From: Escherichia phage AV109
DNA: 64,000 bases
Sequence record: OR352939.1
Strand: one strand, 5' to 3'
Below the pieces are notes generated by a model that was given only the letters and a program-made list of their open reading frames with translations, had not been told where the DNA came from and did not search any database. Numbering within the stretch: position 1 is the first letter of the stretch; the number at the start of each line of letters is the position of its first letter. Made by a program: the position numbers and the translations under genes. This document shows, piece after piece, positions 1 to 64,000 of this stretch.

Positions 1-488
1 CATATGTTACCTTAAATATTAATAGTGGGGTTCATGTATTAGGTCGGGGAGGAAATGGCGGAAGTAACTCTGCTGGCGGAGCAGGAGGAACTGCAATAAA
101 TAACGGAATTGGAACTCGTTTAAGAATAAACAATAATGGTATTATTGGTGGCGGCGGAGGTGGCGGCGCTGGTGCTAGATACCATCCTTTCCCTCAAATG
201 GATATGATATTTGGTGGCGGCGGAGGTCGTCCATTTGGCGCAGCTGGCGCAGCAGGAGGTGGCGCAGCGGCAGCATCCGCTGGTACAATTTCTGCTCCTG
301 GTAAAGGTACTGTTTCTGGGGTTCACTATGGAGGAAATGGTGGAGATTTGGGAGCTGCTGGCAAATCTTCATATATTCAAGGTGGTACTGGAGGAACTGT
401 TCACTCGGGTGGTGCAGCAGGTAAAGCTGTTACTGGTAATGCTCCAACTTGGACTAAAGTTGGTACAATATACGGTTCAAGAGTATAA
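1..488 (+). CDS. 38: Tail-fibre adhesin gp38-like protein, C-terminal fragment (5' end lies outside window)
   Basis: Open in frame from window start to TAA 486-488; poly-Gly blocks (GGGGGGAGA, FGGGGGRPFGAAGAAGGG, GGTGGTVHSGGAAG) resemble glycine-rich motifs of T2/T6-type gp38 adhesins; immediately followed by holin t as in T-even phages. Confidence 0.55.
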   Translation, partial: YVTLNINSGVHVLGRGGNGGSNSAGGAGGTAINNGIGTRLRINNNGIIGGGGGGGAGARYHPFPQMDMIFGGGGGRPFGAAGAAGGGAAAASAGTISAPGKGTVSGVHYGGNGGDLGAAGKSSYIQGGTGGTVHSGGAAGKAVTGNAPTWTKVGTIYGSRV

Positions 489-519
489 TTTTGAATAAAT
501 ATCCTTAAAAGGAGGTATT

Positions 520-1179
520 ATGGCAACACCAAAAGTGGCATTTTCACCTAGTGATATTCTATTTGGGTTGCTAGATCGTATTTTCAAAGATAACGCTACT
601 GGAAAGGTTTTAATGTCCCGAGTAGCGGTAATTATTCTTTTGTTCCTAATGGCACTAATATGGTACAAAGGAAGTATTTTGCTGGATTATTATGTAAGAG
701 CTAAGTATGATACTTATACTGAAATAATCCAAAAAGAACGAGCTTTACGTTTTGAATCTGCGGCTCTAGAACAACTGCAAATAGTTCATATCTCATCTGG
801 TGCAGATTTTAGTGCTGTGTATTCTTTCAGACCTAAAAACTTAAATTATTTTGTCGACCTTATAGCTTATGAAGGCAAACTACCTAGCACAATTTCTGAA
901 AAGTCCCTTGGCGGATTCCCGGTGGATAAAACGGCCAATGAATATATAATTCATTTAAGTGGCCGTCATTTCTCATCTAAATCAGAATTTGCATTTTTGC
1001 CTACAAAATCTAAGACTGCCGAACTTTCTTATATGTATAGTTGTCCATACTTTAATTTGGATAACATCTATGCTGGAACTGTGACGATGTATTGGTATAA
1101 GGGGAGTAATATACTTGAGGAAGATCGCTTAGCGGCTATATGCAACCAAGCGATCCGAATACTAGGAAGGGCTAAATAA
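520..1179 (+). CDS. t: Holin T (lysis timing protein)
   Basis: 219 aa; near-identical in recalled blocks to T4 holin T (FSPSDILFG..DRLFKDNATGKVL.SRVAV, YMYSCPYFNLDNIYAG); AGGAGG RBS 8 nt upstream. Confidence 0.92.
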   Translation: MATPKVAFSPSDILFGLLDRIFKDNATGKVLMSRVAVIILLFLMALIWYKGSILLDYYVRAKYDTYTEIIQKERALRFESAALEQLQIVHISSGADFSAVYSFRPKNLNYFVDLIAYEGKLPSTISEKSLGGFPVDKTANEYIIHLSGRHFSSKSEFAFLPTKSKTAELSYMYSCPYFNLDNIYAGTVTMYWYKGSNILEEDRLAAICNQAIRILGRAK

Positions 1180-1452
1180 TTAGTTGTTAGAATACATCGC
1201 TAAATGACGATAAATATTTTCAAAACCTTCATTGAATTCACTAATCAGTGTTTTCTTTTCTTCGGCAGTTAAATTTGTAATTAGTTTTCTGAACGAATTC
1301 TGATTTAACTGCCGACCATCTTTTTTAATTCCAATCTCATTCAAGAATCCGATGAAACTTGCTCGGTCTTCAACAATATCTTCCCTAGAGAATTTAATCA
1401 AAATAGAAGCAATAGTAATAATTTCACGTACGATTTCAATGTCTTTATTCAT
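1180..1452 (-). CDS. asiA: Anti-sigma70 factor AsiA
   Basis: 90 aa; matches T4 AsiA along its length (REIIT.ASILIKFSREDIVE, FLNEIG, LNQNSFRK, EFNEGFE). Confidence 0.9.
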   Translation of the reverse strand: MNKDIEIVREIITIASILIKFSREDIVEDRASFIGFLNEIGIKKDGRQLNQNSFRKLITNLTAEEKKTLISEFNEGFENIYRHLAMYSNN

Positions 1453-1498
1453 AACGTTTTATTCATTCCACTTAGTTGATATGGATATAGTACCATTA

Positions 1499-1660
1499 TC
1501 AGTGTTGATTGTAAACGGCTTTTTCTACGCTTTTAACGTAATTGGTGTAGTCTTCCTGTTCGTACGAGTGTAAGGCCAAGAACGGAACTAATAGTTCATT
1601 ATAGACTAAAGCCTCACGCTCACGTTCGGCCTCTACTACGTTCTGAAGATTATGACTCAT
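1499..1660 (-). CDS. Hypothetical small protein (asiA.1 position)
   Basis: ATG at 1660 with AAGGAA RBS directly after stop of upstream ORF; the longer track ORF 1499..1714 would overlap the upstream gene. Confidence 0.3.
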   Translation of the reverse strand: MSHNLQNVVEAEREREALVYNELLVPFLALHSYEQEDYTNYVKSVEKAVYNQH

Positions 1661-1949
1661 ATTGTTCCTTATAACTATCAATATAGTCCTGTATGTCGAA
1701 GAACGATATTTCATATTCTAGGGCATTAAGAGCCTGTTCTTCGGTGTAGTCAGAACCAAATACAATAGTGATTTCACCTGGTTTAGAATGACTGAAATCA
1801 ACACTAAACTCAATTCTAGAGCAGACTTCATCTTCCATATCTATGATAACACTACGATACACTTCTCGGTTAACCTGATAAAGCTCTGCAAGTTCTTCAC
1901 AACGAATAACAAGTTCAGTGGCAGGATTTTCTTTGATTTTAGTAAGCAT
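1650..1949 (-). CDS. arn: Acidic small protein, possible Arn-like anti-restriction protein (by synteny only)
   Basis: Start placed at internal Met (MLTKIKENP) of track ORF 1650..2036; highly acidic C-terminus (EDEVCSRIEF..EYEISFFDIQDYIDSYKEQYES); position between asiA and motA as T4 arn. Confidence 0.3.
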   Translation of the reverse strand: MLTKIKENPATELVIRCEELAELYQVNREVYRSVIIDMEDEVCSRIEFSVDFSHSKPGEITIVFGSDYTEEQALNALEYEISFFDIQDYIDSYKEQYES

Positions 1950-2032
1950 AGTCTTTACCCTTATGTTTTTGTTTACGTTTAGATTGAAGTTCTGATTTCT
2001 TTTTGTCCTTATGGACGGAAGCCTTATTGAAA

Positions 2033-2251
2033 TCATGTTTTGCTACAAGATTGTTCATAATGCTTTATAACCTCGTTTAAACATTTATCGGTAAAAGAAA
2101 ACTTTTTAGCCACAGAACATTCGATAATGTGCTCTTTCAAATCTTTAGAGTCGGTATATCCCATCTCAGTAATAAAGTGGCGAATTAAAGCTTTATTCTT
2201 ATCATTAACAGAATTAAAATAATCTGCTTTAGAATCAATTATTCTCATCAT
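2033..2251 (-). CDS. Hypothetical protein (arn.x region)
   Basis: 72-aa ORF in contiguous minus-strand array between asiA and motA. Confidence 0.4.
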   Translation of the reverse strand: MMRIIDSKADYFNSVNDKNKALIRHFITEMGYTDSKDLKEHIIECSVAKKFSFTDKCLNEVIKHYEQSCSKT

Positions 2252-2516
2252 CTAATTTCCTTAATTGATATTGCAACGAGCTAATAATTTCTTCGTTCAT
2301 TTTAATATACATGTCACGCAAGAAAGGTTTTAACCCATCACGAATAATTGCTAACGTATCACCTTTACATAAATTAACCAAATAAGGATGGTCTAAAGCG
2401 TCCCAACCAGGCTGATTAGCATACATACCATAGTTTTCTTCCATCATATGATTAAGACGTTTGATATCTTGGATACGTGATTCAATAGCATCTTTCTGGA
2501 GTTGTTTAATATTCAT
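2235..2516 (-). CDS. Hypothetical protein
   Basis: 93-aa ORF; stop/start coupled with neighbours. Confidence 0.4.
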   Translation of the reverse strand: MNIKQLQKDAIESRIQDIKRLNHMMEENYGMYANQPGWDALDHPYLVNLCKGDTLAIIRDGLKPFLRDMYIKMNEEIISSLQYQLRKLDDENN

Positions 2517-2977
2517 TAATAAAGGTCCTCTGAATAAAGTTCTTTCTCACTTCCACCACGTTCAATACGTACCTGTCCAGCATACGTTGCAATAATCATT
2601 GCTTCTTCACGCGTCCAGTAATTAGAGTATTGGTCAATAAAGCCTTGGTCGTCACCACAAACTTGTTGCGAGACTAATTGAGGACCAACTATATCAAGTA
2701 CTTCAGCCATATCTTTAGAGTAATGACGAACTCCAGGAATAACTAGAGTTCCACCACTCTTCAATTTAAACCTATTAGCCGCACATACTATAACACGTTG
2801 AACTTTTTGGTCATTATTCCAATAGCACGTTTGCCAACAGATTTCAGGAACTTCATTCATTATATCATCAGCAGAATAATTATAACCGTAGGACTGGAAT
2901 TTTTCTGCTAGACTTTCAGGAGTCTCACGAGACAAGGCCAAATCTAATAGCTCTAAACGTTCTTTAAATGATTTCAT
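2516..2977 (-). CDS. Hypothetical protein
   Basis: 153-aa ORF; start overlaps stop of upstream ORF (coupled); no motif recognised. Confidence 0.45.
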
Positions 2978-3303
2978 TTAAACCATTCCTTAATACGTTG
3001 CCAAATAGATTTTTGTGCTTGTTTATTTACACCAATCGAACGAATAATCGGTTGTGACTGCTGATATTCTTTATAATCTTCTTTATAGATTTCGTAAGCG
3101 GCATCAACAAATGAACTGATCGCTGCCATGTAGTTTTTACGAAGGCCAAATGGAGCGTCATTATTTTCACGAATAACCGTATATTGGCCTGCTTTAATCT
3201 TTACAATTGTCCCTAAATAAGCCCCGTGGTACCAAATATCCCATCCTTCCTGAGTAGGTTCTGCACATTTACGAAGTTCGTTAATAATATTCAGCTTATT
3301 CAT
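2974..3303 (-). CDS. Hypothetical protein
   Basis: 109-aa ORF immediately downstream of motA. Confidence 0.45.
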
Positions 3304-3313
3304 TATGTATTCC

Positions 3314-3946
3314 TCACAGTACGTTAGTTACAAGGGTAATGATTTCTTTGGACACATTAGGGAAGTCAATGTAAGTATATTTACCACCGATCTTAATCTT
3401 AACATCATTTTCAAGAGAAGTAAACAGCTTTGATTCAGTTTCTGACATGTTGTATGCAAAGATTCTAAGAGAACCATCTCGACGAATTTCGATCTGACGA
3501 ATACCTAGAACTCGTTTTGCAAATCGAACTTCCAAGTTACTACGGTTTTCACCGATTTCTTTAACTTCAACTTTATCTTTAATATTTTCAAAAACAAAGT
3601 TTGCTAGTTCATGCATTTCAGGAGTAACTCCACGTGCTTTTCTGGTGTTACGTTTCTGAAGAAGTTCTGGAGCATTTTCTTGAGCAAATAGGTCTGCAGC
3701 TTTTTGGATAATATCCATTGCTTCGCCTGTTGCTATAAGTCCATCACCAGATTTTTCGACTAAACCTTTCTTAATCAATACACCAATGTTAGAGTTAACA
3801 ACCGATGCATTGTATTCTGCCTCCAGAGCTTCACGGACATTGGCAGCAGTGGTGAAGTTGTTCTTAATGATATAAACCATTATTGCAGCAGTTTTTTCAT
3901 TCAGAGCGTTTTCAGAAGCTTTGATGATGTAAGTAACTTTAGACAT
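3314..3946 (-). CDS. motA: Middle transcription activator MotA
   Basis: 210 aa; N-terminus matches T4 MotA (MSKVTYIIKAS..LNEKTA, VVNSNIGVLIKKGLVEKSGDGLI, AQENAPELL.KR.TRKAR). Confidence 0.9.
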   Translation of the reverse strand: MSKVTYIIKASENALNEKTAAIMVYIIKNNFTTAANVREALEAEYNASVVNSNIGVLIKKGLVEKSGDGLIATGEAMDIIQKAADLFAQENAPELLQKRNTRKARGVTPEMHELANFVFENIKDKVEVKEIGENRSNLEVRFAKRVLGIRQIEIRRDGSLRIFAYNMSETESKLFTSLENDVKIKIGGKYTYIDFPNVSKEIITLVTNVL

Positions 3947-3985
3947 TTTATTTCTCCAATTTGGTTGTTTTGTTTTGATAGGTCT

Positions 3986-4014
3986 ATAATATCATGTTTG
4001 AAGCATATGTAAAC
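3986..4014 (-). promoter_or_regulatory. T4 early-type promoter (minus strand: GTTTAC -35, 17-bp spacer, TATTAT -10) upstream of motA
   Basis: Plus-strand gtaaac at 4009-4014 and ataata at 3986-3991; same module recurs before many genes in the window. Confidence 0.5.
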
Positions 4015-4024
4015 TGTTTTGTGA

Positions 4025-4055
4025 GAAAAATGCACAAAAGGGAGCCGAAGCTCCC
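4025..4055 (-). terminator. Intrinsic terminator-like hairpin after gene 52 (GGGAGC-UUCG-GCUCCC then U-rich tract on minus RNA)
   Basis: Inverted repeat gggagc/gctccc 4040-4055 with cgaa loop (UUCG on minus strand), followed on minus strand by UUUUGUGCAUUUUUC. Confidence 0.45.
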
Positions 4056-4131
4056 TAATCATGTTTGTCCAACCAATACAGCCAAATCACTAGTGCAGCT
4101 ATTGCGCCGAGAAATCCTAAGGCTATGGCAC

Positions 4132-5457
4132 TCAAAGTGCCTCCAAGTCTTTAGTGTACTCTGTCACAACATCAGTAGACTTCCAATACTCATTTTCTTC
4201 TTTCTTAGCTTTAGCTTCTTCTGCTAGTTTACGTGCTTCATCGGAAGTGATATGGAAGATGTTAAGACCTACCAGTTTATCGACATGTTCTTTATACATT
4301 TCGATTTGTGCGAGCTCTTCAGTCAAAGCTTTACGAGTCTTGCCCTGAATCACAATTTCGCCGTTGATAACTTTTTTGATGAAGTGTGCCTTAGCAAAAG
4401 CCAGTTTAAATGCTTTTTCAGATTCAAGGATTTTGTTGTCAATACGTTTCTGAACGTAAGTCTTACGGACTTCAACAAAATCTTTGATTAAGTCCACTAC
4501 GTTATCGTAGACAGCTAATTTACCCTTTTCATTAATCACTGTGATGTTTTGTGAACGACGTTCGATGAGACTAAAATCTTTCATGATTTTTTCATGACGT
4601 AGCTCTTCATCATCAGGAAGCGAGTACTCTTTACGGAACTTCACCTTAAACCCAAAGCCGTGTTCACCGCAATCATCTTCCCATGAGATTAGACCTTTGT
4701 CTTCCAACGGGTCAAGAACCTTACTCACATACGTTTCACGGTCGAATTTATATGGGATTTCAGTTATCTGCATTTGAGTGCGAGATGTGAACTTATATGT
4801 TCCGTGAATCTCATAACGCCCATCAACTTCATGTACTTCACCACGGAATTCCGGGAATTCAACTTTTGGCTTAGTGACATTTTTACCTTGAAGAGCTTGT
4901 AATACAGCCTTTTTGACTGATTTAAAACTATGAGGCAGAATATTTGTTGCGTAACCGGTTGCAATACCAGAGACACCATTCAAAAGAACTGTCGGAATAA
5001 TAGGAAGATAGAATTTTGGTGGAATGTGTTCTTTATCTTCATGAGCTGGAGCATATTCAGTATCTTTATATACGTTATAGAAATTTTTACTTACACGAGC
5101 AAAAATATAACGAGATGCTGCAGCTTTTTGGACTGTTCGAGAACCAAAGTTGCCTTGACCATCTAACAGTGGATAGTTGTTGTTCCATGTGTTAGCCATC
5201 AATGCACCTGCATCTTGTGCAGAAGATTCACCATGGTGATAACCTAAATCGGCAACACCACCCGCAATTGACGCAAGTTTATGAAATTTTTCTTTATTAC
5301 CACGAGCCAAATCTAACGCACGATGGACCACAAAACGTTGAACCGGCTTAAATCCATCAATCATGTTTGGGATTGCACGGTTTTCAACGGTGTACATCGC
5401 ATATGCTAAGGCTTCGTTATCAATAATACTTTTTAGATTACGAGAATTCAATTGCAT
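4132..5457 (-). CDS. 52: DNA topoisomerase II medium subunit gp52 (GyrA-like)
   Basis: 441 aa; near-identical to recalled T4 gp52 (MQLN.R.LKSIIDNEALAYAMYTVENRAIPNMIDGFKPVQRF, DGQGNFGSRTVQKAAASRYIFARV). Confidence 0.93.
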   Translation of the reverse strand: MQLNSRNLKSIIDNEALAYAMYTVENRAIPNMIDGFKPVQRFVVHRALDLARGNKEKFHKLASIAGGVADLGYHHGESSAQDAGALMANTWNNNYPLLDGQGNFGSRTVQKAAASRYIFARVSKNFYNVYKDTEYAPAHEDKEHIPPKFYLPIIPTVLLNGVSGIATGYATNILPHSFKSVKKAVLQALQGKNVTKPKVEFPEFRGEVHEVDGRYEIHGTYKFTSRTQMQITEIPYKFDRETYVSKVLDPLEDKGLISWEDDCGEHGFGFKVKFRKEYSLPDDEELRHEKIMKDFSLIERRSQNITVINEKGKLAVYDNVVDLIKDFVEVRKTYVQKRIDNKILESEKAFKLAFAKAHFIKKVINGEIVIQGKTRKALTEELAQIEMYKEHVDKLVGLNIFHITSDEARKLAEEAKAKKEENEYWKSTDVVTEYTKDLEAL

Positions 5458-5469
5458 ATTTTCACCATA

Positions 5470-5602
5470 TTAATGAACGAATAACCATTATAACATCTGA
5501 AATGAAAAGCACTACTTGGATTAGTCCAAACGTCACACCGTAGTACAGAACCGTAAGCAACAACAAGAGCCCGAAGGCTCCTGCTAAGATTTTCTTAATC
5601 AT
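5470..5602 (-). CDS. Small hydrophobic protein (44 aa), ac/stp region
   Basis: ATG 5602; translation MIKKILAGAFGLLLLLTVLYYGVTFGLIQVVLFISDVIMVIRSL; below the 60-aa track cutoff; a UUCG hairpin lies inside it, so uncertain. Confidence 0.25.
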
Positions 5603-5748
5603 TACTCGCCTTTTAACACGTTAAGAAGAGCTAAGACCGCTAAGGTACCTTGTGATACGGCCTGTTGAAATACTGTTGTTTCGCCTGTAACTAAAGTGTT
5701 AACGAATAAAAACGACCAACACAACAATGCAATAATCCATGCTACCAT
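5603..5748 (-). CDS. Small membrane protein (48 aa), ac/stp region
   Basis: ATG 5748 preceded by GAGG RBS; translation MVAWIIALLCWSFLFVNTLVTGETTVFQQAVSQGTLAVLALLNVLKGE. Confidence 0.35.
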
Positions 5749-5800
5749 TTTAATTACCTCAAAAATAAATTAAAGGCCCAACTTAATAGGCCCGTATAAA

Positions 5801-6247
5801 TTAATAACTCTGCAGAATGAATTTAAAGTTATCAGCCAGAAGACGGTTCATTTCAGTGAGTGTTTGATATTCTGATGTATGGTTGCGAGTGAATGCCAGA
5901 GCCAATTGACCTTTACCGTAACCAGTGGTCAGTGGTTTCATGTTCTTAGCTGCAACAAAGATTACATCATATTCAATATTGTTAGTGCCCATGGTACGGG
6001 CTAGTTGCGAACGGCCTTGACGAATGTGAGAAAGAATTGCATCCAACCCTTGTTTAGAACGTTGACGTCCTACAAAGAATCGTGCTGCAACTTGACGCCA
6101 GTCGGATGAACCTTTAACAAAGAAGTAAAAACCTTCACGAGAACGAAACTCTTTAGAAACTTCAGAACCGTATTCACCATTACGAACTACTGCAACAACT
6201 TCACCGCCAACTGCCAGAAGGTCTTTACGAGTTAAATATTTGGACAT
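5801..6247 (-). CDS. ndd: Nucleoid disruption protein Ndd
   Basis: 148 aa; matches recalled T4 Ndd blocks ([61 protein letters not shown]). Confidence 0.8.
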
Positions 6248-6291
6248 GCTAATTTCCTCAATTGATTAATGTTTTTGTAATCCATGAGAGC

Positions 6292-6320
6292 ATTATACTC
6301 TGCTCTCAAGAGTTTGTACA
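6292..6320 (-). promoter_or_regulatory. Early promoter upstream of ndd (minus: TGTACA -35, N17, TATAAT -10); -10 embedded in dyad GAGAGCAGAGTATAATGCTCTC
   Basis: 35-bp element 6284..6318 is identical to 53192..53226; perfect TATAAT on minus strand. Confidence 0.5.
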
Positions 6321-6323
6321 ATT

Positions 6324-6524
6324 TTATTCGGCTATATCAGAACGTTCAAAAAGCTCTTCAACAGTTAAACATTCAGTGTCATCTTCAATAAAGAATCGAG
6401 TCCAACACGTTGGGGCGATACAGTTATGAGTTTGTCCGGCGATAGAAGCTACACGAATAAGCTGCTGACCATTATTCAGAACAAATTTTTCACCAATTTC
6501 AACATCTTTAAAAAGCTTAGCCAT
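6324..6524 (-). CDS. Hypothetical protein
   Basis: 66-aa ORF in minus-strand array. Confidence 0.4.
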   Translation of the reverse strand: MAKLFKDVEIGEKFVLNNGQQLIRVASIAGQTHNCIAPTCWTRFFIEDDTECLTVEELFERSDIAE

Positions 6525-6552
6525 TTTGTGTTCCTCATGTTTCAGTAGGACT

Positions 6553-6581
6553 ACTATACCATAATCCTACCTTGTTGTAAA
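6553..6581 (-). promoter_or_regulatory. Putative early promoter (GTTTAC -35; weak -10)
   Basis: gtaaac at 6576-6581 with conserved TAGGACTACTATA context; -10 hexamer less clear. Confidence 0.3.
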
Positions 6582-6774
6582 CAATTAAATTACATTAAAA
6601 TATGTTAAAGCCAACCATGTTCCAGTGAACGAACATGCAATGTAAAAACCAGTATCACAAATTGTTTTTAGTACAATAAGAAGTGCATTTTTCATAAGTA
6701 CCTCAATGCAATTGAAAATATTATACAAATCATAGGGATACTAAGCAACCATATTCCGATCCACATTTTAGAGC

Positions 6775-7038
6775 TCATATCTCAACTTCCACGAGTTCCA
6801 TATATCCTTTGTTGATAACCTCTTTAAGGTCTTTAGAAAGAATAACACCAAAATGGTCGTTCATATGTCCATTAACTAAACGAGTTATTTCGGCTTCAGA
6901 TGACATATAAGGCACGTCTGAGTCCCAATGAGATAGTCCCAAATGGGTATAAATCATCCCTTCGTCATCTGCAGTGTTGTACATTGAAACAAATTCGCCT
7001 GTTACTTTATGTTTTGCGTAGAAAAATTTAAATTTCAT
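6775..7038 (-). CDS. Hypothetical protein
   Basis: 87-aa ORF; RBS GAGGATAA before ATG 7038. Confidence 0.45.
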   Translation of the reverse strand: MKFKFFYAKHKVTGEFVSMYNTADDEGMIYTHLGLSHWDSDVPYMSSEAEITRLVNGHMNDHFGVILSKDLKEVINKGYMELVEVEI

Positions 7039-7064
7039 GATGTTATCCTCTTTTAGATAGGACT

Positions 7065-7094
7065 ACTATATCATAGTCCTACTTAGTTGTAAAC
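7065..7094 (-). promoter_or_regulatory. Putative early promoter (GTTTAC -35, TATAGT/ATATAG -10)
   Basis: gtaaac 7089-7094; conserved GATAGGACTACTATATCATAGTCC module. Confidence 0.4.
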
Positions 7095-7106
7095 ACTTTT
7101 ATGAAA

Positions 7107-7664
7107 TTAAAGATGAAGATACCACCCGTTGTAGTTGCTCTTGCGGACGATTTTCTTTAGGTCTTCATGGTCTCCCACGAACTTTATAGAATAAGAGAAG
7201 ACGTCAGGTGAGGTTTCTTTGACATCTAATATAATAATGCAATCTGCGACTCGATGGTTCAAGAAGGGCCCTATATTGATTCCATTACCACCAGGATAAT
7301 CACCACTGTATCCTGTGGTAACCGAAATCCATTTAGAATCTATCTGGTGCGTCTTGACTTCGACACGCAACCCGCAGTATTTAGGATGAGCTAACACGTC
7401 CCATGCATACGTGTACGGGTCTTCTACGTCTTCATTACCTTTATTAACATATCCATCTAGCCAATTTGCTACTACATACTCTGCAAAGACTGCAACCTTA
7501 CAACGTCGAACAACGTCTTCTTTTATTTGACCTGGATCTTGTTTCAACGAGTACCGAGCAGTGTCAGCAATCTTCACCTTCATTTCACTAGTCAAAAACT
7601 CATTCGACAGGATAAATGTCGGAAGATTCTTCAGCCTCAACAGCCCCAAGTTCGTCTTTACCAT
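7107..7664 (-). CDS. denB: Endonuclease IV DenB-like (position and size as T4 denB)
   Basis: Start placed at internal Met (MVKTNLGLL) with AGAGGT RBS, giving 185 aa as in T4; the track ORF 7107..7727 would overlap the upstream gene; assignment mainly by synteny between ndd and rIIB. Confidence 0.5.
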   Translation of the reverse strand: MVKTNLGLLRLKNLPTFILSNEFLTSEMKVKIADTARYSLKQDPGQIKEDVVRRCKVAVFAEYVVANWLDGYVNKGNEDVEDPYTYAWDVLAHPKYCGLRVEVKTHQIDSKWISVTTGYSGDYPGGNGINIGPFLNHRVADCIIILDVKETSPDVFSYSIKFVGDHEDLKKIVRKSNYNGWYLHL

Positions 7665-7886
7665 AGATACCTCTGATGTGTAGTTCGCCAAAATAAATGC
7701 GGTCACCTTCTTCAAGATATTCTGCATCTACAGGCGGAATTTCAATAACAACTTCGTCGCATTCTAACCAGCCGTAGTGTGCATCGCCCGGGTGTTTTAC
7801 CAATTTAGCACAATAAACTGATTTACACTTATGATGACCACGAAGATTAGCAATTTTGGATTCTGATACGTCAAATGGATGAATCA
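7600..7886 (-). CDS. Hypothetical protein
   Basis: Start at ATG 7886 (MIHPFDV) preceded by AGGGGTAATT RBS and located just after the rIIB terminator hairpin; the track start at 7923 would lie inside the terminator. Confidence 0.4.
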
Positions 7887-7900
7887 TAATTACCCCTAAA

Positions 7901-7921
7901 GAAAAAAGGGGACCGAAGTCC
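7901..7921 (-). terminator. Intrinsic terminator after rIIB (GGAC-UUCG-GUCC + U6)
   Basis: Hairpin 7910-7921 followed on minus strand by CCUUUUUUCUUU. Confidence 0.45.
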
Positions 7922-7928
7922 ACAATTA

Positions 7929-8855
7929 TTATTCTGCAAATAATTCAGTAACGTCTGAAATTACTTCGTAACGACAAGTACGCATCTTAGCATCGCCATA
8001 GTCAACTGGGATAGATACAACATCACGTGGATGAACTTTAACCTTAACAACTTTATCTGAGCTAGAACCGAAGTAACGAATATATGATTTAGCACAAACG
8101 TGGAGACCGCGAGAACAGGTTTGAGTATCATCGTCGTTAACTCGAGTACGAGGCATTGAAACAACTTTACCAGGCGAGTTATCAAATGTGCCGCTATAGC
8201 AATCTAAATAGTCTTTACGAACTACTTTCCATGCATAGAAATGCCCGTCTTCAGTGATTTCAATATCATTTGCAACCAAGAAGTCGAATAAACGTTGTAC
8301 AGCTTTTTCGCTTGGGTTTTCTAACAGGTTTTCAAGGAACGGCAGATAGAATTTAAAGTCTTCGCCTTTTTCCATGGAATCAATAATACGATTAACCAGT
8401 CCTGAACGAATCTCTATACCTTGATAAAATAAACTACCACCTTCAATAGTAACATTACCGTCAACAAACTTAGTAATAGCTTTCTTGATGTTAATAAGTT
8501 CGACAGCTTTACTAAGGTTTCCTGCGACCAAATTAGCTTTAATTTCTTCAAAATTTGCATGACTTGATGGGGTCGCATTGTATGCTACGCGTCCTTCAAT
8601 GATTGAAATAAATTTAGATGACGCATTCCATACGATTTCTGGACGATGACCTGTAATAATAGGTTCATCATTTTTCGGAACTTCTTCAACTTTAGAAGTC
8701 TCATCTTCGTCTTTAAAATTCTTAACAATCTTACGAAGAGTGTCAGTGGAAATATTGAAGTAATCAGCAATTTCCCGACGAGTCCATTGACCTGATTCAA
8801 CCAGTCTGTAAGCTTCTAACTGTTCTTCTTTAGACAAGCATTTAATATTGTACAT
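7929..8855 (-). CDS. rIIB: rIIB lysis-inhibition/membrane integrity protein
   Basis: 308 aa; size and position next to rIIA as T4 rIIB (312 aa); N-terminus MYNIKCLSKEEQLEAYRL consistent. Confidence 0.8.
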   Translation of the reverse strand: MYNIKCLSKEEQLEAYRLVESGQWTRREIADYFNISTDTLRKIVKNFKDEDETSKVEEVPKNDEPIITGHRPEIVWNASSKFISIIEGRVAYNATPSSHANFEEIKANLVAGNLSKAVELINIKKAITKFVDGNVTIEGGSLFYQGIEIRSGLVNRIIDSMEKGEDFKFYLPFLENLLENPSEKAVQRLFDFLVANDIEITEDGHFYAWKVVRKDYLDCYSGTFDNSPGKVVSMPRTRVNDDDTQTCSRGLHVCAKSYIRYFGSSSDKVVKVKVHPRDVVSIPVDYGDAKMRTCRYEVISDVTELFAE

Positions 8856-8864
8856 AATGTTTCC

Positions 8865-11078
8865 TTATTTGGCTGCTTCCACAGCCTTCATGAATTTAAC
8901 GATTTGAGCGACCTGTTCTTTTGAAAGAGTACCACGTCGTCCCATGTATTCTGACACAATATGATAATTGGTTTCGAATTCAATAACCATTTTATCATCA
9001 TTATCGTAAGCATTATCTTTAAGCTTATCGAAAATTTTAGCACACAATTCTAACTTCTTATTCAGGTCTGTATTAGTAGCACCTGCGAATCGATTCCATC
9101 CCCAACGATTATTTACTGTTGAGAGTTTTGCAAAATCTTTACTGATTTCTTTGTTTTTAGAGCTAAAATACTTACTAAGGAAGTTAAGCTCTTCATTACG
9201 AGTAATATGATTCAAATAAGGTTGAGCTCTACGACTTGGTGATACATACTCATCATAATCCGCTTTATCAATTAGCGTAATATAGTCATTAATTGATTTT
9301 TCGAACAAGCATTCTACTTCACCAAGTTTACGAACTTTCTTAGCAATCTGTGGACGAACTACAGTGAACTCTTTAATACCCGACAAATCAGCAATACGGG
9401 TCAAGAAATTGGAGTCATAGTTCAACCAACCTTTATCTGCGTCAAGACATTCAGCATTAGAACGATTACGAACTATAGCATAACCTTGGATTTCATCTGC
9501 TTCACTTGCCGGAATAAAGAGATCTTCTGATACCCAAACATCGTTTTCATTCTTAAAGAATCGATGAGCACTTGGCGATTTAGGACGAGGCTCATTAGTC
9601 CGTTTCTTGACTTCAATCCATGGCTTAACGATTTGTAAAAGCTCTGAAGTCTTGTACATGTTAATGTTGTCGCCATCAAAGATAACTTTAAGGCGTTCCA
9701 GAAGTTTCATTGCATCTTCGTCTGTAGGGTCAACGAATAGTATGCTTTTACCAAAACCGCGCGGAACTTTACCAGTTAATTTAACATCGTCTTTAGACAT
9801 TTCAATTGAATTAAGAGCTCGCATTAATGGAACGCGTCCCTTAACGTCGTCAATAACAATTTCAACATTTTTAATGTTAATGCCAATCAGACTGTTAATT
9901 GAAATAGTCGCCGATGAGCTACCACTTTCACGAATACGACGAAGACGAGGGGATTCAACTATATCGTATACTACGCCAAGATTACACCACTCAGGCCCCA
10001 TTTTAAAACGTTTGTACAACTCAGAATAAGTTAGTTGTTCTTTAGAGTATTTCAGTGATTCAATATTAGACCCGGCCTTTTCCATGTATTTACGAGCGGT
10101 ATAGCCAAGAGAATCAATTTCACGGAACACATGACGTGGGTATTTACAATCAATCCATTTCTTAGAATCTTCAGCGAACAATTTAGCATCGATTTCTGCA
10201 ACGCGTTTATGGATATTTGCTACTGTACGTTTATCAAATGACAATGCTTCACGAGACGGGGCTACATCTAGTTCACCCATAGGGAATTTAATATAAGCTG
10301 TAGTGCATCGCGTCATCATCCATGTTTGTTCTTTAATAACACTTCCGATTGGATATACAATACCACCATAAACAGCCATGATATTACCACGTTCACCCCA
10401 TGGAGCTTCCTTGGCCAAATATACATCGTCAAATTCTGGGAAGTATTTAATATCTTTAACACCACGAACTTCTGCAATATCACCTAGAGGACGCATAACA
10501 TAAGCAATTTCGGATGCGAACTTTTCAAAATCTTCTGGGTTAACAGGCACAACTACTTCAACGCCGGTCCGGTCATCAGGACCCATCTTATCTACGAAGG
10601 TTGGCTTAATCTGTGGACCCGTGTCATCTTGGTAGATTACGTAACCACGAACTTCACCGTTGTGATAAGACGTAAGGTTAAACGTATCGGTATATGCTAA
10701 TGGAGCTTTAGAGCCGAGTCCGAATCCACCAATGAAATCGTTACTCGATGTTTTAGTTGAAGCAAAATATGAGTTATAGATTCCTGGCTCTTTGTCATTA
10801 CCTCGAATGGTGAAATCACTCATACCCGGTCCAAAATCACGAACTACAAAACGTGGGTCTAAACGACCTGGAGCCTGAACAATAAACTTATCAGTGCAAC
10901 CATTAAGAATTTGCCCATCAATACAGTTTGTGATTAATTCACGTACACAAGCCAATTCTTTGTTTGTATAAAGGTCATTAGACAAAATCTTATAAACTTT
11001 GCTATTGCCTTGAATAGTAAATGCTGTGCTCTTACCGCCTGAACCAATAATCGTTTCTTTAGCCGTTTCGATAATCAT
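8865..11078 (-). CDS. rIIA: rIIA protein (GHKL-type ATPase domain at N-terminus)
   Basis: 737 aa; N-terminal ATPase-like motif (ELITNCIDGQ, DFGPGMS); adjacent to rIIB as in T4. Confidence 0.8.
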   Translation of the reverse strand: MIIETAKETIIGSGGKSTAFTIQGNSKVYKILSNDLYTNKELACVRELITNCIDGQILNGCTDKFIVQAPGRLDPRFVVRDFGPGMSDFTIRGNDKEPGIYNSYFASTKTSSNDFIGGFGLGSKAPLAYTDTFNLTSYHNGEVRGYVIYQDDTGPQIKPTFVDKMGPDDRTGVEVVVPVNPEDFEKFASEIAYVMRPLGDIAEVRGVKDIKYFPEFDDVYLAKEAPWGERGNIMAVYGGIVYPIGSVIKEQTWMMTRCTTAYIKFPMGELDVAPSREALSFDKRTVANIHKRVAEIDAKLFAEDSKKWIDCKYPRHVFREIDSLGYTARKYMEKAGSNIESLKYSKEQLTYSELYKRFKMGPEWCNLGVVYDIVESPRLRRIRESGSSSATISINSLIGINIKNVEIVIDDVKGRVPLMRALNSIEMSKDDVKLTGKVPRGFGKSILFVDPTDEDAMKLLERLKVIFDGDNINMYKTSELLQIVKPWIEVKKRTNEPRPKSPSAHRFFKNENDVWVSEDLFIPASEADEIQGYAIVRNRSNAECLDADKGWLNYDSNFLTRIADLSGIKEFTVVRPQIAKKVRKLGEVECLFEKSINDYITLIDKADYDEYVSPSRRAQPYLNHITRNEELNFLSKYFSSKNKEISKDFAKLSTVNNRWGWNRFAGATNTDLNKKLELCAKIFDKLKDNAYDNDDKMVIEFETNYHIVSEYMGRRGTLSKEQVAQIVKFMKAVEAAK

Positions 11079-11090
11079 GTTTTTCTCTCA

Positions 11091-11291
11091 TCACAAGTTA
11101 CGTTTAAAAATTTCTGCCACTTCGAGAAGTTCTTCTTTAGTAGCTGTGTCGGTTTGTATTTTATATCGAATTTCCTTAAAGCGTTCTTTAAAGGCTTCAG
11201 CTGATTCGATATCAAAAAATCTTTGGATAAGCCGGAATTCCCGGAGCACTGCTTTATCAAAAAGTTCCAAGTCCACGTTATATGTTCTCAT
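11091..11291 (-). CDS. Hypothetical protein (rIIA.1 position)
   Basis: Start placed at ATG 11291 (MRTYNV); the track start at 11321 is a GTG lying inside a 16-bp inverted repeat. Confidence 0.35.
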   Translation of the reverse strand: MRTYNVDLELFDKAVLREFRLIQRFFDIESAEAFKERFKEIRYKIQTDTATKEELLEVAEIFKRNL

Positions 11292-11311
11292 AATATTCTC
11301 TTCAGTAGATT

Positions 11312-11372
11312 CCTGAGGCACTATTACTAAAGACCATATAATCTATCATCTTATGTGTAATAGTGCCTCAGG
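11312..11372. repeat. 16-bp perfect inverted repeat (cctgaggcactattac / gtaatagtgcctcagg) with 29-nt loop
   Basis: Arms at 11312-11327 and 11357-11372 are exact reverse complements; intergenic between glycosyltransferase gene and rIIA.1. Confidence 0.7.
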
Positions 11373-11383
11373 CGATTCAGGAT

Positions 11384-12484
11384 TTACGCTGTGAAGATTT
11401 TATCCCACATCGCAACAACTGCATCTCGATTATACTTCTTCCATACTGCTTCAGCACGTTTAACTCGAGCTTCGTATGTGTCAGTGAATTCTAATACAGC
11501 TTTTGTGTAAAGCGCAACTACTTCTTTCTTAGGAGTAGAGGAATCAATTTCTACACGCACAGTATCTGGGTCGTATTCAAATGTCGCATGAGGATAATCC
11601 TTAAAAACTAACTGGATTACAGGGACACCTTTAGAGATGGCTTCAATAGAACTATTCTCTACCGTACCTGTGTCAGGACACGTATTAATAAGTGCTTTAG
11701 CTGTTTTAAGACGTTCCATGATTTCACTATGTGGAGCATCAATAATAACAGGATACTTAGCCGGTGGTGCCCATTTACTAGGACAGTATCCTGCACCATT
11801 TTCGCCTAGTGCTTTAATCGCTTCAAGAGCAACATCAGTGCGACGCATTTTAGTGTCATAACGTTGGGCACTAATAATCAAATCAGTTGCTGGGAGAACT
11901 TCTGGCTTTTCGGTCAAACAAATAACCGGGTAGTCATCATGTTCAAATAATGGATTTTCACGCCAGTAATCATAATCAATGCTATCAGTAAGAGCTGAAG
12001 TCATATGGCAATATTTACGTTCAAATTCACGGAATGCTTTAGTAGGAGCATAGCTCTTACCACCGTATTTGTGGGTAAGAATAGTTTGTTTCCAAATTTC
12101 TACAATACCGCGAGATACAGGCTCAAATGGAGTTGCCATAAAATTTCTATGAACACTGGATAAACCGGCATCTTTAATTGCGTTAACAGTTAGTTTAGTC
12201 GGTTCCATAGTAACAACAAAATCGTATTCATGGATGCCGGCTAGTTCAACAATCTTACGAGCCATAGTATAACTCATACCTAGACTGAATTTAGTCAGAT
12301 GACCAACAGGATGATGATTAACTTTCCAGTCACCAAACGTGTCATTATCAAAGCCGATATAATCAATATCAGCACCGATGGACACAAGATATTTCAACAC
12401 ATTTAAATGTACTGCTTCAAGGCCACCTTGTACACGGTCAGGATTAAATGGGACTGCACGAGATGGGATAAACATAACTTTCAT
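11384..12484 (-). CDS. GT-B fold glycosyltransferase (GT4-like); candidate DNA hydroxymethylcytosine glycosyltransferase
   Basis: 366 aa; C-terminal nucleotide-sugar binding signature resembling GT4 E-x7-E (TGTVENSSIEAISKGVPVIQ); not present at this position in T4. Confidence 0.5.
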   Translation of the reverse strand: MKVMFIPSRAVPFNPDRVQGGLEAVHLNVLKYLVSIGADIDYIGFDNDTFGDWKVNHHPVGHLTKFSLGMSYTMARKIVELAGIHEYDFVVTMEPTKLTVNAIKDAGLSSVHRNFMATPFEPVSRGIVEIWKQTILTHKYGGKSYAPTKAFREFERKYCHMTSALTDSIDYDYWRENPLFEHDDYPVICLTEKPEVLPATDLIISAQRYDTKMRRTDVALEAIKALGENGAGYCPSKWAPPAKYPVIIDAPHSEIMERLKTAKALINTCPDTGTVENSSIEAISKGVPVIQLVFKDYPHATFEYDPDTVRVEIDSSTPKKEVVALYTKAVLEFTDTYEARVKRAEAVWKKYNRDAVVAMWDKIFTA

Positions 12485-12510
12485 AATTAAGCCTTATTAA
12501 AATTAAAATG

Positions 12511-12528
12511 AAGCTCCCGAAGGAGCTT
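12511..12528 (-). other. UUCG-tetraloop hairpin (AAGCUCC-UUCG-GGAGCUU) between HNH endonuclease gene and glycosyltransferase gene
   Basis: Inverted repeat with cgaa loop on plus strand; overlaps stop codon of the HNH gene. Confidence 0.4.
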
Positions 12529-13339
12529 AGGACATCCAACACATTTTATAACCTTTGCAGGTTCTGTTAGGATTATTTAATGCTTTCAATATATTAGAAG
12601 ACCCTATATCTAAATACTCCCTTAATTCATAAAGATAGTTAAAATCAATAGTTTCACCTGTTTTTACACTTGTGATTCTTATAGGCCTTCTTTCATATTT
12701 AGATTTATACAACTCTCTAGTCTTAGCTTTAGTTTCTTCTGACCTAGGAGTGTATGGTTTAAATCCTTTTGTTTTAAATGTTTCCATTCTTGATTTAGTT
12801 ATTTTATCCTGGTGTTCTTTTGTTTTTACAGGTGCTTTTCGCCCATTCTCCCAAGATAACTTGTTGGCCTGTATTATTTTATCTATTGCTTCTTGCGTAT
12901 GAGTTTTACCATAAAATGGATTTAATTCGCCTATACGTTGTGAAGCAATATGTGACATTAATTCTCTTGTTGCTTTAGTATGTTTTTTACCTTTAAATGG
13001 ATTGCCATTTTTAGCAATCCATTCTTTCATAAATCTAGAGTGCTCTTTAGAGAATTCTTGTTTAAGCCAATCATAATCTCTAGAATTTCTAGCTCCCATG
13101 TAAAAAGCTCTAATAGCCATAAGCATAGAACGGTTCTTATGAATTTTATAAAGCAATAAATGGGCGATAAAATGCTCTCTAGGGGTCATTTTAACTAGAT
13201 TTGATTTAGCATTACTCCCACCCATAGATTTAGGCAAAATATGGTGAGTTTCAGTATAATTAGGAATAGTGCTGCGGTTTTTAGCCGCAGCGATAAGTTT
13301 ATCATAAATTTTACGATAATTCATTATCCTAGCATCCAA
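12527..13339 (-). CDS. HNH homing endonuclease with NUMOD3-like repeats (Mob-like)
   Basis: 270 aa; HHILPKSMGG...N core and repeated NPFYGK.HT / NPFKGKKHT modules; occupies the mobA slot beside gene 39. Confidence 0.65.
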   Translation of the reverse strand: MDARIMNYRKIYDKLIAAAKNRSTIPNYTETHHILPKSMGGSNAKSNLVKMTPREHFIAHLLLYKIHKNRSMLMAIRAFYMGARNSRDYDWLKQEFSKEHSRFMKEWIAKNGNPFKGKKHTKATRELMSHIASQRIGELNPFYGKTHTQEAIDKIIQANKLSWENGRKAPVKTKEHQDKITKSRMETFKTKGFKPYTPRSEETKAKTRELYKSKYERRPIRITSVKTGETIDFNYLYELREYLDIGSSNILKALNNPNRTCKGYKMCWMS

Positions 13340-15162
13340 TCTTTACGGAGTTCAGGGTCGTTACCCATGAGCATTTCAAATAGTTCTTTCCAATTTTCAG
13401 GAAGTTTAACTACGTCGTACACAGGGTTTTGAATCATTTCTTTATATTCATCCCGCTGAAGTGAGCCCAATCCCTTGATGTATCGAATACTATGCTTAGG
13501 CAGTGTATCTTTAACTTCTTCATACTCAGCTACAGTATAAAACCATTTTTGAGTTTTGCCAATTTGTGCAATAATTACAGGCGTTTTAACAAAGCGAATA
13601 CGTCCTTGTTCAAACAATTCAGGCCAATTACTAAAGAAAGCAAGCAAAGCCGGATAAATACTTCCAAGGCCGTCATGATCGGCATCGGTCATAATTGCAA
13701 TATTACGGTAGTTCGTATTCTCTGCCTTTTCACCAAGAATAAGACCCGTGATAGCACAGATATCAAAGAGCTCTTTGTTCTTCATCATATCGGCATATGA
13801 CATACCCCAGCTATTCATCACCTTACCACGTAATGGGAATCCGCCGTGTAGTTCACGGTCACGAACATCAATGAGATAACCAATTGCCGAATCACCTTCT
13901 GTTAAAAACAATGTCGTATCTGCATCTTTACCACATTGGTTAGCTTTAATATGCTTATGAACCTTAGCTTTAGTTGCCTTTTTAGCTGCTTTAGTTTCTG
14001 CAGCCTTTTCTGCTGCCAATTTACGAGCTAATGCGGCTTCAATTATAGGCATTAAAACTGCTTCAGAATTCAAAATATTTTTTGCCAATTTTTTTGTATC
14101 TAATTTAATATGCGTCCGAATTTCGCCATAAGGACTTGTTAAACGCTCTTTGGTTTGGGAATCAAAACGAAGGTTCTTCATTCCACGAACGAACATTAAG
14201 AGAGTGAGACATTCCTTGATTCGCGCTTTAGTCACGTCGATTTTATATTTGCGTTTAATAGCCGGAATTAATTCTTCGCTAATGTCGTCCATCACACATT
14301 CAATGTGATGACCACCGTTTTTGGTATGGATGTTATTCACATAAGTTAAATGACGGAAGCCATCTGGTGACCGTCCAATGGCAATAGAGCATCCGTCTTG
14401 TTCTTGAATGATGGTCTCTTCATCAAATTGTTTAGCAAACTTCTTAAAGTTACCTTGAATCTTTTTGCCATTAAATTTAAATTCAATACCAGGATAAACG
14501 ACCGCCAATGTTTGGAGCCGGTCTATAGTAATATCTTGGTATATTTTTTCAAATTGATTCATTTCAAAATGTGAGAAATCAGGAATAAACTCGACCTTAG
14601 TACCGTTGTTTTTAGACGGCTTAGATTTCCAAGAAATATTATCAGCGTTATTAGAACAATTAACGGTCAATTCATTTTTACCATCTGAAGTAGTGCCAAC
14701 AAAAGAGACAGAAAAAATATTTGTTAATGAAGAACCGACACCGTTTTGTCCACCCGTAACACGTTCTTTGTCGTCACCAAAGTTGCCACCGGCTTTTGTA
14801 CGTGTCCACGCCGCAACTGGTCCTGGAATTTCTTCTCCTTCAGGAGTAATAACTGTTTCTTGAGGAATACCTCGACCATTATCTTCAACAGTCACTTTAT
14901 TAGAATTTAAATCAATACTAACGGAAATTTTATTAGCATATTTGAAATTGGTTCGAATAGCTTCGTCTACTGAGTTGTCAATAATTTCATCAATTAATTT
15001 GAGAACACCTGCAACATATTTAACCTTTTTAAATTCACCGAATAGGAAACGTTCTTGTTCTTCATTGGCAACACTTCCAATATACATGCCAGGACGCTTC
15101 AAACAATGCTCTTTATCAGATAGCATTTCAATTTTATTATCAATCATTAGATTTTCTCTCAA
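13324..15162 (-). CDS. 39: DNA topoisomerase II large subunit gp39 (GyrB-like), unsplit 39+60
   Basis: 612 aa continuous ORF with GyrB-type ATPase N-terminus (HCLKRPGMYIGS, DNGRGIP) and TOPRIM region; no separate gene 60 or bypass gap. Confidence 0.9.
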   Translation of the reverse strand: MRENLMIDNKIEMLSDKEHCLKRPGMYIGSVANEEQERFLFGEFKKVKYVAGVLKLIDEIIDNSVDEAIRTNFKYANKISVSIDLNSNKVTVEDNGRGIPQETVITPEGEEIPGPVAAWTRTKAGGNFGDDKERVTGGQNGVGSSLTNIFSVSFVGTTSDGKNELTVNCSNNADNISWKSKPSKNNGTKVEFIPDFSHFEMNQFEKIYQDITIDRLQTLAVVYPGIEFKFNGKKIQGNFKKFAKQFDEETIIQEQDGCSIAIGRSPDGFRHLTYVNNIHTKNGGHHIECVMDDISEELIPAIKRKYKIDVTKARIKECLTLLMFVRGMKNLRFDSQTKERLTSPYGEIRTHIKLDTKKLAKNILNSEAVLMPIIEAALARKLAAEKAAETKAAKKATKAKVHKHIKANQCGKDADTTLFLTEGDSAIGYLIDVRDRELHGGFPLRGKVMNSWGMSYADMMKNKELFDICAITGLILGEKAENTNYRNIAIMTDADHDGLGSIYPALLAFFSNWPELFEQGRIRFVKTPVIIAQIGKTQKWFYTVAEYEEVKDTLPKHSIRYIKGLGSLQRDEYKEMIQNPVYDVVKLPENWKELFEMLMGNDPELRKDWMLG

Positions 15163-15823
15163 ATTGCATGACTATATTTTTGTATGAACCTTCCGGAAAT
15201 CCACGTTTAATGCTTTCTTTAGCAAATTTCCCAACCTTTGGTTTATCCAATTCTAACCATAATTTATATAAAGCAGATTCATATTCCCATACAGGACTTT
15301 TACGATTTTTAAGCCCACACTTTATAAGCGCTTCCTTTGTATGTTTCTTATTATAAAATGGATTGTTTTTGCCACTCATTGCTTTAGAATGTTCCGGGCG
15401 CTTAATTCCATACATCGGATTAAGATCGCCTTTCTTGATAACGGATTGTAGTTCAATAGTTTCTTCAGAGTGATTGTGTCCATAAAATGGATTTAACTCT
15501 TTTGAAACATCCATACCAAAGCACCCATCGACTGTGGCATAAGACATGTTGAAAAATTTTTCAGATTTAACCACATTATGCAATTTCTGGTAATACAACT
15601 CACAAAACGTCGCTTCTTCCCGTGTATCAAATTCGCCAATAATACATGAATCAAATAAATGAGGATTATCTTTTATCTCTTTATCATAAATTTGTTTATA
15701 TTTTTTCGACTTTACCGTACCATGATAGTGATTGTTTGTATGTTTATCAAGATAAGTAGACCCTATATAAAACGGTGGCAACTTATCGCCTGTGTATATT
15801 GTTAAGTATGTTATGTATTTCAT
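15140..15823 (-). CDS. GIY-YIG homing endonuclease (Seg-like) with NUMOD3 repeats
   Basis: 227 aa; N-terminal YITYLTIYTGDKLPPFYIGST (GIY-YIG variant); NPFYG..HSEET and NPFYNKKHT repeats; paralogue of 50245..51048. Confidence 0.65.
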   Translation of the reverse strand: MKYITYLTIYTGDKLPPFYIGSTYLDKHTNNHYHGTVKSKKYKQIYDKEIKDNPHLFDSCIIGEFDTREEATFCELYYQKLHNVVKSEKFFNMSYATVDGCFGMDVSKELNPFYGHNHSEETIELQSVIKKGDLNPMYGIKRPEHSKAMSGKNNPFYNKKHTKEALIKCGLKNRKSPVWEYESALYKLWLELDKPKVGKFAKESIKRGFPEGSYKNIVMQFERKSND

Positions 15824-15856
15824 AAAGGTATTCTATCATCCGAAATCTAAAGCAAA

Positions 15857-15872
15857 AAGGGCCGAAGCCCTT
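15857..15872 (-). other. UUCG-tetraloop hairpin (AAGGGC-UUCG-GCCCUU)
   Basis: Inverted repeat immediately after stop of 15871..16293. Confidence 0.4.
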
Positions 15873-16293
15873 ATTTAAATTTAATTTTCTGAAGTGCATC
15901 AATTGCAGCCAAACGCCCTTGTTCACTTTTAACTGTAACGACCACATCGCCTGATACGATCACCGAACCATCAACAAATTCTATAGAGCCTTTTTTGAAA
16001 TCGACAGCTGTATCTGGTTCCGGAACTTCTTCAAAGAATTTAAATTCTGCACCATAAAGCAGAATATCACCTTGCATACTAATGATTGTACGTCCAGGTC
16101 CATCGGTTTCAGCGGCAATAATCGAAACGCCGTAACCAATCATCTCTTCCACAATAAAATCTTTGGACAATAAAGTAGTATGCAGATTAGTATTAAGACG
16201 TTTACCAGTCGTATTAAGAATTCTCAAGAAATTATCTTCCTGTCCTTTGATAATACGATATTTCTTACCAACTTCAAAACCTTTAAAAGCCAT
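15871..16293 (-). CDS. Hypothetical protein (39.1 position)
   Basis: 140-aa ORF; AAGGG RBS. Confidence 0.45.
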   Translation of the reverse strand: MAFKGFEVGKKYRIIKGQEDNFLRILNTTGKRLNTNLHTTLLSKDFIVEEMIGYGVSIIAAETDGPGRTIISMQGDILLYGAEFKFFEEVPEPDTAVDFKKGSIEFVDGSVIVSGDVVVTVKSEQGRLAAIDALQKIKFK

Positions 16294-16295
16294 AA

Positions 16296-16475
16296 TTAAC
16301 CCTTCTTAAGTAAGTCGTAAAAACCACCGTTCACATGTTTAGGAGCAGAAACCCGACGAGTAGACAGACGATGACATTCAGGGCAAACATCGGTTTCTCG
16401 TTCAGAAATTCTTTTAATTTTTTCATATTCATGACCACAATCTTCAGATTGGCATTTATAGTCGTATAACGGCAT
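16296..16475 (-). CDS. Small zinc-ribbon protein (59 aa)
   Basis: Translation [59 protein letters not shown] has two CxxC pairs; start ATG overlaps upstream stop (TAATG); just under the track size cutoff. Confidence 0.45.
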   Translation of the reverse strand: MPLYDYKCQSEDCGHEYEKIKRISERETDVCPECHRLSTRRVSAPKHVNGGFYDLLKKG

Positions 16476-16906
16476 TATTGTTCCTTAAAGCGAGCTTTCA
16501 ACATTTGATACAAAGACCATGCCTGGTCGTTATTTTCGATAGTAATCGTCATCACCGGAAATTCAGACAATTCGTCAAGTTCACCAGAATCTTGCTCTTC
16601 GGACTCTTGATATGGATTTCCAACTTCGTCAAAGAACTCTGCTTCATTCGTGGAGAGCCAGATAAAGTTTTCATCAAGGATATCACCGCCTGTTGCGTAT
16701 CCAACCGTGCCAGTAGATGTCACAATTTTAGTAGGACGACCAAGATGGTCAACATCTAATACTTTAAATGGTTCCATGCCAAGACGTCGTGCATAAATCC
16801 CATTATCAGTGTGGTTTTTAATAAACTCTTCTTGGGCACGTTTATCTTTAAATTGGTACCATGAGTTAACGTGGAATTTATTAGCCATTAGTAAGTTTCC
16901 TTCCAA
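16475..16906 (-). CDS. Hypothetical protein
   Basis: 143-aa ORF; acidic C-terminal half. Confidence 0.45.
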
Positions 16907-17115
16907 TAAGTTGTACCGTTTTCAGTGATTTCACGGAAGATACCATAGATAGGCATTTCATCGCCGAGTTTTTCGTAAACGTAAACCACTTCGGTGTAGC
17001 ATAAAAATTCGGTCCAGTTTTTCTGTACAACAACTAAATCAGGATTAAACAGAACATCTTCAAACTCATCGATGTTTGAATCAGTAGTTACGTTTTTAAT
17101 GATTTGACGTTTCAT
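16888..17115 (-). CDS. Hypothetical protein
   Basis: Start placed at Met16 (MKRQIIKNV) with GAGGAGA RBS; the longer track ORF would run through the promoter module. Confidence 0.4.
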
Positions 17116-17142
17116 AATATTCTCCTCTTGTTTTGATAGGTC

Positions 17143-17173
17143 TATAGTATCATAGACCATAGTTGTTGTACAT
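17143..17173 (-). promoter_or_regulatory. Putative early promoter (TATAGT/TACTAT -10; TGTACA-type -35)
   Basis: Conserved GATAGGTCTATAGTATCATAGACC module followed by tgtaca. Confidence 0.35.
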
Positions 17174-17697
17174 CATTTTAGCAAAATAAAATCAACTTGT
17201 TCTGCCAATGAACGTCTAAACATTAATTGACAACTTCCGAGGATGAAATCAGGTGCTTCATAGACCGCGATGTAGTATCCTTTAGCTTTCAAGAGTTCAA
17301 CATCCACCTGGTCATCAAACCATGCATAAACCGCATCAACACTTTCAAATCCAAAATAGAACCCTTGAGCCCAATCTTCGTTCAATTCAAATGTGTGCTC
17401 AATTCTATAGTATCTTAAGATATTTTGTTCAAGGAGTTTGTCTTCATTTACTGTAGGACGATTAGGGACATTATAGTTGTCGCCGTGATGGTAGAAGTTA
17501 CCTGAGAGTATTCCATGCTTATCAAGGAACTCCCATGTTTCTTCAGAGTTGTCGGTGCCCGACCAACCGTATGGCGAGCGAGGTTCTTTATTCCAAGAGG
17601 TTTCCCAAATTCTGACGGCTTTACCATCTTCGATAGCAATTCCTGGTAATGATTCACGTTGAGTACAAAAACTACGTTCTACGCGATAAACTAACAT
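17173..17697 (-). CDS. Hypothetical protein
   Basis: 174-aa ORF; GAGGAGAA RBS. Confidence 0.45.
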   Translation of the reverse strand: MLVYRVERSFCTQRESLPGIAIEDGKAVRIWETSWNKEPRSPYGWSGTDNSEETWEFLDKHGILSGNFYHHGDNYNVPNRPTVNEDKLLEQNILRYYRIEHTFELNEDWAQGFYFGFESVDAVYAWFDDQVDVELLKAKGYYIAVYEAPDFILGSCQLMFRRSLAEQVDFILLK

Positions 17698-17722
17698 ATT
17701 ATTCTCCTCTGGTTGATATGGT

Positions 17723-17752
17723 TATAATATCAAAACCAAAGGAGAAGTAAAC
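17723..17752 (-). promoter_or_regulatory. T4 early-type promoter (GTTTAC-N17/18-TAtTAT)
   Basis: tataat 17723-17728 and gtaaac 17747-17752 on plus strand. Confidence 0.45.
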
Positions 17753-17756
17753 AATT

Positions 17757-18176
17757 TTATGCGAAAGCAGCTGGGCTATATTTTTTAATTTGGAATTCAG
17801 GAACTACCATGAACTGACCAGCGAAAACGATGTTATAAAGCTTAATACCGTCTTCTACCCAACGGTCGCTAATAAATCCGGCGATTTGCTTAGTTTTCCA
17901 CGGTGTTCCATCAGTTGCCGCAGCAATAGTGAATTCATGGTCTTTTTCAACAGAAACTGATCTGCATAGTCCCCATTTGAACGCTTTTTCTTCCGGTTCA
18001 ATGAATTGGCTTTTAACGTAACCAATGTTACCATCGGCGTCACGAACTTTAACTTCGTTACGTCCAAAAACCGGATCACTCACAGAAAGAACTTCAACCA
18101 ACTTCCCGGCAACTTTAGAGCGAGAAGCAACAGATACATATACGTAATCACCTGTAGAGAGATTTACAATATTCAT
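17757..18176 (-). CDS. Hypothetical protein, paralogue of 18186..18650
   Basis: 139 aa; shares VSVASRSKVAGKLVEV and FISDRWVEDG.KLYNIVF blocks with neighbour. Confidence 0.5.
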   Translation of the reverse strand: MNIVNLSTGDYVYVSVASRSKVAGKLVEVLSVSDPVFGRNEVKVRDADGNIGYVKSQFIEPEEKAFKWGLCRSVSVEKDHEFTIAAATDGTPWKTKQIAGFISDRWVEDGIKLYNIVFAGQFMVVPEFQIKKYSPAAFA

Positions 18177-18185
18177 AATAATTCC

Positions 18186-18650
18186 TTAAGCTTTACGAGG
18201 AGACACATAGCGAGTGATTTCAGATTCTTTAACAACTCGGAAGTCACCTAAGAATACGATATTGTATAACTTTTCACCATCTTCAACCCATTGGTCACTA
18301 ATGAAGCCACACATGGTATCAGTTGTGCTTGGATAACCGTATTCGTCGATGTAATCAAATTCTTTATCGGTTATAAATTCAACGCCTTTGCAAAGGGCCC
18401 ATTTGAACTGTGTAGTAGGCTCAACGATATCGCTTGAAGCAAAGTGGGCACTTACACGAGTTTCCAAGAATTTAGGACTTACATAGGCGAACTGAGTTTC
18501 AGTTTTTCCAGAACTAGGAATGATTCGAACTTTAACTTCATTAATACGGCCCATGCCATTAGTACGAAGTCCTACTACTTCAACCAGCTTTCCTGCAGCT
18601 TTAGAACGAGACGCTGTCGATACACGTTTAATTTCACCAATATTAATCAT
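18186..18650 (-). CDS. Hypothetical protein, paralogue of 17757..18176
   Basis: Start placed at Met24 (MINIGEIKRVSTASRSKAAGKLVEVV); the track N-terminal extension would overlap the promoter. Confidence 0.5.
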   Translation of the reverse strand: MINIGEIKRVSTASRSKAAGKLVEVVGLRTNGMGRINEVKVRIIPSSGKTETQFAYVSPKFLETRVSAHFASSDIVEPTTQFKWALCKGVEFITDKEFDYIDEYGYPSTTDTMCGFISDQWVEDGEKLYNIVFLGDFRVVKESEITRYVSPRKA

Positions 18651-18680
18651 ATTTTTTCTCTCTTTGTTTAAATTGAATTC

Positions 18681-18709
18681 ATTATACTCCATCCATCCTT
18701 GGATGTACA
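18681..18709 (-). promoter_or_regulatory. Early promoter (minus: TGTACA -35, N17, TATAAT -10)
   Basis: attatactcc...ccatccttgg(a/t)tgtaca module, also at 61291..61319; a second copy of the -35 segment follows at 18721-18737. Confidence 0.45.
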
Positions 18710-18742
18710 ACATCTCCAACCATCCTTGGTTGTAAACTGGTT

Positions 18743-19420
18743 TTATCGCTGTTTTACACTTAACGGGTCAGGATTCTCAGGTACATCTTCAAGGCCAAGC
18801 GCATAACGCTGAGCATATTTTAACATCAAAATATCTTTAGCACAATCATGAATACTATCATGGGTAACGAATCCTTTTAGCGTACCCATCGGTAATGGAC
18901 ACATACTTAATCCTCGTGTCAACGAGTAAGCTTCGATTGCTGTACGAATATCGCGTTGTGCCCAGAATTTAACCGGTTCTAATTTATCGGTATCAATCTC
19001 TGGTTCAAGAACACCTTCATCACGATAGAGGTCACGAATCAAATCGACCAATATCGGGAAGTCAAAGCTCATACCACGGCACCACATCTGTGATTTCCAT
19101 TGGTCAACTTTATTAGCTCGGCAATAGTCTAAAAAGATTTTAATGCCTTCAAGCGTAGTGACATCGTCTTCAGACGGAGCCAAGTTTTTACGCGCTTCAG
19201 CCGATTGTTCTTTCCACCATTTCATAGTTGATTTAGCGAAAACTCGCTTCCCTTTCTGAGAAGCTAAATTAAATTTAATTCGCTTACCTCGTTGAACAAG
19301 TTCTTCAAATGATTCAACAACTTCAGGGTCGGAATTATATGCAATAACCGCAAGGTCAATAACAGCCGCTTTTGATGTATTGCCGAATGTTTCAAAATCT
19401 ATAATAACATCAGTGCTCAT
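18743..19420 (-). CDS. dexA: Exonuclease A (DEDDh 3'-5' exonuclease)
   Basis: 225 aa; N-terminal IIDFETFG motif; size and position before dda as T4 dexA. Confidence 0.8.
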   Translation of the reverse strand: MSTDVIIDFETFGNTSKAAVIDLAVIAYNSDPEVVESFEELVQRGKRIKFNLASQKGKRVFAKSTMKWWKEQSAEARKNLAPSEDDVTTLEGIKIFLDYCRANKVDQWKSQMWCRGMSFDFPILVDLIRDLYRDEGVLEPEIDTDKLEPVKFWAQRDIRTAIEAYSLTRGLSMCPLPMGTLKGFVTHDSIHDCAKDILMLKYAQRYALGLEDVPENPDPLSVKQR

Positions 19421-19429
19421 AATTTTCTC

Positions 19430-20743
19430 TCAAATAAAATGGACGTCAAAACGACCACGAGTTGTGCCGACATACAATAACTGTTTAGCTAGTTCTGAAT
19501 CGGCATAATGGATACACGGTGTATAAACAAAGGCAGTGTCAACAGACATACCCTGGGCCTTATGGAAGGTTGATACTGGTAGTGCCTTCACCTTAGTGAA
19601 CATACGTTTAGCATCCCAGAATTCGCTCCATGGAGCTTTACCACCTTTATTCCAGAATTTGTATGTTTCTGCGGTCTTAGCCAAAAACAAATTGAATTTA
19701 TAAAGCTCTTCTTCAGAAGAAATAACCTTTATATCTTCGCGGATGTATTCTTCATCATCCCCATATGTTTCTACTGTAAGATTCCAGTATCGTATCATAT
19801 ATTCGCCTGAAACACCACGTGCTTTAACGAATGTAGACGTTTCTACAGCATCTCGAATACGAACGAATTGCCCATTATTGAAAAGCATTTCGGTCATATT
19901 TTTACCATCTAGCTTATATGTCTTAGTAAACGGCTCTTGTAGAACAATGACTTCGTCTTTAATAAATGGTTTTTCTGTTTCAAGAAGTTTTCGGCGAATA
20001 ATTGAATTTAACTTGTCCACCGACTTATTTGTGAATGCCATCATTCGATTTTCAAAAAGGTCTTCAGGAGTTTTAACGACATTAAAATAGTTCGTCATAT
20101 ACGATTTAAGGTCTGTATATCCATGAACACCATGTCCGTCAACTACTTTATCGTAAATCCATTTGCCATTACGAATATCAGTTGCAACATCAATAATTGG
20201 TGCATTGCTACGTTTAACTTCTGTAAGGTTGCATTGCACAAAGTCTTTGTGAGTGAAGAAAGGACTTAGATACGCGGTTGATTCGCCTAGGTCTACCGGA
20301 CGAATCTGGCATCGGTCGCCGATTCCAATTACTGTGCACCATTTAGGGATACTAGCTAACATTATTTTAAACAGAGAACGGTCGCACATTGACGCTTCAT
20401 CAAATAACAGTACACGACACAAGGCTAAGTCGGGAACCTTTTTCTGTTCAAACAATACGTTTTCTTCGTATGTAGTTGGGTTGATTTTAAGAATGCTATG
20501 AATAGTCGATGCTTCTTGACCGGCAAGTTTGCTTAGAACCTTTTTAGCGGCATGTGTTGGTGCTGCTAAAATAATACCTGATTCTCCAGAAGAAATAAGA
20601 GCTTCAACGATAAATCTAGTAAGGGTTGTTTTACCTGTACCGGCAGGCCCATTAATAGTTACGTGATGTTTCTTTTCTTTAATAGCTTTCATAACAACGT
20701 TGAAGGCGTTTTTCTGGCCTTCAGTCAAATCATCAAATGTCAT
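19430..20743 (-). CDS. dda: Dda DNA helicase (SF1B)
   Basis: 437 aa; Walker A INGPAGTGKTT; size as T4 Dda. Confidence 0.88.
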   Translation of the reverse strand: MTFDDLTEGQKNAFNVVMKAIKEKKHHVTINGPAGTGKTTLTRFIVEALISSGESGIILAAPTHAAKKVLSKLAGQEASTIHSILKINPTTYEENVLFEQKKVPDLALCRVLLFDEASMCDRSLFKIMLASIPKWCTVIGIGDRCQIRPVDLGESTAYLSPFFTHKDFVQCNLTEVKRSNAPIIDVATDIRNGKWIYDKVVDGHGVHGYTDLKSYMTNYFNVVKTPEDLFENRMMAFTNKSVDKLNSIIRRKLLETEKPFIKDEVIVLQEPFTKTYKLDGKNMTEMLFNNGQFVRIRDAVETSTFVKARGVSGEYMIRYWNLTVETYGDDEEYIREDIKVISSEEELYKFNLFLAKTAETYKFWNKGGKAPWSEFWDAKRMFTKVKALPVSTFHKAQGMSVDTAFVYTPCIHYADSELAKQLLYVGTTRGRFDVHFI

Positions 20744-21051
20744 CGTAAAGTCCCTGCAATTGGAATACTAACAATACGGCCTGTGTCCAGGATTCGTTGA
20801 TACAATCTTTGTGTCTCCGCATCTAGTTTAACGTGTTTCATTTCAAGCTTATTAAACCAGAACTTACGCGGAGTTTCGACCATTCTTAGAACTCCCATTT
20901 TTAAATCTGTTTTATACTGTGTTTTCAAAGTATCGAAAACTTTATCTGCAATATCCTTTCTAAAAAATACTGCAGGACGATGCTCATCAAGTGGAACCGG
21001 GACAGTAAATCCTTCCATATCTCGATAAACTATTGCATATACATAAACCAT
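20740..21051 (-). CDS. Hypothetical protein (dda.1 position)
   Basis: 103-aa ORF with start overlapping dda stop. Confidence 0.45.
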   Translation of the reverse strand: MVYVYAIVYRDMEGFTVPVPLDEHRPAVFFRKDIADKVFDTLKTQYKTDLKMGVLRMVETPRKFWFNKLEMKHVKLDAETQRLYQRILDTGRIVSIPIAGTLR

Positions 21052-21053
21052 AA

Positions 21054-21800
21054 TTAACCTTTAATCAGTTGGAATAATGATGCGCTAAGTGGTAAGCCAC
21101 GTTTCAATTTTAATTTACCAATGAAACCAATCTTTTCAAAACGTTGCAGACCTTGGATAACTTTATCATATGTATCGAAAAGCGATTCAGCGTCAGTTAA
21201 TTTAGTTTTAGTTTTCCAGTCAGAGCCTTTAAGAAGAACGTTGAGTTTAGTAAGTTCATGGCCTTCTGCTTGATGTGAGCCATTAATGCGTGCTTTCAAA
21301 GCAACAATTCTAAGTTTAGACTCATTAGATAAAGGTTGATTTTTCATCATGTTCGCCATATGCTTAACACGGTTTTCACGTTTTGCTCGGATTTTTAAAA
21401 TAGTACCATAAACCTTTTTAATTTGGGCCCATTTCTTCTCGTCGAGATTAAGTTTCTCTACTTTACGAGCAGAAGGATTAGCGATACGTCTTGCAATAGC
21501 ATCACGTTTCTCAATAAGTTCTTCTAATGTTAAATCAGAACGAGCCGTGTTATATTTTTTCTTAACTGGGATAACATTACCTTTAATGTAGCCTATATCA
21601 TTATTAAAACGTTCTAAGGATAATTTCTCACCTTCAACAGAGTTATTAAAAGATTCACCTGAGTAAGCGCAGACCTTTTGATCAAGAATGTTTTTAAGGT
21701 AATTAAAGTCTAAGTTAAAATCCTTAGAGCGTCTCTTCGCAGAAGCTCTGGTGTGGTCAAGACGACGATTGATTTTGTTAATTTTATTATTTGATAACAT
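21054..21800 (-). CDS. srd: Hypothetical basic protein; Srd-like by synteny
   Basis: 248 aa; position after dda.1 and size correspond to T4 srd; no motif confirmed. Confidence 0.3.
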   Translation of the reverse strand: MLSNNKINKINRRLDHTRASAKRRSKDFNLDFNYLKNILDQKVCAYSGESFNNSVEGEKLSLERFNNDIGYIKGNVIPVKKKYNTARSDLTLEELIEKRDAIARRIANPSARKVEKLNLDEKKWAQIKKVYGTILKIRAKRENRVKHMANMMKNQPLSNESKLRIVALKARINGSHQAEGHELTKLNVLLKGSDWKTKTKLTDAESLFDTYDKVIQGLQRFEKIGFIGKLKLKRGLPLSASLFQLIKG

Positions 21801-21849
21801 AATATTTTCCTCTGTCTTACGGACGTTAAGGTCATTTAGCTGATAAGCT

Positions 21850-21879
21850 TATAATATCATGCCCTCAGGTAGTGTACAC
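21850..21879 (-). promoter_or_regulatory. Putative early promoter
   Basis: tataat 21850-21855 then 18 nt then gtacac. Confidence 0.4.
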
Positions 21880-21953
21880 TCTTTTTTCATAAAATGCTTT
21901 AATTTTTTATGTGTTATAATGGTTCTGAGTTCCATCCGGTTATTCCAATTCAG

Positions 21954-22562
21954 TCAGTAACTGACAATAGACAGATTCCAGATTGTATAACGTCCATCTT
22001 GAATAATAGAATCTACACGCAGTGTAGTCCCTATAGGGAGCATAAATTCACATTCGTCAGATATAAGTCTAGCATTAGACCGTCTTGTCGCTTCAGGGAA
22101 AGCTCCATTGAACTCACAAGATGGCGCAGCCAGAATCATGTTAAGCATATGTTCACGGAAGTTGAAAGCAAATGGTGCATCTTTGATGCAGAACATATTA
22201 AATGTTCCGTAAAAATTATACGAAGCAAAGTTACGTGCTACACCGAACACTGGACTGAAGCTCATTACTCTGTCAAATTTAATAATACTACCAATGCCTT
22301 TATCATCAAGTGTGGCCATAGTTTTCTTAGAGATTCCACGATACATTGTCTCAGGAACAGAAGACGTCCAATTTCTACGAACGATTGAACTTAACTCCTG
22401 TTGAATACAGTCTGGCTTGTTTTCCATACACTGCCAAAGGATGCTTTGTTCATTATCGTTGAATTGACTATCAATTTCGTACTGCAATACATCTTGATAT
22501 TCGGGGTTTTGAGCACGACGAACCATTTCTTCAATTTCACACTCGTTATACGGCATAAACAT
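21954..22562 (-). CDS. modA: ADP-ribosyltransferase ModA-like
   Basis: 202 aa; paralogous to the adjacent ORF; R...S-x-S...E arrangement (YRGIS, SFSP) typical of R-S-E ADP-ribosyltransferases; position after srd as in T4. Confidence 0.6.
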   Translation of the reverse strand: MFMPYNECEIEEMVRRAQNPEYQDVLQYEIDSQFNDNEQSILWQCMENKPDCIQQELSSIVRRNWTSSVPETMYRGISKKTMATLDDKGIGSIIKFDRVMSFSPVFGVARNFASYNFYGTFNMFCIKDAPFAFNFREHMLNMILAAPSCEFNGAFPEATRRSNARLISDECEFMLPIGTTLRVDSIIQDGRYTIWNLSIVSY

Positions 22563-22589
22563 TTAGGTTTCTCCTGTGGTTGATAAAGG

Positions 22590-22620
22590 TATAGTATCAT
22601 CATCGGAAGAGTTTGTACAC
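22590..22620 (-). promoter_or_regulatory. Putative early promoter
   Basis: GGTATAGTATCAT module followed by tgtaca. Confidence 0.35.
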
Positions 22621-23201
22621 TAAAAATTCAACATTTTCAAATGAATGATTTTGTATAATCGAGATAAAGGGTCATACTCTAACTCTTCAATTTTCACAAT
22701 CTCAAATCTAGAGATACCTGAAACCATGTACTCTTGTTCAGATTCAATCATATCTAGGACATCAACACGCGTTTCTTCCATAACATGCTTAGGGTTCTTT
22801 CCGGCGAGTACAATGTTAACCATGTTTTGGTAGTAATCAAAAATGAATGGAGCATTCCTGAGACTAAGAATAGTGTACGTCTGATACTCCCAACTCCCAG
22901 AGAATTGACGAGCTGTACTGAAATCAGTTGTGAACGATGTTACTCGTCCAGGAGACCAATGGCATCCAACAGAAAGAAGTGAAAGACGTTCTACTTCTTC
23001 TGGAGTTACACCACGGTAGAGTTCTACCGGTACTGTAGAAGTCATATGCTTACGAACAAGATGGTCTAATTCATAGTGGAAATCCGGGTCTTCCTTAGAA
23101 TCAGTGCAAGCCCAGAGAATGTTTTGTTCTTGGCGGGTGAATTTGCTATCAATCAGATTTGTTAGGTATTCGCGTTCTTGAAGTTCAGATTGACATGTCA
23201 T
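22620..23201 (-). CDS. modB: ADP-ribosyltransferase ModB-like
   Basis: 193 aa; paralogue of 21954..22562 (ILW.C...K.D....EL...VR...TS.VP...YRG). Confidence 0.6.
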   Translation of the reverse strand: MTCQSELQEREYLTNLIDSKFTRQEQNILWACTDSKEDPDFHYELDHLVRKHMTSTVPVELYRGVTPEEVERLSLLSVGCHWSPGRVTSFTTDFSTARQFSGSWEYQTYTILSLRNAPFIFDYYQNMVNIVLAGKNPKHVMEETRVDVLDMIESEQEYMVSGISRFEIVKIEELEYDPLSRLYKIIHLKMLNF

Positions 23202-23228
23202 GATAGACCTCCGTTTAAAGATAAGCCT

Positions 23229-23257
23229 ATCATAACACGAGAGGAGGGAATGTAAAC
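23229..23257 (-). promoter_or_regulatory. Putative early promoter (GTTTAC -35, TATGAT -10)
   Basis: gtaaac 23252-23257; GGAGG RBS and ATG of modB-like gene downstream. Confidence 0.4.
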
Positions 23258-23417
23258 TACTTTTTAAGCTTTCCTACTAAAGGACCATCAGGACCAGGTT
23301 GTTCTAACATGAATAAGGATGCTTTAAAAAGCAATGTCAACCCTTTCACCATTCGATACCATGTCTCAAAGTCTTTTTCCTTGATTTCTAGTAAGAATTT
23401 CTCTTTCAATTTATCTT

Positions 23418-23606
23418 TCATTTCCAAGGACTCCATGGTGGAGGGTCGTCATAATAAGAGGCAAGGTCTTTCAGGGCTTCAACAGGTAAACTAAAGCCAT
23501 GTCGTTGTATAATACTATCTAGTTCATCAACAAGTTCACTACGATGCACTTTAGGAGCCTCAACTTCAGGCTCGTCAAACATACTCATAAGGTCCATATT
23601 ATTCAC
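23418..23606 (-). CDS. Hypothetical protein
   Basis: 62-aa acidic ORF. Confidence 0.35.
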   Translation of the reverse strand: MNNMDLMSMFDEPEVEAPKVHRSELVDELDSIIQRHGFSLPVEALKDLASYYDDPPPWSPWK

Positions 23607-24063
23607 CTAAATAAAAACTAGGCTGCTCGGAGAATGTTTCTAGCGCTACACCTTTTGTCTTAAAAAATTTCCAAATAGCTCGTTGCAAATGGATTAAATC
23701 TGCTAATGATGTAATAAAGTATTTTTTGGCAAAATACTTATGGTCTCGCTTTTCAAACAAGTCTAAACGCTTTTCAGGATTCACATAAACTGCATTTTCC
23801 GTAGATTCATAACCTAAGTCCTTTATGCCTTCTTCAAGACTAAACGGAGAATTTTTAGAACGAGTAATAGCTCCAACTCGCTCTACACGAATTTTGTAAC
23901 CTTTAGGAATCTGCAATTTGCAGAATTCTTCTACGATATATTGCGGATTATTTAGACTTTTGTTAATGAGAATAGCTATTTCTAGTGGAGTCTTATCTTC
24001 TACTGGTATATGTTTAAACGACTTGGCTTCAAGCAAATACATTTTAAATAACATAGCATCCAT
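23599..24063 (-). CDS. Hypothetical protein
   Basis: 154-aa ORF. Confidence 0.45.
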   Translation of the reverse strand: MDAMLFKMYLLEAKSFKHIPVEDKTPLEIAILINKSLNNPQYIVEEFCKLQIPKGYKIRVERVGAITRSKNSPFSLEEGIKDLGYESTENAVYVNPEKRLDLFEKRDHKYFAKKYFITSLADLIHLQRAIWKFFKTKGVALETFSEQPSFYLGE

Positions 24064-24269
24064 TATAATTTCCTCGGTGGTTCACCCATATAAAGTTTTA
24101 CGATACGTTCGCCTTCATCTTCGACGAGCTTCTCTTCGTGTTTCTGGAATTCTTTAGCCATATTCTCTTCAAGAACATCCAGCCAATCTTCCGGACCGAC
24201 ACCATCGTCCCAGCTTTTAAACCATCTTACCACTCTGTTCATTCGCAGCTCCCTGAGCTTGAACCACAA
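24063..24269 (-). CDS. Hypothetical protein
   Basis: 68-aa ORF; start overlaps upstream stop. Confidence 0.4.
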   Translation of the reverse strand: MWFKLRELRMNRVVRWFKSWDDGVGPEDWLDVLEENMAKEFQKHEEKLVEDEGERIVKLYMGEPPRKL

Positions 24270-24439
24270 TCAGAATAACTTGACCCAGAATCACCAGACC
24301 AAGACGGTACGTATGAATGATTATAACTTGAAGAGCTTGAAGCATTAACCTGTTTTGTTTTTGGACGAACAACTTCTTCCATCATCCCGTCACAGATATA
24401 TTCCCAACTTTTTTCGTGTGTATCAGGAATAGGCATCAT
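24239..24439 (-). CDS. Hypothetical protein with Ser/Gly/Cys-rich C-terminus
   Basis: Start placed at MMPIPDTH to avoid a 110-nt overlap with the upstream ORF; tail ASSSSSYNHSYVPSWSGDSGSSYSDCGSSSGSCE. Confidence 0.35.
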   Translation of the reverse strand: MMPIPDTHEKSWEYICDGMMEEVVRPKTKQVNASSSSSYNHSYVPSWSGDSGSSYSDCGSSSGSCE

Positions 24440-24452
24440 ACCTTCGCCTGGT

Positions 24453-24680
24453 TTAACAGCAAATAACTTCTTCAGCGTCGTAAGCATTAATTGTTCCTCG
24501 AACAAAACGAACACCACCATCGCCCAAACGGATTTCGGCATTAAATTTGACGTCTTCACCATCCATCATGAATGAGTGTACGACTACATCATCGTAATAT
24601 CCAAGACCGTATTTCAACGAAACTTCTTGAGCAATCAAAGCACCTAATGTGTTATTAGGTTTAATCCAACGATTTAACAT
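24453..24680 (-). CDS. Hypothetical protein
   Basis: Start at internal Met (MLNRWIKPNN) preceded by AGAGGAGAA RBS and an early promoter; the track N-terminal extension runs through the promoter. Confidence 0.4.
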   Translation of the reverse strand: MLNRWIKPNNTLGALIAQEVSLKYGLGYYDDVVVHSFMMDGEDVKFNAEIRLGDGGVRFVRGTINAYDAEEVICC

Positions 24681-24708
24681 ATTGTTCTCCTCTTGAGTAA
24701 GTAAGAAT

Positions 24709-24738
24709 ATCTTAACACAGTTTTTAGTGGTTGTAAAC
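24709..24738 (-). promoter_or_regulatory. Putative early promoter (GTTTAC -35)
   Basis: gtaaac 24733-24738; -10 TAAGAT-like. Confidence 0.35.
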
Positions 24739-24752
24739 TGTAGAAACAAAAA

Positions 24753-24774
24753 AAGGAATCCCGAAGGATTCCTT
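24753..24774 (-). terminator. Hairpin after soc (9-bp stem, UUCG loop)
   Basis: aaggaatcc cgaa ggattcctt directly after soc stop. Confidence 0.45.
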
Positions 24775-24781
24775 AAATTAT

Positions 24782-25018
24782 TTAACCACTTACTGATGTA
24801 GGGGTAAACATTGCAGCGTTCTTAGTTTTCCAAGTTGCTGCATCAGAAACGACATCAGAATAAGCTGCCTTTTCTGACGGAAAGATTTGGTAATGAGAAT
24901 CTGCAATCCGATGTTCGTTTGAATAAATCTCAAACGGTACAGAAACTTCCATACCTTTGACTTCTTTGCCTTCACCAGCCGGACGTGTAAAGGTTTTGAT
25001 ATTAACGTAACCACCCAT
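24782..25018 (-). CDS. soc: Small outer capsid protein Soc
   Basis: 78 aa; matches recalled T4 Soc (GYVNIKTF, HYQ.FPSEKAAYS); AAGGAG RBS. Confidence 0.85.
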   Translation of the reverse strand: MGGYVNIKTFTRPAGEGKEVKGMEVSVPFEIYSNEHRIADSHYQIFPSEKAAYSDVVSDAATWKTKNAAMFTPTSVSG

Positions 25019-25049
25019 AATTAACTCCTTTGTTGTTTAATTACAGGTG

Positions 25050-25057
25050 TATTTATA
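25050..25057 (-). promoter_or_regulatory. T4 late promoter (TATAAATA) for soc
   Basis: Plus-strand tatttata is TATAAATA on minus strand, about 32 nt upstream of the soc ATG; soc is a late gene. Confidence 0.6.
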
Positions 25058-25063
25058 ACTTAA

Positions 25064-25585
25064 TCAGTAACCATTATCCTGACGTTCAAAGTTGTGTTGG
25101 TTTTTCAAGTAGTAAAGTTTAAAGATTTCTTCAGCGGAAAGACCCAAACCTTGGAACATATTCAGAACAAAGTGGAGAATATCAATCATCTCGAATTTAA
25201 TTTCAAGCTGGTCTTCAGGAGACAGTTCATCGATACGACGATTACGATATTCAGCATGTTGTGCTTTCCATGGCTTCCACACAGAGCTGGCAGCTTTTTC
25301 ACCGTTGGACATACCACCGAGTGAAGTCAGCAGTTCACGGAATTCATCATCAATATAATCTTTCTGATTACGCAGCCAATCAACAACATCACCGGCAGTA
25401 GCCAATTCATCAGGATGTTTGTTATGTTCAGGCTTGTCATTTGCCAGACGAACCTGTAAAGATTTCTGCATATCAAGCATTACCTGCAGTGGGTCTTTAT
25501 CTTCGTGAATCAGAGCATTAAAATAAGCTTCTTCTGCTTTATCAACACCAGAAATAAGTTGTGAACATTCGTTAAAGTGTGCCAT
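25064..25585 (-). CDS. 56: dCTPase/dCTP pyrophosphatase gp56
   Basis: Start at ATG 25585 (MAHFNEC) with AAGGAA RBS; 173 aa, close to T4 gp56 size; position between soc and 61. Confidence 0.8.
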   Translation of the reverse strand: MAHFNECSQLISGVDKAEEAYFNALIHEDKDPLQVMLDMQKSLQVRLANDKPEHNKHPDELATAGDVVDWLRNQKDYIDDEFRELLTSLGGMSNGEKAASSVWKPWKAQHAEYRNRRIDELSPEDQLEIKFEMIDILHFVLNMFQGLGLSAEEIFKLYYLKNQHNFERQDNGY

Positions 25586-25674
25586 TATTTTTCCTTTCAA
25601 TTCAGTATAAGAGAGTTAATTCTAACATTAATTTTATAAAGCGTAATAAATAATAAGGTAACTAAGGAGATATT

Positions 25675-25872
25675 ATGTTTAAACTTCCATCGTTAATCAA
25701 CGCTATTAAAGGCAATAAAAAGAAAACTGCTATCGCTGCAATAGTTGTAGGTGGCATTATTTCATGGAACTTCGGGATTGCACCATTGTTAGTTGCCAAT
25801 GGTATTATAGTTCCTTCTGTTCCATTGGATACTGTAGTTGATTTGGCCTTTGCTATTATAGGGCTTGTTTAA
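25675..25872 (+). CDS. Small hydrophobic protein (65 aa) on the plus strand
   Basis: ATG 25675 preceded by AAGGAG RBS (ctaaggagatattATG); two predicted hydrophobic segments; lies between gene 56 and gene 61, ending where gene 61 ends. Confidence 0.45.
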   Translation: MFKLPSLINAIKGNKKKTAIAAIVVGGIISWNFGIAPLLVANGIIVPSVPLDTVVDLAFAIIGLV

Positions 25873-26891
25873 ATCTTCGAATAACGAGATAATCTCATTT
25901 TAGCATGCAACCCACTTGAAATATTCTGTTTCATATATTCTAAAATTTCTTGTGGTGTTGCATTTTCTTTCATTACCATATCATTCACATCCTTTGAACT
26001 CCATGGAGCTCGGTCCCAGAACATGACACGTTCGCCTGCATCAACTAATCGCTTCATACGAGCTATAGTATCCGGATGCCTAGGTTCATTATCCATTACC
26101 CATACCCGGCGTTCTTTAAATGGTACCACATCTAAATCTATTGAGCCGCCTGTAATAGCGATTGCATTGGGTATGAATAAACTATCAATAGGACCTTCCA
26201 TTACCCAGACGTCCCCTTCCTTAACACGTTCAACACCATAAATTTTTGTTGCAGACTCAAACGCTTTAATAGTGATATATTTCTGAGGAGCATCTTTACG
26301 AAGTGCACGTCCTTGGAATGACTCGGCCTTCCCATCTTTATTAAAAATAGGAATCACTAAACGCGGTTCAGGAATCTCTTTCTTATACGTACCTGGTTGA
26401 ATCTTGTTGACCAATTTAGGCCATTCTAATGTGAACCATAATCTGTTCCATGATTCTTTAGGAATGCATCGAGACTTAACATATTTCACAATAGGATGCT
26501 CTTCAGGCAACTTGTCCAGACGAGAACAAGACGGCAAAGAATTTATAGTCTTTTTCTCTGGCTCCGGCTTAGCTTCAGGAACCTTTTCAATCTTTGGTTC
26601 CATTCTAGCTTTTTCTTTACGAACTTCCATTAGATATTCGCGATAAAGCTCTTCATCATACTCTTTTAAGTATCCGGAAATTGTATTGTGGTATTGACAG
26701 TTATAGCAATGTACATTACCAGGAGTACCGCCATAATACCAACCGCGAGCTTTCATTGCATCTGTCTGAGAGTCGCCACAAACTGGACATCGAAATGTTA
26801 ATTTAAATGTGCTTGAATTATTGATTTGTCTAAAACGAGGTAGGTGAGAAAACGCACGATAAGCAAATTCATTATCTATCCATTCAGCCAT
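25869..26891 (-). CDS. 61: DNA primase gp61
   Basis: 340 aa; N-terminal zinc ribbon (CPVCGDS...CYNCQYH) and TOPRIM region; size as T4 gp61. Confidence 0.88.
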   Translation of the reverse strand: MAEWIDNEFAYRAFSHLPRFRQINNSSTFKLTFRCPVCGDSQTDAMKARGWYYGGTPGNVHCYNCQYHNTISGYLKEYDEELYREYLMEVRKEKARMEPKIEKVPEAKPEPEKKTINSLPSCSRLDKLPEEHPIVKYVKSRCIPKESWNRLWFTLEWPKLVNKIQPGTYKKEIPEPRLVIPIFNKDGKAESFQGRALRKDAPQKYITIKAFESATKIYGVERVKEGDVWVMEGPIDSLFIPNAIAITGGSIDLDVVPFKERRVWVMDNEPRHPDTIARMKRLVDAGERVMFWDRAPWSSKDVNDMVMKENATPQEILEYMKQNISSGLHAKMRLSRYSKI

Positions 26892-26930
26892 AGTATTCTC
26901 CAGAGGCCTTAAATTAATAAGGCCATCTTA

Positions 26931-27425
26931 TCACAACTTATTAATATTTACTTTAATTCGCTTTCTTTTCTTGGAAGGAATTTGTTCGGGACCTTTATTT
27001 ACGACTGCACCTGTAGTTGTTCCTGATGCAATAGCTTGATGGCTGCCACCTGAATCACCAGCAACCATATCCTCAAATAAAGGGAGTTCTTTAAATATTT
27101 CTTTCTGTTGTTCTTCAGTAATGTTATAGCGTGAAGCTACAGCACTCCAAGCAGACATCATTGAGGCCATTCCATTAAGACCCGGAACAGTGCTCATCAT
27201 TCGCTTCATTGAACGAACTGAAGCATGAAAAGGTGTATAAGCCGCTTTCTCTTCAGGAGTAGAAGGACGTTTAAGAACACTTCCACGTTCATCGATGATT
27301 TTGGCTTCGTATGCTTTCCATTCGGTAAAAGGTTTTTGCATTAGTCGAATAAACTTATATGCATAAACAGAATCTATTGCAGTGTTAATAATACCCATAG
27401 GTACCTCCTGAGTATATTTAATCAA
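26931..27425 (-). CDS. Hypothetical protein (61.1 region)
   Basis: 164-aa ORF. Confidence 0.45.
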   Translation of the reverse strand: MIKYTQEVPMGIINTAIDSVYAYKFIRLMQKPFTEWKAYEAKIIDERGSVLKRPSTPEEKAAYTPFHASVRSMKRMMSTVPGLNGMASMMSAWSAVASRYNITEEQQKEIFKELPLFEDMVAGDSGGSHQAIASGTTTGAVVNKGPEQIPSKKRKRIKVNINKL

Positions 27426-27615
27426 TTACAAAGATTGCTTTGTCACCATTTATATCTGTGACTTCATATGTAGTGCCTTCATACTGTGGAATATTCCAAA
27501 TTACACCGTCATTAGCTTTTACGCTAATATGGCATTGGTGTTTTGAAACAACTTCATAATCTTCAAAACTTGTAAAAACACTAATTTTAGAACCAGTGCA
27601 AATTGCAGTAGTCAT
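27418..27615 (-). CDS. Hypothetical protein
   Basis: 65-aa ORF with coupled start/stop. Confidence 0.4.
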   Translation of the reverse strand: MTTAICTGSKISVFTSFEDYEVVSKHQCHISVKANDGVIWNIPQYEGTTYEVTDINGDKAIFVID

Positions 27616-27616
27616 T

Positions 27617-28276
27617 TTAACCTCGATTCATAAATGCATTAAATATTTGGTCATCAACAGAAATTTCTAATTCGACTTCAATTGCTTCAGCCTTTTCTTC
27701 AGGTGGTAATTCGTATCCACACACTACAATTTTTTCATCGATATCAAAATATACAGAAGCAATACGATTAATGTTATTTTCAGTTAAGTCTAAATCAACA
27801 TCAACATCTTTTTGATCTACACTTAAAGGATAACTAATACGGGTTATTTTATTATCTTTAACAAAGAGTCCACCAACATACTCTGTACTACGTTTGAAGT
27901 TTACACGTTTCCGAATTGAAAGATATGATACATCTTTACCGTGAGCTCGGCTCATAGGACATAATGAATAGCTAGAATAAGAGATGTCAAATCCTACACC
28001 TTCAATATGAGCCAACGTGTCATGATTAAACCAATTATAATCATATGCCAAATCCATTATATTGTAATATGTGAAAGGCACTGGATTAACATCATATGTT
28101 GTACCTTTAAAATCTGCCCAGGCAACGATTTCGTTATCTTTAACAATTACAAAAATTACACCAATATGGTATCCGTTATTATTTTCATTCGGCGTTATAT
28201 TATAACATTGTGCATTAGGAAATTTACCATATTTAAATGGCGCATTTTTGTGCATATAATAAATCATATTATTCAC
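27617..28276 (-). CDS. Hypothetical protein
   Basis: 219-aa ORF. Confidence 0.45.
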   Translation of the reverse strand: MNNMIYYMHKNAPFKYGKFPNAQCYNITPNENNNGYHIGVIFVIVKDNEIVAWADFKGTTYDVNPVPFTYYNIMDLAYDYNWFNHDTLAHIEGVGFDISYSSYSLCPMSRAHGKDVSYLSIRKRVNFKRSTEYVGGLFVKDNKITRISYPLSVDQKDVDVDLDLTENNINRIASVYFDIDEKIVVCGYELPPEEKAEAIEVELEISVDDQIFNAFMNRG

Positions 28277-28562
28277 CTGTGATTTCGGTTACGATATCTT
28301 TGTTATCGAAATTAGGGTCACAATACAAAACATAGTTGTACTGCATGATACCGCCAGACTTAAGTTGTTCAACAACTTTATTAACCATATTAGGACGGTC
28401 TCGTTTAGTGATGTTCATGATATCAGAGAAGATTTGTTGTTCAACATCTTCTTGATTTGCAGTCATTGACCACTCACAGAGGTCTTTATCATAACCTGCC
28501 GTAACTGGAGCCGGTGCACATGATACTGCAAGTAAGATTGCTGCCAATGATAACTTTTTCAT
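28269..28562 (-). CDS. sp: Secreted periplasmic protein, Spackle-like
   Basis: 97 aa with N-terminal signal peptide (MKKLSLAAILLAVSCAPA); size and 61-to-41 region position as T4 sp. Confidence 0.45.
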   Translation of the reverse strand: MKKLSLAAILLAVSCAPAPVTAGYDKDLCEWSMTANQEDVEQQIFSDIMNITKRDRPNMVNKVVEQLKSGGIMQYNYVLYCDPNFDNKDIVTEITGE

Positions 28563-28591
28563 TTTAACTCCTTAGTTGATTTGATAGGACT

Positions 28592-28621
28592 ACTATACTA
28601 TAGTCCATCTATAATGTAAAC
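28592..28621 (-). promoter_or_regulatory. Putative early promoter (GTTTAC -35)
   Basis: gtaaac 28616-28621; GATAGGACTACTATACTATAGTCC module. Confidence 0.4.
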
Positions 28622-28625
28622 AAGT

Positions 28626-28874
28626 TTATTCTTTTTCGCGAATAATAATTACTTGTTGAGGCTGCTGAGCAGATTTCTTTTCGGCAACGATAGACCAAAT
28701 TAAAGTTCCAATCCAACCAATCATCGTCCAGTTAAAGAGTAAAGATACAAAGAAGATTGCTGTTGTGCTTTTTGTGCCACGAATAAGTGCGATTACCCAA
28801 GGCAACATGTAAATGATGATTGAACCAATACCTGCGATTAAAACTGCTACTGAACTAGCTACGAATAATTCCAT
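28626..28874 (-). CDS. Small membrane protein
   Basis: 82 aa with two hydrophobic helices (LIAGIGSIIIYMLPWVIALI, FVSLLFNWTMIGWIGTLIW). Confidence 0.45.
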   Translation of the reverse strand: MELFVASSVAVLIAGIGSIIIYMLPWVIALIRGTKSTTAIFFVSLLFNWTMIGWIGTLIWSIVAEKKSAQQPQQVIIIREKE

Positions 28875-28935
28875 GTTAATTTCCTCTTGATTTGTTATGT
28901 TTATAGTATCTTATTTTAACTTTGGCGTAAACCAA

Positions 28936-29304
28936 TTAATTAAATTTGTTTAAACGTTCAATACACTGGACGTAGTTATTCGCGATTTGTTTCTGGGTAG
29001 GCTCTTTACCAGTTGTTTCAACATAGCGAATGAATGCGATTTCAGTAGCCTGTAAGCAATGTTCTTTAACGCGCTGTTCTTTTGACATAGCTACAGTATC
29101 AGAATCACGATAACGTTGAGCATGGGCATCAGCTTGAATCATTCGATTACCTACAGTAACCGGGTCTTCCACTTCAACTTTAGGTTGGTCGTACTGTTTA
29201 ACATTCGGATTGTAAATCAATTGGCCGACGTTATTAGGGATAAAGCCATGGGCACCACATCCGGTTAATCCAAATACCATTGCTAAAGCGATTAATTTTT
29301 TCAT
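28936..29304 (-). CDS. Putative lipoprotein
   Basis: 122 aa; signal peptide with lipobox (MKKLIALAMVFGLTGC). Confidence 0.5.
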   Translation of the reverse strand: MKKLIALAMVFGLTGCGAHGFIPNNVGQLIYNPNVKQYDQPKVEVEDPVTVGNRMIQADAHAQRYRDSDTVAMSKEQRVKEHCLQATEIAFIRYVETTGKEPTQKQIANNYVQCIERLNKFN

Positions 29305-29332
29305 TTCAATTTCCTCTGTAGTTGATAGAAAG

Positions 29333-29362
29333 ATAGTAACACAGTATGTGGTGCTTGTAAAC
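29333..29362 (-). promoter_or_regulatory. Putative early promoter
   Basis: gtaaac 29357-29362; TACTAT -10 with 18-nt spacer. Confidence 0.4.
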
Positions 29363-29375
29363 AGTTATTTTAAAA

Positions 29376-29564
29376 TTATCGAAAATCTGCTTCGAAAACT
29401 TTCTCGTCATTAACAAATGCTTTAACTAATGCTTTGTTCACTTCAGCAAGTTGTACCGTAACCCACTCGATTTCTTCGCGATCACCTGATAACATGATAT
29501 CTTTAGTGAACATCTCACCGCTTTTAAACCAACCGATAAAAGTAACTTTAGTTAATTTGCTCAT
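29376..29564 (-). CDS. dmd: Dmd antitoxin (discriminator of mRNA degradation)
   Basis: Start at internal Met (MSKLTKVTFIGWFK); matches recalled T4 Dmd (V.F.GWFK...MFTK.I, AEVNKALVKAF); about 62 aa. Confidence 0.65.
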   Translation of the reverse strand: MSKLTKVTFIGWFKSGEMFTKDIMLSGDREEIEWVTVQLAEVNKALVKAFVNDEKVFEADFR

Positions 29565-29878
29565 ATTTCCTCGCAAAATGCCCATTCAGCGTGATAAACT
29601 GTAGCGCCTTTAGTATCATTCATTTGAACTACATCTACCGGAGAAATTACTCGATAGAGACGTGGTTCACCTCCATAAGAGCGTGCTGCTCGTCCTGCAT
29701 AAATCTTTGCTAAACCGATATCTTCAGTAAAGAATACACGATCCAAGTTTTTCTTACGTCCAGTTTCAGACAGAACTCCTGTTTCTTCAGGAGGACAAAG
29801 CATGTTTTCGATGTTAGCTGAACTACTTGAACCGTGATAAAAAATCTTAAATTCTGCTTTACAATCGATGGTTTTCAT
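29561..29878 (-). CDS. Hypothetical protein with YHGS motif (possible ADP-ribosyltransferase/Tpt1-like fold)
   Basis: 105 aa; KIFYHGSSS followed by RVFFTEDIGLAKIYAGR; start preceded by GGAG RBS and an early promoter. Confidence 0.3.
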   Translation of the reverse strand: MKTIDCKAEFKIFYHGSSSSANIENMLCPPEETGVLSETGRKKNLDRVFFTEDIGLAKIYAGRAARSYGGEPRLYRVISPVDVVQMNDTKGATVYHAEWAFCEEI

Positions 29879-29903
29879 TTTGTTCTCCAGTAGTTGATAG
29901 GTC

Positions 29904-29933
29904 TATAATAACACAACTACTGGAGAAGTAAAC
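29904..29933 (-). promoter_or_regulatory. T4 early-type promoter (GTTTAC-N17-TATTAT)
   Basis: tataat 29904-29909, gtaaac 29928-29933. Confidence 0.5.
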
Positions 29934-30308
29934 TTAAAAACGTAATTTAGATATATCTGCGTTGATTTCGTTTTGGTTTGCGTCGTATGCAATTAAACGA
30001 ACCGCTTTAGATGGGTCATTCAATGCATAGAAATGATGGAACATTGCTCGAACGATATCACCATTTACGAGTTCTACCTGGATAGGAGAACCTTTTTCGA
30101 GTTGGAAATGTTCATAAGCTTTGATGGTTCGTAGATAATCAAGTTTTTGATTTCCGGCTCCAACTATTTGTACGATACGTTTGCCCATGTTTTCCATACG
30201 AGATACAATAGTTTTAGGAGCAAGAATAACGTAGGTTGCCAGCGGAGAAACTACTTCAACAGTTGTGTTTTCGGTGATTGCAGTAAAAATTGCTTGAGAC
30301 ATATTCAT
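29934..30308 (-). CDS. Hypothetical protein
   Basis: 124-aa ORF between gene 41 and dmd. Confidence 0.45.
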   Translation of the reverse strand: MNMSQAIFTAITENTTVEVVSPLATYVILAPKTIVSRMENMGKRIVQIVGAGNQKLDYLRTIKAYEHFQLEKGSPIQVELVNGDIVRAMFHHFYALNDPSKAVRLIAYDANQNEINADISKLRF

Positions 30309-30374
30309 AATGTTTTCCTCTTGGTTGGTGTAAGTACATCATATCATGCCTAGAGGAAGATGTAAACCCCGAAA

Positions 30375-30390
30375 GGAGACCGAAGTCTCC
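30375..30390 (-). terminator. Hairpin after gene 41 (GGAGAC-UUCG-GUCUCC); U-tract on plus strand side too
   Basis: Inverted repeat with cgaa loop; plus-strand TTTTTATT follows, minus-strand UUUCGGGGUUU follows. Confidence 0.4.
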
Positions 30391-30396
30391 TTTTTA

Positions 30397-31839
30397 TTAA
30401 AATTTTAACTCGTTGGCTAAGCTATCTAGGTCAGCACGTGTTGCTTTGGCTTTACCTACGCGTTCCGTACGATTCACCTCTGCCTGACGCATCTGAGCAC
30501 CTGCGTTTTCATTTACTGTGTTAGGTGTGTTCATGCCTTCTTGCTCAATCTCAACCCATTTCTGATTGCCTTTACGTACACCCATCAGGAATTTATTCCA
30601 CTTATTCTTATCACCATATCGTGATTTGATTTGTTTGATAAGTTGTTGTTCAGCTTGTGCAAGTTCTTCGGTTTCAATTACGGCCAACATGAAATCTGCC
30701 GTTGCTGGTAAACCTGCTGATTCTGCAATATCACTCATGTTCATGTCTGAAGCATCCCATGCTGCACGTCCTACTTGAGCTGCAGTCCATAGAACTGTTT
30801 CAGATTCTACTGCTAATGCACGAAGTTCTTCTGCGATAGCTTTAACTAATGTGTAGCTATTTTCAGTGTAAACTCTGATACGACAAGACCCACAAATACC
30901 TAAGTAATCAACCATGATTACAGATGGCACAAAGTTCTTCTTGAGTTTCAATTCATTAAGCAATGCACGGAATGTATTAGCATTAGCTCCGCCAGTAGGA
31001 TACTGTTTAACTACTAAACGTCCTAATGTGGATTTTGAACGCCATTTTTCCATCTTGGCTTTATATTCAGCATAAGATACGTTACCATCATCAATATCAT
31101 CGAGCGATACGTCAAGCATGTTTGCATCTATACGCTTAGCACAAACTTCTTCAGCCATTTCCATAGAAATATAAAGAACATTATGACCTGTTTGAAGATA
31201 ATCTGCAGCAAGTGAACAAAGGCCTAAAGATTTACCAACGTTAACACCGGCCATTAAAACATTCAGTGTACCGGTTTCAGCACCACCTTTAGTGATTTTA
31301 TTCAAAATGTTTAATTTGAACGGGACCTTACGTGCTTTGTTCAGATAAGAAAGCCAGCGTGCTTCATAGTCTTCCATCCAGTCATGTCCAACATAACTAT
31401 CGAACGAAATTGAAAGTGCTTGACGCATAATATCAGGAATAGCTCCTACGTCAGGCATTTTCTTGTTACGTTGTTCTGGAGGTAGTTCAGCATTAGACTG
31501 AATCTCAATGATTTTGGATGTAGCATTATACATCGCTTTTTGCTGGACATATTTCTCAGTTTCTTTAACCAACCATTCATGGTCTTCAGGAGTATCAGCC
31601 AATTTTTCAATTAGGTCCGAAGTTCCTTTATATTCGGCTTCAGTTAAAGAACTGTTATCTAAAGCCACCTTTAATGCATTGATAGATGGCATTGCATTAT
31701 ATTCGTTAACGTGGCTCTTTATAATTTTAAAGACATTTTTTGCCGGTCCACGCTCAAAATACTCAGAATCCATATAAGGCCAGACCTTAGAAAAATAAGC
31801 CTGGTCATATACTAGATGAGACAAAATAATTTCTACCAC
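30397..31839 (-). CDS. 41: Replicative DNA helicase gp41 (DnaB-like)
   Basis: 480 aa; Walker A MAGVNVGKS; size as T4 gp41 (475 aa). Confidence 0.9.
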   Translation of the reverse strand: MVEIILSHLVYDQAYFSKVWPYMDSEYFERGPAKNVFKIIKSHVNEYNAMPSINALKVALDNSSLTEAEYKGTSDLIEKLADTPEDHEWLVKETEKYVQQKAMYNATSKIIEIQSNAELPPEQRNKKMPDVGAIPDIMRQALSISFDSYVGHDWMEDYEARWLSYLNKARKVPFKLNILNKITKGGAETGTLNVLMAGVNVGKSLGLCSLAADYLQTGHNVLYISMEMAEEVCAKRIDANMLDVSLDDIDDGNVSYAEYKAKMEKWRSKSTLGRLVVKQYPTGGANANTFRALLNELKLKKNFVPSVIMVDYLGICGSCRIRVYTENSYTLVKAIAEELRALAVESETVLWTAAQVGRAAWDASDMNMSDIAESAGLPATADFMLAVIETEELAQAEQQLIKQIKSRYGDKNKWNKFLMGVRKGNQKWVEIEQEGMNTPNTVNENAGAQMRQAEVNRTERVGKAKATRADLDSLANELKF

Positions 31840-31848
31840 GATAACTCC

Positions 31849-32211
31849 TTAAAAGAATTTAAATTTTTTCTTGGTTCGTTCATTAAAAGCTTGTTGTACT
31901 TGCATTGTAACACATTTTTCAACGTGTGGTGCAAGTTCTGCTTTTCTGTCCTGGTCAAGAACTGCAAAGTCCATTACGATTTTACCATCAACCCAGTCTA
32001 GTTTTGTAATATAGACTATATGATGGGAACCGTCTTCAAGTGTAATCAGAATCTCTTGAATGACATTTTCCATTGCTGAACGGATAATTTTAAGAGATTC
32101 ATTAAACACTCGTTCTTTGCGAATGTCCTCCCCTTCCGAAGAAGGGGATTCATCAACGATTTCTAGATTTAAATCATCGAGATTATTCATCGAAATCTTC
32201 CATTTCGTCAA
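31849..32211 (-). CDS. 40: gp40-like head assembly/vertex chaperone (by synteny)
   Basis: 120 aa between uvsX and 41 as T4 gene 40. Confidence 0.45.
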   Translation of the reverse strand: MTKWKISMNNLDDLNLEIVDESPSSEGEDIRKERVFNESLKIIRSAMENVIQEILITLEDGSHHIVYITKLDWVDGKIVMDFAVLDQDRKAELAPHVEKCVTMQVQQAFNERTKKKFKFF

Positions 32212-33355
32212 GGTCGTTTTCTATATCTGCTGCAGACGGAGCATCAGAAGTTTTAACCGGAACTTTAGTTGTTGCTTTGCAATTAATAAGGTCGTTAACA
32301 GCGTCATCAACTTCTTTAATAGAAGAGATAGCACCTAGTTTATATTTAGTTTCAATTGCATCTCGGAAAGGTTTGTGTTTAAACAAAGGTCCCCAGAATT
32401 CTACACAATCAGTAGCTTTAGCACGCCATGATTTTTCTTCACGAATCATTTCACCTGTTTCTTCGTCAAGGAATTCGCGAGCATACCAACCGGCTTTAGG
32501 CTTAACTACAAAACCAATTTCAGTTGCCATTTCTAACAAGCCACTGAATGGGTCAATACCGCCATCAAAATTAACCGTGATTGGGAAAGTAGATTTTTCT
32601 TTAACGGTGCGAGATTTTTCTGCTTTCAACGTGAAGTCATAACCGGTCAATTCTGTACCTTCTTTAACCTGACGTTTAGAGATAAAGAATACAGTGTTAG
32701 CAGAATAAAGAATACCTGTACCACCACCCATAATCTCTTTAGGATACAATCCGCCGATTTCCATTGCTGTATGGTTGATTGCAACACACGGAATATCTTT
32801 AATAGTCAGATAAGGAGTCACAATACGGAAAAGAGATTTAAGTGCCTTAGCACGAGACATATCACCTACAACTTTCTCGTTCAATGCATCTTCAGTTTCT
32901 TTCTTAGATGCAGTATTACCGATTGAATCGATAAAGATAATAACTTTATCACCCCGTTCAATCGCGTCAAGCTGATTAGTCATATCAACTTTAAGTTGTT
33001 CGACGGATTGAATCGGAGTATGAACTACACGGTCTAAATCAACACCCATTGAACGAAAATAAGATTCTGAAGCACCAAATTCTGAATCATAGAACAAACA
33101 AATTGCATCTTTATATTTCTTCATATATGCTGCAACCATGGTCAGTCCAAACAACGTTTTAAAGTGTTTAGAAGGAGCAGCAAAAATAGTCAAGCCTGAT
33201 TGCAATCCTGCATTCAGAGCACCACCTAGTGCAATATTCAACATTGGAATACGAGTAGGGACTTCATCACGATTATTAAACAGCTTAGACTTAGTCAAGT
33301 CTGCAGTCATTTTAGAAGTAGAAGCTTTAATCAGACGAGATTTTAAATCAGACAT
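32183..33355 (-). CDS. uvsX: UvsX recombinase (RecA-like)
   Basis: 390 aa; RecA-fold P-loop region (IFAAPSKHFKT) and T4 UvsX N-terminus MSDLKSRLIKASTSKMTA. Confidence 0.9.
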   Translation of the reverse strand: MSDLKSRLIKASTSKMTADLTKSKLFNNRDEVPTRIPMLNIALGGALNAGLQSGLTIFAAPSKHFKTLFGLTMVAAYMKKYKDAICLFYDSEFGASESYFRSMGVDLDRVVHTPIQSVEQLKVDMTNQLDAIERGDKVIIFIDSIGNTASKKETEDALNEKVVGDMSRAKALKSLFRIVTPYLTIKDIPCVAINHTAMEIGGLYPKEIMGGGTGILYSANTVFFISKRQVKEGTELTGYDFTLKAEKSRTVKEKSTFPITVNFDGGIDPFSGLLEMATEIGFVVKPKAGWYAREFLDEETGEMIREEKSWRAKATDCVEFWGPLFKHKPFRDAIETKYKLGAISSIKEVDDAVNDLINCKATTKVPVKTSDAPSAADIENDLDEMEDFDE

Positions 33356-33453
33356 TGTATTTTTCCATAGGCATCATTATATTTTACTCATGTTTAAAAG
33401 ATAAGATGATTATATACTAAGGGTTATACAGCATTTAAAACTTTAAATGGCTC

Positions 33454-34002
33454 TTAACGAGCCCATTTGATAATTTCTGTAATCAAATAATTACGTTCGC
33501 TTGCATTAAATCCTATAACTTTGTTAGCACCATCATGATTAAGTAATTGATACGTTTGGATTTTGTTATGAATTGCAAACTCTTCAAAATGTGAAATGAC
33601 TGTATTAAAACCGAATGAAGACAAAGTAATAAGGTCGTCTTCAAAACTTTCAGTCATTTCGTTACGTGTTAAAATAATTGTGAACACATCATGGTTTTGG
33701 CAAAGACGAACATAATCCTGTTCATAAACGTCAAGAACCGAGTCCGCATCTTGTCGAATACGTCCATAAACCCAGTTACTAATATATCCACGGTCTAACA
33801 GATAAATCTTAGTAGGGTCTAAATAATTCAACATCGTTTCGAAACAGCCAACTTCATTTCGAGACTTAACATCGAAACGTCCATCAACTGTTCGTTTAGG
33901 GAAATCAATTTTTACATATCTTTCACTAATTTCCATTATGTCATTAATGAAAGTTGTTTTACCAGCATTATCCGGTCCATCTACTAAAATAATTTTAGCC
34001 AT
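33454..34002 (-). CDS. P-loop kinase, thymidylate/dNMP-kinase-like
   Basis: 182 aa; Walker A GPDNAGKTT and DRG motif (LLDRGYISNWVYG) as in TMPK-family kinases; sits where T4 has segA/bgt. Confidence 0.5.
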   Translation of the reverse strand: MAKIILVDGPDNAGKTTFINDIMEISERYVKIDFPKRTVDGRFDVKSRNEVGCFETMLNYLDPTKIYLLDRGYISNWVYGRIRQDADSVLDVYEQDYVRLCQNHDVFTIILTRNEMTESFEDDLITLSSFGFNTVISHFEEFAIHNKIQTYQLLNHDGANKVIGFNASERNYLITEIIKWAR

Positions 34003-34003
34003 T

Positions 34004-34903
34004 TTATTCCTCGATTACGACATCTTCATATTTAGGTATATTATATGGTGAAGAAATTAAAGCATTAAAGTAGATGAACTCACCAAGACCTGGATGAAAT
34101 ACTTCTTCAGGATTTTCGAAATATTGAATCTTCGGACGTCCTTTAAGAATTTGATAGTACTCAGTTTTAGTTGGTTTAAAAATTCGAATCAACGCTTCTT
34201 CAGGATACTTATTTCTGTCAAAGCTATTATTTGGATCGGTTATATAAAGCGGTTGACCTAATTGAATTGCGCATTCAACAACTTGTTCAAAACGATAGCA
34301 TGGGTCACTAATTCGAAATGGATGAAAAATACCATCTAGATGAATAGGAGCCAAATCACCTACAAGACGCTGCATGATGGAAGGACGTATAACTTTCTGC
34401 GTTACGATAATCTTATTACCATCTGCACCTGCGTTAACCAGCACTTCTTTTTGACGTTCATTCAACACAGTTGTTTGGATTGAACGATTAACCGACAATA
34501 TGTCGGTTTTTAAGAATTCGTCAATATAAAAACGTGGTTTATTAGGGTCTGCGGTGATATTGAAATTGAATTCTACATCAAAAGCGCCGTCATATCCAGT
34601 GATATCTGTGATTAGAAAATCACAATCATAATAAGCAATTAATGAATCAACCACAAATTCATTTTCAGACCAGAAATATTTACGAGTGTTATACGCGTTA
34701 TCTTTATACCATAATGGAACAAACTTAAATTCTGGAAAAAGACGTTCGCATTCTTTAATATCAGATGCATTACGTGGATATGTAATCACATCACCCGGAT
34801 TAGCACGGTGCAAATGAAGTTGGAAGTTGCCATCCTTAAGGATAGCATACTGTCCAGTTTCATAAGACCGCATACTCAAGATAGGTACGCGGAAAATAGC
34901 CAT
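34004..34903 (-). CDS. Hypothetical protein in the bgt slot (candidate transferase)
   Basis: 299-aa ORF tightly packed between the P-loop kinase and the gene 42 homologue; no motif recognised. Confidence 0.45.
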   Translation of the reverse strand: MAIFRVPILSMRSYETGQYAILKDGNFQLHLHRANPGDVITYPRNASDIKECERLFPEFKFVPLWYKDNAYNTRKYFWSENEFVVDSLIAYYDCDFLITDITGYDGAFDVEFNFNITADPNKPRFYIDEFLKTDILSVNRSIQTTVLNERQKEVLVNAGADGNKIIVTQKVIRPSIMQRLVGDLAPIHLDGIFHPFRISDPCYRFEQVVECAIQLGQPLYITDPNNSFDRNKYPEEALIRIFKPTKTEYYQILKGRPKIQYFENPEEVFHPGLGEFIYFNALISSPYNIPKYEDVVIEE

Positions 34904-35619
34904 TAGTCAAGGAATCCTTTAACATAATCAAAATCACGTTCAAACACATGGGCACTTACCATGGTATGAGTATAATCACCAACTTCTACACCACATTCGT
35001 TAGCGATATAATGAAGTAATTTTCCTTGGAGATAAAAATCCAACTGCATAACAACAGCACAGTTCTGGGAACGCATATGACAGTGGGTATAAAGCTTACC
35101 GTCACGAATATAATAGGTCACTGAGTCAGTACATGGATATTCAAGCGTTTCGTCTGAATCAAGCAAAGCCTGATCAGAACTTTCTAGAATTTGGAACACA
35201 ACTCTTCGGGAGTTAGGCTTCTCTTTAAGTTCTTTTAGAAGAGCTGGTAATTGAGCCGCAATGCGAGGACCATAGAAAGTGTTGAAGTTCGCCGGCAAAA
35301 CATCTGATTTTGGTTTAGAAATAAATTTAGCGACATTAGGATATGCCTTAAACGCTTCTTCTGCGTTGGTACCACCAGAAATCATAAACTTCCAGAAGTC
35401 TTCGGCATATTCATAAGAGATGCGGTTAATACGTGGGTCGGTCATTTTGAATGATGATGGAGTGTCAACAACTACTGTCATAGACCCAATTTCATTACAA
35501 CGTCCAATACGAGAATCAGTTACGAATTCCGGGTTTTCTAAAATTTCACGATTGACTGCTTTAAATGCGGCTTGAAAATCTGCGGCTTTGATATATTTCA
35601 TTGTGTTATGTTTTCCCAT
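34903..35619 (-). CDS. 42: dCMP hydroxymethylase-like (thymidylate synthase family)
   Basis: 238 aa; TS-family active-site region (YPCTDSVTYYIRDGKLY, HMRSQN); position before gene 43 as T4 gene 42. Confidence 0.65.
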   Translation of the reverse strand: MGKHNTMKYIKAADFQAAFKAVNREILENPEFVTDSRIGRCNEIGSMTVVVDTPSSFKMTDPRINRISYEYAEDFWKFMISGGTNAEEAFKAYPNVAKFISKPKSDVLPANFNTFYGPRIAAQLPALLKELKEKPNSRRVVFQILESSDQALLDSDETLEYPCTDSVTYYIRDGKLYTHCHMRSQNCAVVMQLDFYLQGKLLHYIANECGVEVGDYTHTMVSAHVFERDFDYVKGFLD

Positions 35620-35661
35620 GTTTACCTCAATACAATTTATTATATACTCAATTTGTAAAGC

Positions 35662-35901
35662 TTATTTGAATTTCTTGGCAATGTTGATATAACGTAAAGC
35701 TTCAGTATCAATACTTCCAAGAACACTATGAAGAAATGCATCAGCGTAGTATTCCAATTGAACAGGTTCTTTAATCACTTTAGCCGCTTTGGTTTCAAAC
35801 AGGCCCATCAGGGCCTTTTTAAGAATTTGTTCGTTAGTGTTCAGTTTAATAGTCAAAATCTCTTCGTTAAGTTTATAATTAAAAGTTTTTCTAGAAATCA
35901 T
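35662..35901 (-). CDS. Hypothetical protein
   Basis: 79-aa ORF. Confidence 0.4.
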   Translation of the reverse strand: MISRKTFNYKLNEEILTIKLNTNEQILKKALMGLFETKAAKVIKEPVQLEYYADAFLHSVLGSIDTEALRYINIAKKFK

Positions 35902-37067
35902 TCCGGGTACCTCAAAGCGTCATCAGAGTTAGTTATATCAATAATAGATATAGAGTTTTCTGCTAACCCGTTTTTAGATAATTGACGTTTATAATATCTT
36001 TCACAATATGTACACGTCGTCCCGCAGATTTCATTAGCACAATCGAAATCTGGATGTCTGAACCACCTTTTTTCTAAAAAGCCATCTAACAAAGAGGTTT
36101 CAATATTTACTGTATGTGAAAACTCAGTTTCGTTTTCAAGAGTGAAAATGGTCTCTAAAGGCTTCCACAGTTCTAACAAATTACCTTCAAACTTTTCAGA
36201 AGCGTATGCTTCAAGAACTTTCAAAATGTAGTCTGTGCTACCTGTACGTCCTGAAACTTTGAATTGAGTGATACCAATATCATTATAAAGTTTCAAATCT
36301 TGAGGACGAACAAAACGAGTTCTCAACCAGTTAAATGGGTCTGTATCACGAGCTTTAATACAGTGCTGCATAGGATATCCGTTTAAGGATTTAGCATCAT
36401 CAGCTGTAACATCAGTACTATGGAAAATATAGCAAGAGTCACGATAGCTACAATGTGTTGTATACCCTTTACCAGCATTAGAACAGAACTCATTTACAAG
36501 AACTTCAAATATTATATTGTTCTTATTGCAAAACTCTGCTGCACGCTTCAGGAAAGAAACTGAACGGTTCTTATGAATTCCGCAGCAGACCTTTTTGATA
36601 TTATACTGGTCATGCAAGTATTTGATTTGAGTTACAGCATCGACATGTAGAATTGTTGAAACTTCAATCTCAATGTCTTTATTGACTTCACGAACAATTT
36701 CCATAACAACAGGGTTAGCGATAGTAATACGCCATACGCCTATTGACCAAAGATACTGAACATAATCCTGAATAGCTTTCTTCTTCCACTCAACTAGTTC
36801 TCTTTTTGAACCAGGATTTATCGTGTTGAGTGTATAGTTAAAGCAAATACCTAATTCGTTACAACGTTTAACGTAGTCTTCTAACATCTTTTTGTCAACG
36901 TCAGGAAGCCTAAAATCAGGTCTGGCTGCTACAAAAGCCATTTCTCTTGTAGAGCCATATACTTCGTTTATCAAGCTATTAGGATAGGTTTTATTGAGCT
37001 CTACGATTTTATCAAGAAGAGCTAAATCAAAATTCGTTCCGATTTTAAAAGTATTCATTTTTTGCAT
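35898..37067 (-). CDS. U32-peptidase-family-like protein with Cys clusters (putative Fe-S enzyme)
   Basis: 389 aa; blocks resembling the U32 family (ICFNYTLNTINP, EVLVNEFCSNAGKGYTTHCSY, FKVSGRTGS) plus C-terminal CANEICGTTCTYC; assignment from motif recall only. Confidence 0.35.
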   Translation of the reverse strand: MQKMNTFKIGTNFDLALLDKIVELNKTYPNSLINEVYGSTREMAFVAARPDFRLPDVDKKMLEDYVKRCNELGICFNYTLNTINPGSKRELVEWKKKAIQDYVQYLWSIGVWRITIANPVVMEIVREVNKDIEIEVSTILHVDAVTQIKYLHDQYNIKKVCCGIHKNRSVSFLKRAAEFCNKNNIIFEVLVNEFCSNAGKGYTTHCSYRDSCYIFHSTDVTADDAKSLNGYPMQHCIKARDTDPFNWLRTRFVRPQDLKLYNDIGITQFKVSGRTGSTDYILKVLEAYASEKFEGNLLELWKPLETIFTLENETEFSHTVNIETSLLDGFLEKRWFRHPDFDCANEICGTTCTYCERYYKRQLSKNGLAENSISIIDITNSDDALRYPE

Positions 37068-37113
37068 CTCGCGTTAATTGATGCGATGGTTTTTGCAGGT
37101 CTTACTTAAATTA

Positions 37114-37515
37114 TTATAGATTCGGTTTATACGATTTAAATGTTTCGAATTCGCCTTTATTCATAAGAGCTTTGAATTCGTCAGGACGCATAGCTTTGTC
37201 GTCGATAATCCAATCATATACTGGTTTATGTGTTAGCAAATTATGGTACTTCAAGCCAATGTTTGCCAAGTTCTGAATCAGACTTGGGAGAATGTCAATT
37301 GCTATACGACCAGGACCTACTGACTTCATACCGCGAGCAGTGTAAAGCGTTATGGTATGCCCTGCATCATACAGGGCATTAATGGCAGACACCATTTCGA
37401 CGTCTGGTTTGAAGTTCACGTAATCACGATTGTTATTCCACTCTGTTATACAATCATCGACATCAAAACAAAGATTAAGCATGTTTTCTACACGGTGCAT
37501 TAGATTCGTTCCCAT
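37114..37515 (-). CDS. HAD-superfamily phosphatase (KdsC-like small sugar-phosphate phosphatase)
   Basis: 133 aa; DxD motif I (CFDVDDCIT) near N-terminus. Confidence 0.5.
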   Translation of the reverse strand: MGTNLMHRVENMLNLCFDVDDCITEWNNNRDYVNFKPDVEMVSAINALYDAGHTITLYTARGMKSVGPGRIAIDILPSLIQNLANIGLKYHNLLTHKPVYDWIIDDKAMRPDEFKALMNKGEFETFKSYKPNL

Positions 37516-39185
37516 TGATGAGTGATATCGCCACCGATTGGACGATAGGAAACACCAGTTTCTTTATCAGTTAGTACCCATTTACCAGGATTTTTTGTAA
37601 TCAGAGTAGCCGTTACAGGTTCTGCTACGTCATAACTAATAGAGCCGTCCTGAAGTACACGGCCCATGTTACGTAATTGCTTAGTCAGAAGTTCCATACC
37701 TTTATAATATGCGGCTACCGCTTTAAGTGGATTATTCTTGAAATAACCACCTAATGCAATCCAGATAATTGCCACAGCCAAATGATGATATTCATTAAAC
37801 GAACTCAGCTTTCCATATTTGTAAACTAATGGATTGATGTTAATAGTCACATTACAAGTTGTTTCATCAATAGTAAACTGTCCCCAGGTCGGATTAGCAT
37901 TGAATTCATCATAACCTGAAACAGCATAAAGCACTTTAGCTTCATCATACAATTTTGGCCCGTAAATCTTGGTTTCACCAAAATATCCACGAGGGTCGAT
38001 AAATTTGACTTCGCCGTTATCAGTAATCATAGTATTACTGAAGTTCGGGTCACCATGAATAACAGAGTACTGTCCCTGAGAACGGTTATGATAACGAATA
38101 AGGTGTTCTAAAGCTTGTTTCAGCATTGGCTTCAGACGTCCAATCTTAGTGTAGTTCACATGTGTGATTTTACCAAATGAATCAATCAACGGTTGAATGC
38201 TTTCACAACGATCAATAACTTTCGTATAGAATTCTTTAGTGAAATCACGACGAACAGTTTCAGGACTTACAAAATAAGTGTCTGTGCTGAATTTCAGTGC
38301 ATCTAAAATTGCATCAACAATTTGTGGACGAGCAAGACTTGATTTGGATTTAATATATTCAAATGCCGGCTTACCTTTAATGCGTTCCATTTCAAAGTTA
38401 TTTTCATTAACAGAAACTAACTGAGGAACTGAATCTGATTTCACTTTAAGATACCATGAAATCTCATCTTTCTGAAGAGCTCGACCTTGTTCAGTTAATG
38501 CGAATTTAGTTACAGTTTCTTCACCAATTTCAACTGCATTAAAACTACGATTAAGTTCACGAACTTCATGAGCCTTTTCAAGTTTAGGCATATCACCAAG
38601 GTCGATGATATTCATAAGCTCTGATTTATTGAATGCGCCGCTGTAAAGGAATTCTACGAAATCACGTCCTTTGCAGTATTCATGAATTTCCTCATCGGTA
38701 GAACCCATGTAGAATTCCCAGTCTTTGAACTGGTAAATTCCCACAACATTACCACCTGTTGAACCTACGTTAGTGATATTTTCACCATCGAAATTATATC
38801 GACATTCGTCACCCTTAACATAGATTGCGTTAACATTCCAAGACCATGAACCAAAATCAGGAATAATATCACACCAGTTAACAATTACGTTATGGCCGTC
38901 TAAATCTTTGTGTAATTTAGCAAGAGCATAAGCAGAACCATACGCTTCATCGACTGTACGAATAGTCACATTGAACCCTTCTTGCTCACAATAAGCTCGA
39001 ACAGTTTCAGCAAATTTTGAATGAACTACTACAATAATTTCATCTGCGCCAAGGTCAGAATAAATTGTATACAAATTGCTCAGAATAGTGTCTTGTTTAT
39101 AGTTAACAAGCACCTTAGGAATATGGTGAGTAATTGGATATAAACGAGTTGCCAATCCAGCACCAAGAATAACAGCTTTTTTCAT
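37500..39185 (-). CDS. Bifunctional sugar-1-phosphate nucleotidyltransferase / sugar kinase (APH/choline-kinase-like C-terminal domain)
   Basis: 561 aa; N-terminal NTP-transferase signature (KAVILGAGLATRLYPITHHIPKVLV); C-terminal phosphotransferase motifs (HGDPNFSNTMI, KFIDPRGYFG). Confidence 0.6.
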   Translation of the reverse strand: MKKAVILGAGLATRLYPITHHIPKVLVNYKQDTILSNLYTIYSDLGADEIIVVVHSKFAETVRAYCEQEGFNVTIRTVDEAYGSAYALAKLHKDLDGHNVIVNWCDIIPDFGSWSWNVNAIYVKGDECRYNFDGENITNVGSTGGNVVGIYQFKDWEFYMGSTDEEIHEYCKGRDFVEFLYSGAFNKSELMNIIDLGDMPKLEKAHEVRELNRSFNAVEIGEETVTKFALTEQGRALQKDEISWYLKVKSDSVPQLVSVNENNFEMERIKGKPAFEYIKSKSSLARPQIVDAILDALKFSTDTYFVSPETVRRDFTKEFYTKVIDRCESIQPLIDSFGKITHVNYTKIGRLKPMLKQALEHLIRYHNRSQGQYSVIHGDPNFSNTMITDNGEVKFIDPRGYFGETKIYGPKLYDEAKVLYAVSGYDEFNANPTWGQFTIDETTCNVTININPLVYKYGKLSSFNEYHHLAVAIIWIALGGYFKNNPLKAVAAYYKGMELLTKQLRNMGRVLQDGSISYDVAEPVTATLITKNPGKWVLTDKETGVSYRPIGGDITHQWERI

Positions 39186-39212
39186 GTTGTGGTCCTCATT
39201 GGTAAGTAGGAG

Positions 39213-39240
39213 TATTGTACACTATTCTAGTTAAAGCATT
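39213..39240 (-). promoter_or_regulatory. Candidate MotA-dependent middle promoter (MotA box AATGCTTTA + TACAAT -10) upstream of the nucleotidyltransferase-kinase gene
   Basis: Minus strand reads AATGCTTTAA-N12/13-TACAAT, then GAGG RBS and ATG at 39185. Confidence 0.4.
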
Positions 39241-39370
39241 CATACTTTGCTTGTAGTCCAATCATAATCCATCCAATTACAAGTGTTGGAATCATTACCG
39301 GAGCCGTTAAGCTCCAGTAGATAGTCATGACAAGCATCAATAGTAAAAGTCCTATTGTTATTGCTTTCAT
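39227..39370 (-). CDS. Small membrane protein (about 47 aa)
   Basis: ATG 39370 overlapping stop of SIS gene (ATGA), GAGG RBS; translation MKAITIGLLLLMLVMTIYWSLTAPVMIPTLVIGWIMIGLQAKYECFN; T4 has membrane protein Imm in this interval. Confidence 0.3.
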   Translation of the reverse strand: MKAITIGLLLLMLVMTIYWSLTAPVMIPTLVIGWIMIGLQAKYECFN

Positions 39371-40002
39371 TGTTCGCCTCGTAACATGGCACCTAGTGCA
39401 CCGCCTGGATGGAACTTAAGGAAATCATTAGAGGTAAATCCACGTTCAGACGAAAGGTTGATAGCAAACGTATCGATAAGCGCTAACAACAATGTAGTGG
39501 ACATTGTCGGAGCTAAAGAGTTCTCGTCAACTTCTACCGCGATACCAGTACAGAACGTATAATCAAAAAGAGCTTCGTATTCTTGTGGAATGTCAGGGTT
39601 ACAATGTAACAGAATCTGTTTAACCTGAGGACGAATCATACGAAGATGTTTAGCAACACCTATCATTTCTTCAGTCTTACCAGAACGACTAATATGAATC
39701 AACACGTCATTAGGTGCAATAAATCCTGCGTCACCATGAGAATAATGCCCAGTGTTCAAATACATGCTAGGAATACCTAGTGAAGCAAATGTCTCGGAAG
39801 CTTTAGTTGCGATATTAGCATTCTTACCAACACCTGTAATAATTACCCGGCTTTCATAATTACTAAGTCCAGGGCGTCGAAGAGTTTCTAGAATAGCATT
39901 ATAACGAGCAGGGTTTTGACTAATTACTTTGGCCATAGCGGCCAAAGAAGAAGCTTGTTTTATGATTGCGTCAATAGCGATAGTAATAGGAGTAGTTTTC
40001 AT
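39367..40002 (-). CDS. SIS-domain sugar-phosphate isomerase, KpsF/GutQ-type (arabinose-5-phosphate isomerase-like), no CBS domains
   Basis: 211 aa; ITGVGKNANIATKASETFASLGIPSMYL, HGDAGFIAPNDVLIHISRSGKTEEM, LAPTMSTTLLLALID, FHPGGALG match the KpsF/GutQ SIS-domain pattern. Confidence 0.6.
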   Translation of the reverse strand: MKTTPITIAIDAIIKQASSLAAMAKVISQNPARYNAILETLRRPGLSNYESRVIITGVGKNANIATKASETFASLGIPSMYLNTGHYSHGDAGFIAPNDVLIHISRSGKTEEMIGVAKHLRMIRPQVKQILLHCNPDIPQEYEALFDYTFCTGIAVEVDENSLAPTMSTTLLLALIDTFAINLSSERGFTSNDFLKFHPGGALGAMLRGEQ

Positions 40003-40042
40003 ATTTCTCTCATTTAATTAGTTTACCGTCCATGGCATTATA

Positions 40043-42754
40043 TCAAAAATCGAACATATCGAACAGAGATGCTTTCTTCTCGTAATCGAGTTTCGCTGCT
40101 GATGTGAATCCTTCAAGTGGTTTAATAAATGTCTTCTCAAGGAGAACAGTGTAGTCCATCCAATGAAGTACGTCGTCTTTAATTAAATCTGTGATTTCAG
40201 TACCAGAAGGCCATGCGATACATTTATCACCGAATGGGTTTCCTTCACGTAAAGGCAGAACATATACTTTTTCACCTTCTACAACTTGTGGTGCATCAAT
40301 ATTACCTTTGATAGCTCGGTTATATGTCAGAATTCCACGAATATGAAACGGGCATTTAGGACCAGGGAATCCACCGACATCATATTTAGCAATGTTATTC
40401 GCAGAAGATACCGACGCGATGCTAATATAATTCAATTGACGGAATTCTTTTTCAAACTCTTTAAAATATTCTTGTAATGATTCTTCACCTTCTTGAAGCA
40501 TACGACGAATACATTCTTTAAGAGCTTTCTGTACTGCTTTAGGAGTCGAAGATTTCTGAGTCTCTAGACCCATGATTTTGAGTTTAGGCTCAGCATAACG
40601 AGTGCCTTCCATATCCCACACGTTTAATGCATAACGTTTCTTACCAGTCCAGAATCCACCAATACCTTTAGAACCGAGCGGAGGGCCAGCAATAGCTTCT
40701 CGGTCCATGAACATTAAGTGTTGTTTATTGTTCATGTATTCACACATTTCACGGAAACCTCTATCAATAGCTGGTTCCATACGTTCACGTGCAAACTTAT
40801 CTAAGAAGTCTACCCAATGGTTTGTATCACGGAATTTAGATTCACCAACCTTATCGATAATTTTATCAGCAGATACGTAAATAGAGTCTGTATCACCATA
40901 AAGAACGAAAGCTTCACCTTCTGTACCACAAACTTCATTCAGATATTCATTAACTTTACGTTCAATCCACTGTAAAGCCATTTGACCAAATGTTGTGATT
41001 GCAGTTGCATTACGCAAATCATAATAACGGAACCAAACGTTTCCAAGTGCACCATAAAGTGAGTTGATAAGCAATTTACGGTTAATTTGGGCAGTCATAC
41101 CCGCAACTTCAGTACGTTGAGCTCTAAACAACATTTCATTAAGAGATTTAGCAGACAACTTTTTAATCTTTTCTTTAATCTCATCGCTGAAGTCGAAACG
41201 ATAATCAACATCTAATGGTTCGTCAACAGAAAGATTAGGATTATGCAATGCCTCTTTAATTATTTCACCATTACGTTGAGCTGCAAGCATGTAACCTTTA
41301 TGTTCTTTACGTTGATTAAAGACCTTAGTGATTTCAGTTGGAACTACACCATCACGGTCTTTATAATACATCATGCCGTTAGGAGAACAACTGTACACAT
41401 CTGAAGGACGTTCAGCGATTGCGTTAATATAATCATGTAATGGAGCTACTTTAAACGTTCCTGCTATTGTTTCTGGGCTAATATTCACTTGGCGAATGAT
41501 GCTTGGATACAGAGATGTAAGGTCGAAACTCATTACATATTTGTATCGATTTGGAATAGGTTCCTTAACAAAAGCGCCAGGATAAGGTTGAACCGGGTGA
41601 GAACGACCTTGTGGAATCACCTTGTTCTGCTCTTTAAGGCTATTAAAAATAATAGCATCCCAAGTTTTAATTGGACTGAACACAGATTGAATCTGAATTT
41701 TAGCATAATAACCCATGTCCAAGCTCAAGTTGATGAACTGACGCTTAGAATCAATTTGCAATACACGATACACGTCGATAATGTTATAAGAAATATATCG
41801 TTGGTGATTGCTTTCACGAAGCTTAGAAATAGGGCCGTCATATTTCAGTTTACCAACGTTCAATTCAAATTCTGAAATGTAATCCAGAGAATACGACGGT
41901 TGATTGGTAAAAGAGAATTTTTTGTAAAGGTCAATGTAATCAAGAACAGAGATACCGAACAATGTAATGATTTCACGAGAACCATACATGTTTTCGATAA
42001 CTTTAACACGAGTTTTACGATGTGGCGATAAACGTTTCGCAGTAGATTCGCCAAAAATATTCTTGATTCGGTTATACACATATGGAATATCAAATGACTC
42101 AACGTTCCATCCAGTCAAAATGACAGGAGTTTTCTGTTGCCAGAAGTTGAGATATTCCATCAACAATTCTTTTTCGTTATCGAACGGCATATAAATGATT
42201 TTATCGATAATTTCAGATGGAACTTCATCACCGCCTTGTTCTTGAAGCTTAGCAGCGATTTCAATAGACCATTCTTCTACATTACCATACGGAGAATTCA
42301 ATAGATCAAATACGTAGAACCTGTCGTCAATTGAGTCATAATGGGTGATAGCATCAATAGGATGCTTTGCTTGTGCCGGCTCAGGGAACCCGTCCGGAGA
42401 TGTTACTTCGATGTCGAAGTTAGCCACACGAATTTTTGTATGGTCGTATTTGATTTCATAGTTATAAGTGTCAGACAAATACGCCAATTTGAAATCGTCC
42501 ATGCCAAGTGCTTCAAGTCCGATATCTTCCATGCGTTTAATCCATTGGGAGGCATCACGCATATTAGCGAACAACTTACGAGTACACGGCTTACCGTAGA
42601 TATCGAAATATTTCGTAGCCTGACTTTCCGGACAATGAGCAAACAGTGATGGTTTATATTCTACTTCACGAGTACGTTCACGGCCATTAGAATCGATGTA
42701 ACGTTCAAAAATTGAATCACCAATCTGTTCAACCGTTAAGTAAAATTCTTTCAT
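40043..42754 (-). CDS. 43: DNA polymerase gp43 (family B)
   Basis: 903 aa; exonuclease and polymerase motifs including YGDTDS; size as T4 gp43. Confidence 0.95.
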   Translation of the reverse strand: MKEFYLTVEQIGDSIFERYIDSNGRERTREVEYKPSLFAHCPESQATKYFDIYGKPCTRKLFANMRDASQWIKRMEDIGLEALGMDDFKLAYLSDTYNYEIKYDHTKIRVANFDIEVTSPDGFPEPAQAKHPIDAITHYDSIDDRFYVFDLLNSPYGNVEEWSIEIAAKLQEQGGDEVPSEIIDKIIYMPFDNEKELLMEYLNFWQQKTPVILTGWNVESFDIPYVYNRIKNIFGESTAKRLSPHRKTRVKVIENMYGSREIITLFGISVLDYIDLYKKFSFTNQPSYSLDYISEFELNVGKLKYDGPISKLRESNHQRYISYNIIDVYRVLQIDSKRQFINLSLDMGYYAKIQIQSVFSPIKTWDAIIFNSLKEQNKVIPQGRSHPVQPYPGAFVKEPIPNRYKYVMSFDLTSLYPSIIRQVNISPETIAGTFKVAPLHDYINAIAERPSDVYSCSPNGMMYYKDRDGVVPTEITKVFNQRKEHKGYMLAAQRNGEIIKEALHNPNLSVDEPLDVDYRFDFSDEIKEKIKKLSAKSLNEMLFRAQRTEVAGMTAQINRKLLINSLYGALGNVWFRYYDLRNATAITTFGQMALQWIERKVNEYLNEVCGTEGEAFVLYGDTDSIYVSADKIIDKVGESKFRDTNHWVDFLDKFARERMEPAIDRGFREMCEYMNNKQHLMFMDREAIAGPPLGSKGIGGFWTGKKRYALNVWDMEGTRYAEPKLKIMGLETQKSSTPKAVQKALKECIRRMLQEGEESLQEYFKEFEKEFRQLNYISIASVSSANNIAKYDVGGFPGPKCPFHIRGILTYNRAIKGNIDAPQVVEGEKVYVLPLREGNPFGDKCIAWPSGTEITDLIKDDVLHWMDYTVLLEKTFIKPLEGFTSAAKLDYEKKASLFDMFDF

Positions 42755-42814
42755 TTAATTTCCTTTAGACGAGTTATTGTCTTTTGTTTGTTGATGAACT
42801 TATTATACTCCAAA

Positions 42815-42830
42815 TGGGACCGAAGTCCCA
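42815..42830 (-). other. UUCG-tetraloop hairpin (UGGGAC-UUCG-GUCCCA) between regA and gene 43
   Basis: Inverted repeat directly after regA stop; followed by TATAAT-like -10 (GAGTATAATAAG on minus strand). Confidence 0.4.
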
Positions 42831-42835
42831 TTGCT

Positions 42836-43204
42836 TTAATTACCAATTGTATATTTTGCTTTCAAAGTCCAGTCATCTTTCTGTTTAAAAGAGATAACAC
42901 GGAAGTTATTAGTAAGGCCAAATAGATCTTCACGAGCAGAGTCTTCAATAACAATCAAGCCCCAGTCTTCAAGCAACTGAGCAATCGAATCACGTCGTTG
43001 GTAGTCTTCACCATCAATATCAACCTGACGTCCGTCCATACGCAGCATTTCTTTAAAGTGGACGATGTAGTATTTACCTTGCTTTTGGAGGATATGACAA
43101 GACTGATAAAGAACTTTATCCTTGTTATTAGCGATGCCCATACGGGTCAGAGTCTCTTTGACTTTCAGAAAATCTTCAGGGTTCTTCAATTTAATTTCAA
43201 TCAT
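42836..43204 (-). CDS. regA: Translational repressor RegA
   Basis: Start at Met4 gives 122 aa; near-identical to recalled T4 RegA (MIEI.LK.PEDFLKVKETLTRMGIANNKDKVLYQSCHILQK). Confidence 0.9.
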   Translation of the reverse strand: MIEIKLKNPEDFLKVKETLTRMGIANNKDKVLYQSCHILQKQGKYYIVHFKEMLRMDGRQVDIDGEDYQRRDSIAQLLEDWGLIVIEDSAREDLFGLTNNFRVISFKQKDDWTLKAKYTIGN

Positions 43205-43206
43205 TT

Positions 43207-43770
43207 TTACCATTCCAATGCTAATTTTTTAAATTGTTTTTGTTCTTTCACATTTTTTGTAACTTCTTTGAGAAACTCATCAGTGACCATGGCCTTCAGT
43301 TCTTTAAGGACTATTGGCAACTTGTTATTTTTTTCAAGGAGCCGCTTATACTCGGTAGCATCATTCATGTTGATTGTGTAATGTTTCATCAACAGTTTGA
43401 TAACTAGTAACTCTGAAGTGTCTTCAACTAGTTTAGCCCATTTAGAGAATCGACGACCACGCGGAATTGCAGCCATCATATAGTTGAAGTGCGCTTCATC
43501 ACTTAATTCAGAACCGACTAAGTTCATCATGTAAACAGCTGGCATACATTCCGGGAACTGGGATAATGAGTTCTCAACCATAAATTTTGAGTAGTCGACC
43601 TGAGCAATTGACGTAGATTTCTTTTCATTAATAGCATTAATGATTTTAAAGAATTCATTCTCAGGTTTTTCTTTAAACATGTCAGCACATTTTTGAATCG
43701 CATCAGCGTCGTTAGACTTCCATGCAATTTGGTGCTCGTTAAGTTGGACGTCATCATCAAATAAGTTCAT
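43207..43770 (-). CDS. 62: Clamp loader subunit gp62
   Basis: 187 aa; size and position between 44 and regA as T4 gp62. Confidence 0.8.
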
Positions 43771-43771
43771 A

Positions 43772-44734
43772 TTATTTCCAAGTCAGTTCGCAGGTCAGTT
43801 GAAGAAGCATATACATAACATGTAATTCAATATTACTTGCTAATCCATGAAACTTATTGTTTTCGCCTGCAATTTCATAAAGCGAAATAATACTTTTACC
43901 AGGTGCAACTTGGTCATAACATTCTGAAACTAATTTATCGATGAACCATGAATAATCTGCGGCATATTTTGGAGCTAATGCACGAAGTTGTTTGATATCT
44001 TTATTTTTCATTGCTTCTATGACATCATCTACCGTGCCACGGTCATTAGTTACGATAGACAAAATACCCGCATCAAGAACACCTTTAGACGAGTACTGGT
44101 CTAATTGACCAATTGTACGACGAAAGTCCGGGAAGTTCTTTTTAACCAGAGCTGCAACAACTTTCATATCAGCGATTTCGATATTTTCGTTCTTACAGAT
44201 TTCAACCATACGATGAATCATTTTCTTCATCATCGAGATTTTATCTTCTTCGGTTGGACGTCCGAATTCGATAACTCGACAACGACTACGTAACGGTTCG
44301 ATAATTCCATCGATGTTGTTAGCAGTAATAATAATAGAACAGTTACTAGAGAATTCTTCCATAAACGTACGAAGGTGACGTTGTGATTCGGCGAGGCCAC
44401 TACGGTCAAATTCATCGATAACGATAACTTTCGGCTTGCCTTCCATTGAGACTGAACGAGCGAATGCAGTTAATGGACCACGCACAAAATCAATCTTACA
44501 ATCAGAACCGTTGACGAACATCATTTCGGCATTAATATCATTACATAATGCTTTTGCTACGGTTGTTTTACCTGTACCAGGAGAAGGAGAGTGTAAAATA
44601 ATATGAGGAAGTTTTCCTTTAGATACTAAAGACTTGAATGTTTCATGGTCATACGCAGGCAGAATACATTCGTCAATGGAAGAAGGACGATATTTCTGTT
44701 CTAGAATGTGTTCTTTGGAATTGATAGTAATCAT
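43772..44734 (-). CDS. 44: Clamp loader ATPase gp44 (AAA+)
   Basis: 320 aa; Walker [11 protein letters not shown] and Walker B VIVIDEFD. Confidence 0.9.
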
Positions 44735-44809
44735 GTAATTTTCCTCATTATCATTAAACTGGAGGATTTCTCCTCCATAATCGTATCACAATAAACGTAA
44801 AGCTTTGAC

Positions 44810-45496
44810 TTAGAAGTCGTGAGTAGAATCGGCTTCCATCGCAATAACATAACTTACTTGAGAGCTTTCAAACTTGGCTGCAACTTTATCACCAGCTCCC
44901 CACAACATTACTTTATAGTTACCTGGCTGGATTTTCATATTAGCCATATTGATTACGAAGTTAAAGTTGTTAGAACCATCATAATCGGTAAGAGTCAAAG
45001 AATACTTAGGACGAGTTAGTCCTGAATCTTCAACTTTATTATAGCCATTGATAACAATTTTACCATCTTTATTTGTAATAGCAATTGTATCAATCTGAAG
45101 ACCACGTGAAACTCGAAGCAATTGTTGAAGGTCTTCAGCTTTAATTTCAGTAATCACAGAAGCTACTGGGAATTGAATTGGCTTATTAGGAAAAACAATT
45201 GTGCTCTTGTCAGCGGCAGGCCAATAAACTGTGGAACGTGTATCTGCAATTTTAATATTGCCATCAGTGTGCATTGAAATTTCAGCATCATCAGACACTA
45301 GACTCAAAATGCTTAAGAAGCTATTCAAATCATAAAGTGCTACGTCAAAATCAATTTCATCAGAGATATTTGCTTCCGCATAAGTGGTGCCATTAACTGC
45401 ACGAGTCATAATAAATTTACCTTGACTCAGCAGAATGCCAGAGTTAATAGAAGCGAAGTTTTTCAGAATATTTACGGTTTCACGGCTAAGTTTCAT
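44810..45496 (-). CDS. 45: Sliding clamp gp45
   Basis: 228 aa, identical length to T4 gp45; position after 44. Confidence 0.85.
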   Translation of the reverse strand: MKLSRETVNILKNFASINSGILLSQGKFIMTRAVNGTTYAEANISDEIDFDVALYDLNSFLSILSLVSDDAEISMHTDGNIKIADTRSTVYWPAADKSTIVFPNKPIQFPVASVITEIKAEDLQQLLRVSRGLQIDTIAITNKDGKIVINGYNKVEDSGLTRPKYSLTLTDYDGSNNFNFVINMANMKIQPGNYKVMLWGAGDKVAAKFESSQVSYVIAMEADSTHDF

Positions 45497-46392
45497 TTAG
45501 GTTTCCTATTAGCATAATAATTTGTCCAAGACCGGATAGCACCTTGGTATGATTCATCATTAAAACCATGCTGAATTGCATGTTTTCTAAATGTAATATA
45601 ACTTGGTTTTCCTAAAGCAATCCACAATTCCTTTAATTTTTGTTCATGAAATATCCATGTACCTCTAGCTTTAGATTTTCTGAATTTATCCTTAAATTCT
45701 TTGGTTGCATTTCTTTTCGAAGCTGCGATAGAGGCCTTTGCTCTATTTTCAGGTTTAGACCAATACAATGTTTTAGATATTTTTATTTTATCTTTAACAT
45801 TAGGAGAATTCATTATATCTTTAAATTTTAAAGCAAAATCTCTATCGCTAAACATTTTTTTAGAAAGAATAGAAACTTTCTCTCTTCGTTCTTTGGTCCA
45901 ATATGTTTTTTGAAATTCTCTAATTGCGTTTAAATGATTCTCCGACAATTTGCAATTTTTTCTAACACCGACGTAATCTTCGTTTATTTCGTTTTTAGAA
46001 AGTTTTACTATTTTGCCTGTTTTTAAATTTTTATACGGTGCATATCCTTTAGCTGATATTCTAGACTTCTCGTTAGCATAAGCCTTATTAAAATATTTTT
46101 CATTTGAAACGGCTTTAACATTGAGTTGGAATAGTCTTTCTATTCTTCTAGGGTCTAATGTGGTTTCGCCTAAAATTTTTACAGAATATTCGCCTTGGTC
46201 TATTAATCTGGTATATAAAGGAGAATACGAGGAATTAACACTACCGGTATATATTTTACCGGTAGAATCTTCAATAATATCCTTTCCATTAAAATGACAC
46301 GAAACTTTAGAACCTATATAATAACACGGGTATTCATTTTTAATCTCACGATTATAAAAGGTTATAAGATATATTAAATTCATAATTATCAA
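45493..46392 (-). CDS. GIY-YIG-like homing endonuclease (Seg-like), basic C-terminal DNA-binding region
   Basis: 299 aa; N-terminal LIYLITFYNREIKNEYPCYYIGSK (GIY-YIG variant); Lys-rich C-terminus; paralogue of 57374..58195; inserted between 45 and rpbA. Confidence 0.5.
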   Translation of the reverse strand: MIIMNLIYLITFYNREIKNEYPCYYIGSKVSCHFNGKDIIEDSTGKIYTGSVNSSYSPLYTRLIDQGEYSVKILGETTLDPRRIERLFQLNVKAVSNEKYFNKAYANEKSRISAKGYAPYKNLKTGKIVKLSKNEINEDYVGVRKNCKLSENHLNAIREFQKTYWTKERREKVSILSKKMFSDRDFALKFKDIMNSPNVKDKIKISKTLYWSKPENRAKASIAASKRNATKEFKDKFRKSKARGTWIFHEQKLKELWIALGKPSYITFRKHAIQHGFNDESYQGAIRSWTNYYANRKPK

Positions 46393-46805
46393 GCAGCAAC
46401 CATCTGCTTTTTAATAGTTTCAGGCAGTGATTCAATATATTCTGGAATTTTAGAAGCAACAATTTCGCCAGCTGCAATTAGTTGTTCGTCGGCATCAACA
46501 CAGTAGGAATCTTCCAGACGCTCAGAACCGTCTTTATCAAGAACGATTTTTGCGCCAGCTTCAATAGAATCGTTATAGTGCTTACGCATCAGATGAATCC
46601 ACATATCAGATACATCGTTATCAATAAAACCATAAATCATAAAACGAGTTTCTTGTGGCAAAGATTGGAGTTTTTTAGCACTTGCGTCATCACAATGCAG
46701 GACCCATGCTTTACGAACACGATTATGGTTATGTGGGTTAGCGTCAGTACGGATAGAAGTAACTTTCAGATCAGCAGCAGTGAAACCTTTAGCAGTAGTA
46801 AACAT
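46389..46805 (-). CDS. rpbA: RpbA-like RNA polymerase-binding protein (by synteny)
   Basis: 138-aa ORF between gene 45 region and gene 46. Confidence 0.4.
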   Translation of the reverse strand: MFTTAKGFTAADLKVTSIRTDANPHNHNRVRKAWVLHCDDASAKKLQSLPQETRFMIYGFIDNDVSDMWIHLMRKHYNDSIEAGAKIVLDKDGSERLEDSYCVDADEQLIAAGEIVASKIPEYIESLPETIKKQMVAA

Positions 46806-46817
46806 ATTATTTCTCTC

Positions 46818-47018
46818 TTATTCGTAGAAGTCGGTAACTGTCCATGCAGAATTGCGATTAGACATTATTTTATTATACTCGTCTTTAAAAGCAGATTTGA
46901 GCATTTGTTCAGTAACAATATGTTCTTCACCTGAAAACGTATTGGTCAGAACATATTTTTTAATTTCAGGGACAACAAGAAGATGTTGTCCGGTTGAATA
47001 CTCCATGTTGTTCTCCAT
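46818..47018 (-). CDS. Hypothetical protein (45.2 position)
   Basis: 66-aa ORF. Confidence 0.4.
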   Translation of the reverse strand: MENNMEYSTGQHLLVVPEIKKYVLTNTFSGEEHIVTEQMLKSAFKDEYNKIMSNRNSAWTVTDFYE

Positions 47019-47060
47019 TTAATTTGATGTGGTCATTATAACCACATCGTGTTAAAGCGT

Positions 47061-48749
47061 TTATGAAACAGTCATTACCGTAAATCGTCCAACTTTGCTC
47101 ATTTGAAGATGTTGTCCATAAGCTTGTGGGTCATGGTCTCTGTGACTAATTATAAACACGTTTGCATCGGTTAGAGAGTTAAGAATTGTTGAAATAGCTT
47201 TAATACCTTCAGAATCAGTCGCGGAATCCATGACTTCGTCCATAATTAATGTATTGATTCTAACACCAGAGACCTTTTCAGCAATATCTCGCCATGTAAA
47301 CAACAACGCGATATCGATACGTGCTTTTTCACCTTGACTAAATGAAGCATAACTGAACTCTTCACGACCACGTGATTTTATAGATTCATTGAATTCTTCG
47401 TCAATAGAAAACACGTAATCAGCTTCCATGATTTTAAGATAATGGTTAATCTGCTTGTTGAACAGAGGCACATATTTTTTAATGATAGCACCTTTAATAC
47501 CAGAATCTTTTAACATATCTGTGATAATACCACGATGGTATTTTTCAAGAACGATATCCGATTTTGTTTTAATGATTTTATCAAGTTCTTTTTGAAGCAA
47601 AGCTATCTCATCGGCATGGTCGATAAATTCCGCTGAGGCTTGTTCTATTGCAGCTTTAACTTTCTTAGCTTTATCAATAGTGGCAATCATTGCTTGTTTC
47701 TTGGTACGAATATCAGATGCAAGGTCCTGTTTAGTCTTAACATTAGCTCTATATTCGTCCACTAGGACACTCAGATTATCTCTGTGGCAGGTAAGTTGCT
47801 CGAATGAGTGATTACATTCATGAAGCTTATCGGTAATCTTAGAGACAATAGGATCACCCTGGTGCAACTGTGATGCGCAAGTAGGACATGTACCGCCATC
47901 ATGATACATCTTAATAACTTTGTTGTATGAGTCAATTTTAGATTTAATCAAGAATGCTTCTTGTCCTATCTTGTTGAATGCCTCAGTAGGGTCTTCATCA
48001 AGAACGATATTAAGTAGTCGCTCATTAGCTTCTTCGATTTCTGCTTTTAATGAACGAGCTTCTTTAGCTAGGTCGTCATACATATTCTGTAGACGCGCTA
48101 CATTATCACCAGATAATTTCTTTTGACGTTCGATATTCTCGTTATAAATCTTAATTTGTTGGATAACACCATCTTTCTTGGCATCGAGAACTTGTCCCTG
48201 GGAATTAAGTTCTCGAACTTGAGACTTATTGATTTTATCCATTTCAGCGAGTGTGCCGACTTCTAAAAGGTCTTCGACAAGTTTTCTACGAGCAGGGGTG
48301 CTAAGAGCCATGAAAGGGGTATACCCTGCCGTCCCAAGCACAACGATCTGTTTAAAAGACGCGTATGACATTCCGATGCTACGTTCAAATTCTTCTTGGA
48401 AGTCACGACTGCTGGCAGATTCATCAAGACGAACACCGTCAACGGAGATTTCGAAAATATTGGGCTTTTGGCCACGTTTAATGAAGTATTTTTTATCATC
48501 GAATTCCATCCAAAGCTCAACTAAGAGCTCTTTCTTGTTCGTGCTATTAATGATTTGTCCTTTCTTAACATCACGAAATGGTTTACCGAAAAGTCCGAAA
48601 GTAATGGCTTCTAACATCGTAGATTTACCACCGCCATTTTTACCAGTGATTAATGTCTTTTGAACTTTATCTAATTGGATATCAATAGGATTCCCACCTA
48701 CCGACATGATGTTTTGATAACGAACACGATTTAATTTAAATGATTTCAT
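47061..48749 (-). CDS. 46: Recombination nuclease subunit gp46 (Rad50/SbcC-like ATPase)
   Basis: 562 aa; Walker A GKNGGGKST, coiled-coil middle with CPTC zinc hook, C-terminal Walker B LIMDEV. Confidence 0.9.
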   Translation of the reverse strand: MKSFKLNRVRYQNIMSVGGNPIDIQLDKVQKTLITGKNGGGKSTMLEAITFGLFGKPFRDVKKGQIINSTNKKELLVELWMEFDDKKYFIKRGQKPNIFEISVDGVRLDESASSRDFQEEFERSIGMSYASFKQIVVLGTAGYTPFMALSTPARRKLVEDLLEVGTLAEMDKINKSQVRELNSQGQVLDAKKDGVIQQIKIYNENIERQKKLSGDNVARLQNMYDDLAKEARSLKAEIEEANERLLNIVLDEDPTEAFNKIGQEAFLIKSKIDSYNKVIKMYHDGGTCPTCASQLHQGDPIVSKITDKLHECNHSFEQLTCHRDNLSVLVDEYRANVKTKQDLASDIRTKKQAMIATIDKAKKVKAAIEQASAEFIDHADEIALLQKELDKIIKTKSDIVLEKYHRGIITDMLKDSGIKGAIIKKYVPLFNKQINHYLKIMEADYVFSIDEEFNESIKSRGREEFSYASFSQGEKARIDIALLFTWRDIAEKVSGVRINTLIMDEVMDSATDSEGIKAISTILNSLTDANVFIISHRDHDPQAYGQHLQMSKVGRFTVMTVS

Positions 48750-49000
48750 ATGTATTCTCTTCGAATGAAGTCCTCTACATATTTTAACATGTCATCCCTA
48801 TCAGCAAAATATTCATCTAGTTCTGCATACATAACAACACCTGGTGCATACTCACAGGTAACATACATTGTTCCAAAGAAACGAGGAGTTGATTCCTCGT
48901 AATTCTCAGTCCATTCAACGATACCAATATAACCGTCACCAATACTAAATTCATGACGATGGATTTCATAATCAGTCTTCGTCATTATACGCATCCTCAA
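48746..49000 (-). CDS. Hypothetical protein (46.1 position)
   Basis: 84-aa ORF. Confidence 0.4.
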   Translation of the reverse strand: MRMRIMTKTDYEIHRHEFSIGDGYIGIVEWTENYEESTPRFFGTMYVTCEYAPGVVMYAELDEYFADRDDMLKYVEDFIRREYI

Positions 49001-49229
49001 TACACGCTTCAGCCATTTTAAGAATAGAGCCAGGAGTATCGTTGTCCATTATATTAAAGCTAAATTCAATAGCCCAGTCGGTGCAGACATGAACTGCTTT
49101 AACTTCATTGCCTTCAACGCGTAATGGCTCAATCCAATACTTGATAGTGTTCTCGAATCCATCGTCATCTTTAACGTCCATTTCAACTTCAAGCCTGAGT
49201 CCAGCATTGTTAAATTCATCTAAAGTCAT
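48972..49229 (-). CDS. Hypothetical protein (46.2 position)
   Basis: 85-aa acidic ORF. Confidence 0.4.
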   Translation of the reverse strand: MTLDEFNNAGLRLEVEMDVKDDDGFENTIKYWIEPLRVEGNEVKAVHVCTDWAIEFSFNIMDNDTPGSILKMAEACIEDAYNDED

Positions 49230-50248
49230 TGTGTTGCCTCAATATAAAGTTCGTTGGAATATTTGACCAGCGCTTCTCTGTCTTCATCTGAGATATCTGG
49301 AATCGCGTCAATATATTCTTTAATGATATCTTGAAGTGATTTAATCTCGATTTCCTGGTCGTCATCAGATTCAACACTGTTATCAACTTTAGAAACCATA
49401 CGAAGAGAGTGAACTACTTTTTCAAGTTCAGATTCAAACTTAGTCAACTCTGAATCAATTTCTGATACTATAACACGTACGGCTAGATTAGTATAATCAG
49501 AATAATTGATTTTGCCTTTAAATGGATAAGTGATTCGTCGATGCCATGTTGTTTCATTAGGAATAAATTCCATACGTTCAACATCAGTGTCAAATACCCA
49601 GAATCCGCGAGGGTCGTTCTCATCACCTGCAGTAAGGGTCCATGGTGTCCCAATATATTTGACGTTAGCAGCTTCAGAGATTGTGTGGAAGTGGCCAGAC
49701 CAGACTTGTTTATAGGTCTTTAAGAAATCAGGTTCAAGCCCATGAGACTTCATTCCTTTATAGAAATAGAAGCCATTTAATTCCCAGTGCCCAACACAAT
49801 ACGCTGCAGAAGAAGTCTTGATGTGCTCTAAGATTTCACCTGTATTTTCTTCACACATCCATGGAATCAAATCAATCAAGCACCCATCAAAATCTACTGT
49901 AGTTGGCTTATCATAAATTATTACGTTTTTACGATGGCTCAATAATTCTTGAACAGTGTTAGGATATAAGGTTGTTTTATAAAAGAGATCATGATTCCCA
50001 AGTATTGTATGGACTGTTATACCAGCGGCTTCCACCAAATCAAACATTTCACGCGTGAATTCCATACAACGTTGTGTGGTGTGGGCTCTGACATCAAATG
50101 TATCACCATATTGAATCCATGTTGTTATTCCATTTGCGACGGAATAGTCGATCATTTGTCTGAAACCGTCACGTTGTATAGCTTGAATCCAATCGTCGTC
50201 TTTTTTGACGCCTAGATGCAAATCGCCTATATTAAGTATTTTCATCAC
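49226..50248 (-). CDS. 47: Recombination nuclease subunit gp47 (Mre11/SbcD-like)
   Basis: 340 aa; metallophosphatase motifs (LNIGDLHLG, GDTFD, GNHD). Confidence 0.9.
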   Translation of the reverse strand: MMKILNIGDLHLGVKKDDDWIQAIQRDGFRQMIDYSVANGITTWIQYGDTFDVRAHTTQRCMEFTREMFDLVEAAGITVHTILGNHDLFYKTTLYPNTVQELLSHRKNVIIYDKPTTVDFDGCLIDLIPWMCEENTGEILEHIKTSSAAYCVGHWELNGFYFYKGMKSHGLEPDFLKTYKQVWSGHFHTISEAANVKYIGTPWTLTAGDENDPRGFWVFDTDVERMEFIPNETTWHRRITYPFKGKINYSDYTNLAVRVIVSEIDSELTKFESELEKVVHSLRMVSKVDNSVESDDDQEIEIKSLQDIIKEYIDAIPDISDEDREALVKYSNELYIEATQ

Positions 50249-51048
50249 ATACCTTTAAATTTGGAGTAAATTATATTGTGGTACGATATATCAGGAAACC
50301 CTTTATCGACCGCAATTTTTCTAAACTTATTAGGACTTATTTTACCACACTCCATCCATAATGCAAACAACTCGTCAAAATGCTCATATGCTGGACCTCG
50401 ACGAGCTTTTGACACAGCAGCACTTATGCGAGCCTTTTTCTCAGAATCAAGGTTTTTAAGAGAATTACTTATTTTATTTTTTTGCTCTTCTGAATTGAAG
50501 GTGCCTTTTTCCCAGCCTAAAGGTTGGCTTCCTTCATGGAACATTTTTCTTGAAGTTCCATTGGTATACCATATTTTACCTTTATTGTGCCCTGATGCTT
50601 TATATTTTGGTGAGCGTCCTTTTATAAATCCTTCAGGTATAGTAGGAGCAAATGTTTGTTCAAGGGTTTCTGGGTTATACGAATGTATGTTATTTTTGGC
50701 GTTATGAGACCCATATAATGGGTGATTTTTACCAGAAACATCACGCCCAAAGAAACCAGTTGGTGATGCCAAAGACATATTCATATACAAAGGATTTTTA
50801 TGAGCTTGAACTCTAATTTGATAGTCCTTTTCCACCTTTAAAGCTTCTTCTCGTGTTGGATGTTCGCTCAAAATACAAGAATCAAACAACGTAGGATTTT
50901 CTAAAAGTTCTTTGTTATAAATTTTACGATAGGCTTTAGATAGAATAGTACCATGATACCCGTTTAAATGTTTTTCTAAGCTAGTCGAACCTATGTAAAA
51001 AGGTGGTAGCTTATCTCCAGAATAAATTGTCAAATAGACTATAAACAT
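50245..51048 (-). CDS. GIY-YIG homing endonuclease (Seg-like)
   Basis: Start at ATG 51048 (MFIVYLTIYSGDKLPPFYIGST) with AAGGAG RBS; paralogue of 15140..15823; occupies the slot where T4 has 47.1/alpha-gt. Confidence 0.6.
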   Translation of the reverse strand: MFIVYLTIYSGDKLPPFYIGSTSLEKHLNGYHGTILSKAYRKIYNKELLENPTLFDSCILSEHPTREEALKVEKDYQIRVQAHKNPLYMNMSLASPTGFFGRDVSGKNHPLYGSHNAKNNIHSYNPETLEQTFAPTIPEGFIKGRSPKYKASGHNKGKIWYTNGTSRKMFHEGSQPLGWEKGTFNSEEQKNKISNSLKNLDSEKKARISAAVSKARRGPAYEHFDELFALWMECGKISPNKFRKIAVDKGFPDISYHNIIYSKFKGM

Positions 51049-51071
51049 ATATTTCTCCTTTGATTTAAGGA

Positions 51072-51102
51072 GATTATAACACGCCTTTAATGAAGCGTAA
51101 AC
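51072..51102 (-). promoter_or_regulatory. Putative early promoter for the homing endonuclease gene
   Basis: Minus strand GTTTAC (plus gtaaac 51097-51102) with TATAAT about 19 nt downstream. Confidence 0.35.
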
Positions 51103-51106
51103 AAAA

Positions 51107-51129
51107 AAAGGAAGCACTAGGCTTCCTTT
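51107..51129. terminator. Intrinsic terminator, strong on minus strand (9-bp stem + U7), also terminator-like on plus strand
   Basis: aaaggaagc actag gcttccttt; minus strand has the hairpin followed by UUUUUUUGUUU. Confidence 0.55.
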
Positions 51130-51193
51130 TGATATCGCCTAAGGCTTATAGGTCCTTAGAAATCTGGATGTTCATCTTCAACAAAGCTAGTAT

Positions 51194-51409
51194 TCATCGC
51201 TGCCACCATTTTTTAAGTTGATGTGAATCTACCCATACCTTCGCTACAGGCTCAATATTAAAAATACCATCGGACGTACGTCCAATCATTTTGTATTCGG
51301 TTTCAGATTGCTTGATACAAATATCACCATAAGAGCGAAGTCTAAAAGCGGCTCCTACTAGAAGCCGTTTAAACTTTGTTTGAACTAGCGCCATTAATGA
51401 TGTCCTCAA
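51194..51409 (-). CDS. Hypothetical protein
   Basis: 71-aa ORF. Confidence 0.4.
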   Translation of the reverse strand: MRTSLMALVQTKFKRLLVGAAFRLRSYGDICIKQSETEYKMIGRTSDGIFNIEPVAKVWVDSHQLKKWWQR

Positions 51410-51692
51410 TAGCCTGACGAGTAGTAACCCACTGGATTTTAATTAACTTGTCATTATATGGTTGTCTTAGAATATCCCGAGATTTCTTAATAGCATATTC
51501 GTAAGCTTCGAAGTTGTTTTGAATTGCTGCTTCTTGAGCATGAGCATAAAGACGGTTTAGTTCAAAACGATTCTTTTTAAGAATCTTTTCGGATTTTTTA
51601 CGTGCTTCAGCTTCATTTTTCTTTTGGATTTCTTGTAGCATTTTAGCTACTGCATCTTCTGCTTCTTTATTTTCAATAATCTCGGTAGTCAT
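51369..51692 (-). CDS. Hypothetical protein
   Basis: 107-aa ORF, Lys/Glu-rich. Confidence 0.4.
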   Translation of the reverse strand: MTTEIIENKEAEDAVAKMLQEIQKKNEAEARKKSEKILKKNRFELNRLYAHAQEAAIQNNFEAYEYAIKKSRDILRQPYNDKLIKIQWVTTRQAIEDIINGASSNKV

Positions 51693-51693
51693 A

Positions 51694-51909
51694 TTATCTC
51701 ATTAAATTAAAATAAAAACGTCCGTCCTCTTCAATACAGAACTCATACTCAACCGGAGTCCCATTTATCGAAAATAACACGTCATGTGGGTTCAAAGGGT
51801 CGATGTCAAAATTAATTTTAAATTCACGACCCAACAGTTTTACCAAATAAGGGATTGCTTCGTCAAAAGGTTCTTCTAAGTAGTTAGAGATGTCAATTGT
51901 CATCCTCAT
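51694..51909 (-). CDS. Hypothetical protein
   Basis: Start uncertain (MRMTIDIS); the track ORF 51694..51987 overlaps the 3' end of gene 55. Confidence 0.3.
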
Positions 51910-52450
51910 ATAAAAAATCCAAACTAGGCGAATCGCTAACAACTTCCTTCTTTTCAGCCCCAGGAGCTTTATAAGCGGATTCTTCATAATGCGTCATTTT
52001 ATCGTAGATGTCTTGAATAAACGTTTCATCTACCAACGCTACCATATCATCGTCATGACTGTCGTAGACATTATGAACGAAGTAACTATATTTCTTTGCA
52101 ACTTCCTTACGTTCTTTTTTGATACGTTGGACAAAAGCATTAAAACAAGCTCGAGTTATGTATGCATGTGGGTTATTGTACTTAGTTTCGTCGAAATTAT
52201 GAAGTCCCTTAATAGAGGCTTCAATCCCATCTGCAATCATCTCCTGCTTCCAAGACTGGGTATATCCTGAAAAGTTGAAACGTTTGGACAGGCCTTCGGC
52301 GATAAGCATAATTGCTAAACCGATGGTATCATTCTGACGAATAATTTTGTTTGGGTCTTTATTATTTAAGAGCTCCTTTTTCCACTCGATTATAGCGGCG
52401 AGAAGCTCTTTATTATTCACATAGTTATTTTTAGGTTTTTGTTCAGTCAT
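51893..52450 (-). CDS. 55: Late sigma factor gp55
   Basis: Start at Met7 ([17 protein letters not shown]) with GAGGT RBS gives 185 aa as T4 gp55; near-identical in recalled blocks ([55 protein letters not shown]). Confidence 0.9.
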
Positions 52451-52605
52451 AAGTACCTCTTGGCTCAATTCATAGGTCTATTATATCATAATATTTAGAG
52501 ACCTATCTTAAAGCACGAGATACTATCAAAGATACGTAACTTTCATAAAGTTGTCGACTTAAAATTCACCAAACTTTTCTTCGGTTATAGCGATTCAAGA
52601 TAGTT

Positions 52606-52833
52606 TCATTCTATTTCCTTTGCTGCAAATAAGGCAGCATCCAACGAATCAAATTGGTCAACAAAATCAATATTTAACGCATCGTCAACCGTAGCATATA
52701 ACCACCATTGTTTGAATTCATATTCAAGAATAAATCCAGGCCCTTCAATCTGAGGAAGACCTAGGCTATTTGTACCAACTTCGTAACCAGCTAGACGGAG
52801 GTCATTAATCAAAGTTTCTGTTAATACGCTCAT
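52606..52833 (-). CDS. Hypothetical protein
   Basis: 75-aa ORF. Confidence 0.4.
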   Translation of the reverse strand: MSVLTETLINDLRLAGYEVGTNSLGLPQIEGPGFILEYEFKQWWLYATVDDALNIDFVDQFDSLDAALFAAKEIE

Positions 52834-53162
52834 TTTACCGCCTTAACAATTTTCAAGTCAACGAATTTTTTCTTACGTTGATTTTTCATACGACGGATAG
52901 TCTTTTCAGAGATTTCATGTTTCTGATAAGCTTTAGATTCAACACCAAATGCAGCAACGTCAAATTCAGAAAGAATATATTGTACTAGAATTTCACGAAT
53001 AGAATTACGTCCAATTTTCTGGTCGTGTTTTTGCATGATTTCATAAAGACGGAATTCCCACGCGTCAAGAACTTGAGGAGTAACAATATTGCCGGATTCC
53101 AGAAGAGCAACAACTTTATCGAAAGCGAAAGAATTAACTACGTTTTTGATTTTAGTAGACAT
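52830..53162 (-). CDS. Hypothetical protein
   Basis: Start at Met14 (MSTKIKNV) with GAGGAAA RBS; the track start at 53201 lies inside the promoter -10 element. Confidence 0.4.
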   Translation of the reverse strand: MSTKIKNVVNSFAFDKVVALLESGNIVTPQVLDAWEFRLYEIMQKHDQKIGRNSIREILVQYILSEFDVAAFGVESKAYQKHEISEKTIRRMKNQRKKKFVDLKIVKAVK

Positions 53163-53199
53163 ATTATTTTCCTCGGTTATTTTATTATCCAATGAGAGC

Positions 53200-53228
53200 A
53201 TTATACTCTGCTCTCAAGAGTTTGTAAA
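53200..53228 (-). promoter_or_regulatory. Early promoter (TTTACA -35, N17, TATAAT -10), second copy of the 35-bp element found before ndd
   Basis: 53192..53226 identical to 6284..6318; -10 inside dyad GAGAGCAGAGTATAATGCTCTC. Confidence 0.5.
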
Positions 53229-53231
53229 TCG

Positions 53232-53432
53232 TTATCCGAACTTTTTAGCGCCTTTCCAGCCTTCGTACATAACTGCACAAGTCAGTAGTACAGCGTGCTG
53301 GCATTCTTTGTATTTGTAAATCCAGAACCAGCGTAAGAAGTCTTCATCCTCAACGCCGTTGAGTTTCATATTGGCAAAGAATTCGGCACGTTCTTCACGA
53401 AGCTTTTGCGATAACATAGATTCAGGATTCAT
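53232..53432 (-). CDS. Hypothetical protein
   Basis: 66-aa ORF. Confidence 0.4.
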   Translation of the reverse strand: MNPESMLSQKLREERAEFFANMKLNGVEDEDFLRWFWIYKYKECQHAVLLTCAVMYEGWKGAKKFG

Positions 53433-53570
53433 TTTGCGTTCCAGGCCCCATTTTCATCGATGAACTTAATCCAGTCATTTACAGACCATTTAGTTGTATC
53501 ACCCTTTGGATTAACATTTAAAGTATATAATCCCTGCTTAAAAAGCATTCGTTTGATATTCATAATTTCC

Positions 53571-53891
53571 TCAACTATAACGATAACATTCGTTAGCTTT
53601 ACGTTTGGCTTCAGTATGAGAAGTATTATAATCATACTCTTCTTTACTGTAAACATCTTTTTTCAACTTACGAACTTCTTTGCGGAGTTGTCGATTCATT
53701 TCGTTCTTGACTTCAGAATCAACGCCTTTCATACGTTTCCATTTATCTGAGCGGAAGATGTTTTCAACCATGTCTTTGTGGCTAACACCGTCAGGAGCTT
53801 TACGCTTACCAAAATAGTCGTAATCGCGAACTTTCAAATCTTTACGACGATATGTTTTACCCATAAGTACCTCAGAGGTTGATTGATACAA
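53571..53891 (-). CDS. Hypothetical basic protein
   Basis: 106-aa Lys/Arg-rich ORF. Confidence 0.4.
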   Translation of the reverse strand: MYQSTSEVLMGKTYRRKDLKVRDYDYFGKRKAPDGVSHKDMVENIFRSDKWKRMKGVDSEVKNEMNRQLRKEVRKLKKDVYSKEEYDYNTSHTEAKRKANECYRYS

Positions 53892-54120
53892 TGCGTTTGA
53901 TAAAATTCACTTCACTTACTGAAAGGTCTTTAAGACCGATTGATTCTAAACGCTGAATAAAAGTCAACATTGGGATATAGTCCCAATGTGTTTTAGACGT
54001 TTGATAAGTACGGACGCCATTAGCAATTTCAACGTTCAAATCGGAAATGGTAATGAATATCAGACGTTCGTTATTTACATTAAGAGATAGAACAACTTTC
54101 TTTGAATCTAAACTAATCAC
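53872..54120 (-). CDS. Hypothetical protein
   Basis: 82-aa ORF. Confidence 0.4.
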   Translation of the reverse strand: MISLDSKKVVLSLNVNNERLIFITISDLNVEIANGVRTYQTSKTHWDYIPMLTFIQRLESIGLKDLSVSEVNFIKRIVSINL

Positions 54121-54299
54121 GGCTTAATTTCCTTCGCAATTGAACAGAAGATACCACGGTCACAAAGCATTTCACCAATTTCTGGATATTTGATTGAACG
54201 GTACCAAACATCCAGGCTTGAAACTCTGGTTATCTGTACTGCATTACCGTTGACAGAATAGTACTGGTCAACCTTAATTTCTTTATCTTCAATTGTCAT
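54117..54299 (-). CDS. Hypothetical protein
   Basis: Start at internal Met (MTIEDKEIKV) with GAGGAAA RBS; the upstream part of the track ORF contains gtaaac promoter-like sequence. Confidence 0.35.
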   Translation of the reverse strand: MTIEDKEIKVDQYYSVNGNAVQITRVSSLDVWYRSIKYPEIGEMLCDRGIFCSIAKEIKP

Positions 54300-54464
54300 T
54301 TTATTTTCCTCTATAGTAGATGGTTTAATCTTAACACATCTATCGAGGATGTAAACTGTTTTATGAAAATATTTTTGATTTGAGAGGGGCACAAGGAGAT
54401 AGTGAAGTGAAGATTCCAATGGATTATATTAGAAATGAGATAAAGAAGACCAGGCGGCACCTGG

Positions 54465-54773
54465 TCAATCTTCTATGATATCAGAGTCGTATCCTAATGA
54501 AATCAAGGACTTTTTAAACTCTGCAATATTCTTTTGTTTCTTATCATTTAAAAATATGACAGGATAACGAATATTAAGTGAAGTGAATCCTGCACGTTTA
54601 GCAAGAGATACGATTAAAGGACGGTCATATTCAATCTTACCATTATTAGTGAGGACTTTATAAAATGTATAAGGAGCATTGAGCTCCTTTAAAAGTTTTG
54701 TAACAGTATAACATCCTGGACAACGTCCAACTTCTTCAGGGATGCCATAAATTTCAATCTTGTTGTGTTCCAC
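54465..54773 (-). CDS. nrdH: Glutaredoxin-like protein NrdH
   Basis: 102 aa; CPGC redox motif near N-terminus; precedes nrdG/nrdD. Confidence 0.6.
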   Translation of the reverse strand: MEHNKIEIYGIPEEVGRCPGCYTVTKLLKELNAPYTFYKVLTNNGKIEYDRPLIVSLAKRAGFTSLNIRYPVIFLNDKKQKNIAEFKKSLISLGYDSDIIED

Positions 54774-54775
54774 AA

Positions 54776-54988
54776 TTATTCCTTGCCAAGAACAGAATTC
54801 AGTTTATTAGTAATTTTGTCCAAACGTTCATTGAATTCGCTGGAGGATAAACCCTTTTCCGGAGAAATTAAACTAATCACGAAAAATACACCAGTAAAAG
54901 GAATAAGAAAAATAGCTCCAACTGCCATAAACAAAAAGAACGTTACAGTTGTAAGAAAATCAGCTAAACCTTTACGAAATTTGTACAT
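54776..54988 (-). CDS. Small membrane protein
   Basis: 70 aa with two hydrophobic segments. Confidence 0.4.
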   Translation of the reverse strand: MYKFRKGLADFLTTVTFFLFMAVGAIFLIPFTGVFFVISLISPEKGLSSSEFNERLDKITNKLNSVLGKE

Positions 54989-55098
54989 ATTTACCCTTAA
55001 TTAACTAAGAATTGATAATCATTAAACTATATTGCGAATAAAATTCTGGACCAAAACGAAAAATCATATCATTTATAGTATCCATAATGTAATTCAAT

Positions 55099-55569
55099 TT
55101 AATCATGTTTCCACACCCCATCGGTATTTGACCAAAGTCGCTGATTATCTGATCCTCGCCACAGTTTTTTGGTCGGAAGATTTTTCTCATACTTCCCATC
55201 AATAATAACATCAACATATTTAAGCATTTCTAGTTGTTTAATATCTTCAAACTTATATCCTGTCCACAACCAAATGCTTTTATTGGGATAAAGATTTTTT
55301 ACTGTTTGAACAATGCAATGAATAACATCTCGGTTATCAGGATAGAGAGGGTCACCTCCGGTTATAGTTAATCCTTCTATATAATCATTATTCAAACATT
55401 CAATTAATTGTTCTAGTGTTTCACCAGTGAATGGAATACCATTTCTAGCATTCCATGTTGATTTATTATAACACCCTTCGCATTTATGCAAACAACCTGT
55501 AACGAAAAGAACGACCCTGCATCCAGGGCCATTCACAAAATCGCAAGGATAAAATCTATCATAATTCAT
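55099..55569 (-). CDS. nrdG: Anaerobic ribonucleotide reductase activating protein NrdG (radical SAM)
   Basis: 156 aa, same length as T4 NrdG; Cys-rich N-terminus (CLHKCEGC). Confidence 0.85.
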   Translation of the reverse strand: MNYDRFYPCDFVNGPGCRVVLFVTGCLHKCEGCYNKSTWNARNGIPFTGETLEQLIECLNNDYIEGLTITGGDPLYPDNRDVIHCIVQTVKNLYPNKSIWLWTGYKFEDIKQLEMLKYVDVIIDGKYEKNLPTKKLWRGSDNQRLWSNTDGVWKHD

Positions 55570-57383
55570 TGGTGTTTAACCCTATGCATTATTTCTTTAT
55601 TTTTACCGAGATTAAATCCGCGTTCGTTCGGATTTCCCAAATAACCGCATGTTCTTCTTATGGTGTTCATCTTTTTAGGATCAGTTTCTCCACAGATAGA
55701 ACAAACAAATCCGTTTTCAGTAGGAGTCATTTCATGGGTACTTCCACATGTAAAACATTTATCTACTGGCATATTAACACCAAAATAATCTAAATGCTGT
55801 GCAGCATAATCCCACACGGCCTCAAGACCTTTTAAGTTATTTTTCATATCAGGAAGTTCAACATAAGAAATGTGACCACCTGTCGCAATGAAATGATACG
55901 GCGCTTCACGAGAAATCTTTTCAAACGGAGTAATATTTTCTTCTACTGAAACGTGGAAACTGTTAGTGTACCAGCCTTTATCGGTAACATCTTTTACACT
56001 TCCATATTTTTCTGTATCAAGTTTACAGAAGCGATAACAAAGGTTTTCAGCAGGAGTAGAATACAAACTAAAAGCAAAACCAGTTCTTTCAGTCCACTGT
56101 TTAAGATGAGCATTCATTTTAGTTAAAATTTCTTGTCCAATATCACGACCGACAAGAATATTCAATTCATGAATACCGATGTATCCTAAAGACACTGAAC
56201 TTCTACCGTTTTTAAATAGCTCAATTATATCGTCATCAGGTTTAAGACGAACCCCGAATGCACCTTCTTGGTAAAGAATAGGAGCAACAGTCGCTTTAAC
56301 TCCTTTTAAGGAACTAATTCTACACATCAAAGCTTCAAAACACAGGTCCATTCGTTCATTGAATAATTCAACAAATTTCTGTTCATTGAACTGTGTTCCA
56401 ATATAAGAATCTAATGCGATACGAGGAAGATTCAGTGTTACAACGCCGAGATTATTACGACCGTCAAGAATTTCATTTCCAGTTGAATCTTTCCATACGC
56501 TCAAGAAACTACGGCAACCCATCGGAGAAACTGGAACTGAAGAACCGGTAATAGCTTTATTATTCTTAACTGAAATAATGTCAGGATACATTCTTTTGCT
56601 TGCACATTCTAACGCAAGTTGTTTAATATCATAGTTTGGATCATCTTTATAAAGATTAACACCTTCTTCAAAAAACATAACAAGCTTAGGGAAAATAGGA
56701 GTTATTCCATCACGTCCAAGGCCTTTAATGCGGTTTTTAAGAATTGCCTTCTGAATCATTCGTTCAGTCCAGTCAGTTCCCGTACCAAATGTAATTGTCA
56801 CAAAAGGCGTTTGTCCGTTTGAACTAAAGAGAGTGTTTACTTCATATTCATAAGCTTGGAATGCATCGTATACGTCTTTTTCTGTTTTAGATTGAGCATA
56901 ATTCAGAATGTCTGGTATTTGCCATTTTTCTGCATCTTCAACATGTTTAGCGTATGTGCGTTTAACATAAGGAGAAAGAACTTTATCGACATTCGCAAAT
57001 GTAGTTCCGCCATACTGGTGTGAAGCAACTTGTGCAGTAATTTGTGCCATAATTGCAGTAGCAACGCCAATAGATTTAGGCGTTTCAATTTGAGCATTGC
57101 CTAATTTAAATCCATTCTCAAGCATTCCTTTTAAATCTACTAAACAGCAATTAGTAAAAGGCAATGATATACTATAATCTAAATCGTGAAAATGAATTAA
57201 TCCGACATTATGAGCATTTACAATATGGCTCGGAAGAATACTACAAGCGATATGTTTAGAAACAATACCGGCCATTAAATCTCTTTTTGTTGGAAAGACA
57301 CGAGAATCTTTGTTGGCATTTTCGGTATTTAATTCTTTATCTTTATTTGAAATAAAATTTAAAACATCTTTCTCTAAAGACAT
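55566..57383 (-). CDS. nrdD: Anaerobic ribonucleoside-triphosphate reductase NrdD, uninterrupted
   Basis: 605 aa continuous ORF; C-terminal glycyl-radical motif RRTCGYLG and zinc ribbon CFTCGSTHE...CSICG. Confidence 0.9.
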   Translation of the reverse strand: MSLEKDVLNFISNKDKELNTENANKDSRVFPTKRDLMAGIVSKHIACSILPSHIVNAHNVGLIHFHDLDYSISLPFTNCCLVDLKGMLENGFKLGNAQIETPKSIGVATAIMAQITAQVASHQYGGTTFANVDKVLSPYVKRTYAKHVEDAEKWQIPDILNYAQSKTEKDVYDAFQAYEYEVNTLFSSNGQTPFVTITFGTGTDWTERMIQKAILKNRIKGLGRDGITPIFPKLVMFFEEGVNLYKDDPNYDIKQLALECASKRMYPDIISVKNNKAITGSSVPVSPMGCRSFLSVWKDSTGNEILDGRNNLGVVTLNLPRIALDSYIGTQFNEQKFVELFNERMDLCFEALMCRISSLKGVKATVAPILYQEGAFGVRLKPDDDIIELFKNGRSSVSLGYIGIHELNILVGRDIGQEILTKMNAHLKQWTERTGFAFSLYSTPAENLCYRFCKLDTEKYGSVKDVTDKGWYTNSFHVSVEENITPFEKISREAPYHFIATGGHISYVELPDMKNNLKGLEAVWDYAAQHLDYFGVNMPVDKCFTCGSTHEMTPTENGFVCSICGETDPKKMNTIRRTCGYLGNPNERGFNLGKNKEIMHRVKHQ

Positions 57384-58195
57384 AATTCTAATTTATCCTT
57401 TTGAAATTCTTCGTCTAAATATGGGTTCCAACCCATTTTAAACCTTTTGATGAAATTATCAATTCTAAATTTCGGTAAATTTAACTCCGCAAAAATAGAT
57501 GATTTACTTTTAAAATCTGGACCTAAATAATCATATAAAATTTCTGCGTATTTTAACCATAATATATAAGTACCAGATTTAATTGCGTTCGGAGTTTTCC
57601 AAGGTTTTACACCATACATCGGATTTCCACTTCCTTTATGCCTGATAGAAGATGAAATTCCAATTTTAATTTTAGCTTCCTTTGTATGCGAAAATCCACG
57701 ATGCGGATTTTCTTTCCAGTATTTTTTAGCAGCTTCTGATATTTTCTTTCTGGCTAAATTAGTATGATGCTTTCCATAAAATCCATGATTTTTGCCTTTA
57801 TTACGATTTCTTTTAATCATGGTTATTGATTGCTTTTCTCTAGTTTCTTTAGAAGGAGAAATACCATATGTCGTAAATTTGCCATCAGCATATGCTAAAT
57901 TAAAATACTCTTTATTCCATACATCTTTTTCTATATTCTTTTGAAATTCAGCTTCAATGCTAGTTATTTGTTCATCTCCGACTAATTGAAAATATAATAT
58001 TTCAACTTTCGGCGTTTCTTTCAATAAGGCTTTTTGAAATTCGGAAGATGACGAAGACGAATAATAAAATTTACCATTTTTATCAATAATATTCGTTCCA
58101 TCAAAAGTGCAATTGGTTTTACTTCCAATGTAATAATATGGTGGGGTTTTAGCATTAATTCTATTAATAAATGATAGTTTATATACTACATTCAT
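57374..58195 (-). CDS. GIY-YIG-like homing endonuclease (Seg-like)
   Basis: 273 aa; N-terminal VVYKLSFINRINAKTPPYYYIGSK; paralogue of 45493..46392; inserted between nrdD and gene 49. Confidence 0.5.
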   Translation of the reverse strand: MNVVYKLSFINRINAKTPPYYYIGSKTNCTFDGTNIIDKNGKFYYSSSSSSEFQKALLKETPKVEILYFQLVGDEQITSIEAEFQKNIEKDVWNKEYFNLAYADGKFTTYGISPSKETREKQSITMIKRNRNKGKNHGFYGKHHTNLARKKISEAAKKYWKENPHRGFSHTKEAKIKIGISSSIRHKGSGNPMYGVKPWKTPNAIKSGTYILWLKYAEILYDYLGPDFKSKSSIFAELNLPKFRIDNFIKRFKMGWNPYLDEEFQKDKLELCL

Positions 58196-58665
58196 TTTAA
58201 ACTCTTTCTAAGCTGCTTTTTGAATGAAGCTATTAATTGTGTTTTAGTATCAGATTCAGTATATTCAAATCCTCTTTGAAGCATCTCAGCCATCATTTCC
58301 TCTTTACCTAGTCTTGAGAACTCTTTAGTTTTGTCTGGAACAAAATTAGGATGGATATTATTATCAGAATAATCTTGTTTCAAATAAGCAAGAAGAGCTT
58401 CAAGCCATTCTAAGTAGTCAACGTTTTGACCTTTCAAACCGGAACGGTTGAACTTATGCTTCATTTGACCTTCTGCTGCGTTGCACAGATTACAGAGTAA
58501 TCCACGAACTCTACCGGCTTTTGGCCCGTTTAATTCATGGTCGTGGTCAAGATGGTTACCTTGAACATCAGGGTCTAATTCACGGTGGCAAATAGGACAC
58601 TTACCATTCTGTGCATCATAAAATTTTTGTTTTTCTTCTTTATATTTTGCGCCTGATAATAACAT
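58192..58665 (-). CDS. 49: Endonuclease VII (Holliday junction resolvase) gp49
   Basis: 157 aa; near-identical to recalled T4 endo VII (KYKEEKQKFYDAQNGKC.IC.REL.PDVQ.NHLDHDHELNGPKAG.VRGLLCNLCNAAEG). Confidence 0.92.
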   Translation of the reverse strand: MLLSGAKYKEEKQKFYDAQNGKCPICHRELDPDVQGNHLDHDHELNGPKAGRVRGLLCNLCNAAEGQMKHKFNRSGLKGQNVDYLEWLEALLAYLKQDYSDNNIHPNFVPDKTKEFSRLGKEEMMAEMLQRGFEYTESDTKTQLIASFKKQLRKSLK

Positions 58666-58696
58666 GATAAACCCTTACCTTTTAAATAGATAAGGG

Positions 58697-58704
58697 TATT
58701 TATA
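58697..58704 (-). promoter_or_regulatory. T4 late promoter (TATAAATA) upstream of gene 49
   Basis: Plus tatttata is TATAAATA on minus strand, about 32 nt upstream of gene 49 ATG. Confidence 0.55.
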
Positions 58705-58706
58705 AT

Positions 58707-58904
58707 TTAGTAAACGTTATAAAAGTTACGATGAGAACGTTTAGCTTTGCGAAGCTGACGTTTAGTAGGACGAACTGTAAATGGTTGTCCAGAGAAAAAA
58801 TTCGGATCGGTTTTAATAAGCAAATACCAATCATGCTTGCCATTTTTTAATAAACGGTACAATAATTTAACTTGCATAATAATCTCTTCCCATTTCCATA
58901 TCAA
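58707..58904 (-). CDS. Hypothetical protein
   Basis: 65-aa basic ORF. Confidence 0.35.
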   Translation of the reverse strand: MIWKWEEIIMQVKLLYRLLKNGKHDWYLLIKTDPNFFSGQPFTVRPTKRQLRKAKRSHRNFYNVY

Positions 58905-59005
58905 TTAATTCATTTATTGAAGGTTCATCATAACATGTTTCTTCGTCGTTGTAAACTGTTTCGACGTCTGGCTCGACCGTCTCCCATCGAGCCGAATACC
59001 ACGGT

Positions 59006-59341
59006 TTAACCGCGGAGTTTATTGAGCTCTTCATAATCAACCCAGGATTCTAGCCCAGATGGCAAATCAGATTCAATTTCCCAAAGAAGCTCTTCAATGG
59101 CTTGCAGGCGATTATATTCTTCAACGGTAATGGTAACCATTGTTTCAGGCTTTTTAACCATCATGTCATTCATCAGAATATACAGGTCTTCACAAACAGC
59201 CGGGTCATCCCATGTCCATATTTCAGCATCTCGAACCAATGAAGTCGGAATCGAATTTAAAACTTCAAGCTTAGTAGGAGCGTCAGGGCCGAGAAGAGTT
59301 GCTACAAATTTATATGCTTTGGCGAAATCAATATCGTTCAT
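59006..59341 (-). CDS. Hypothetical protein
   Basis: 111-aa acidic ORF. Confidence 0.4.
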   Translation of the reverse strand: MNDIDFAKAYKFVATLLGPDAPTKLEVLNSIPTSLVRDAEIWTWDDPAVCEDLYILMNDMMVKKPETMVTITVEEYNRLQAIEELLWEIESDLPSGLESWVDYEELNKLRG

Positions 59342-59601
59342 TTAAAATATTCTCGCAGTTGGTCAAATCCACCAATGTGACTTCCATCAGGAGCAAACAC
59401 TTGAGGCATAGTCAATCCGACTTGTGATTCACGTCCAAGCTTAACCAGAAGCTCAGCAATTTTCTCATCATCGAACACACCTTTTTCTGGCATAACATTA
59501 ATGAATTCGAACGGCTGTTTCTTAACAGTCAGCAATCGTTTCGCATTATCACAATAAATGCATTTATGAATAGTAGAGTCATACCCGTACACTTTAAACA
59601 T
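59338..59601 (-). CDS. nrdC: Thioredoxin/glutaredoxin NrdC
   Basis: Start at Met6 (MFKVYGYD) gives 87 aa; near-identical to recalled T4 NrdC (IHKC.YCDNAKRLLTVKKQPFEFIN.MPEKGVFDDEKIAELL.KLGR..Q.GLTMPQVFAPDGSHIGGFDQLREYFK). Confidence 0.88.
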   Translation of the reverse strand: MFKVYGYDSTIHKCIYCDNAKRLLTVKKQPFEFINVMPEKGVFDDEKIAELLVKLGRESQVGLTMPQVFAPDGSHIGGFDQLREYFK

Positions 59602-59788
59602 TATTTTTCCTTTCATCGATTAAATATGCAACGCCAAATACAATACATGTAATAAAACCTGTGATACAGATAGAAACCAACAACACCGTACCAAAGAACC
59701 AAATCAAGTTATCTTTAGTAGTTTGTTTGATATCCATCTCACGAATTTCTATAGCTATCGTATCACCTTTATTCAGAAGCGTATAAAA

Positions 59789-60007
59789 CTAAGGTGATAC
59801 ATGCCTGTCAAAAACTCGTCCTTGCTCATCTTTATAGACTGCAATAAATTCTAATTTAGAATATTTTCCTGTAGATTGACCTGAAATTAATTCCACTACC
59901 TCCACAGGAATTACTTTAGTTTCCATGTAAGTATTCTGGCTGTTCCAAATGAATGGAATGATGGCAAAAACTAAAGCTGCGATAAAACAACGAAGGCTAT
60001 ATCTCAT
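59789..60007 (-). CDS. Hypothetical exported/membrane protein
   Basis: 72 aa with hydrophobic N-terminus (CFIAALVFAIIPFIW). Confidence 0.4.
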   Translation of the reverse strand: MRYSLRCFIAALVFAIIPFIWNSQNTYMETKVIPVEVVELISGQSTGKYSKLEFIAVYKDEQGRVFDRHVSP

Positions 60008-60312
60008 TATAATGTTCTCTCAAATTTGTGGAAGCATTTACGGCATTTCAATTTCAAGTTATCGGTGGTCCAGTTAACCAGTTGGACTTGGATAGTTCCA
60101 CATTCCGGGCATGGATGTTTTGCTGCCGATTTGGCAGCATTTTCACGTCGTTCAACCATTTTCATTATTTCGTTCCATGCCGGAGGAACGAACTCTTCTT
60201 CACCGTGGATTTTATTTCTCTGAACAAATTCAATCTTTGAACTATCGTCAATAAACTTAACCAAGCGGTGATTAGTGTTCATATCAATATCCTCTAAAAG
60301 ACGTAGTTTCAT
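60007..60312 (-). CDS. Hypothetical zinc-ribbon protein
   Basis: 101 aa; C-terminal CPECG...CRKC. Confidence 0.4.
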   Translation of the reverse strand: MKLRLLEDIDMNTNHRLVKFIDDSSKIEFVQRNKIHGEEEFVPPAWNEIMKMVERRENAAKSAAKHPCPECGTIQVQLVNWTTDNLKLKCRKCFHKFERTL

Positions 60313-61262
60313 TATAAAACCTCAATGGCATTTCGTAAACCATCCGCTTTCGCATTCAGAGCTTTTAACGATTTAGTTTGTTCTGCAATCTGGGCTTCGA
60401 CTTCTTTAAGACGAGATTTGAGATATTCGCGTTCTTCTCTTAAGTTATCAACTTTTTCTGCTTTAGGTTCTTTAATAGTCTTAAGTTTATACCCGTTAGG
60501 GGACTTCAGCTTAATTCGGGTACGAGAACTGTATAACATTGAACCGTTATCTTCGGATTCGTCGAACGTTTCAACAACATCCATAGTCTCTAACAATGTA
60601 ATAAGTTTATAAGACAACGAACGAACGGTTTTGTTATGCTTATTAATTTCTTCGGCTTTCATGGTACCGAGATTACGTGAGTAGTAATAAGGAACCTGGA
60701 TATCAATTGACAATGATGCGTTACCATTACCAGTTGGTTTGAATACTGCAGTAACCCAATCTTTAACATGAACTTTATTTGTACGACCATCACCGCCTGT
60801 GAATAATTTACGAGAATGTTTAAAAAGCATATTCACTTGGTTATTGAATTCACAAGCAAATTTATCAACAAATTTAGTTTCAGGAATGGTAGATAACCAA
60901 TCAGCTAAATGAGTCTTTTTAACATCGTTAATAATAGTAAATTCAACCAAATCGGTTTTAGATGTCACAGATTTAATAAAGCTCGGCTTCATAAAGTTTT
61001 TAATGTTATCGCGAGCTACAGTAGAAGATAATAAACGAGAACGTTTGAACCATTGAAGCAGTGTCCCTAATGAATGAGAATACGCATTCTGAGTATCTTT
61101 ACAGATATGATTTTCTTGGCCTGTATATGTACCAAAATCTCGAAGAATACCACTTACTACATCTCGGTGTGGAACATCAAATCCTAGTGCACCAGAAGCG
61201 CGCTGAGCATGAACGTTAGCGATAAGACCGGCAAAGTATTCAATGTAATGTGAACGTGTCAT
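60312..61262 (-). CDS. Hypothetical protein with C-terminal coiled coil
   Basis: 316-aa ORF; GAGAGG RBS. Confidence 0.45.
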   Translation of the reverse strand: MTRSHYIEYFAGLIANVHAQRASGALGFDVPHRDVVSGILRDFGTYTGQENHICKDTQNAYSHSLGTLLQWFKRSRLLSSTVARDNIKNFMKPSFIKSVTSKTDLVEFTIINDVKKTHLADWLSTIPETKFVDKFACEFNNQVNMLFKHSRKLFTGGDGRTNKVHVKDWVTAVFKPTGNGNASLSIDIQVPYYYSRNLGTMKAEEINKHNKTVRSLSYKLITLLETMDVVETFDESEDNGSMLYSSRTRIKLKSPNGYKLKTIKEPKAEKVDNLREEREYLKSRLKEVEAQIAEQTKSLKALNAKADGLRNAIEVL

Positions 61263-61290
61263 AATATTTTCCTCTCGTTAAGATAGAAAG

Positions 61291-61319
61291 ATTATACTCC
61301 AACCATCCTTGGTTGTACA
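61291..61319 (-). promoter_or_regulatory. Early promoter (TGTACA -35, N17, TATAAT -10)
   Basis: attatactccaaccatccttggttgtaca, same module as 18681..18709. Confidence 0.45.
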
Positions 61320-62315
61320 TCATTCCTTAAGAAGTTTTACTACCTGAATAAGATTAGCTCGTTCTGTTTTATTTTTACCGTTTAAGCCTGCTAATCGTGA
61401 GATTTCATCGTCGGTCTGTTGAATAGTTACATTAAGTTCGTTAATCAAAGCTTCAAAGTATTTGATTTGCTCAGCATGTTTTGATTCAAATTTCTGAACC
61501 GGAATAACGTCTTGGTTTAGTTCATCAATAAGGTCTTTAAGAGCATCTTCTTGGTTGATATCATATTCAACTTCTTTTATTTCTTCAACAAGCTCGTCTT
61601 TATATCTAACGTCTTTTAGTCCTGGGATCGGGCCTAAAATCTCTTCTTTAAGAGTACAAACATATCCAATACGGTATCCAATGCCGTCTCGCTTGATATC
61701 AACTTCGTCGATAAATCCACAATGTTTAAAACCAGAGCCGATTAGGTCAAAATATCCTTGACGTCGTCCTTCAAACGTTACACGAACTACTAAGATGGTT
61801 TTGCCACCAACCTTTTGAAGCTCACATTTATAAAAGTCTGTTGAACCTGAATAACGTGGATGAGTTTTAAAGTTCATCTGACGATCTAGGCCCATTTGTA
61901 AACGTGCTGTTACGGCCAGAAAACGTGTTTGGTTCTCGTTAAGATGAGCAACAATCCATTTCAAAGGCATTTTACCATGTTCACGACCGAACAAATCAGT
62001 ACGTCCTAAATTACGCAGGATATTGTTAGAGTTAATCATCGACAGAACGTTAAGTTTATTCAGCGCGCTGAAGATTCCATCGGCCATTGATTTTCCGTAA
62101 CCTTTACATGCTTTAATAAGCGCTCGCGGTAGATTAGTATAGATTTCAGACGGCATATGAAAATCAAATTTACTAGTCAGTAATTGATGAACTTGGATAG
62201 CAATTTGTTCATAATTAAGTGCTCTGCGATCGTTATGGTCTTTAAACCACACTTTAATCTGTGAAGCACATAAACCGTTAATTTCATGTTTTACCGCATC
62301 AGATGTAATGCTCAT
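61320..62315 (-). CDS. Hypothetical protein with C-terminal coiled coil
   Basis: 331-aa ORF. Confidence 0.45.
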   Translation of the reverse strand: MSITSDAVKHEINGLCASQIKVWFKDHNDRRALNYEQIAIQVHQLLTSKFDFHMPSEIYTNLPRALIKACKGYGKSMADGIFSALNKLNVLSMINSNNILRNLGRTDLFGREHGKMPLKWIVAHLNENQTRFLAVTARLQMGLDRQMNFKTHPRYSGSTDFYKCELQKVGGKTILVVRVTFEGRRQGYFDLIGSGFKHCGFIDEVDIKRDGIGYRIGYVCTLKEEILGPIPGLKDVRYKDELVEEIKEVEYDINQEDALKDLIDELNQDVIPVQKFESKHAEQIKYFEALINELNVTIQQTDDEISRLAGLNGKNKTERANLIQVVKLLKE

Positions 62316-62377
62316 AACTATTTCCTCAGATTGAATTGGAATTCAAAACCATTATAACCCGTCCTTGGGTAAAGCGT

Positions 62378-62905
62378 TTATGCGTGAACCGTCTTTAAAC
62401 GTTCTTCAAATTTCCGAAGAGTACTAATACGTTCTGCTTTCTGTTTTGTATAGTTTGCAATACGTTCTGAAGTGAGAGCGTATCGTTCGTTTACTGATTC
62501 TTTCATGAAGTCAGGGATTTCACGAGAAGCTTTAATTTCATCAAACTTATCGAGTACTGCCTGGTCTTCAGCGATTAAATTTTCGTACATCTCGATATCT
62601 TTCTTGATAAACTCGATATCTTCCTGGGTTACTTTGGATAAACGAGATGCTTTATCCTTTTTGTACTGCTCGTTAGTTTCACGAGACCAGAATAATGTAC
62701 GTTTTTTGTTAGTGTTTTTGTAGACTTCCACAATTCCAACTGAATCGATGATAACAATCCAATTCCAGCGAGATTTGAAAATCTGACCTCCGTCCACGGT
62801 AATCTCGTTACCATAAGCAATGTCATTAAAGAACTTACTTTGTGCTTCAGATTTAAATTTACCGTCGTTATAATTTACCAGGTTGAAAATATCTTTAGCG
62901 TTCAT
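62378..62905 (-). CDS. Hypothetical protein
   Basis: 175-aa ORF; GGAGGT RBS. Confidence 0.45.
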   Translation of the reverse strand: MNAKDIFNLVNYNDGKFKSEAQSKFFNDIAYGNEITVDGGQIFKSRWNWIVIIDSVGIVEVYKNTNKKRTLFWSRETNEQYKKDKASRLSKVTQEDIEFIKKDIEMYENLIAEDQAVLDKFDEIKASREIPDFMKESVNERYALTSERIANYTKQKAERISTLRKFEERLKTVHA

Positions 62906-62931
62906 GTTTTACCTCCAGTAGTTGATAGGTC

Positions 62932-62961
62932 TATAATAACATAACCATAGACCTTGTAAAC
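62932..62961 (-). promoter_or_regulatory. T4 early-type promoter (GTTTAC-N17-TATTAT)
   Basis: tataat 62932-62937 and gtaaac 62956-62961; GATAGGTCTATAATAAC...ATAGACC module. Confidence 0.5.
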
Positions 62962-62963
62962 AA

Positions 62964-63251
62964 CTAAAAGAAACTTTTTTCGGTATTTTTTCCACTGAAC
63001 CAAACAGACTTCGGGATTTTTTGTAATTTTTCAGATTTAAGTTTCTCTTCCTGTTCTTTCTTATATACACCCTTGTCGTACTGGAGCATCTCTATGGCAT
63101 TCTTTTGCAAACGATCTAAGGTAATTAAGGCTTTAGTTTTTCCTTTCAAGGAAGAGTCTTGGCGAACCTCCTCGCTATATTGCATCGTAGAACTAACCAT
63201 ACGATGAGCATACAGTTCTACTGCGGCTTTAATTTTTTGCATAAAATCCAT
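62964..63251 (-). CDS. Hypothetical protein
   Basis: 95-aa ORF. Confidence 0.4.
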   Translation of the reverse strand: MDFMQKIKAAVELYAHRMVSSTMQYSEEVRQDSSLKGKTKALITLDRLQKNAIEMLQYDKGVYKKEQEEKLKSEKLQKIPKSVWFSGKNTEKSFF

Positions 63252-63427
63252 AACATATCCTCTTTGATTTGTACATCATTATTTTTAAATATTTCTATGC
63301 CCTCAGTAGGTTCCTGGTGTCCTTCTTTGAGGTAAGCCATATGATTATTCATCTTTATGGCTTTTGTTACCTCAGAACTTCCTATAAAGCTTATTTCAGT
63401 AAAGTAACTTCCGAGATTTCTTCCCAA
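63218..63427 (-). CDS. Hypothetical protein
   Basis: 69-aa ORF. Confidence 0.35.
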   Translation of the reverse strand: MGRNLGSYFTEISFIGSSEVTKAIKMNNHMAYLKEGHQEPTEGIEIFKNNDVQIKEDMLWILCKKLKPQ

Positions 63428-64000
63428 CCATCTTTATCAGTTGAAATAAAATCTGCTACATAAAGAGCCGTACGTAATGATACATTGCGAAGACGAGATA
63501 CGTTAGCCTTCATCCAGGACAATGCTTTGTACGTTTCTGCATCCGTCAGGCCACGTTTCTGCATCATGTCAGTAGATAATATTACATCTTCAACTCGAAC
63601 CATAATCTCTTCATTAGAGTGTACTCCAAGGTCGAGATACACTGAACGAGATACTAAAGCTTGAAGGTGTGGAGCAAGTTTCGAACCCCGTTCTAACTCT
63701 TTATCGATATCAACGTTTGTAATGAAAACGATAGTACCTTCAAACTCAAATTCTTTATCAATACCCTTATCCTCGAGATAAGATGACGCAGTGCTCCAAC
63801 AAACTTTGCGTTTATCTCCGGTATCTAATGCTGCTTTAAGAAGATTCAAGATGTCCATATCTGAGAATACGTCAACGTCGTCGATTAAGAGAACGCTGTC
63901 TGCATCACGGTTGAGCCAAAGTTGTTCGTAAAGGCCAATACCAGAGATTTTACCATTAATACTTTTGTATTTGATGAAACCATTATCATTAGCATTATTA
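63391..64000 (-). CDS. Hypothetical protein, possible P-loop NTPase (N-terminus outside window)
   Basis: Reading frame stays open upstream of the track Met to the window end; Walker-B-like LLIDDVDVF and IVFITNVD. Confidence 0.35.
   Translation of the reverse strand, partial: NNANDNGFIKYKSINGKISGIGLYEQLWLNRDADSVLLIDDVDVFSDMDILNLLKAALDTGDKRKVCWSTASSYLEDKGIDKEFEFEGTIVFITNVDIDKELERGSKLAPHLQALVSRSVYLDLGVHSNEEIMVRVEDVILSTDMMQKRGLTDAETYKALSWMKANVSRLRNVSLRTALYVADFISTDKDGWEEISEVTLLK

Follow-up and report, generated by a model that had tools for sequence, protein, structure and literature searches.

Why should a single small open reading frame (ORF) be read from the plus strand between genes 56 and 61 of Escherichia phage AV109, where nearly every other gene lies on the opposite strand? 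We examined this ORF within the 64,000-nucleotide stretch of record OR352939.1 (hereafter the window, 64 kb), which is early-region DNA of a T4-type phage belonging to Mosigvirus (RB69/JS09 group). Over 1,951 bases surrounding the ORF, identity was 99.6% to Escherichia phage AV115 and ~97.5% to JS09 and HX01. An earlier note on this DNA had described a lone small plus-strand ORF in a 25-kb run of minus-strand genes, and its isolation was borne out. When non-nested ORFs (those not inside a longer opposite-strand ORF) were considered, all long ones were on the minus strand except the 65-aa ORF and holin t; apart from holin t, the 65-aa ORF is the only credible plus-strand gene of the window. The minus-strand run was also present and is actually longer than 25 kb: after holin t at the start of the window, asiA is followed by tens of kb of minus-strand genes (Table 1). 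Of the coordinates 25601-25872 that had been proposed, the end was right, whereas 25601 lies in the upstream intergenic region and the ORF itself starts at 25675. The canonical AAGGAG ribosome-binding site and the convergence on gene 61 were both found as described; the stop codons of the two genes overlap in TTAA and leave no intergenic space. The 65 codons fill the interval between genes 56 and 61, and the translated product is MFKLPSLINAIKGNKKKTAIAAIVVGGIISWNFGIAPLLVANGIIVPSVPLDTVVDLAFAIIGLV. The membrane/periplasmic exclusion genes sp and imm are among the neighbours of the ORF.

Table 1. Features of the 65-aa ORF, its flanks and the late-promoter-like octamers in the window (positions are those of the window)
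Feature	Position	Strand	Remark
AATAAATA octamer	494	+	Precedes holin t (ATG at 520)
holin t	520..1179	+	Start of the window
asiA	1180..1452	-	Anti-sigma factor
TATAAATA octamer	25057	-	Precedes soc
gene 56	25064..25585	-	dCTPase; flank on one side of the 65-aa ORF
Middle promoter of gene 56	25617..25644	-	MotA type (CGCTTTA ... TAGAAT); back to back with the late box, outside the 65-aa gene
AATAAATA octamer	25645..25652	+	Candidate gp55 late promoter (-13 to -6); 22 nt before the ATG; inferred transcript start ~25658
Shine-Dalgarno AAGGAG	25664..25669	+	5-nt spacer to the ATG at 25675
65-aa ORF	25675..25872	+	RB69ORF029w / T4 dam.1 family, phrog_2024; predicted small inner-membrane protein
TTAA	25869..25872	both	Overlapping stops: TAA of the ORF (+) and TAA of gene 61 (-)
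gene 61	25869..26891	-	Primase; conserved convergent neighbour
TATAAATA octamer	58704	-	Precedes gene 49 (endonuclease VII)

The ORF has already been annotated elsewhere and is not new as an ORF. Members of its family are named RB69ORF029w in RB69 and dam.1 in the T4T record, are grouped as phrog_2024, and are called hypothetical in hundreds of genomes. JS09_0153, annotated as similar to RB69ORF029w, is identical to the window protein (100% amino-acid identity), and the homologues in AV115 and many other records are labelled "hypothetical protein". The T4 homologue (52% identity) lies between dam and gene 61 and appears in UniProt as "Uncharacterized protein dam.1". RB69ORF029w, Dam.1 of T4T and PHROG 2024 are the same gene and likewise adjoin the 3' end of gene 61, with no difference of substance; in T4, dam lies between dam.1 and gene 56, whereas in AV109 gene 56 follows the 65-aa ORF directly. 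When the window protein was scanned against Pfam, NCBIfam and PHROGs, the sole match was phrog_2024, a family of unknown function (E 1.4e-26, residues 1-65 aligning with the whole 65-position profile), and no family of Pfam or NCBIfam was hit; all 18 aligned relatives matched the same profile. In T4 RefSeq NC_000866.4, the interval is empty of annotation though the ORF is intact, and the ORF is likewise unannotated in JS98 RefSeq and PEi20. The main T4 transcriptome/proteome study could not report dam.1, since its read counts were confined to NC_000866.4 features, which omit the ORF. Literature searches on dam.1 and RB69ORF029w, T4 small proteins, ribosome profiling and transcription start sites yielded no mention of the gene.

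Wider searches returned only small proteins. A word-indexed protein search with the window protein gave close relatives only, and the same search with the family alignment yielded 57 small proteins, none of which had a Pfam domain. Among 1.84 billion representative proteins, an exhaustive HMM search recovered only 16 clusters, all of 45-70 aa, and no larger characterised relative. IMG/VR scans with single proteins found near-identical loci only, and Foldseek against viral models found family members only.

Subsequently, the coding status of the ORF was assessed. Matches were obtained by tblastn in 734 phage records (weak ones up to E 10 included), and in 690 of these the match spanned 80% or more of the query. 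When Mosigvirus and Tequatrovirus were compared by blastn in "distant" mode, the gene 56 end of the interval aligned and no DNA match was seen over the ORF; with 52% amino-acid identity to T4 and no such match, conservation is therefore at the protein level. Differences were fewest at the second codon position, with counts of [31,12,41] at the three positions for the window against T4 and [16,10,41] for the UPEC01b copy against JS98, and the six differences between the window and JS09 ORFs were all at third positions with zero amino-acid changes. The dN/dS value was 0.11 for the window against T4, reached ~0.33 between genera at comparable distances and was ~0.5 for the most distant pairs; third codon positions are saturated. 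The gene is under purifying selection. Furthermore, the reading frame, the length (57-70 aa) and the sequence motif described below are kept across at least eight genera and in distant non-T4 phages, and AGGAG or GGAGG is kept at the equivalent site before the first ORF copy in all genera examined. Taken together, these findings leave us virtually certain that the ORF is a real protein-coding gene.

We then compared the 56-61 junction among T4 and its relatives, as the earlier note had recommended, and found the ORF present and intact in T4 and across at least eight genera. Next to the 3' end of gene 61, a plus-strand homologue was seen in Mosig-, Tequatro-, Gapriver-, Dhaka-, Moon-, Gelderland-, Jiaoda- and Kanagawavirus and in a metagenomic T4-like contig. 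In all genomes examined the two genes converge, and their stop codons overlap in most genera; in KpV477, an 18-nt gap separates them. Gaprivervirus UPEC01 carries two tandem paralogues, the second ORF lying between the first copy and gene 61, and Dhakavirus has kept only the second paralogue type. The flank opposite gene 61 varies, being gene 56, dam or unrelated small ORFs. Two distant members from phages that are not T4-like follow genes for a tail-tip protein and endonuclease VII; one of the two contigs continues with a serine recombinase gene and is therefore probably temperate. Another distant member was found at a prophage end, and a further one upstream of a gene with a RelA_SpoT domain. 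The gene contexts of these four distant members showed no clear lysis cassette and no adjoining recognisable lysin. Because the gene occupies the same position in at least eight Tevenvirinae genera, matches the window in GC content (36.4% vs 36.7%) and is under purifying selection, it is an ancient Tevenvirinae gene, long resident rather than recently gained. The suggestion that it could be a moron is ruled out by the position shared across genera; the GC content and the purifying selection speak against it as well, and no terminator-like site lies downstream of the ORF.

The expression signals were examined next. The octamer AATAAATA in front of the ORF contains ATAAATA, which occurs only 7 times when both strands of the 64-kb window are counted, about 6-fold fewer than the ~41 that base composition predicts. 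A [T/A]ATAAATA octamer followed by a close gene start was found in four cases, namely holin t, soc, gene 49 and the 65-aa ORF (Table 1). In T4, genes t, soc and 49 are transcribed late. The octamer AATAAATA precedes gene 49 in T4 as it precedes holin t in the window, in these cases 18-22 nt before an ATG that is itself preceded by a Shine-Dalgarno sequence, like the 65-aa ORF. Late genes are recognised by TATAAATA, or by an accepted variant of it, close upstream at -13 to -6, and AATAAATA before the 65-aa ORF is such a variant. Indeed, of the 50 late promoters listed for T4, 9 have A instead of T at -13, and late transcripts of either polarity occur in T4 (Geiduschek and Kassavetis, PMC2988020). 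A or T at -13 is common in most T4-like phages analysed by Nolan et al., RB69 being in the set (PMC1524935); for RB69, their HMM scan gave no late promoter on the plus strand near the ORF. Plus-strand polarity is allowed for late transcripts, and the promoter of the 65-aa gene is by sequence a candidate of the A(-13) type.

Upstream of the homologues, six genera have ATAAATA at a distance of 14-23 nt from the ATG and two have TTAAATA, in surroundings that are unalignable. The box begins with A, G or C depending on the genus, Gaprivervirus and Kanagawavirus having C at -13. The box of T4 dam.1 is GATAAATA, and the same octamer occurs 4 more times on the plus strand of the first 50 kb of T4. After those four other sites no nearby start was apparent, so a G at -13 may be inactive. 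Since the box is shared with holin t, ATAAATA is depleted in the window and the box is kept upstream of most homologues, we infer that the 65-aa gene is probably expressed late from its own gp55-type promoter. A scan of the plus strand for sigma-70 promoters and intrinsic terminators gave nothing convincing, and the sole plus-strand hairpin lies inside the ORF. In RNA folding, the plus strand had z = -3.0 (0/100 shuffles fold as well), compared with an unremarkable z = 0.12 for the minus strand.

On the other strand, the middle promoter of gene 56 has been annotated in phage SA35RD. The earlier note had placed oriA and possibly dam of T4 near this interval, with some doubt. This placement was correct: in T4, dam lies between gene 56 and dam.1, and oriA is at the 5' end of gene 56, where the equivalent T4 transcript primes oriA. 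The oriA-equivalent position of the window (25560-25650) is outside the 65-aa ORF, and the middle promoter of gene 56, not the ORF, is the putative counterpart of the T4 oriA primer promoter. A dam gene in this phage was not found, either in the interval or elsewhere in the 64-kb window, where tblastn with T4 Dam returned nothing significant (best E 1.9).

The product was confirmed to be hydrophobic, with a GRAVY of 1.24; its net charge is +5 in the N-terminal 20 residues and -2 in the C-terminal 25 residues. The layout consists of a basic segment at residues 1-17 (predicted to be cytoplasmic), a transmembrane (TM) helix at ~18-41 containing W31-N32 and P37, a turn at G43/P47 and a short hydrophobic helix at 51-62. 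For RB69ORF029w, a TM segment at 21-41 and no signal peptide were predicted (Nolan et al. 2006, PMC1524935 Additional file 2). AlphaFold2 with a 9-sequence alignment placed helices at 4-11, 15-41 and 51-62, with a mean pLDDT of 77.9. Residues W31, N32, P37, G43 and P47 are invariant in two family alignments; across 18 diverse members, P37 never varies and N32 is kept in at least 90%. The family is thus marked by a near-invariant W-N...P...G...P motif in and after its single TM helix. By the positive-inside rule, the N-terminus is presumed to be cytoplasmic and the C-terminal 24 residues to be periplasmic or re-entrant.

Several observations pointed to PF11351 (GTA_holin_3TM), a family of holins named after the RcGTA-type holin. 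The RcGTA endolysin-holin locus is needed for cell lysis and particle release (PMC5026251). In the Pfam scan the window protein itself gave no match to PF11351; three of its relatives scored 13.6-15.3 bits, below the gathering threshold of 24.8 bits, all at positions 66-117 of the 123 in the profile. One family member matched two PHROG holin families weakly, and the homologue in OE5505 is named "Holin" in BFVD/UniProt, which is an annotation, not an experiment. A tblastn search from a distant member led to the 81-aa Pan1_96, which has the same build and is called a "GTA-like holin" (again by annotation, not experiment), and onward from Pan1_96 to five holins of 133-152 aa, all clear PF11351 members (E down to 2.6e-25). 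These were from ParMal1, ZRG1, MEP301 and ct3Oc712, where all four adjoin annotated lysins, and from Vibrio phage 1.208.B.

When the 65-aa family was aligned with these five holins by hhalign, a probability of 83.9%, an E of 7.8e-6 and a score of 34.7 were obtained, and the TM helix, turn and tail of the family fell on holin columns 73-129. The motif common to both is W-x-F-L-x-x-P ... G ... L-P-x-L ... G-L, with L-D/E before G-L also among the similar positions. In 400 column shuffles of either alignment, the scores had a mean of 11-12, a standard deviation of ~2 and a maximum of 20.5, so that none reached 21; a control with reversed sequences scored 10-11. The T4-like members only scored 30.2 against the holins (shuffle maximum 16.7), and the window, T4 and two close relatives only scored 32.6. 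The resemblance to the holin membrane core exceeds what composition gives. As profile evidence, hhalign probabilities of 65-84% over ~50 mostly hydrophobic columns are suggestive rather than conclusive. In addition, when a PF11351-type profile was run against 941 six-frame segments of the window, the best match was the 65-aa ORF (E 0.39, which alone is not significant), and no full-length PF11351 holin was encoded among those segments.

The likeness to PF11351 holins extends to small size and probable late expression, and the match covers their last two hydrophobic segments (positions ~66-117). In other respects the 65-aa protein differs from them. At 65 aa against 133-152 aa, it is without the ~70 N-terminal holin residues, that is, the N-terminal segment and a long amphipathic helix, and it ends ...IIGLV without their basic, charged C-terminal tail. 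Four of the five PF11351 holins adjoin lysins, whereas the 65-aa gene adjoins dCTPase and primase genes, and the phages that carry it have holin T, of an unrelated family. Membership of PF11351 was rejected on these grounds: the scores are below threshold, the protein is under half the length and lacks the full architecture, and there is no endolysin neighbour. A common origin with the PF11351 membrane module is nevertheless the reading of the profile match that we somewhat favour. Small membrane proteins of the truncated-holin antiholin or pinholin type are represented by lambda S107 and phage 21 S68/S71. We take the 65-aa protein to resemble these in being a tiny holin-related membrane protein with a Gly/Ala/Ser/Thr-rich TM helix. 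It differs from them in having an independent locus in place of a dual start, and the window encodes no full-length holin of its family as a partner.

These observations can be combined into a proposed course of events. RNA polymerase with gp55 would start transcription late at the AATAAATA box, at ~25658, and the resulting short-leader mRNA would be translated efficiently from the strong Shine-Dalgarno sequence. The 65-residue protein would insert N-in into the inner membrane, with one TM helix followed by a periplasmic G...P turn and the short hydrophobic C-terminal helix. It may then self-associate through the buried Asn and a small-residue face, and act as a holin-like accessory factor that modulates membrane permeabilisation or lysis timing. 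The steps as far as membrane insertion are supported by evidence from the sequence. For the overall reading, a late, holin-related accessory membrane protein encoded by a Tevenvirinae gene with its own late promoter, we would put the chances at about even. A role in lysis itself is doubtful, and against it stands the fact that T4-type phages already have a complete lysis gene set with the unrelated holin t.

Three other explanations were weighed against this reading. That the ORF arose by chance or mis-annotation, the spacer being really the promoter/origin region of gene 56 and the equivalent of T4 oriA, might be argued from its shortness, from the many spurious ORFs of at least 60 aa that AT-rich genomes give, from its absence in the T4 RefSeq annotation and from the gene 56 middle promoter in the same interval. 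That promoter, however, lies upstream of the ORF and not inside it, and the conserved frame, length, motif and Shine-Dalgarno sequence and the coding-type substitutions all disagree with a chance ORF. The tblastn matches, the substitution pattern and the relatives found by the HMM search effectively refute this explanation, which we consider barely credible. A function at the RNA level, which the earlier note had also raised, would have the late plus-strand transcript read into gene 61 and shut off primase mRNA as a cis-antisense RNA, with the peptide being secondary. The convergence with gene 61 in every genome examined and the stop overlap in most genera would suit such a function, and with no terminator-like site between the ORF and gene 61, read-through antisense RNA into the primase mRNA is plausible. 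Yet it is the protein that is conserved and not the DNA, as seen from the 52% identity, the missing blastn match, the saturated third positions and the dN/dS of ~0.1; moreover, the gap in KpV477 and the intervening second ORF in UPEC01 break up the overlap. As the main function of the locus, antisense action is improbable; an antisense effect on primase may exist as a by-product or secondary function.

The remaining explanation accepts a real small membrane protein and gives it a role unrelated to lysis, such as superinfection exclusion, inhibition of a host membrane protein or host defence, or membrane anchoring. The holin likeness would then reflect shared helix-packing constraints or ancient domain reuse. 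The complete lysis gene set of T4-type phages with holin t in the window, the nearby exclusion genes, the missed Pfam threshold and the distant members outside clear lysis cassettes, one of which precedes the RelA_SpoT-domain gene, are all consistent with this. On the other hand, the holin profile similarity falls at specific motif positions and lies above all 400 composition-matched shuffles, and for exclusion in particular the late-promoter-like box is unfitting, sp and imm being on the strand of early/middle polarity. We regard a non-lysis role as a possibility to be held tentatively. A more specific version of the holin-related reading goes further. In it, the protein is a "half-holin", an isolated PF11351-type membrane core, and an unrecognised component of T4 lysis or lysis inhibition, its read-through transcript perhaps silencing primase mRNA late. 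It may, for example, be a co-holin, an antiholin-like timer or a trigger that depolarises the membrane together with holin T. This version is a long shot.

The existing annotation of the gene, the late-promoter box and the holin resemblance were all missed in the earlier note; the late-promoter assignment and the link to the PF11351 holin membrane module are new here. The strong depletion of ATAAATA offers a simple flag for late promoters in genomes of T4-like phages. Should the lysis role prove wrong, a clearly real gene is still absent from the T4 RefSeq, JS98 and PEi20 annotations, and existing T4 RNA-seq and proteomics data can be re-read for dam.1. No lytic phage is better studied than T4, whose set of genes for lysis and lysis inhibition (t, rI, rIII, e and the spanins) is regarded as fully catalogued. 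If the holin-related reading is true, a late T-even protein absent from the T4 reference would be an overlooked and easily tested player in lysis.

The late-promoter core, ATAAATA, was rare in the window, where 7 copies were observed against approximately 41 expected, corresponding to an approximately 6-fold depletion. The depletion was approximately 4-fold in the 1-50 kb region of the T4 genome (11 observed against approximately 43 expected). Five of the seven plus-strand copies in this T4 region were GATAAATA, which suggests that G at the -13 position is tolerated because a box with this base is weak or inactive. Late-box-like octamers were also found at three other plus-strand positions of the window. 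No start preceded by a Shine-Dalgarno (SD) sequence was apparent near these octamers, which may either be inactive or act as late promoters of antisense transcripts.

The plus-strand AATAAATA box preceding the ORF and the MotA-type middle promoter of gene 56 were located back to back, and the spacer holding this divergent middle/late promoter pair was 89 bp long with 21% GC. Furthermore, the SD sequence and first codons of gene 56 (approximately 40 nt) showed 92-97% DNA identity in T4-like phages of Klebsiella, Serratia, and Salmonella, and blastn gave no alignment in the rest of the 56-61 interval. The counterpart position of the conserved stretch in T4 is oriA. It might serve as an element of an origin or R-loop; alternatively, it might be a translational operator.

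Features examined in the window and in the compared loci
Feature	Locus	Coordinates	Strand	Basis
Gene 56 SD and first codons	window	25565-25602	minus	conserved DNA stretch, blastn
Gene 56 MotA-type middle promoter, CGCTTTA N14 TAGAAT	window	25617-25644	minus	sequence motif
AATAAATA	window	95-102	plus	late-box-like octamer
GATAAATA	window	1209-1216	plus	late-box-like octamer
GATAAATA	window	13653-13660	plus	late-box-like octamer
Intact T4 homologue	NC_000866.4 (L009/L029)	17738-17938	plus	
Intact homologue	L018	1474-1674		
Intact homologue	L019	1420-1605		
Two tandem paralogues, Gaprivervirus UPEC01	L005	2001-2198 and 2207-2407		
PSD2001 locus	L006	2001-2310		
P0081 and RelA_SpoT-domain gene	L021	129-308 and 325-1383		
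Block holding a phrog_2024-family member, siphovirus-like contig	L020	3279-4752		
Same, second siphovirus-like contig	L030	3260-4749		

The homologue was intact yet lacked annotation in T4 RefSeq, JS98 RefSeq, and PEi20; quantification in the published T4 RNA-seq/proteome study was restricted to the features of NC_000866.4. Dhakavirus JS98 carried a single gene of the type of UPEC01 copy b. This copy was mostly missing in PSD2001, apparently having been lost by deletion between GTGGAAC repeats.

Distant members of the phrog_2024 family had other neighbourhoods. In L020 and L030, a conserved block came after the tail-tip gene; within it, genes for a 94-98-aa protein and then endonuclease VII preceded the family member, and those for 179-aa and 105-aa proteins came after it. 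The block was followed in L030 by a serine recombinase. Temperate phages often keep lysis genes at such a position; no lysin domain was detected. On the short metagenomic contig L021, a 352-aa RelA_SpoT-domain gene was located directly downstream of the family member P0081, and the two may form a module in which a small alarmone synthetase is paired with a membrane protein.

Follow-up and report, generated by a model that had tools for sequence, protein, structure and literature searches.

The gene under study lies on the minus strand of the window, by which we mean the whole 64,000-nucleotide stretch of Escherichia phage AV109 DNA that was analyzed. It is an ATG-initiated open reading frame at positions 28936..29304, encoding 122 amino acids plus a stop codon. 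Sequence comparisons identify it as the Mosigvirus (RB69-group) orthologue of T4 imm.1. The predicted protein matches the Pfam family DUF5481 (PF17578) over residues 25-117, with 37.4 bits against a gathering cut-off of 27, and the PHROG group phrog_1754, a group of unknown function (E = 8.8e-29). The RB69 genome names the same gene imm.1 (NP_861727, "conserved hypothetical predicted membrane protein"), and the nucleotide identity between the two is 97.6% (about 98%). The T4 gene is T4p046, UniProt P18057. The initial annotation did not recognize the open reading frame as this named gene (NP_861727; P18057; DUF5481). imm.1, or DUF5481, is already known as a named gene without a characterized function, and the open reading frame is not new. 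Over the surrounding 2.2 kb, the DNA matches that of Escherichia phage AV114, which is a Mosigvirus, at 100% identity. The 29 next-best of the phage records listed share at least 98.7% identity with it, and those of them checked for genus are all Mosigvirus.

Tblastn searches found the family in 656 phage records, 154 of them Mosigvirus and 502 Tequatrovirus. Window Imm.1 is 96.7-100% identical to the Mosigvirus records and 31-35% identical to the Tequatrovirus records, where the gene is annotated imm.1. Against imm.1 of RB14, RB32, and RB51, identity was 31-33% over 97% of the length (E ~1e-11). The window protein thus has ~98% identity with RB69 Imm.1 and, over 97% of its length, 33% with the T4 type. 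A reverse search with one of the family members (P0004) returned the same 656 records. Within each genus Imm.1 is at least 95% identical, and this holds over all 502 Tequatrovirus records, including T2 (96.8%) and T4 (97.6%). Between the genera, by comparison, Imm.1 is 33% identical versus 65-66% for Imm and Sp. The Tequatrovirus hosts in those 502 records are E. coli, Shigella, Yersinia, Salmonella, and Citrobacter.

A scan for the family in 1.84 billion representative proteins gave 7 matches at E <= 0.001. One of the seven (P0003) is a chimeric assembly, and another (P0010) is a weak match to a 2133-aa protein. Word-indexed searches recovered 6 clusters of the Imm.1 family, and IMG/VR contributed 7 loci. 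Across the sequences searched, the Imm.1 family has very few members and is confined to phages of the T-even type. NCBIfam and PADLOC returned nothing meaningful; a sub-threshold similarity to YgdI/YgdR (13.6 bits) covered the signal-peptide region only. Our literature search on imm.1 and DUF5481 found no functional study and no experiment on Imm.1.

We compared the window gene with seven other Mosigvirus alleles. The differences comprise 2-11 synonymous and 1-4 non-synonymous changes, and pN/pS values of 0.04-0.26 indicate that imm.1 is under purifying selection. A 50-aa open reading frame on the plus strand at 29116-29268 was also considered and is regarded as a shadow of the imm.1 coding frame.

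Read along the minus strand, gene 41 comes first, followed by two small open reading frames, dmd, imm.1, imm, sp, and adfA; beyond adfA, also on the minus strand, lie a 65-aa open reading frame, a 164-aa open reading frame at the 61.1 position, and the primase gene 61. On the upstream side, dmd (29376..29564, minus strand; 62 aa from MSKL) was identified by matches to PF17587 (74.7 bits) and phrog_2102, and it is annotated in AV114. This gene is outside the envelope cluster and marks its boundary only. The gene immediately downstream, imm (28626..28874, minus strand; 82 aa), matches PF14373 with 57 bits and phrog_1039 with E = 1e-30. Its product is the superinfection-immunity inner-membrane protein, and the window Imm is 66% identical to RB14 Imm. 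It is followed by sp (Spackle; 28269..28562, minus strand; 97 aa), which matches PF25676 (145 bits) and phrog_1586, encodes a protein 65-66% identical to T4 Sp, and completes the envelope-acting run imm.1 > imm > sp. AdfA (gp61.2) matches PF23813 at 396 bits. In RB69, imm.1 sits between 61.4 and imm; 61.4 is absent from the window phage. The initial annotation had placed the open reading frame between a Spackle-like gene and dmd. Indeed dmd adjoins it, but the downstream neighbor is the Imm homologue and sp lies one gene further. The small envelope-acting cluster that it described is stronger than was claimed, as the membrane open reading frame is imm itself (PF14373, phrog_1039), with sp next.

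A consensus scan upstream of imm.1 detected a promoter-like sequence, TTTACA-17 nt-TACTAT with an extended -10 TG, at 29333..29361 on the minus strand. A Shine-Dalgarno sequence, GAGGAA (29311-29316, minus strand), lies 7 nt before the ATG. GTTTAC-type sites occur in T4 early promoters, and the site upstream of imm.1 is of the same type. The sequence upstream of imm contains a weaker promoter-like site (GTTTAC at 28927-28932 and TACTAT at 28903-28908, minus strand) and a GAGGAA sequence (28881-28886, minus strand). A 33-nt leader/-10 cassette is repeated upstream of imm, imm.1, and a 105-aa open reading frame. Time-resolved omics places T4 imm.1 in the early class for both RNA and protein (PMC9697503, supplementary files 4 and 6). 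The earlier proposal that the gene has its own early promoter agrees with the promoter-like site at 29361-29333 and with the early class of the T4 orthologue. Knock-down of T4 imm.1 by CRISPRi-ART had no fitness effect ("Not Fit" at -0.77; PMC11879866, supplementary file 15), and that genome-wide study gives the function of the gene as unknown (PMC11879866). T4 imm.1 is dispensable in laboratory growth.

The N-terminus of Imm.1 reads MKKLIALAMVFGLTGC|GAHGFIPNN, where the bar follows Cys16. A positively charged n-region (M-K-K; K2 and K3) precedes a 10-residue hydrophobic core, LIALAMVFGL. The signal peptide (residues 1-15) and the lipobox together occupy 29257..29304 on the minus strand, with the lipobox L13-T14-G15-C16 itself at 29257-29268 (minus strand), as judged from the translation and the lipobox rule. 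This rule is of the PROSITE PS51257 style and requires [LVI][ASTVI][GAS]-C, its Cys falling between positions 15 and 35. We ran it over all 1106 start candidates that the two strands of the 64-kb window offer at a length of 50 aa or more. Because only two of the 1106 candidates pass, the imm.1 open reading frame and Sp, the LTGC motif is not background of an AT-rich genome. A lipobox with the sequence LTGC after a signal peptide had been noted before, and it stands, with the Cys at position 16, the PROSITE-style rule satisfied, and the motif among the 2/1106 that pass.

The lipobox is present in four DUF5481 lineages, as LTGC in the window, LTGC in T4-type Imm.1, TTGC in P0008, and LVGC in P0009. 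Its Cys is kept although identity between these lineages is no more than 31-48%, and it is also present in longer imm-adjacent lipoproteins of other genera. One lineage, P0002/P0005, is without the lipobox Cys and has an SPase-I-type signal with an AHA| site instead. The lipid anchor is thus usual but not obligatory, and this points to a periplasmic site of action. Window Imm.1 is most probably lipidated at Cys16. In E. coli, the Lol rule sends lipoproteins with a +2 residue other than Asp to the outer membrane. The +2 residue is Gly in window Imm.1, Val in T4-type Imm.1 and P0008, and Ala in P0009 and SP18_gp045. Since the +2 residue of window Imm.1 is Gly rather than Asp, sorting to the outer membrane (inner leaflet) is predicted.

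Another reading, which concerns localization only, is that Imm.1 is unlipidated and that SPase I cuts after A18-H19-G20 to leave a soluble periplasmic protein. The SPase-I-like site A18-H19-G20|F lies 4 residues past Cys16, and in the alignment this A-x-G site falls opposite AHA| of the P0002/P0005 lineage, which has no lipobox Cys. Moreover, Sp carries a lipobox-like ...SC motif within its signal peptide, yet it is treated as soluble periplasmic in the literature. Against such processing, most lineages retain the Cys; among them are P0008, P0009, and the longer lipoproteins that lack any A-x-G/A site behind it. We regard the soluble form as unlikely.

We aligned seven family sequences (alignment A3), in which the other members are 31-48% identical to the window protein. 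Invariant positions are Y31, N32, P33, K36, and Y38, forming the motif YNPNVK-x-Y, together with Y65, R66, S68, E76, C83, and C114. The motif Y31-N-P-N-V-K36 (then x-Y38) is encoded at 29197..29214, and the invariant Cys pair at 29056-29058 (C83) and 28963-28965 (C114), all on the minus strand. We infer a periplasmic disulfide between C83 and C114. T4 Imm.1 and window Imm.1 have in common the lipobox LTGC, the motif YNPNVK-x-Y, and the Cys pair near the C-terminus. T4-type proteins differ in having a second Cys pair, on either side of the YNPNVK loop.

Two AlphaFold2 models, built from alignments of 5 and of 7 sequences, agree with each other and have mean pLDDT values of 61 and 63. Both parts of the expected N-terminal region, signal peptide and tether, were modeled with pLDDT below 50 (residues 1 to about 45), and residues 17 to ~47, a region of low model confidence, probably form an extended tether. 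Confidence is limited to residues ~70-120, where helices 75-98 and 104-120 were predicted at pLDDT ~90. These helices make up the modeled C-terminal helical hairpin (residues 75-120; 28945..29082, minus strand). Foldseek searches with the Imm.1 models found nothing below E = 1 in the PDB and, in BFVD, the protein's own family only. A sequence-profile search of the PDB with the Imm.1 family gave no match at E <= 1.

We then profiled the context of imm.1 across phage lineages. In six sequence-divergent DUF5481 lineages imm.1 lies 7-61 nt upstream of imm, and in every lineage with readable context imm is the next gene after imm.1, in the same orientation. Four of the arrangements place the pair after gene 43. 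The gap in Tequatrovirus is 7 nt in RB14, 8 in IMG/VR loci, and 11 in T4 (43 > imm.1 > imm > 42.1 > 42), and it is 7 nt in the P0005 lineage, 10 nt in the P0008 lineage, and 14 nt in the P0009 lineage (43 > imm.1 > imm > 42 in each). In T4, the pair lies between 43 and 42 with its genes 7-11 nt apart. In the window, by contrast, it lies between dmd and sp (Mosigvirus; dmd > imm.1 > imm > sp), and the spacer of 61 nt contains the second promoter-like site. The Mosigvirus site downstream of gene 43 holds an arabinose-5-phosphate isomerase gene and other genes. Because imm.1-imm adjoins sp in Mosigvirus and the gene-43 site is otherwise occupied, the two genes moved together. As a counterpoint, this relocation of the pair in Mosigvirus is a single event.

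We also scanned 80 Imm loci from IMG/VR, 18 T4-like and 62 non-T4-like, for open reading frames with a lipobox. A same-strand lipobox open reading frame was found within 151 bp of imm in all T4-like loci (18/18), among which are Gaprivervirus, Dhakavirus, and Gelderlandvirus-type contigs. Among the non-T4-like loci, 10 of the 62 have one on the same strand within 700 bp of imm, and 5 have one further out in the flanks. This clustering near imm has a binomial p of 0.002, or 0.01 when duplicate loci are removed. The useful addition here is systematic evidence that imm.1 travels with imm.

Other Tevenvirinae carry longer imm-adjacent lipoproteins, namely SP18_gp045, JS98 orf43, and a 148-aa open reading frame of putative Gelderlandvirus contigs, all with a lipobox. 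These adjoin imm or directly follow gene 43. On Gelderlandvirus-type contigs, the 148-aa lipoprotein is encoded 29 nt upstream of imm. The order in Gaprivervirus and Dhakavirus is 43 > imm > small TM open reading frame > 166-167-aa lipoprotein, which differs from the imm.1 > imm order. Kanagawavirus and Winklervirus encode a related lipoprotein after gene 43 but have no imm beside it, so part of the linkage to imm may reflect an ancestral position after gene 43. The T4/RB69-type linkage could likewise partly reflect a shared ancestral site downstream of that gene.

Several features connect the longer lipoproteins to the Imm.1 family. Together with P0008, P0009, and T4 Imm.1, they have a common tether motif after the lipobox Cys (Q-G-x-V-V-x-A-x-E-V-G-K), a common G-x-L-I/V-Y motif, and a C-terminal C...[NQ]-x-C pair, and their C-terminus is helical, as in Imm.1. 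They differ in having 25-45 additional residues and a C-G-N-N-C loop, and they fall below the DUF5481 threshold. We removed signal peptides, scored family members with an HMM of the longer lipoprotein family, and compared each score with 500 shuffles. None of the shuffles (0/500) reached the scores of P0008 (23 bits), P0009 (16 bits), or T4 Imm.1 (12.5 bits), and 11/500 reached that of window Imm.1 (5.5 bits). An hhalign comparison of the mature domains of Imm.1 and the longer lipoproteins was not significant (E = 0.012, probability 3.5%), and full-length profiles of the two aligned over the first 30 residues only. Distant homology between Imm.1 and the longer lipoproteins is therefore probable rather than proven: the shuffle comparison supports the link for the bridging members P0008 and P0009 and for T4 Imm.1, but not clearly for window Imm.1.

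Two players in superinfection exclusion by T4 have been characterized, Sp and, more recently, Imm. Sp, which the gene run containing imm.1 also encodes, acts on superinfecting phage as a periplasmic inhibitor of the gp5 lysozyme. T4 Sp (gp61.3; PF25676) resembles Imm.1 in being early, Sec-exported, small, helical, periplasmic, and Cys-containing and in belonging to the same gene run, and its signal peptide contains a lipobox-like motif. However, the two have no sequence or fold similarity, the target of Sp is known (the gp5 lysozyme domain), and Sp is better conserved between genera than Imm.1 (65-66% versus 33%). Imm, an inner-membrane protein, has the tape-measure protein gp29 as its binding partner and prevents translocation of the genome (bioRxiv 10.64898/2026.03.06.709160). 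Plasmid-borne Imm alone excludes T4 (bioRxiv 10.64898/2026.03.06.709160), so Imm.1 is not required for the known activity of Imm.

Gene linkage makes a role for Imm.1 in superinfection exclusion plausible. We tentatively interpret Imm.1 as an outer-membrane-tethered periplasmic accessory of Imm/Sp exclusion, part of an envelope-protection apparatus, and give this reading somewhat less than an even chance. It starts from what is observed: the identity, motifs, and synteny of imm.1, its purifying selection, and a T4 orthologue that is early and dispensable. An accessory role in the periplasm is suggested by the conserved position upstream of imm, by the contiguity with sp, and by the lineage with a plain secretory signal. 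In this scheme, imm.1 would be expressed early from a sigma-70-type early promoter of its own, and Sec would export the product. The protein would then be lipidated at Cys16 and Lol-sorted to the inner leaflet of the outer membrane. Mature Imm.1 (106 aa) would hang into the periplasm on a flexible tether of ~30 residues bearing YNPNVK-x-Y and would end in a helical hairpin of ~50 residues, presumably stapled by the conserved Cys pair. Most likely it would bind either a component of the tail tip or DNA conduit of an incoming phage that is exposed to the periplasm, or a partner that supports Imm and Sp. The fast divergence between genera, combined with invariance within each genus, fits a genus-specific partner such as the tail tip, the conduit, or Imm, and fits it better than a conserved host target.

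Two alternative functions have lower probabilities. Imm.1 may be a periplasmic lysis-control or envelope-integrity factor instead of an exclusion factor, acting, for example, on lysis inhibition (the RI/T pathway), as a murein hydrolase inhibitor, or in protection against lysis from without parallel to Sp. In favor of this, Imm.1 is small, helical, and exported, it has a Cys pair, and its gene lies two genes from sp; dispensability in standard growth, as is typical of such modulators, also fits. The protein, however, resembles none of RI, RIII, Sp, and the known lysozyme inhibitors, and its conserved neighbor is imm, not sp or lysis genes, which leaves such a function improbable.

Alternatively, Imm.1 may be a host-directed takeover or counter-defense factor that binds a periplasmic or outer-membrane protein of the host, such as a nuclease, a protease, or an envelope-stress sensor, with the link to imm being positional only. 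The region is rich in counter-defense genes (dmd, AdfA), and Kanagawavirus and Winklervirus have the related lipoprotein without an adjacent imm. The divergence between genera (33%) can be read in favor of this possibility because it is fast, but a conserved host target would predict slower divergence. In addition, PADLOC and NCBIfam gave no match, and the main text of the T4 transposon screen mentions no host-specific conditional phenotype for imm.1. We consider a host-directed function to have a small chance of being correct.

The initial annotation raised the possibility of a receptor-masking factor. Its other elements (a predicted lipoprotein, an early-type promoter, and an envelope cluster) are retained in our interpretation, but receptor masking is disfavored. 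Under that proposal, Imm.1 would bind the phage's outer-membrane receptor at its periplasmic or barrel face and so block the adsorption of later phages in the manner of T5 Llp or phi80 Cor. T5 Llp is a precedent, and both it and the Cor protein of phi80/N15 are, like Imm.1, small early phage lipoproteins with predicted outer-membrane sorting. They differ from the T-even systems in that they block receptors, whereas T-even exclusion takes effect once the phage has adsorbed. Cells infected by T4 continue to adsorb superinfecting phage, which is a requirement for lysis inhibition. T2 and T4 use different receptors, yet their Imm.1 proteins are nearly identical; the sequence does not track receptor specificity, either over the 502 Tequatrovirus records (at least 95% identity) or over the 154 Mosigvirus records (96.7-100%). 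Searches of Pfam, PHROGs, PDB sequences, and, by Foldseek, the PDB and BFVD gave no Llp or Cor match, and the P0002/P0005 lineage has lost the lipid anchor. Receptor masking is therefore very unlikely. An o-spanin of the Rz1 type was rejected, as the gene lies between dmd and imm with an early-type promoter and an early T4 orthologue, and not with or inside an i-spanin gene of a late lysis cassette, as no fold or sequence link to spanins was found, and as mature Imm.1 is not proline-rich (5 Pro in 106 residues) and has a C-terminal half predicted to be helical.

The accessory reading can be extended to a more specific proposal, which we regard as doubtful. Imm.1 may be an unrecognized third component of T-even exclusion that intercepts the tail tip or the tape-measure conduit before this arrives at Imm in the inner membrane, and Imm-family proteins and a lipoprotein may generally form two-gene modules. 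If so, the module would explain why the pair is kept in six or more T-even lineages, even after relocation, and also why lipoprotein genes occur beside imm on unrelated viral contigs. Imm.1 as the outer-membrane-side partner of Imm would fill in an envelope-level exclusion pathway of a model phage. For decades the protein has carried the annotation "hypothetical predicted membrane protein", and finding it here is a re-discovery of a known uncharacterized gene. Should the proposal hold, Imm.1 could help explain the genetic isolation between T4 and RB69. Imm.1 is among the most divergent genes common to the T4 and RB69 groups.

Directly 3' of sp in the window, gp61.2 (27617-28276, minus strand) matched AdfA, anti-DarT factor A (Pfam PF23813, 396 bits). 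The genes dmd, imm.1, imm, sp and adfA therefore form a dense run of counter-defence and exclusion genes. At its dmd end, RB69 carries gene 61.4 between dmd and imm.1, whereas the window phage has only 71 nt there (29305-29375). The spacer is also only 71 nt long, without 61.4, in phages AV114 and ATK47. The promoter-like site of imm.1 is located inside this spacer. A 105-aa ORF of no assigned function (29561-29878, minus strand; phrog_2110, equivalent to RB69ORF040c) overlaps the dmd start codon at its 3' end as ATGA, suggesting that it is translationally coupled with the antitoxin-like Dmd.

A 33-nt cassette spanning the Shine-Dalgarno to the -10 region occurs upstream of imm (28881-28913), imm.1 (29311-29343) and the 105-aa ORF (29883-29915), and the three copies share 64-76% identity. 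Reused early promoter/leader modules have been described in T4-type phages, and the cassette looks like one of these.

We identified a candidate SPase I site in Imm.1 (A-H-G/F, residues 17-20, 29245-29256; slash, cleavage), four residues past the lipobox Cys. It lines up with the AHA/ cleavage site of two Imm.1 homologues that lack the Cys (P0002 and P0005), and Imm.1 may be open to both the lipobox and the SPase I processing routes. The lipobox rule, a PROSITE PS51257-style scan of ORF starts, was also passed by Sp (28269-28562, minus strand), whose lipobox-like N-terminus is encoded at the 5' end of the gene (28518-28562). The Sp signal peptide is treated as 22 residues of the SPase I type. 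The N-termini are MKKLSLAAILLAVSC(15)APAPVTA/GYD in the window and MKKFIFATIFALASC(15)AAQPAMA/GYD in T4. Conservation of an ...SC motif inside both of these supposed SPase I signal peptides raises the possibility of partial or transient lipidation of Sp.

T4-type phages carry imm.1-imm downstream of the DNA polymerase gene 43. In the window phage, this position instead holds a gene for D-arabinose-5-phosphate isomerase along with two ORFs, of 47 aa and 561 aa (about 39368-42755, minus strand; 103341-106728 in the AV114 record), an arrangement shared with Winklervirus and Kanagawavirus.

In public records, imm.1 is labelled 'iduronate sulfatase' (NC_054931.1, T2; OL964735.1, T4; NC_025449.1; NC_054943.1; NC_054904.1) or, in many others, 'immunity protein'. 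The two labels seem to have spread by annotation transfer, without supporting evidence. T4 imm is known to be non-essential, yet a CRISPRi-ART screen rated it 'Fit' (1.40, p = 0.02; PMC11879866 supplementary file 15). This score may reflect a polar effect on downstream gene 42.

Among non-T4-like IMG/VR viral contigs, a distant Imm-family gene is frequently associated with an adjoining same-strand lipoprotein ORF (loci L045, L058, L067, L076, L090 and L101), and these lipoproteins are unrelated. At two further loci (L051 and L053), the ORF beside the Imm-family gene is rich in proline and resembles an o-spanin.

Follow-up and report, generated by a model that had tools for sequence, protein, structure and literature searches.

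The 6.5 kb between uvsX and gene 43 of Escherichia phage AV109, positions 33454-40002 of the 64,000-nucleotide stretch of record OR352939.1 that we have analysed (the window), very probably form the ara-5hoC (arabinosyl-5-hydroxycytosine) hypermodification cluster of RB69-like Mosigvirus. The cluster as such is not new, RB69 arabinosylation and its gene module having been described in 2018 and worked out in 2025-2026 (Thomas; Mahler; He; Lee). For one of its products, a U32-family Fe-S protein, comparative genomics leads us to propose a function: we give it an even chance of being a putative O2-independent, prephenate-dependent pyrimidine C5 hydroxylase. If this proposal is true, the cluster holds two hydroxylases, one O2-dependent and of TS type, the other O2-independent and of U32 type.

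The interval contains nine minus-strand genes, flanked by uvsX (32183-33355) and gene 43 (40043-42754). Its proteins are 91-100% identical to RB69 gp45-gp55, a range that also takes in ORF003c and gp56, and about 99% identical to those of phage HY126, while the DNA is 99.3% identical to that of phages AV114 and AV115. Since the entire 6.5 kb recurs at at least 95% identity in about 154 phage records, the pattern is not due to chance. Genes and gene order are those of the RB69/HY126 Afh cluster, with essentially no difference except that 46/47 and 52/53 are split in the RB69 record and intact in AV109, as published corrections predict; the 98-99% identity to characterised phages suggests that AV109 DNA carries the same modification. 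An earlier note, made from the sequence alone, had listed seven of these proteins, and the ORF list and profile searches place them at the same positions, on the minus strand and in the families it had named. It was also right about the content of the T4 interval (T4 order uvsX-segA-bgt-42-imm-imm.1-43), and its view that a DNA-hypermodification cluster occupies the position of T4 bgt agrees with what has been published for the RB69 module. The note saw no recognisable alpha- or beta-glucosyltransferase; indeed, T4 beta-gt gave no tblastn match in the window, which holds no sequence homologue of a-gt or b-gt. It overlooked a 79-aa ORF, a 47-aa ORF, the GT-B gene at 11384-12484 and the dCTPase gene at 25064-25585.

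The modified base derives from dCMP, which is supplied by the gp56 dCTPase as it removes dCTP, is converted to 5-hydroxy-dCMP by a flavin- and O2-dependent TS-fold enzyme and is then phosphorylated to the diphosphate by a phage dNMP kinase, as published for near-identical proteins (PMC13326640); the diphosphate would proceed to the triphosphate and be incorporated by the polymerase. The gp56-type dCTPase of AV109, included in Table 1 of Lee 2026, is encoded outside the cluster (25064-25585, minus strand; 97.1% identical to RB69 gp56). The cluster itself encodes a TMPK-like P-loop nucleotide kinase of 182 residues (33454-34002, minus strand; 98.9% identical to RB69 gp45), which matches PHROG 761 'thymidylate kinase' at 2e-45 and, weakly, the P-loop of TIGR00041, and is termed 'nucleotide kinase' in Table 1 of Lee 2026 (PMC13326640). 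The TS-fold enzyme has 238 residues (34903-35619, minus strand; 98.7% identical to RB69 gp48; Pfam Thymidylat_synt 2e-15) and is matched by the solved HY126 structures PDB 9iqc, 9ir2 and 9iqu (E 8e-161). The earlier note had taken it for a dCMP hydroxymethylase homologue, but it carries E143, C146, N169 and D177, the residues published as diagnostic of 5-hydroxy-dCMP synthases, and is thus assigned to the synthases. A gene-42-type hydroxymethylase would accord with the TS fold, catalytic Cys146 and dCMP-selecting Asp177 that the protein shares with T4 gp42, and the arabinosyl-hydroxymethylcytosine which it implies for the phage DNA was proposed in the original RB69 paper (Thomas 2018 PMC6024577). 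Yet T4 gp42 has D169 and only 24.8% identity to the AV109 protein; NMR and MS of RB69 DNA place the ether link straight on C5 of 5-hydroxycytosine, while gp48 binds flavin and makes 5-hydroxy-dC with 18O from O2 (Lee 2026 PMC13326640); and PMC13390438, which also gives 5-hydroxycytosine as the acceptor base, terms the 2018 assignment erroneous. Already refuted for RB69, this reading is very improbable for AV109. Consequently, of the arabinosylated hydroxymethylcytosine suggested by the earlier note, the sugar stands, arabinose rather than glucose, and the base has to be replaced by 5-hydroxycytosine (Lee 2026 PMC13326640; PMC13390438).

The sugar branch would begin with the conversion of ribulose-5-P to arabinose-5-P by the SIS-domain isomerase, a step proposed in the literature from structure comparison. 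In AV109 this enzyme is a KpsF/GutQ-type protein of 211 residues (39367-40002, minus strand; 98.1% identical to RB69 gp55), which matches TIGR00393 KpsF/GutQ (5e-32), KdsD (2e-30) and Pfam SIS (5e-10) and lacks CBS domains. The following activities reside in a bifunctional enzyme of 561 residues (37500-39185, minus strand), homologous to HY126 AfhE and RB69 ORF53_52c, and in a HAD-type phosphatase of 133 residues (37114-37515, minus strand), homologous to HY126 AfhF and RB69 gp51. The former shows 98-99% identity to both of the halves annotated in RB69, which Thomas 2018 (PMC6024577) corrected to one 561-aa ORF; it combines a sugar-1-P uridylyltransferase at about residues 1-215 (Pfam NTP_transferase at 3-99) with a C-terminal APH/choline-kinase-like domain (weak kinase-like matches at 308-409) that corresponds to the Ara5P 1-kinase. 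The latter matches TIGR01689, a HAD-type capsule phosphatase family, at 4e-13 and the solved HY126 structure PDB 9iqw at E 8e-88; its role as arabinose-1,5-bisphosphate 5-phosphatase is that which Lee 2026 (PMC13326640) reports from He 2026. According to the same relayed account, in HY126 the kinase domain converts Ara5P to Ara-1,5-P2, the HAD 5-phosphatase yields Ara-1-P and the N-terminal domain of AfhE produces UDP-Araf. The NDP-arabinose route from ribulose-5-P through the SIS isomerase, as deduced in the earlier note, therefore matches the published UDP-arabinofuranose route, but its order of phosphatase and then kinase has to be reversed, the kinase preceding the phosphatase in HY126 with no dephosphorylation and re-phosphorylation, as far as Lee 2026 (PMC13326640) relays it.

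Two GT-B enzymes would then transfer arabinose to the DNA. The protein of 299 residues that had been left as an unknown (34004-34903, minus strand) has no match in Pfam and NCBIfam searches; it has a GT-B fold and is the intact form of the RB69 gp46:47 arabinosyltransferase, which a sequencing error splits in the RB69 record. This base-proximal arabinosyltransferase 1 (GT1) is proposed to place the first alpha-Araf onto the 5-hydroxyl. The second Araf, beta-1,3-linked, would be added by arabinosyltransferase 2, a protein of 366 residues encoded outside the interval (11384-12484, minus strand), which is 95.6% identical to RB69 ORF003c and is matched at E 1e-241 by PDB 9iqz/9ir0, 'phage HY126 glycosyltransferase'; this role has been proposed for ORF003c by Thomas 2018 (PMC6024577) and Lee 2026 (PMC13326640).

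The system shares with the glucosyl-hmC system of T4 both genomic position and logic, namely dCTPase, TS-fold C5 modification of dCMP, kinase and post-replicative GT-B glycosylation, whereas the chemistry differs: folate-dependent hydroxymethylation (D169) and host UDP-glucose in T4, flavin/O2 hydroxylation (N169) and UDP-Araf made through four phage-encoded activities in AV109. In the clusters of Acinetobacter phage DLP3/Lazarusvirus (tri-arabinosyl-5hoC) and of the E. coli Dhakavirus, SIS, AfhE-like, HAD, TS (E/C/N/D), GT1 and TMPK-like genes follow the same order as in AV109, but U32 and chorismate mutase are both absent, so that the gene next to HAD is the TS gene or, in JS10, the kinase gene. 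The Acinetobacter phages carry further GT-B genes, which serve to add a third arabinose. Rhizobium phage RL38J1, with galactosyl/glucosyl-5-hydroxycytosine, likewise has an N169-type TS hydroxylase, a nucleotide kinase and GT-B transferases, but uses hexoses instead of arabinose and has no U32 reported (PMC13326640); its UDP-galactopyranose mutase has a counterpart in the metagenomic locus L006.

The U32 protein of AV109 (35898-37067, minus strand; 389 residues) is 99.5% identical to RB69 gp50 and matches Pfam Peptidase_U32 PF01136 at 7e-11, over the gathering score. No other cluster protein is conserved as strongly: its identity is 79-89% across the genera that carry it, compared with 65-79% for their DNA polymerase. 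Its AF2 model has a pLDDT of 92.9 and PDB 5d88 as best match. Among the E. coli paralogues, hhalign finds RlhA closest (E 8e-6), followed by TrhP (2e-3) and UbiU (7e-3), the support being modest, 84% for RlhA and low for TrhP and UbiU. Identity to RlhA, TrhP, UbiU and UbiV is about 18-20%, yet the phage protein has in common with them the U32 domain, invariant R49, E188, G273 and Y280, and Fe-S motif cysteines, C206, C212 and C236 aligning with the canonical ones; the fourth canonical cysteine is replaced, as in UbiU. It differs from them in an extra invariant C-terminal CX4CX3CX2C motif, in the absence of their RNA-binding and extension domains and in its presumed substrate, a deoxynucleotide rather than RNA or quinone. 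Among 121 U32 homologues nine cysteines are invariant and C180 is conserved in 98%. RlhA is needed for 5-hydroxycytidine 2501 in 23S rRNA and TrhP for 5-hydroxyuridine 34 in tRNA (PMC5727448, PMC6599085), while UbiU/UbiV serve anaerobic ubiquinone hydroxylation; U32 members have been associated with hydroxylation that proceeds without O2 and proposed to be Fe-S hydroxylases with prephenate as oxygen donor, although neither RlhA nor TrhP has been directly shown to hydroxylate, nor as yet have U32 members in vitro (PMC10990095).

The small ORFs and the U32 protein are the members for which the earlier note's remark on genes without an assigned role still holds. What could the U32 protein do in a cluster where, aerobically, the TS homologue by itself is enough for 5hoC formation (Lee 2026 PMC13326640)? 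We propose that it would offer an additional way of hydroxylating the pyrimidine, one that does not depend on O2 and in which prephenate would donate the oxygen, as has been suggested for RlhA, TrhP and UbiU/V. Mononucleotides are its probable substrates, and the TMPK-like kinase was probably the partner it had ancestrally. O2-dependent and putative O2-independent enzymes would thus coexist as in the pairs TrhO/TrhP and UbiIHF/UbiUV. The gene context points in this direction. In eight of nine sister genera a chorismate mutase gene (Pfam CM_2, over gathering score) directly follows U32; in Thanatos the two have moved together, and all 51 phage-database matches of this chorismate mutase fall in the ara-5hoC cluster. 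Unrelated viral contigs have U32 flanked by DAHP-synthase/chorismate-mutase fusions or by stand-alone chorismate mutase; the fusions are of Bacteroidota type, which is no proof of anaerobic hosts. The AV109 window has no chorismate mutase, the sister-genera enzyme having been lost here, and prephenate would therefore be host-derived. Within the 10 kb inspected to either side of U32 in metagenomic loci, no hydroxylase-type TS accompanies the kinase-GT1-U32 operons of any of the 25 non-Straboviridae lineages, and none of 22 divergent loci with hydroxylase-type TS, most of them ordered TS-GT1-kinase, has U32; this either/or pattern leaves zero contigs shared by the two sets, while the kinase homologue accompanies GT1 in both. 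Acinetobacter phages, whose host is a strict aerobe, have neither U32 nor chorismate mutase, but U32 is also missing from the E. coli Dhakaviruses, and the correlation with host oxygen is therefore only partial.

A different possibility, which we regard as rather unlikely, is that U32 belongs to the sugar branch or is a redox helper, for example by reducing flavin for the TS-type hydroxylase or by modifying the arabinose donor. Its only label in Table 1 of Lee 2026 (PMC13326640) is 'sugar or heterocycle reductase', electron transfer suits Fe-S clusters, and U32 is often accompanied by AfhE-like genes (11 of the 25 metagenomic lineages) and SIS genes (8 of the 25). However, DLP3, AM101 (Acinetobacter) and the Dhakaviruses make or encode arabinosylation without U32, and since the same arabinosyl-5hoC is made by Acinetobacter phages, the sugar chemistry can do without U32. 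Moreover, nine metagenomic loci (L002, L004, L006, L036, L040, L041, L046, L048 and L062) combine U32 with kinase and GT1 or dCMP deaminase without any sugar-activation gene, the flavin enzyme to be served is absent within 10 kb in those 25 lineages, and the association with chorismate mutase is left unexplained.

Less probable still is RNA hydroxylation by U32, together with chorismate mutase in the sister genera, to give ho5C in rRNA or ho5U34 in the tRNA of phage or host, the location of U32 in the cluster being incidental. This would parallel the requirement for RlhA and TrhP in RNA 5-hydroxylation (PMC5727448, PMC6599085), their direct activity being undemonstrated (PMC10990095). T4-like phages do encode tRNAs. 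Synthesis of cmo5U in tRNA also needs prephenate, so that U32 and chorismate mutase could serve RNA modification. Against this, unrelated phages repeatedly show U32 tightly linked to a dNMP-type kinase and to GT1, the DNA glycosyltransferase, and U32 stands in an either/or relation with the dCMP hydroxylase; phage U32 proteins, of about 360-389 residues, are also without the long extensions that TrhP (453 residues) and RlhA (653 residues) have at the C-terminus. To the collagenase-like peptidase of the database name we give almost no credence: 'peptidase' is the annotation in many phage records and PHROG 5757, and in the PDB the 'U32 peptidase' Mk0906 matches best, but a protease would fit neither the nucleotide-metabolism context nor the nine cysteines that are invariant, and the literature ties U32 to O2-independent hydroxylation by proposed Fe-S hydroxylases (PMC10990095).

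In AV109 the chorismate-mutase slot of the sister genera is occupied by the 79-aa ORF (35662-35901, minus strand), which overlaps the U32 gene by 4 nt and, as the homologue of RB69 gp49, is the least conserved protein with respect to RB69 (91%). It has no Pfam match and is homologous to the second small ORF of the slot in TG1 and PM2; it shows no similarity to phage chorismate mutases and is not such an enzyme. The 47-aa ORF (39227-39370, minus strand) encodes a conserved protein with a single transmembrane segment, homologous to RB69 ORF054c, whose annotation covers only the last 36 residues; homologues of 46-48 residues lie at the same position in X20, PM2, TG1, PEi26, Virsaitis27 and HY126.

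The interval at 33454-40002 on the minus strand is an arabinosyl-5-hydroxycytosine hypermodification cluster of the RB69/HY126 type, a real feature that as a whole is already known. Flanked by uvsX (32183-33355) and by gene 43 for the DNA polymerase (40043-42754), it holds open reading frames of 182, 299, 238, 79, 389, 133, 561 and 211 aa, all on the minus strand, which in profile searches fall in the families that the earlier note had named from the raw sequence. The 182-aa protein (33454-34002, TMPK-like) has a weak dTMP-kinase P-loop match, the 238-aa protein (34903-35619) belongs to Pfam Thymidylat_synt, the 389-aa protein (35898-37067) to Peptidase_U32 and the 133-aa protein (37114-37515) to the HAD capsule-phosphatase subfamily TIGR01689 (4e-13), while the 561-aa protein (37500-39185, AfhE-like) combines NTP_transferase with weak kinase-like matches and the 211-aa protein (39367-40002) is a SIS protein (KpsF/GutQ, 5e-32); PHROGs agree with these assignments. 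Over its 6.5 kb the cluster shares 99.3% identity with Escherichia phages AV114 and AV115; phage records with at least 95% identity number about 154, and every one is an RB69-like Mosigvirus. All genes from gp45 to gp55 of RB69 are present in the window with 91-100% protein identity, and counterparts of RB69 ORF003c (11384-12484, 95.6% identical) and of the gp56 dCTPase (25064-25585, 97.1%) lie elsewhere in it. The 299-aa and 561-aa frames are the unbroken forms of RB69 46/47 and 52/53; the breaks in the old RB69 record have been explained as errors of sequencing (PMC13326640, PMC6024577). The composition profile gave no GC anomaly over the cluster, and scanning the interval for promoters and terminators returned no more sites than shuffles did.

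The acceptor base was taken in the earlier note to be hydroxymethylcytosine, made by a gene 42 homologue acting as dCMP hydroxymethylase; neither idea holds. In an alignment with E. coli ThyA numbering, the thymidylate synthase (TS) homologue of 238 aa carries E143, C146, N169 and D177, that is L143E, N177D and the diagnostic D169N together with the catalytic Cys146, as against D/C/D/D in T4 gp42 and L/C/D/N in ThyA. It is 98.7% identical to RB69 gp48 and only 24.8% to T4 gp42, and matches PDB entries 9iqc, 9ir2 and 9iqu (E 8e-161). By NMR and MS, Lee et al. 2026 established the RB69 base as 5-hydroxycytosine bearing ether-linked beta-D-Araf-(1-3)-alpha-D-Araf, found that gp48 turns dCMP into 5-hydroxy-dCMP with O2, as 18O2 labelling showed, and a flavin, and named D169N as the diagnostic residue (PMC13326640); the previous hydroxymethyl assignment has been called erroneous (PMC13390438). 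The corresponding T4 interval, uvsX-segA-bgt-42-imm-imm.1-43, was correctly chosen for comparison, and a T4-type glucosyl-hmC system can be rejected on two grounds: N169 replaces D169 and, as had been claimed, T4 beta-gt has no tblastn match anywhere in the window. The GT-B enzymes of the window are all arabinosyltransferase homologues. In the known part of the route, gp56 converts dCTP to dCMP, the TS-fold enzyme hydroxylates dCMP to 5-hydroxy-dCMP with flavin and O2, and a phage dNMP kinase raises this to the diphosphate; the triphosphate step and the incorporation of the 5-hydroxy-dC nucleotide into DNA are its proposed continuation.

The predicted gene set for UDP-arabinofuranose is complete, with an A5P isomerase, a bifunctional Ara5P 1-kinase/uridylyltransferase and a HAD 5-phosphatase, all 98-99% identical to RB69 proteins; the phosphatase also matches PDB 9iqw (E 8e-88). 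The SIS protein is proposed to form Ara5P from ribulose-5-P, after which the C-terminal domain of the 561-aa protein would yield Ara-1,5-P2, the HAD protein Ara-1-P and the N-terminal domain of the 561-aa protein UDP-Araf. According to He et al. 2026, as relayed in PMC13326640, AfhE of HY126 (the 561-aa type) converts Ara5P to Ara-1,5-P2 and later gives UDP-Araf, while AfhF (the HAD protein) strips the 5-phosphate, an order opposite to the phosphatase-before-kinase sequence suggested before. Two predicted GT-B DNA arabinosyltransferases, one inside the cluster (GT1, the 299-aa protein, 34004-34903) and one near rIIA/gene 39 (GT2, 11384-12484, minus strand), correct the supposed absence of a transferase; GT2 matches PDB 9iqz and 9ir0, labelled phage HY126 glycosyltransferase (E 1e-241), and the proposal is that GT1 acts first and GT2 second. 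Hence the idea of an arabinose-type decoration, drawn from phage-made NDP-arabinose in place of glucosylation, survives. Four specifics need correction: which base is modified, what the gene 42 homologue is, whether a transferase is present, and in what order kinase and phosphatase act. The note's reasoning from the bare sequence holds up for the most part, even if the pathway was re-discovered and is not new. Thomas et al. 2018 found arabinose on RB69 DNA, singled out the same eight-gene module from gene 43 to uvsX, and proposed ORF003c as a transferase and ORF055c and ORF53_52c as UDP-arabinose enzymes (PMC6024577); the pathway has since been published, crystal structures included. Since AV109 is nearly identical to RB69, HY126 and phage NP, in which the modification has been measured, we infer that mono- and di-arabinosyl-5-hydroxy-dC replace dC in its virion DNA.

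What, then, does the 389-aa U32 protein do, the most conserved of the cluster and without a role in the published scheme? Its RB69 homologue, gp50, occupies one table row in Lee 2026 as 'sugar or heterocycle reductase', with no accompanying text (PMC13326640), and the Thanatos paper, which models TH1_057-065, is silent on it. A full-text literature search, with He 2026 and Mahler 2025 lying outside its coverage and potentially assigning the protein, returned no paper that joins U32, prephenate or chorismate mutase (CM) to phage DNA modification. Across ten other phages the protein is 79-89% identical to the window version, more than every other cluster protein; the TS hydroxylase reaches 71-82%, gp41 64-74% and, in the genera carrying U32, the DNA polymerase 65-79%. 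Nine cysteines (C161, C195, C206, C212, C236, C343, C348, C352 and C355) are invariant in 121 homologues, in which C180 is 98% conserved. The first three canonical U32 cluster cysteines of UbiU, TrhP and RlhA align with C206, C212 and C236, while the fourth position is Arg, likewise in UbiU; C161, C195 or C180 could provide the substitute for the predicted Fe-S ligand. The predicted model (pLDDT 92.9) has the U32 protein 5d88 as its closest PDB match, followed in Foldseek by generic TIM barrels only, so that there is no characterised hydroxylase structure for comparison; a PDB sequence search gave zero matches for this protein and for the 561-aa protein. It matches Pfam PF01136 at 42.2 bits against a gathering cut-off of 22.4, and in hhalign the phage family comes nearest to RlhA, although the matches are modest (E 8e-6 over 206 columns, with TrhP at 2e-3 and UbiU at 7e-3).

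The gene has a recurrent companion. In eight of the nine other phages examined (Virsaitis27, X20, PEi26, CIP9, PM2, TG1, phiP4-3 and Thanatos-2) a Pfam CM_2 chorismate mutase, scoring 32.8-44.6 bits, above the gathering score, comes next after U32, overlapping it by 4 nt in most of them and standing second where a gp49-type frame is also present. The pair has been relocated jointly within the Thanatos cluster, and this CM occurs in 51 records of the phage database, always inside this cluster. The window cluster lacks it, like those of RB69, HY126 and Marfa, and tblastn with seven phage CMs detected none elsewhere in the window. U32 and CM are missing together from Acinetobacter phage AM101 and E. 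coli Dhakavirus JS10, which keep all other cluster genes, including the N169-type TS; as DLP3, an Acinetobacter phage related to AM101, makes the same arabinosyl-5-hydroxycytosine (PMC13326640), U32 is dispensable for the sugar chemistry. It appears in 221 phage records, the hosts listed being all Enterobacterales or Shewanella, and the AfhE-like gene in 376, of which 57 are from Acinetobacter, a genus absent among the hosts listed for U32. The correlation with host oxygen is partial, for U32 is missing from Acinetobacter phages but also from E. coli Dhakaviruses.

Beyond named phages, more than 100 metagenomic proteins in viral contexts share 46-58% identity with the U32 protein of the window. 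One viral contig combines GT1-like, SIS, AfhE-like, U32 and DAHP synthase genes, and another TMPK-like, GT1-like, U32, TAGT-like transferase, dUTPase and UDP-galactopyranose mutase genes; large phage contigs have the order thymidylate-kinase-like, UDG, PolIII-alpha, dCMP deaminase and then U32. Scanning IMG/VR with the U32 alignment produced 47 loci, to which five others (L002-L006) were added, and reading frames within 10 kb on each side were scanned with HMMs. Among 25 lineages outside Straboviridae, these flanks contain GT1-like genes in 18, TMPK-like in 17, AfhE-like in 11, SIS in eight, DAHP synthase in five and CM in four; a TS gene lies there in a single lineage (L035), where canonical ThyA residues mark it as an ordinary thymidylate synthase and not a hydroxylase. 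DAHP_synth_1 plus CM_2 fusions, or stand-alone CM_2 proteins, adjoin U32. Such fusions unite the entry reaction of aromatic biosynthesis with one at a branch point, and their closest named homologues are bifunctional DAHP synthase/chorismate mutases of Bacteroidota, both aerobic and anaerobic, which is compatible with either lifestyle of the hosts. Fusions of this type stand beside U32 at L047:7290-8354, L044:8399-9430, L049:8323-9384 and L058:11082-12200, and phage-borne auxiliary genes of the shikimate pathway are apparently not discussed in the literature searched.

The reciprocal scan, in which aligned N169-type TS proteins served as the query, recovered 50 loci, 47 with the E/C/N/D signature. 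None shares a contig with the non-Straboviridae U32 set, and TS and U32 come together only in 16 RB69-like or Marfa-like loci. All 22 divergent TS loci are without U32 and most are ordered TS-GT1-kinase, while seven U32 lineages present the mirror order kinase-GT1-U32 with no TS gene within 10 kb on either side. The same transferase and kinase pair thus accompanies either a TS-type enzyme or U32, as one would expect if two non-homologous enzymes supplied the same intermediate.

The relatives of U32 suggest a possible chemistry. RlhA, TrhP and UbiU/UbiV are Fe-S proteins needed for O2-independent hydroxylations, whose products are 5-hydroxycytidine in rRNA, 5-hydroxyuridine in tRNA and ubiquinone (PMC10990095, PMC5727448, PMC6599085); prephenate is the oxygen donor shown for UbiU/V and proposed for the whole family (PMC10990095). 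We therefore examined gp50 as a second cytosine hydroxylase. That it is an O2-independent, prephenate-dependent enzyme giving 5-hydroxy-dCMP seems to us an evenly balanced proposition, drawn from comparative genomics: the pyrimidine would be oxidised via one or more Fe-S clusters, hydroxide would derive from the decarboxylation of prephenate, and the ancestral partner of the enzyme would be the TMPK-like kinase. With no CM found in the window, prephenate would have to come from host chorismate mutases. The competing explanations fare less well. A redox or sugar-branch helper would suit the reductase label in the RB69 table and the nucleotide-sugar genes around U32; set beside the phages that dispense with it, and beside the U32 lineages with the mirror gene order, we consider it rather improbable. 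An RNA hydroxylase would fit the hydroxylations in rRNA and tRNA for which RlhA and TrhP are needed; given the recurrent company of DNA-modification genes, such a target appears distinctly unlikely. A peptidase would agree with the name of the Pfam family; next to the cysteines aligned with those of hydroxylation proteins, we give it hardly any credence.

The preferred hydroxylase reading can be extended to a broader one, which we advance tentatively and rate somewhat short of an even chance. Many enteric T4-like phages, AV109 included, would have two non-homologous routes to 5-hydroxycytosine, a TS-fold route using O2 and a U32 route using prephenate, with a phage CM in most sister genera. 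In kinase-glycosyltransferase-U32 modules outside Straboviridae, hydroxylation would fall to U32 alone, and in unrelated, probably Bacteroidota-infecting phages prephenate would come from the DAHP-synthase/chorismate-mutase fusion. Some variation in product may exist: huge-phage contigs of up to 466 kb (L002:9447-11939, L004:8279-10601) encode a DnaE-type PolIII alpha, dCMP deaminase precedes U32 in them, and there are hints of 5-hydroxyuracil rather than 5-hydroxycytosine. After U32 these two contigs also share a conserved frame of 248-254 aa with no Pfam match.

The published hydroxylase needs O2, though host gut bacteria often grow without it; a prephenate-dependent U32 hydroxylase would explain hypermodification under anoxia. 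It would be the first of its family to act on DNA precursors, extending a poorly understood chemistry beyond RNA and quinones, and the broader reading would imply a widespread, undescribed oxygen-free making of glycosylated DNA pyrimidines. The question also matters for phage therapy, since how sensitive a phage is to restriction, CRISPR and type IV systems depends on the modification of its DNA. As of 2024 there was no in vitro assay for U32 hydroxylase chemistry (PMC10990095), for which this small, soluble and highly conserved phage enzyme could then serve as a model, and the combination of U32, GT1 and TMPK-like kinase could mark glycosylated-pyrimidine phages in metagenomes lacking the TS-type signature. 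What the analysis adds is a specific, testable hypothesis for one strongly conserved gene outside the published pathway.

Several small frames deserve mention. The 79-aa frame between the TS and U32 genes (35662-35901, minus strand) was considered as a diverged AroQ (type II) CM and rejected: it has no Pfam match (E up to 1), a BLASTP E of 16 against the Virsaitis27 CM, 13-25% identity and none of the conserved Arg/Lys/Glu motif of phage CMs, and its homologue is a second small frame alongside CM in TG1 and PM2. It is the least conserved of the cluster (91% to RB69 vs 98-100% for its neighbours), has counterparts at L011:8197-8394, L010:8155-8328 and L070:5661-5783, and in the HY126 record carries two 1-nt indels, which cut the annotated frame to 40 aa. 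Between the SIS and AfhE-like genes, a 47-aa frame with a single transmembrane segment (MKAITIGLLLLMLVMTIYWSLTAPVMIPTLVIGWIMIGLQAKYECFN; 39227-39370, minus strand) overlaps the SIS gene by 4 nt, has identically placed homologues of 46-48 aa in six other phages, and is annotated in RB69 for its last 36 aa only; it is a membrane peptide within a cytoplasmic nucleotide-sugar cluster. A 50-aa GTG frame (39240-39392, minus strand) is an alternative reading over it and the SIS 3' end and probably no gene. Sister genera have a lipoprotein-like frame, a signal peptide then Cys, between gene 43 and SIS (L012:3088-3507, L010:3493-4020, L013:2983-3492, L014:3041-3493, L009:3556-4083), where the window has a 40-nt gap (40003-40042), and Winklervirus and Kanagawavirus phages insert a Seg-like homing endonuclease gene between HAD and U32 (L012:6352-6990, L007:5352-5990, L013:6352-6990) that the window lacks. 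Finally, a homologue of the superinfection immunity gene imm (28629-28874, minus strand), with 65% identity to T4 Imm, is located some 5 kb past uvsX in the direction away from the cluster, whereas T4 imm sits between genes 42 and 43.
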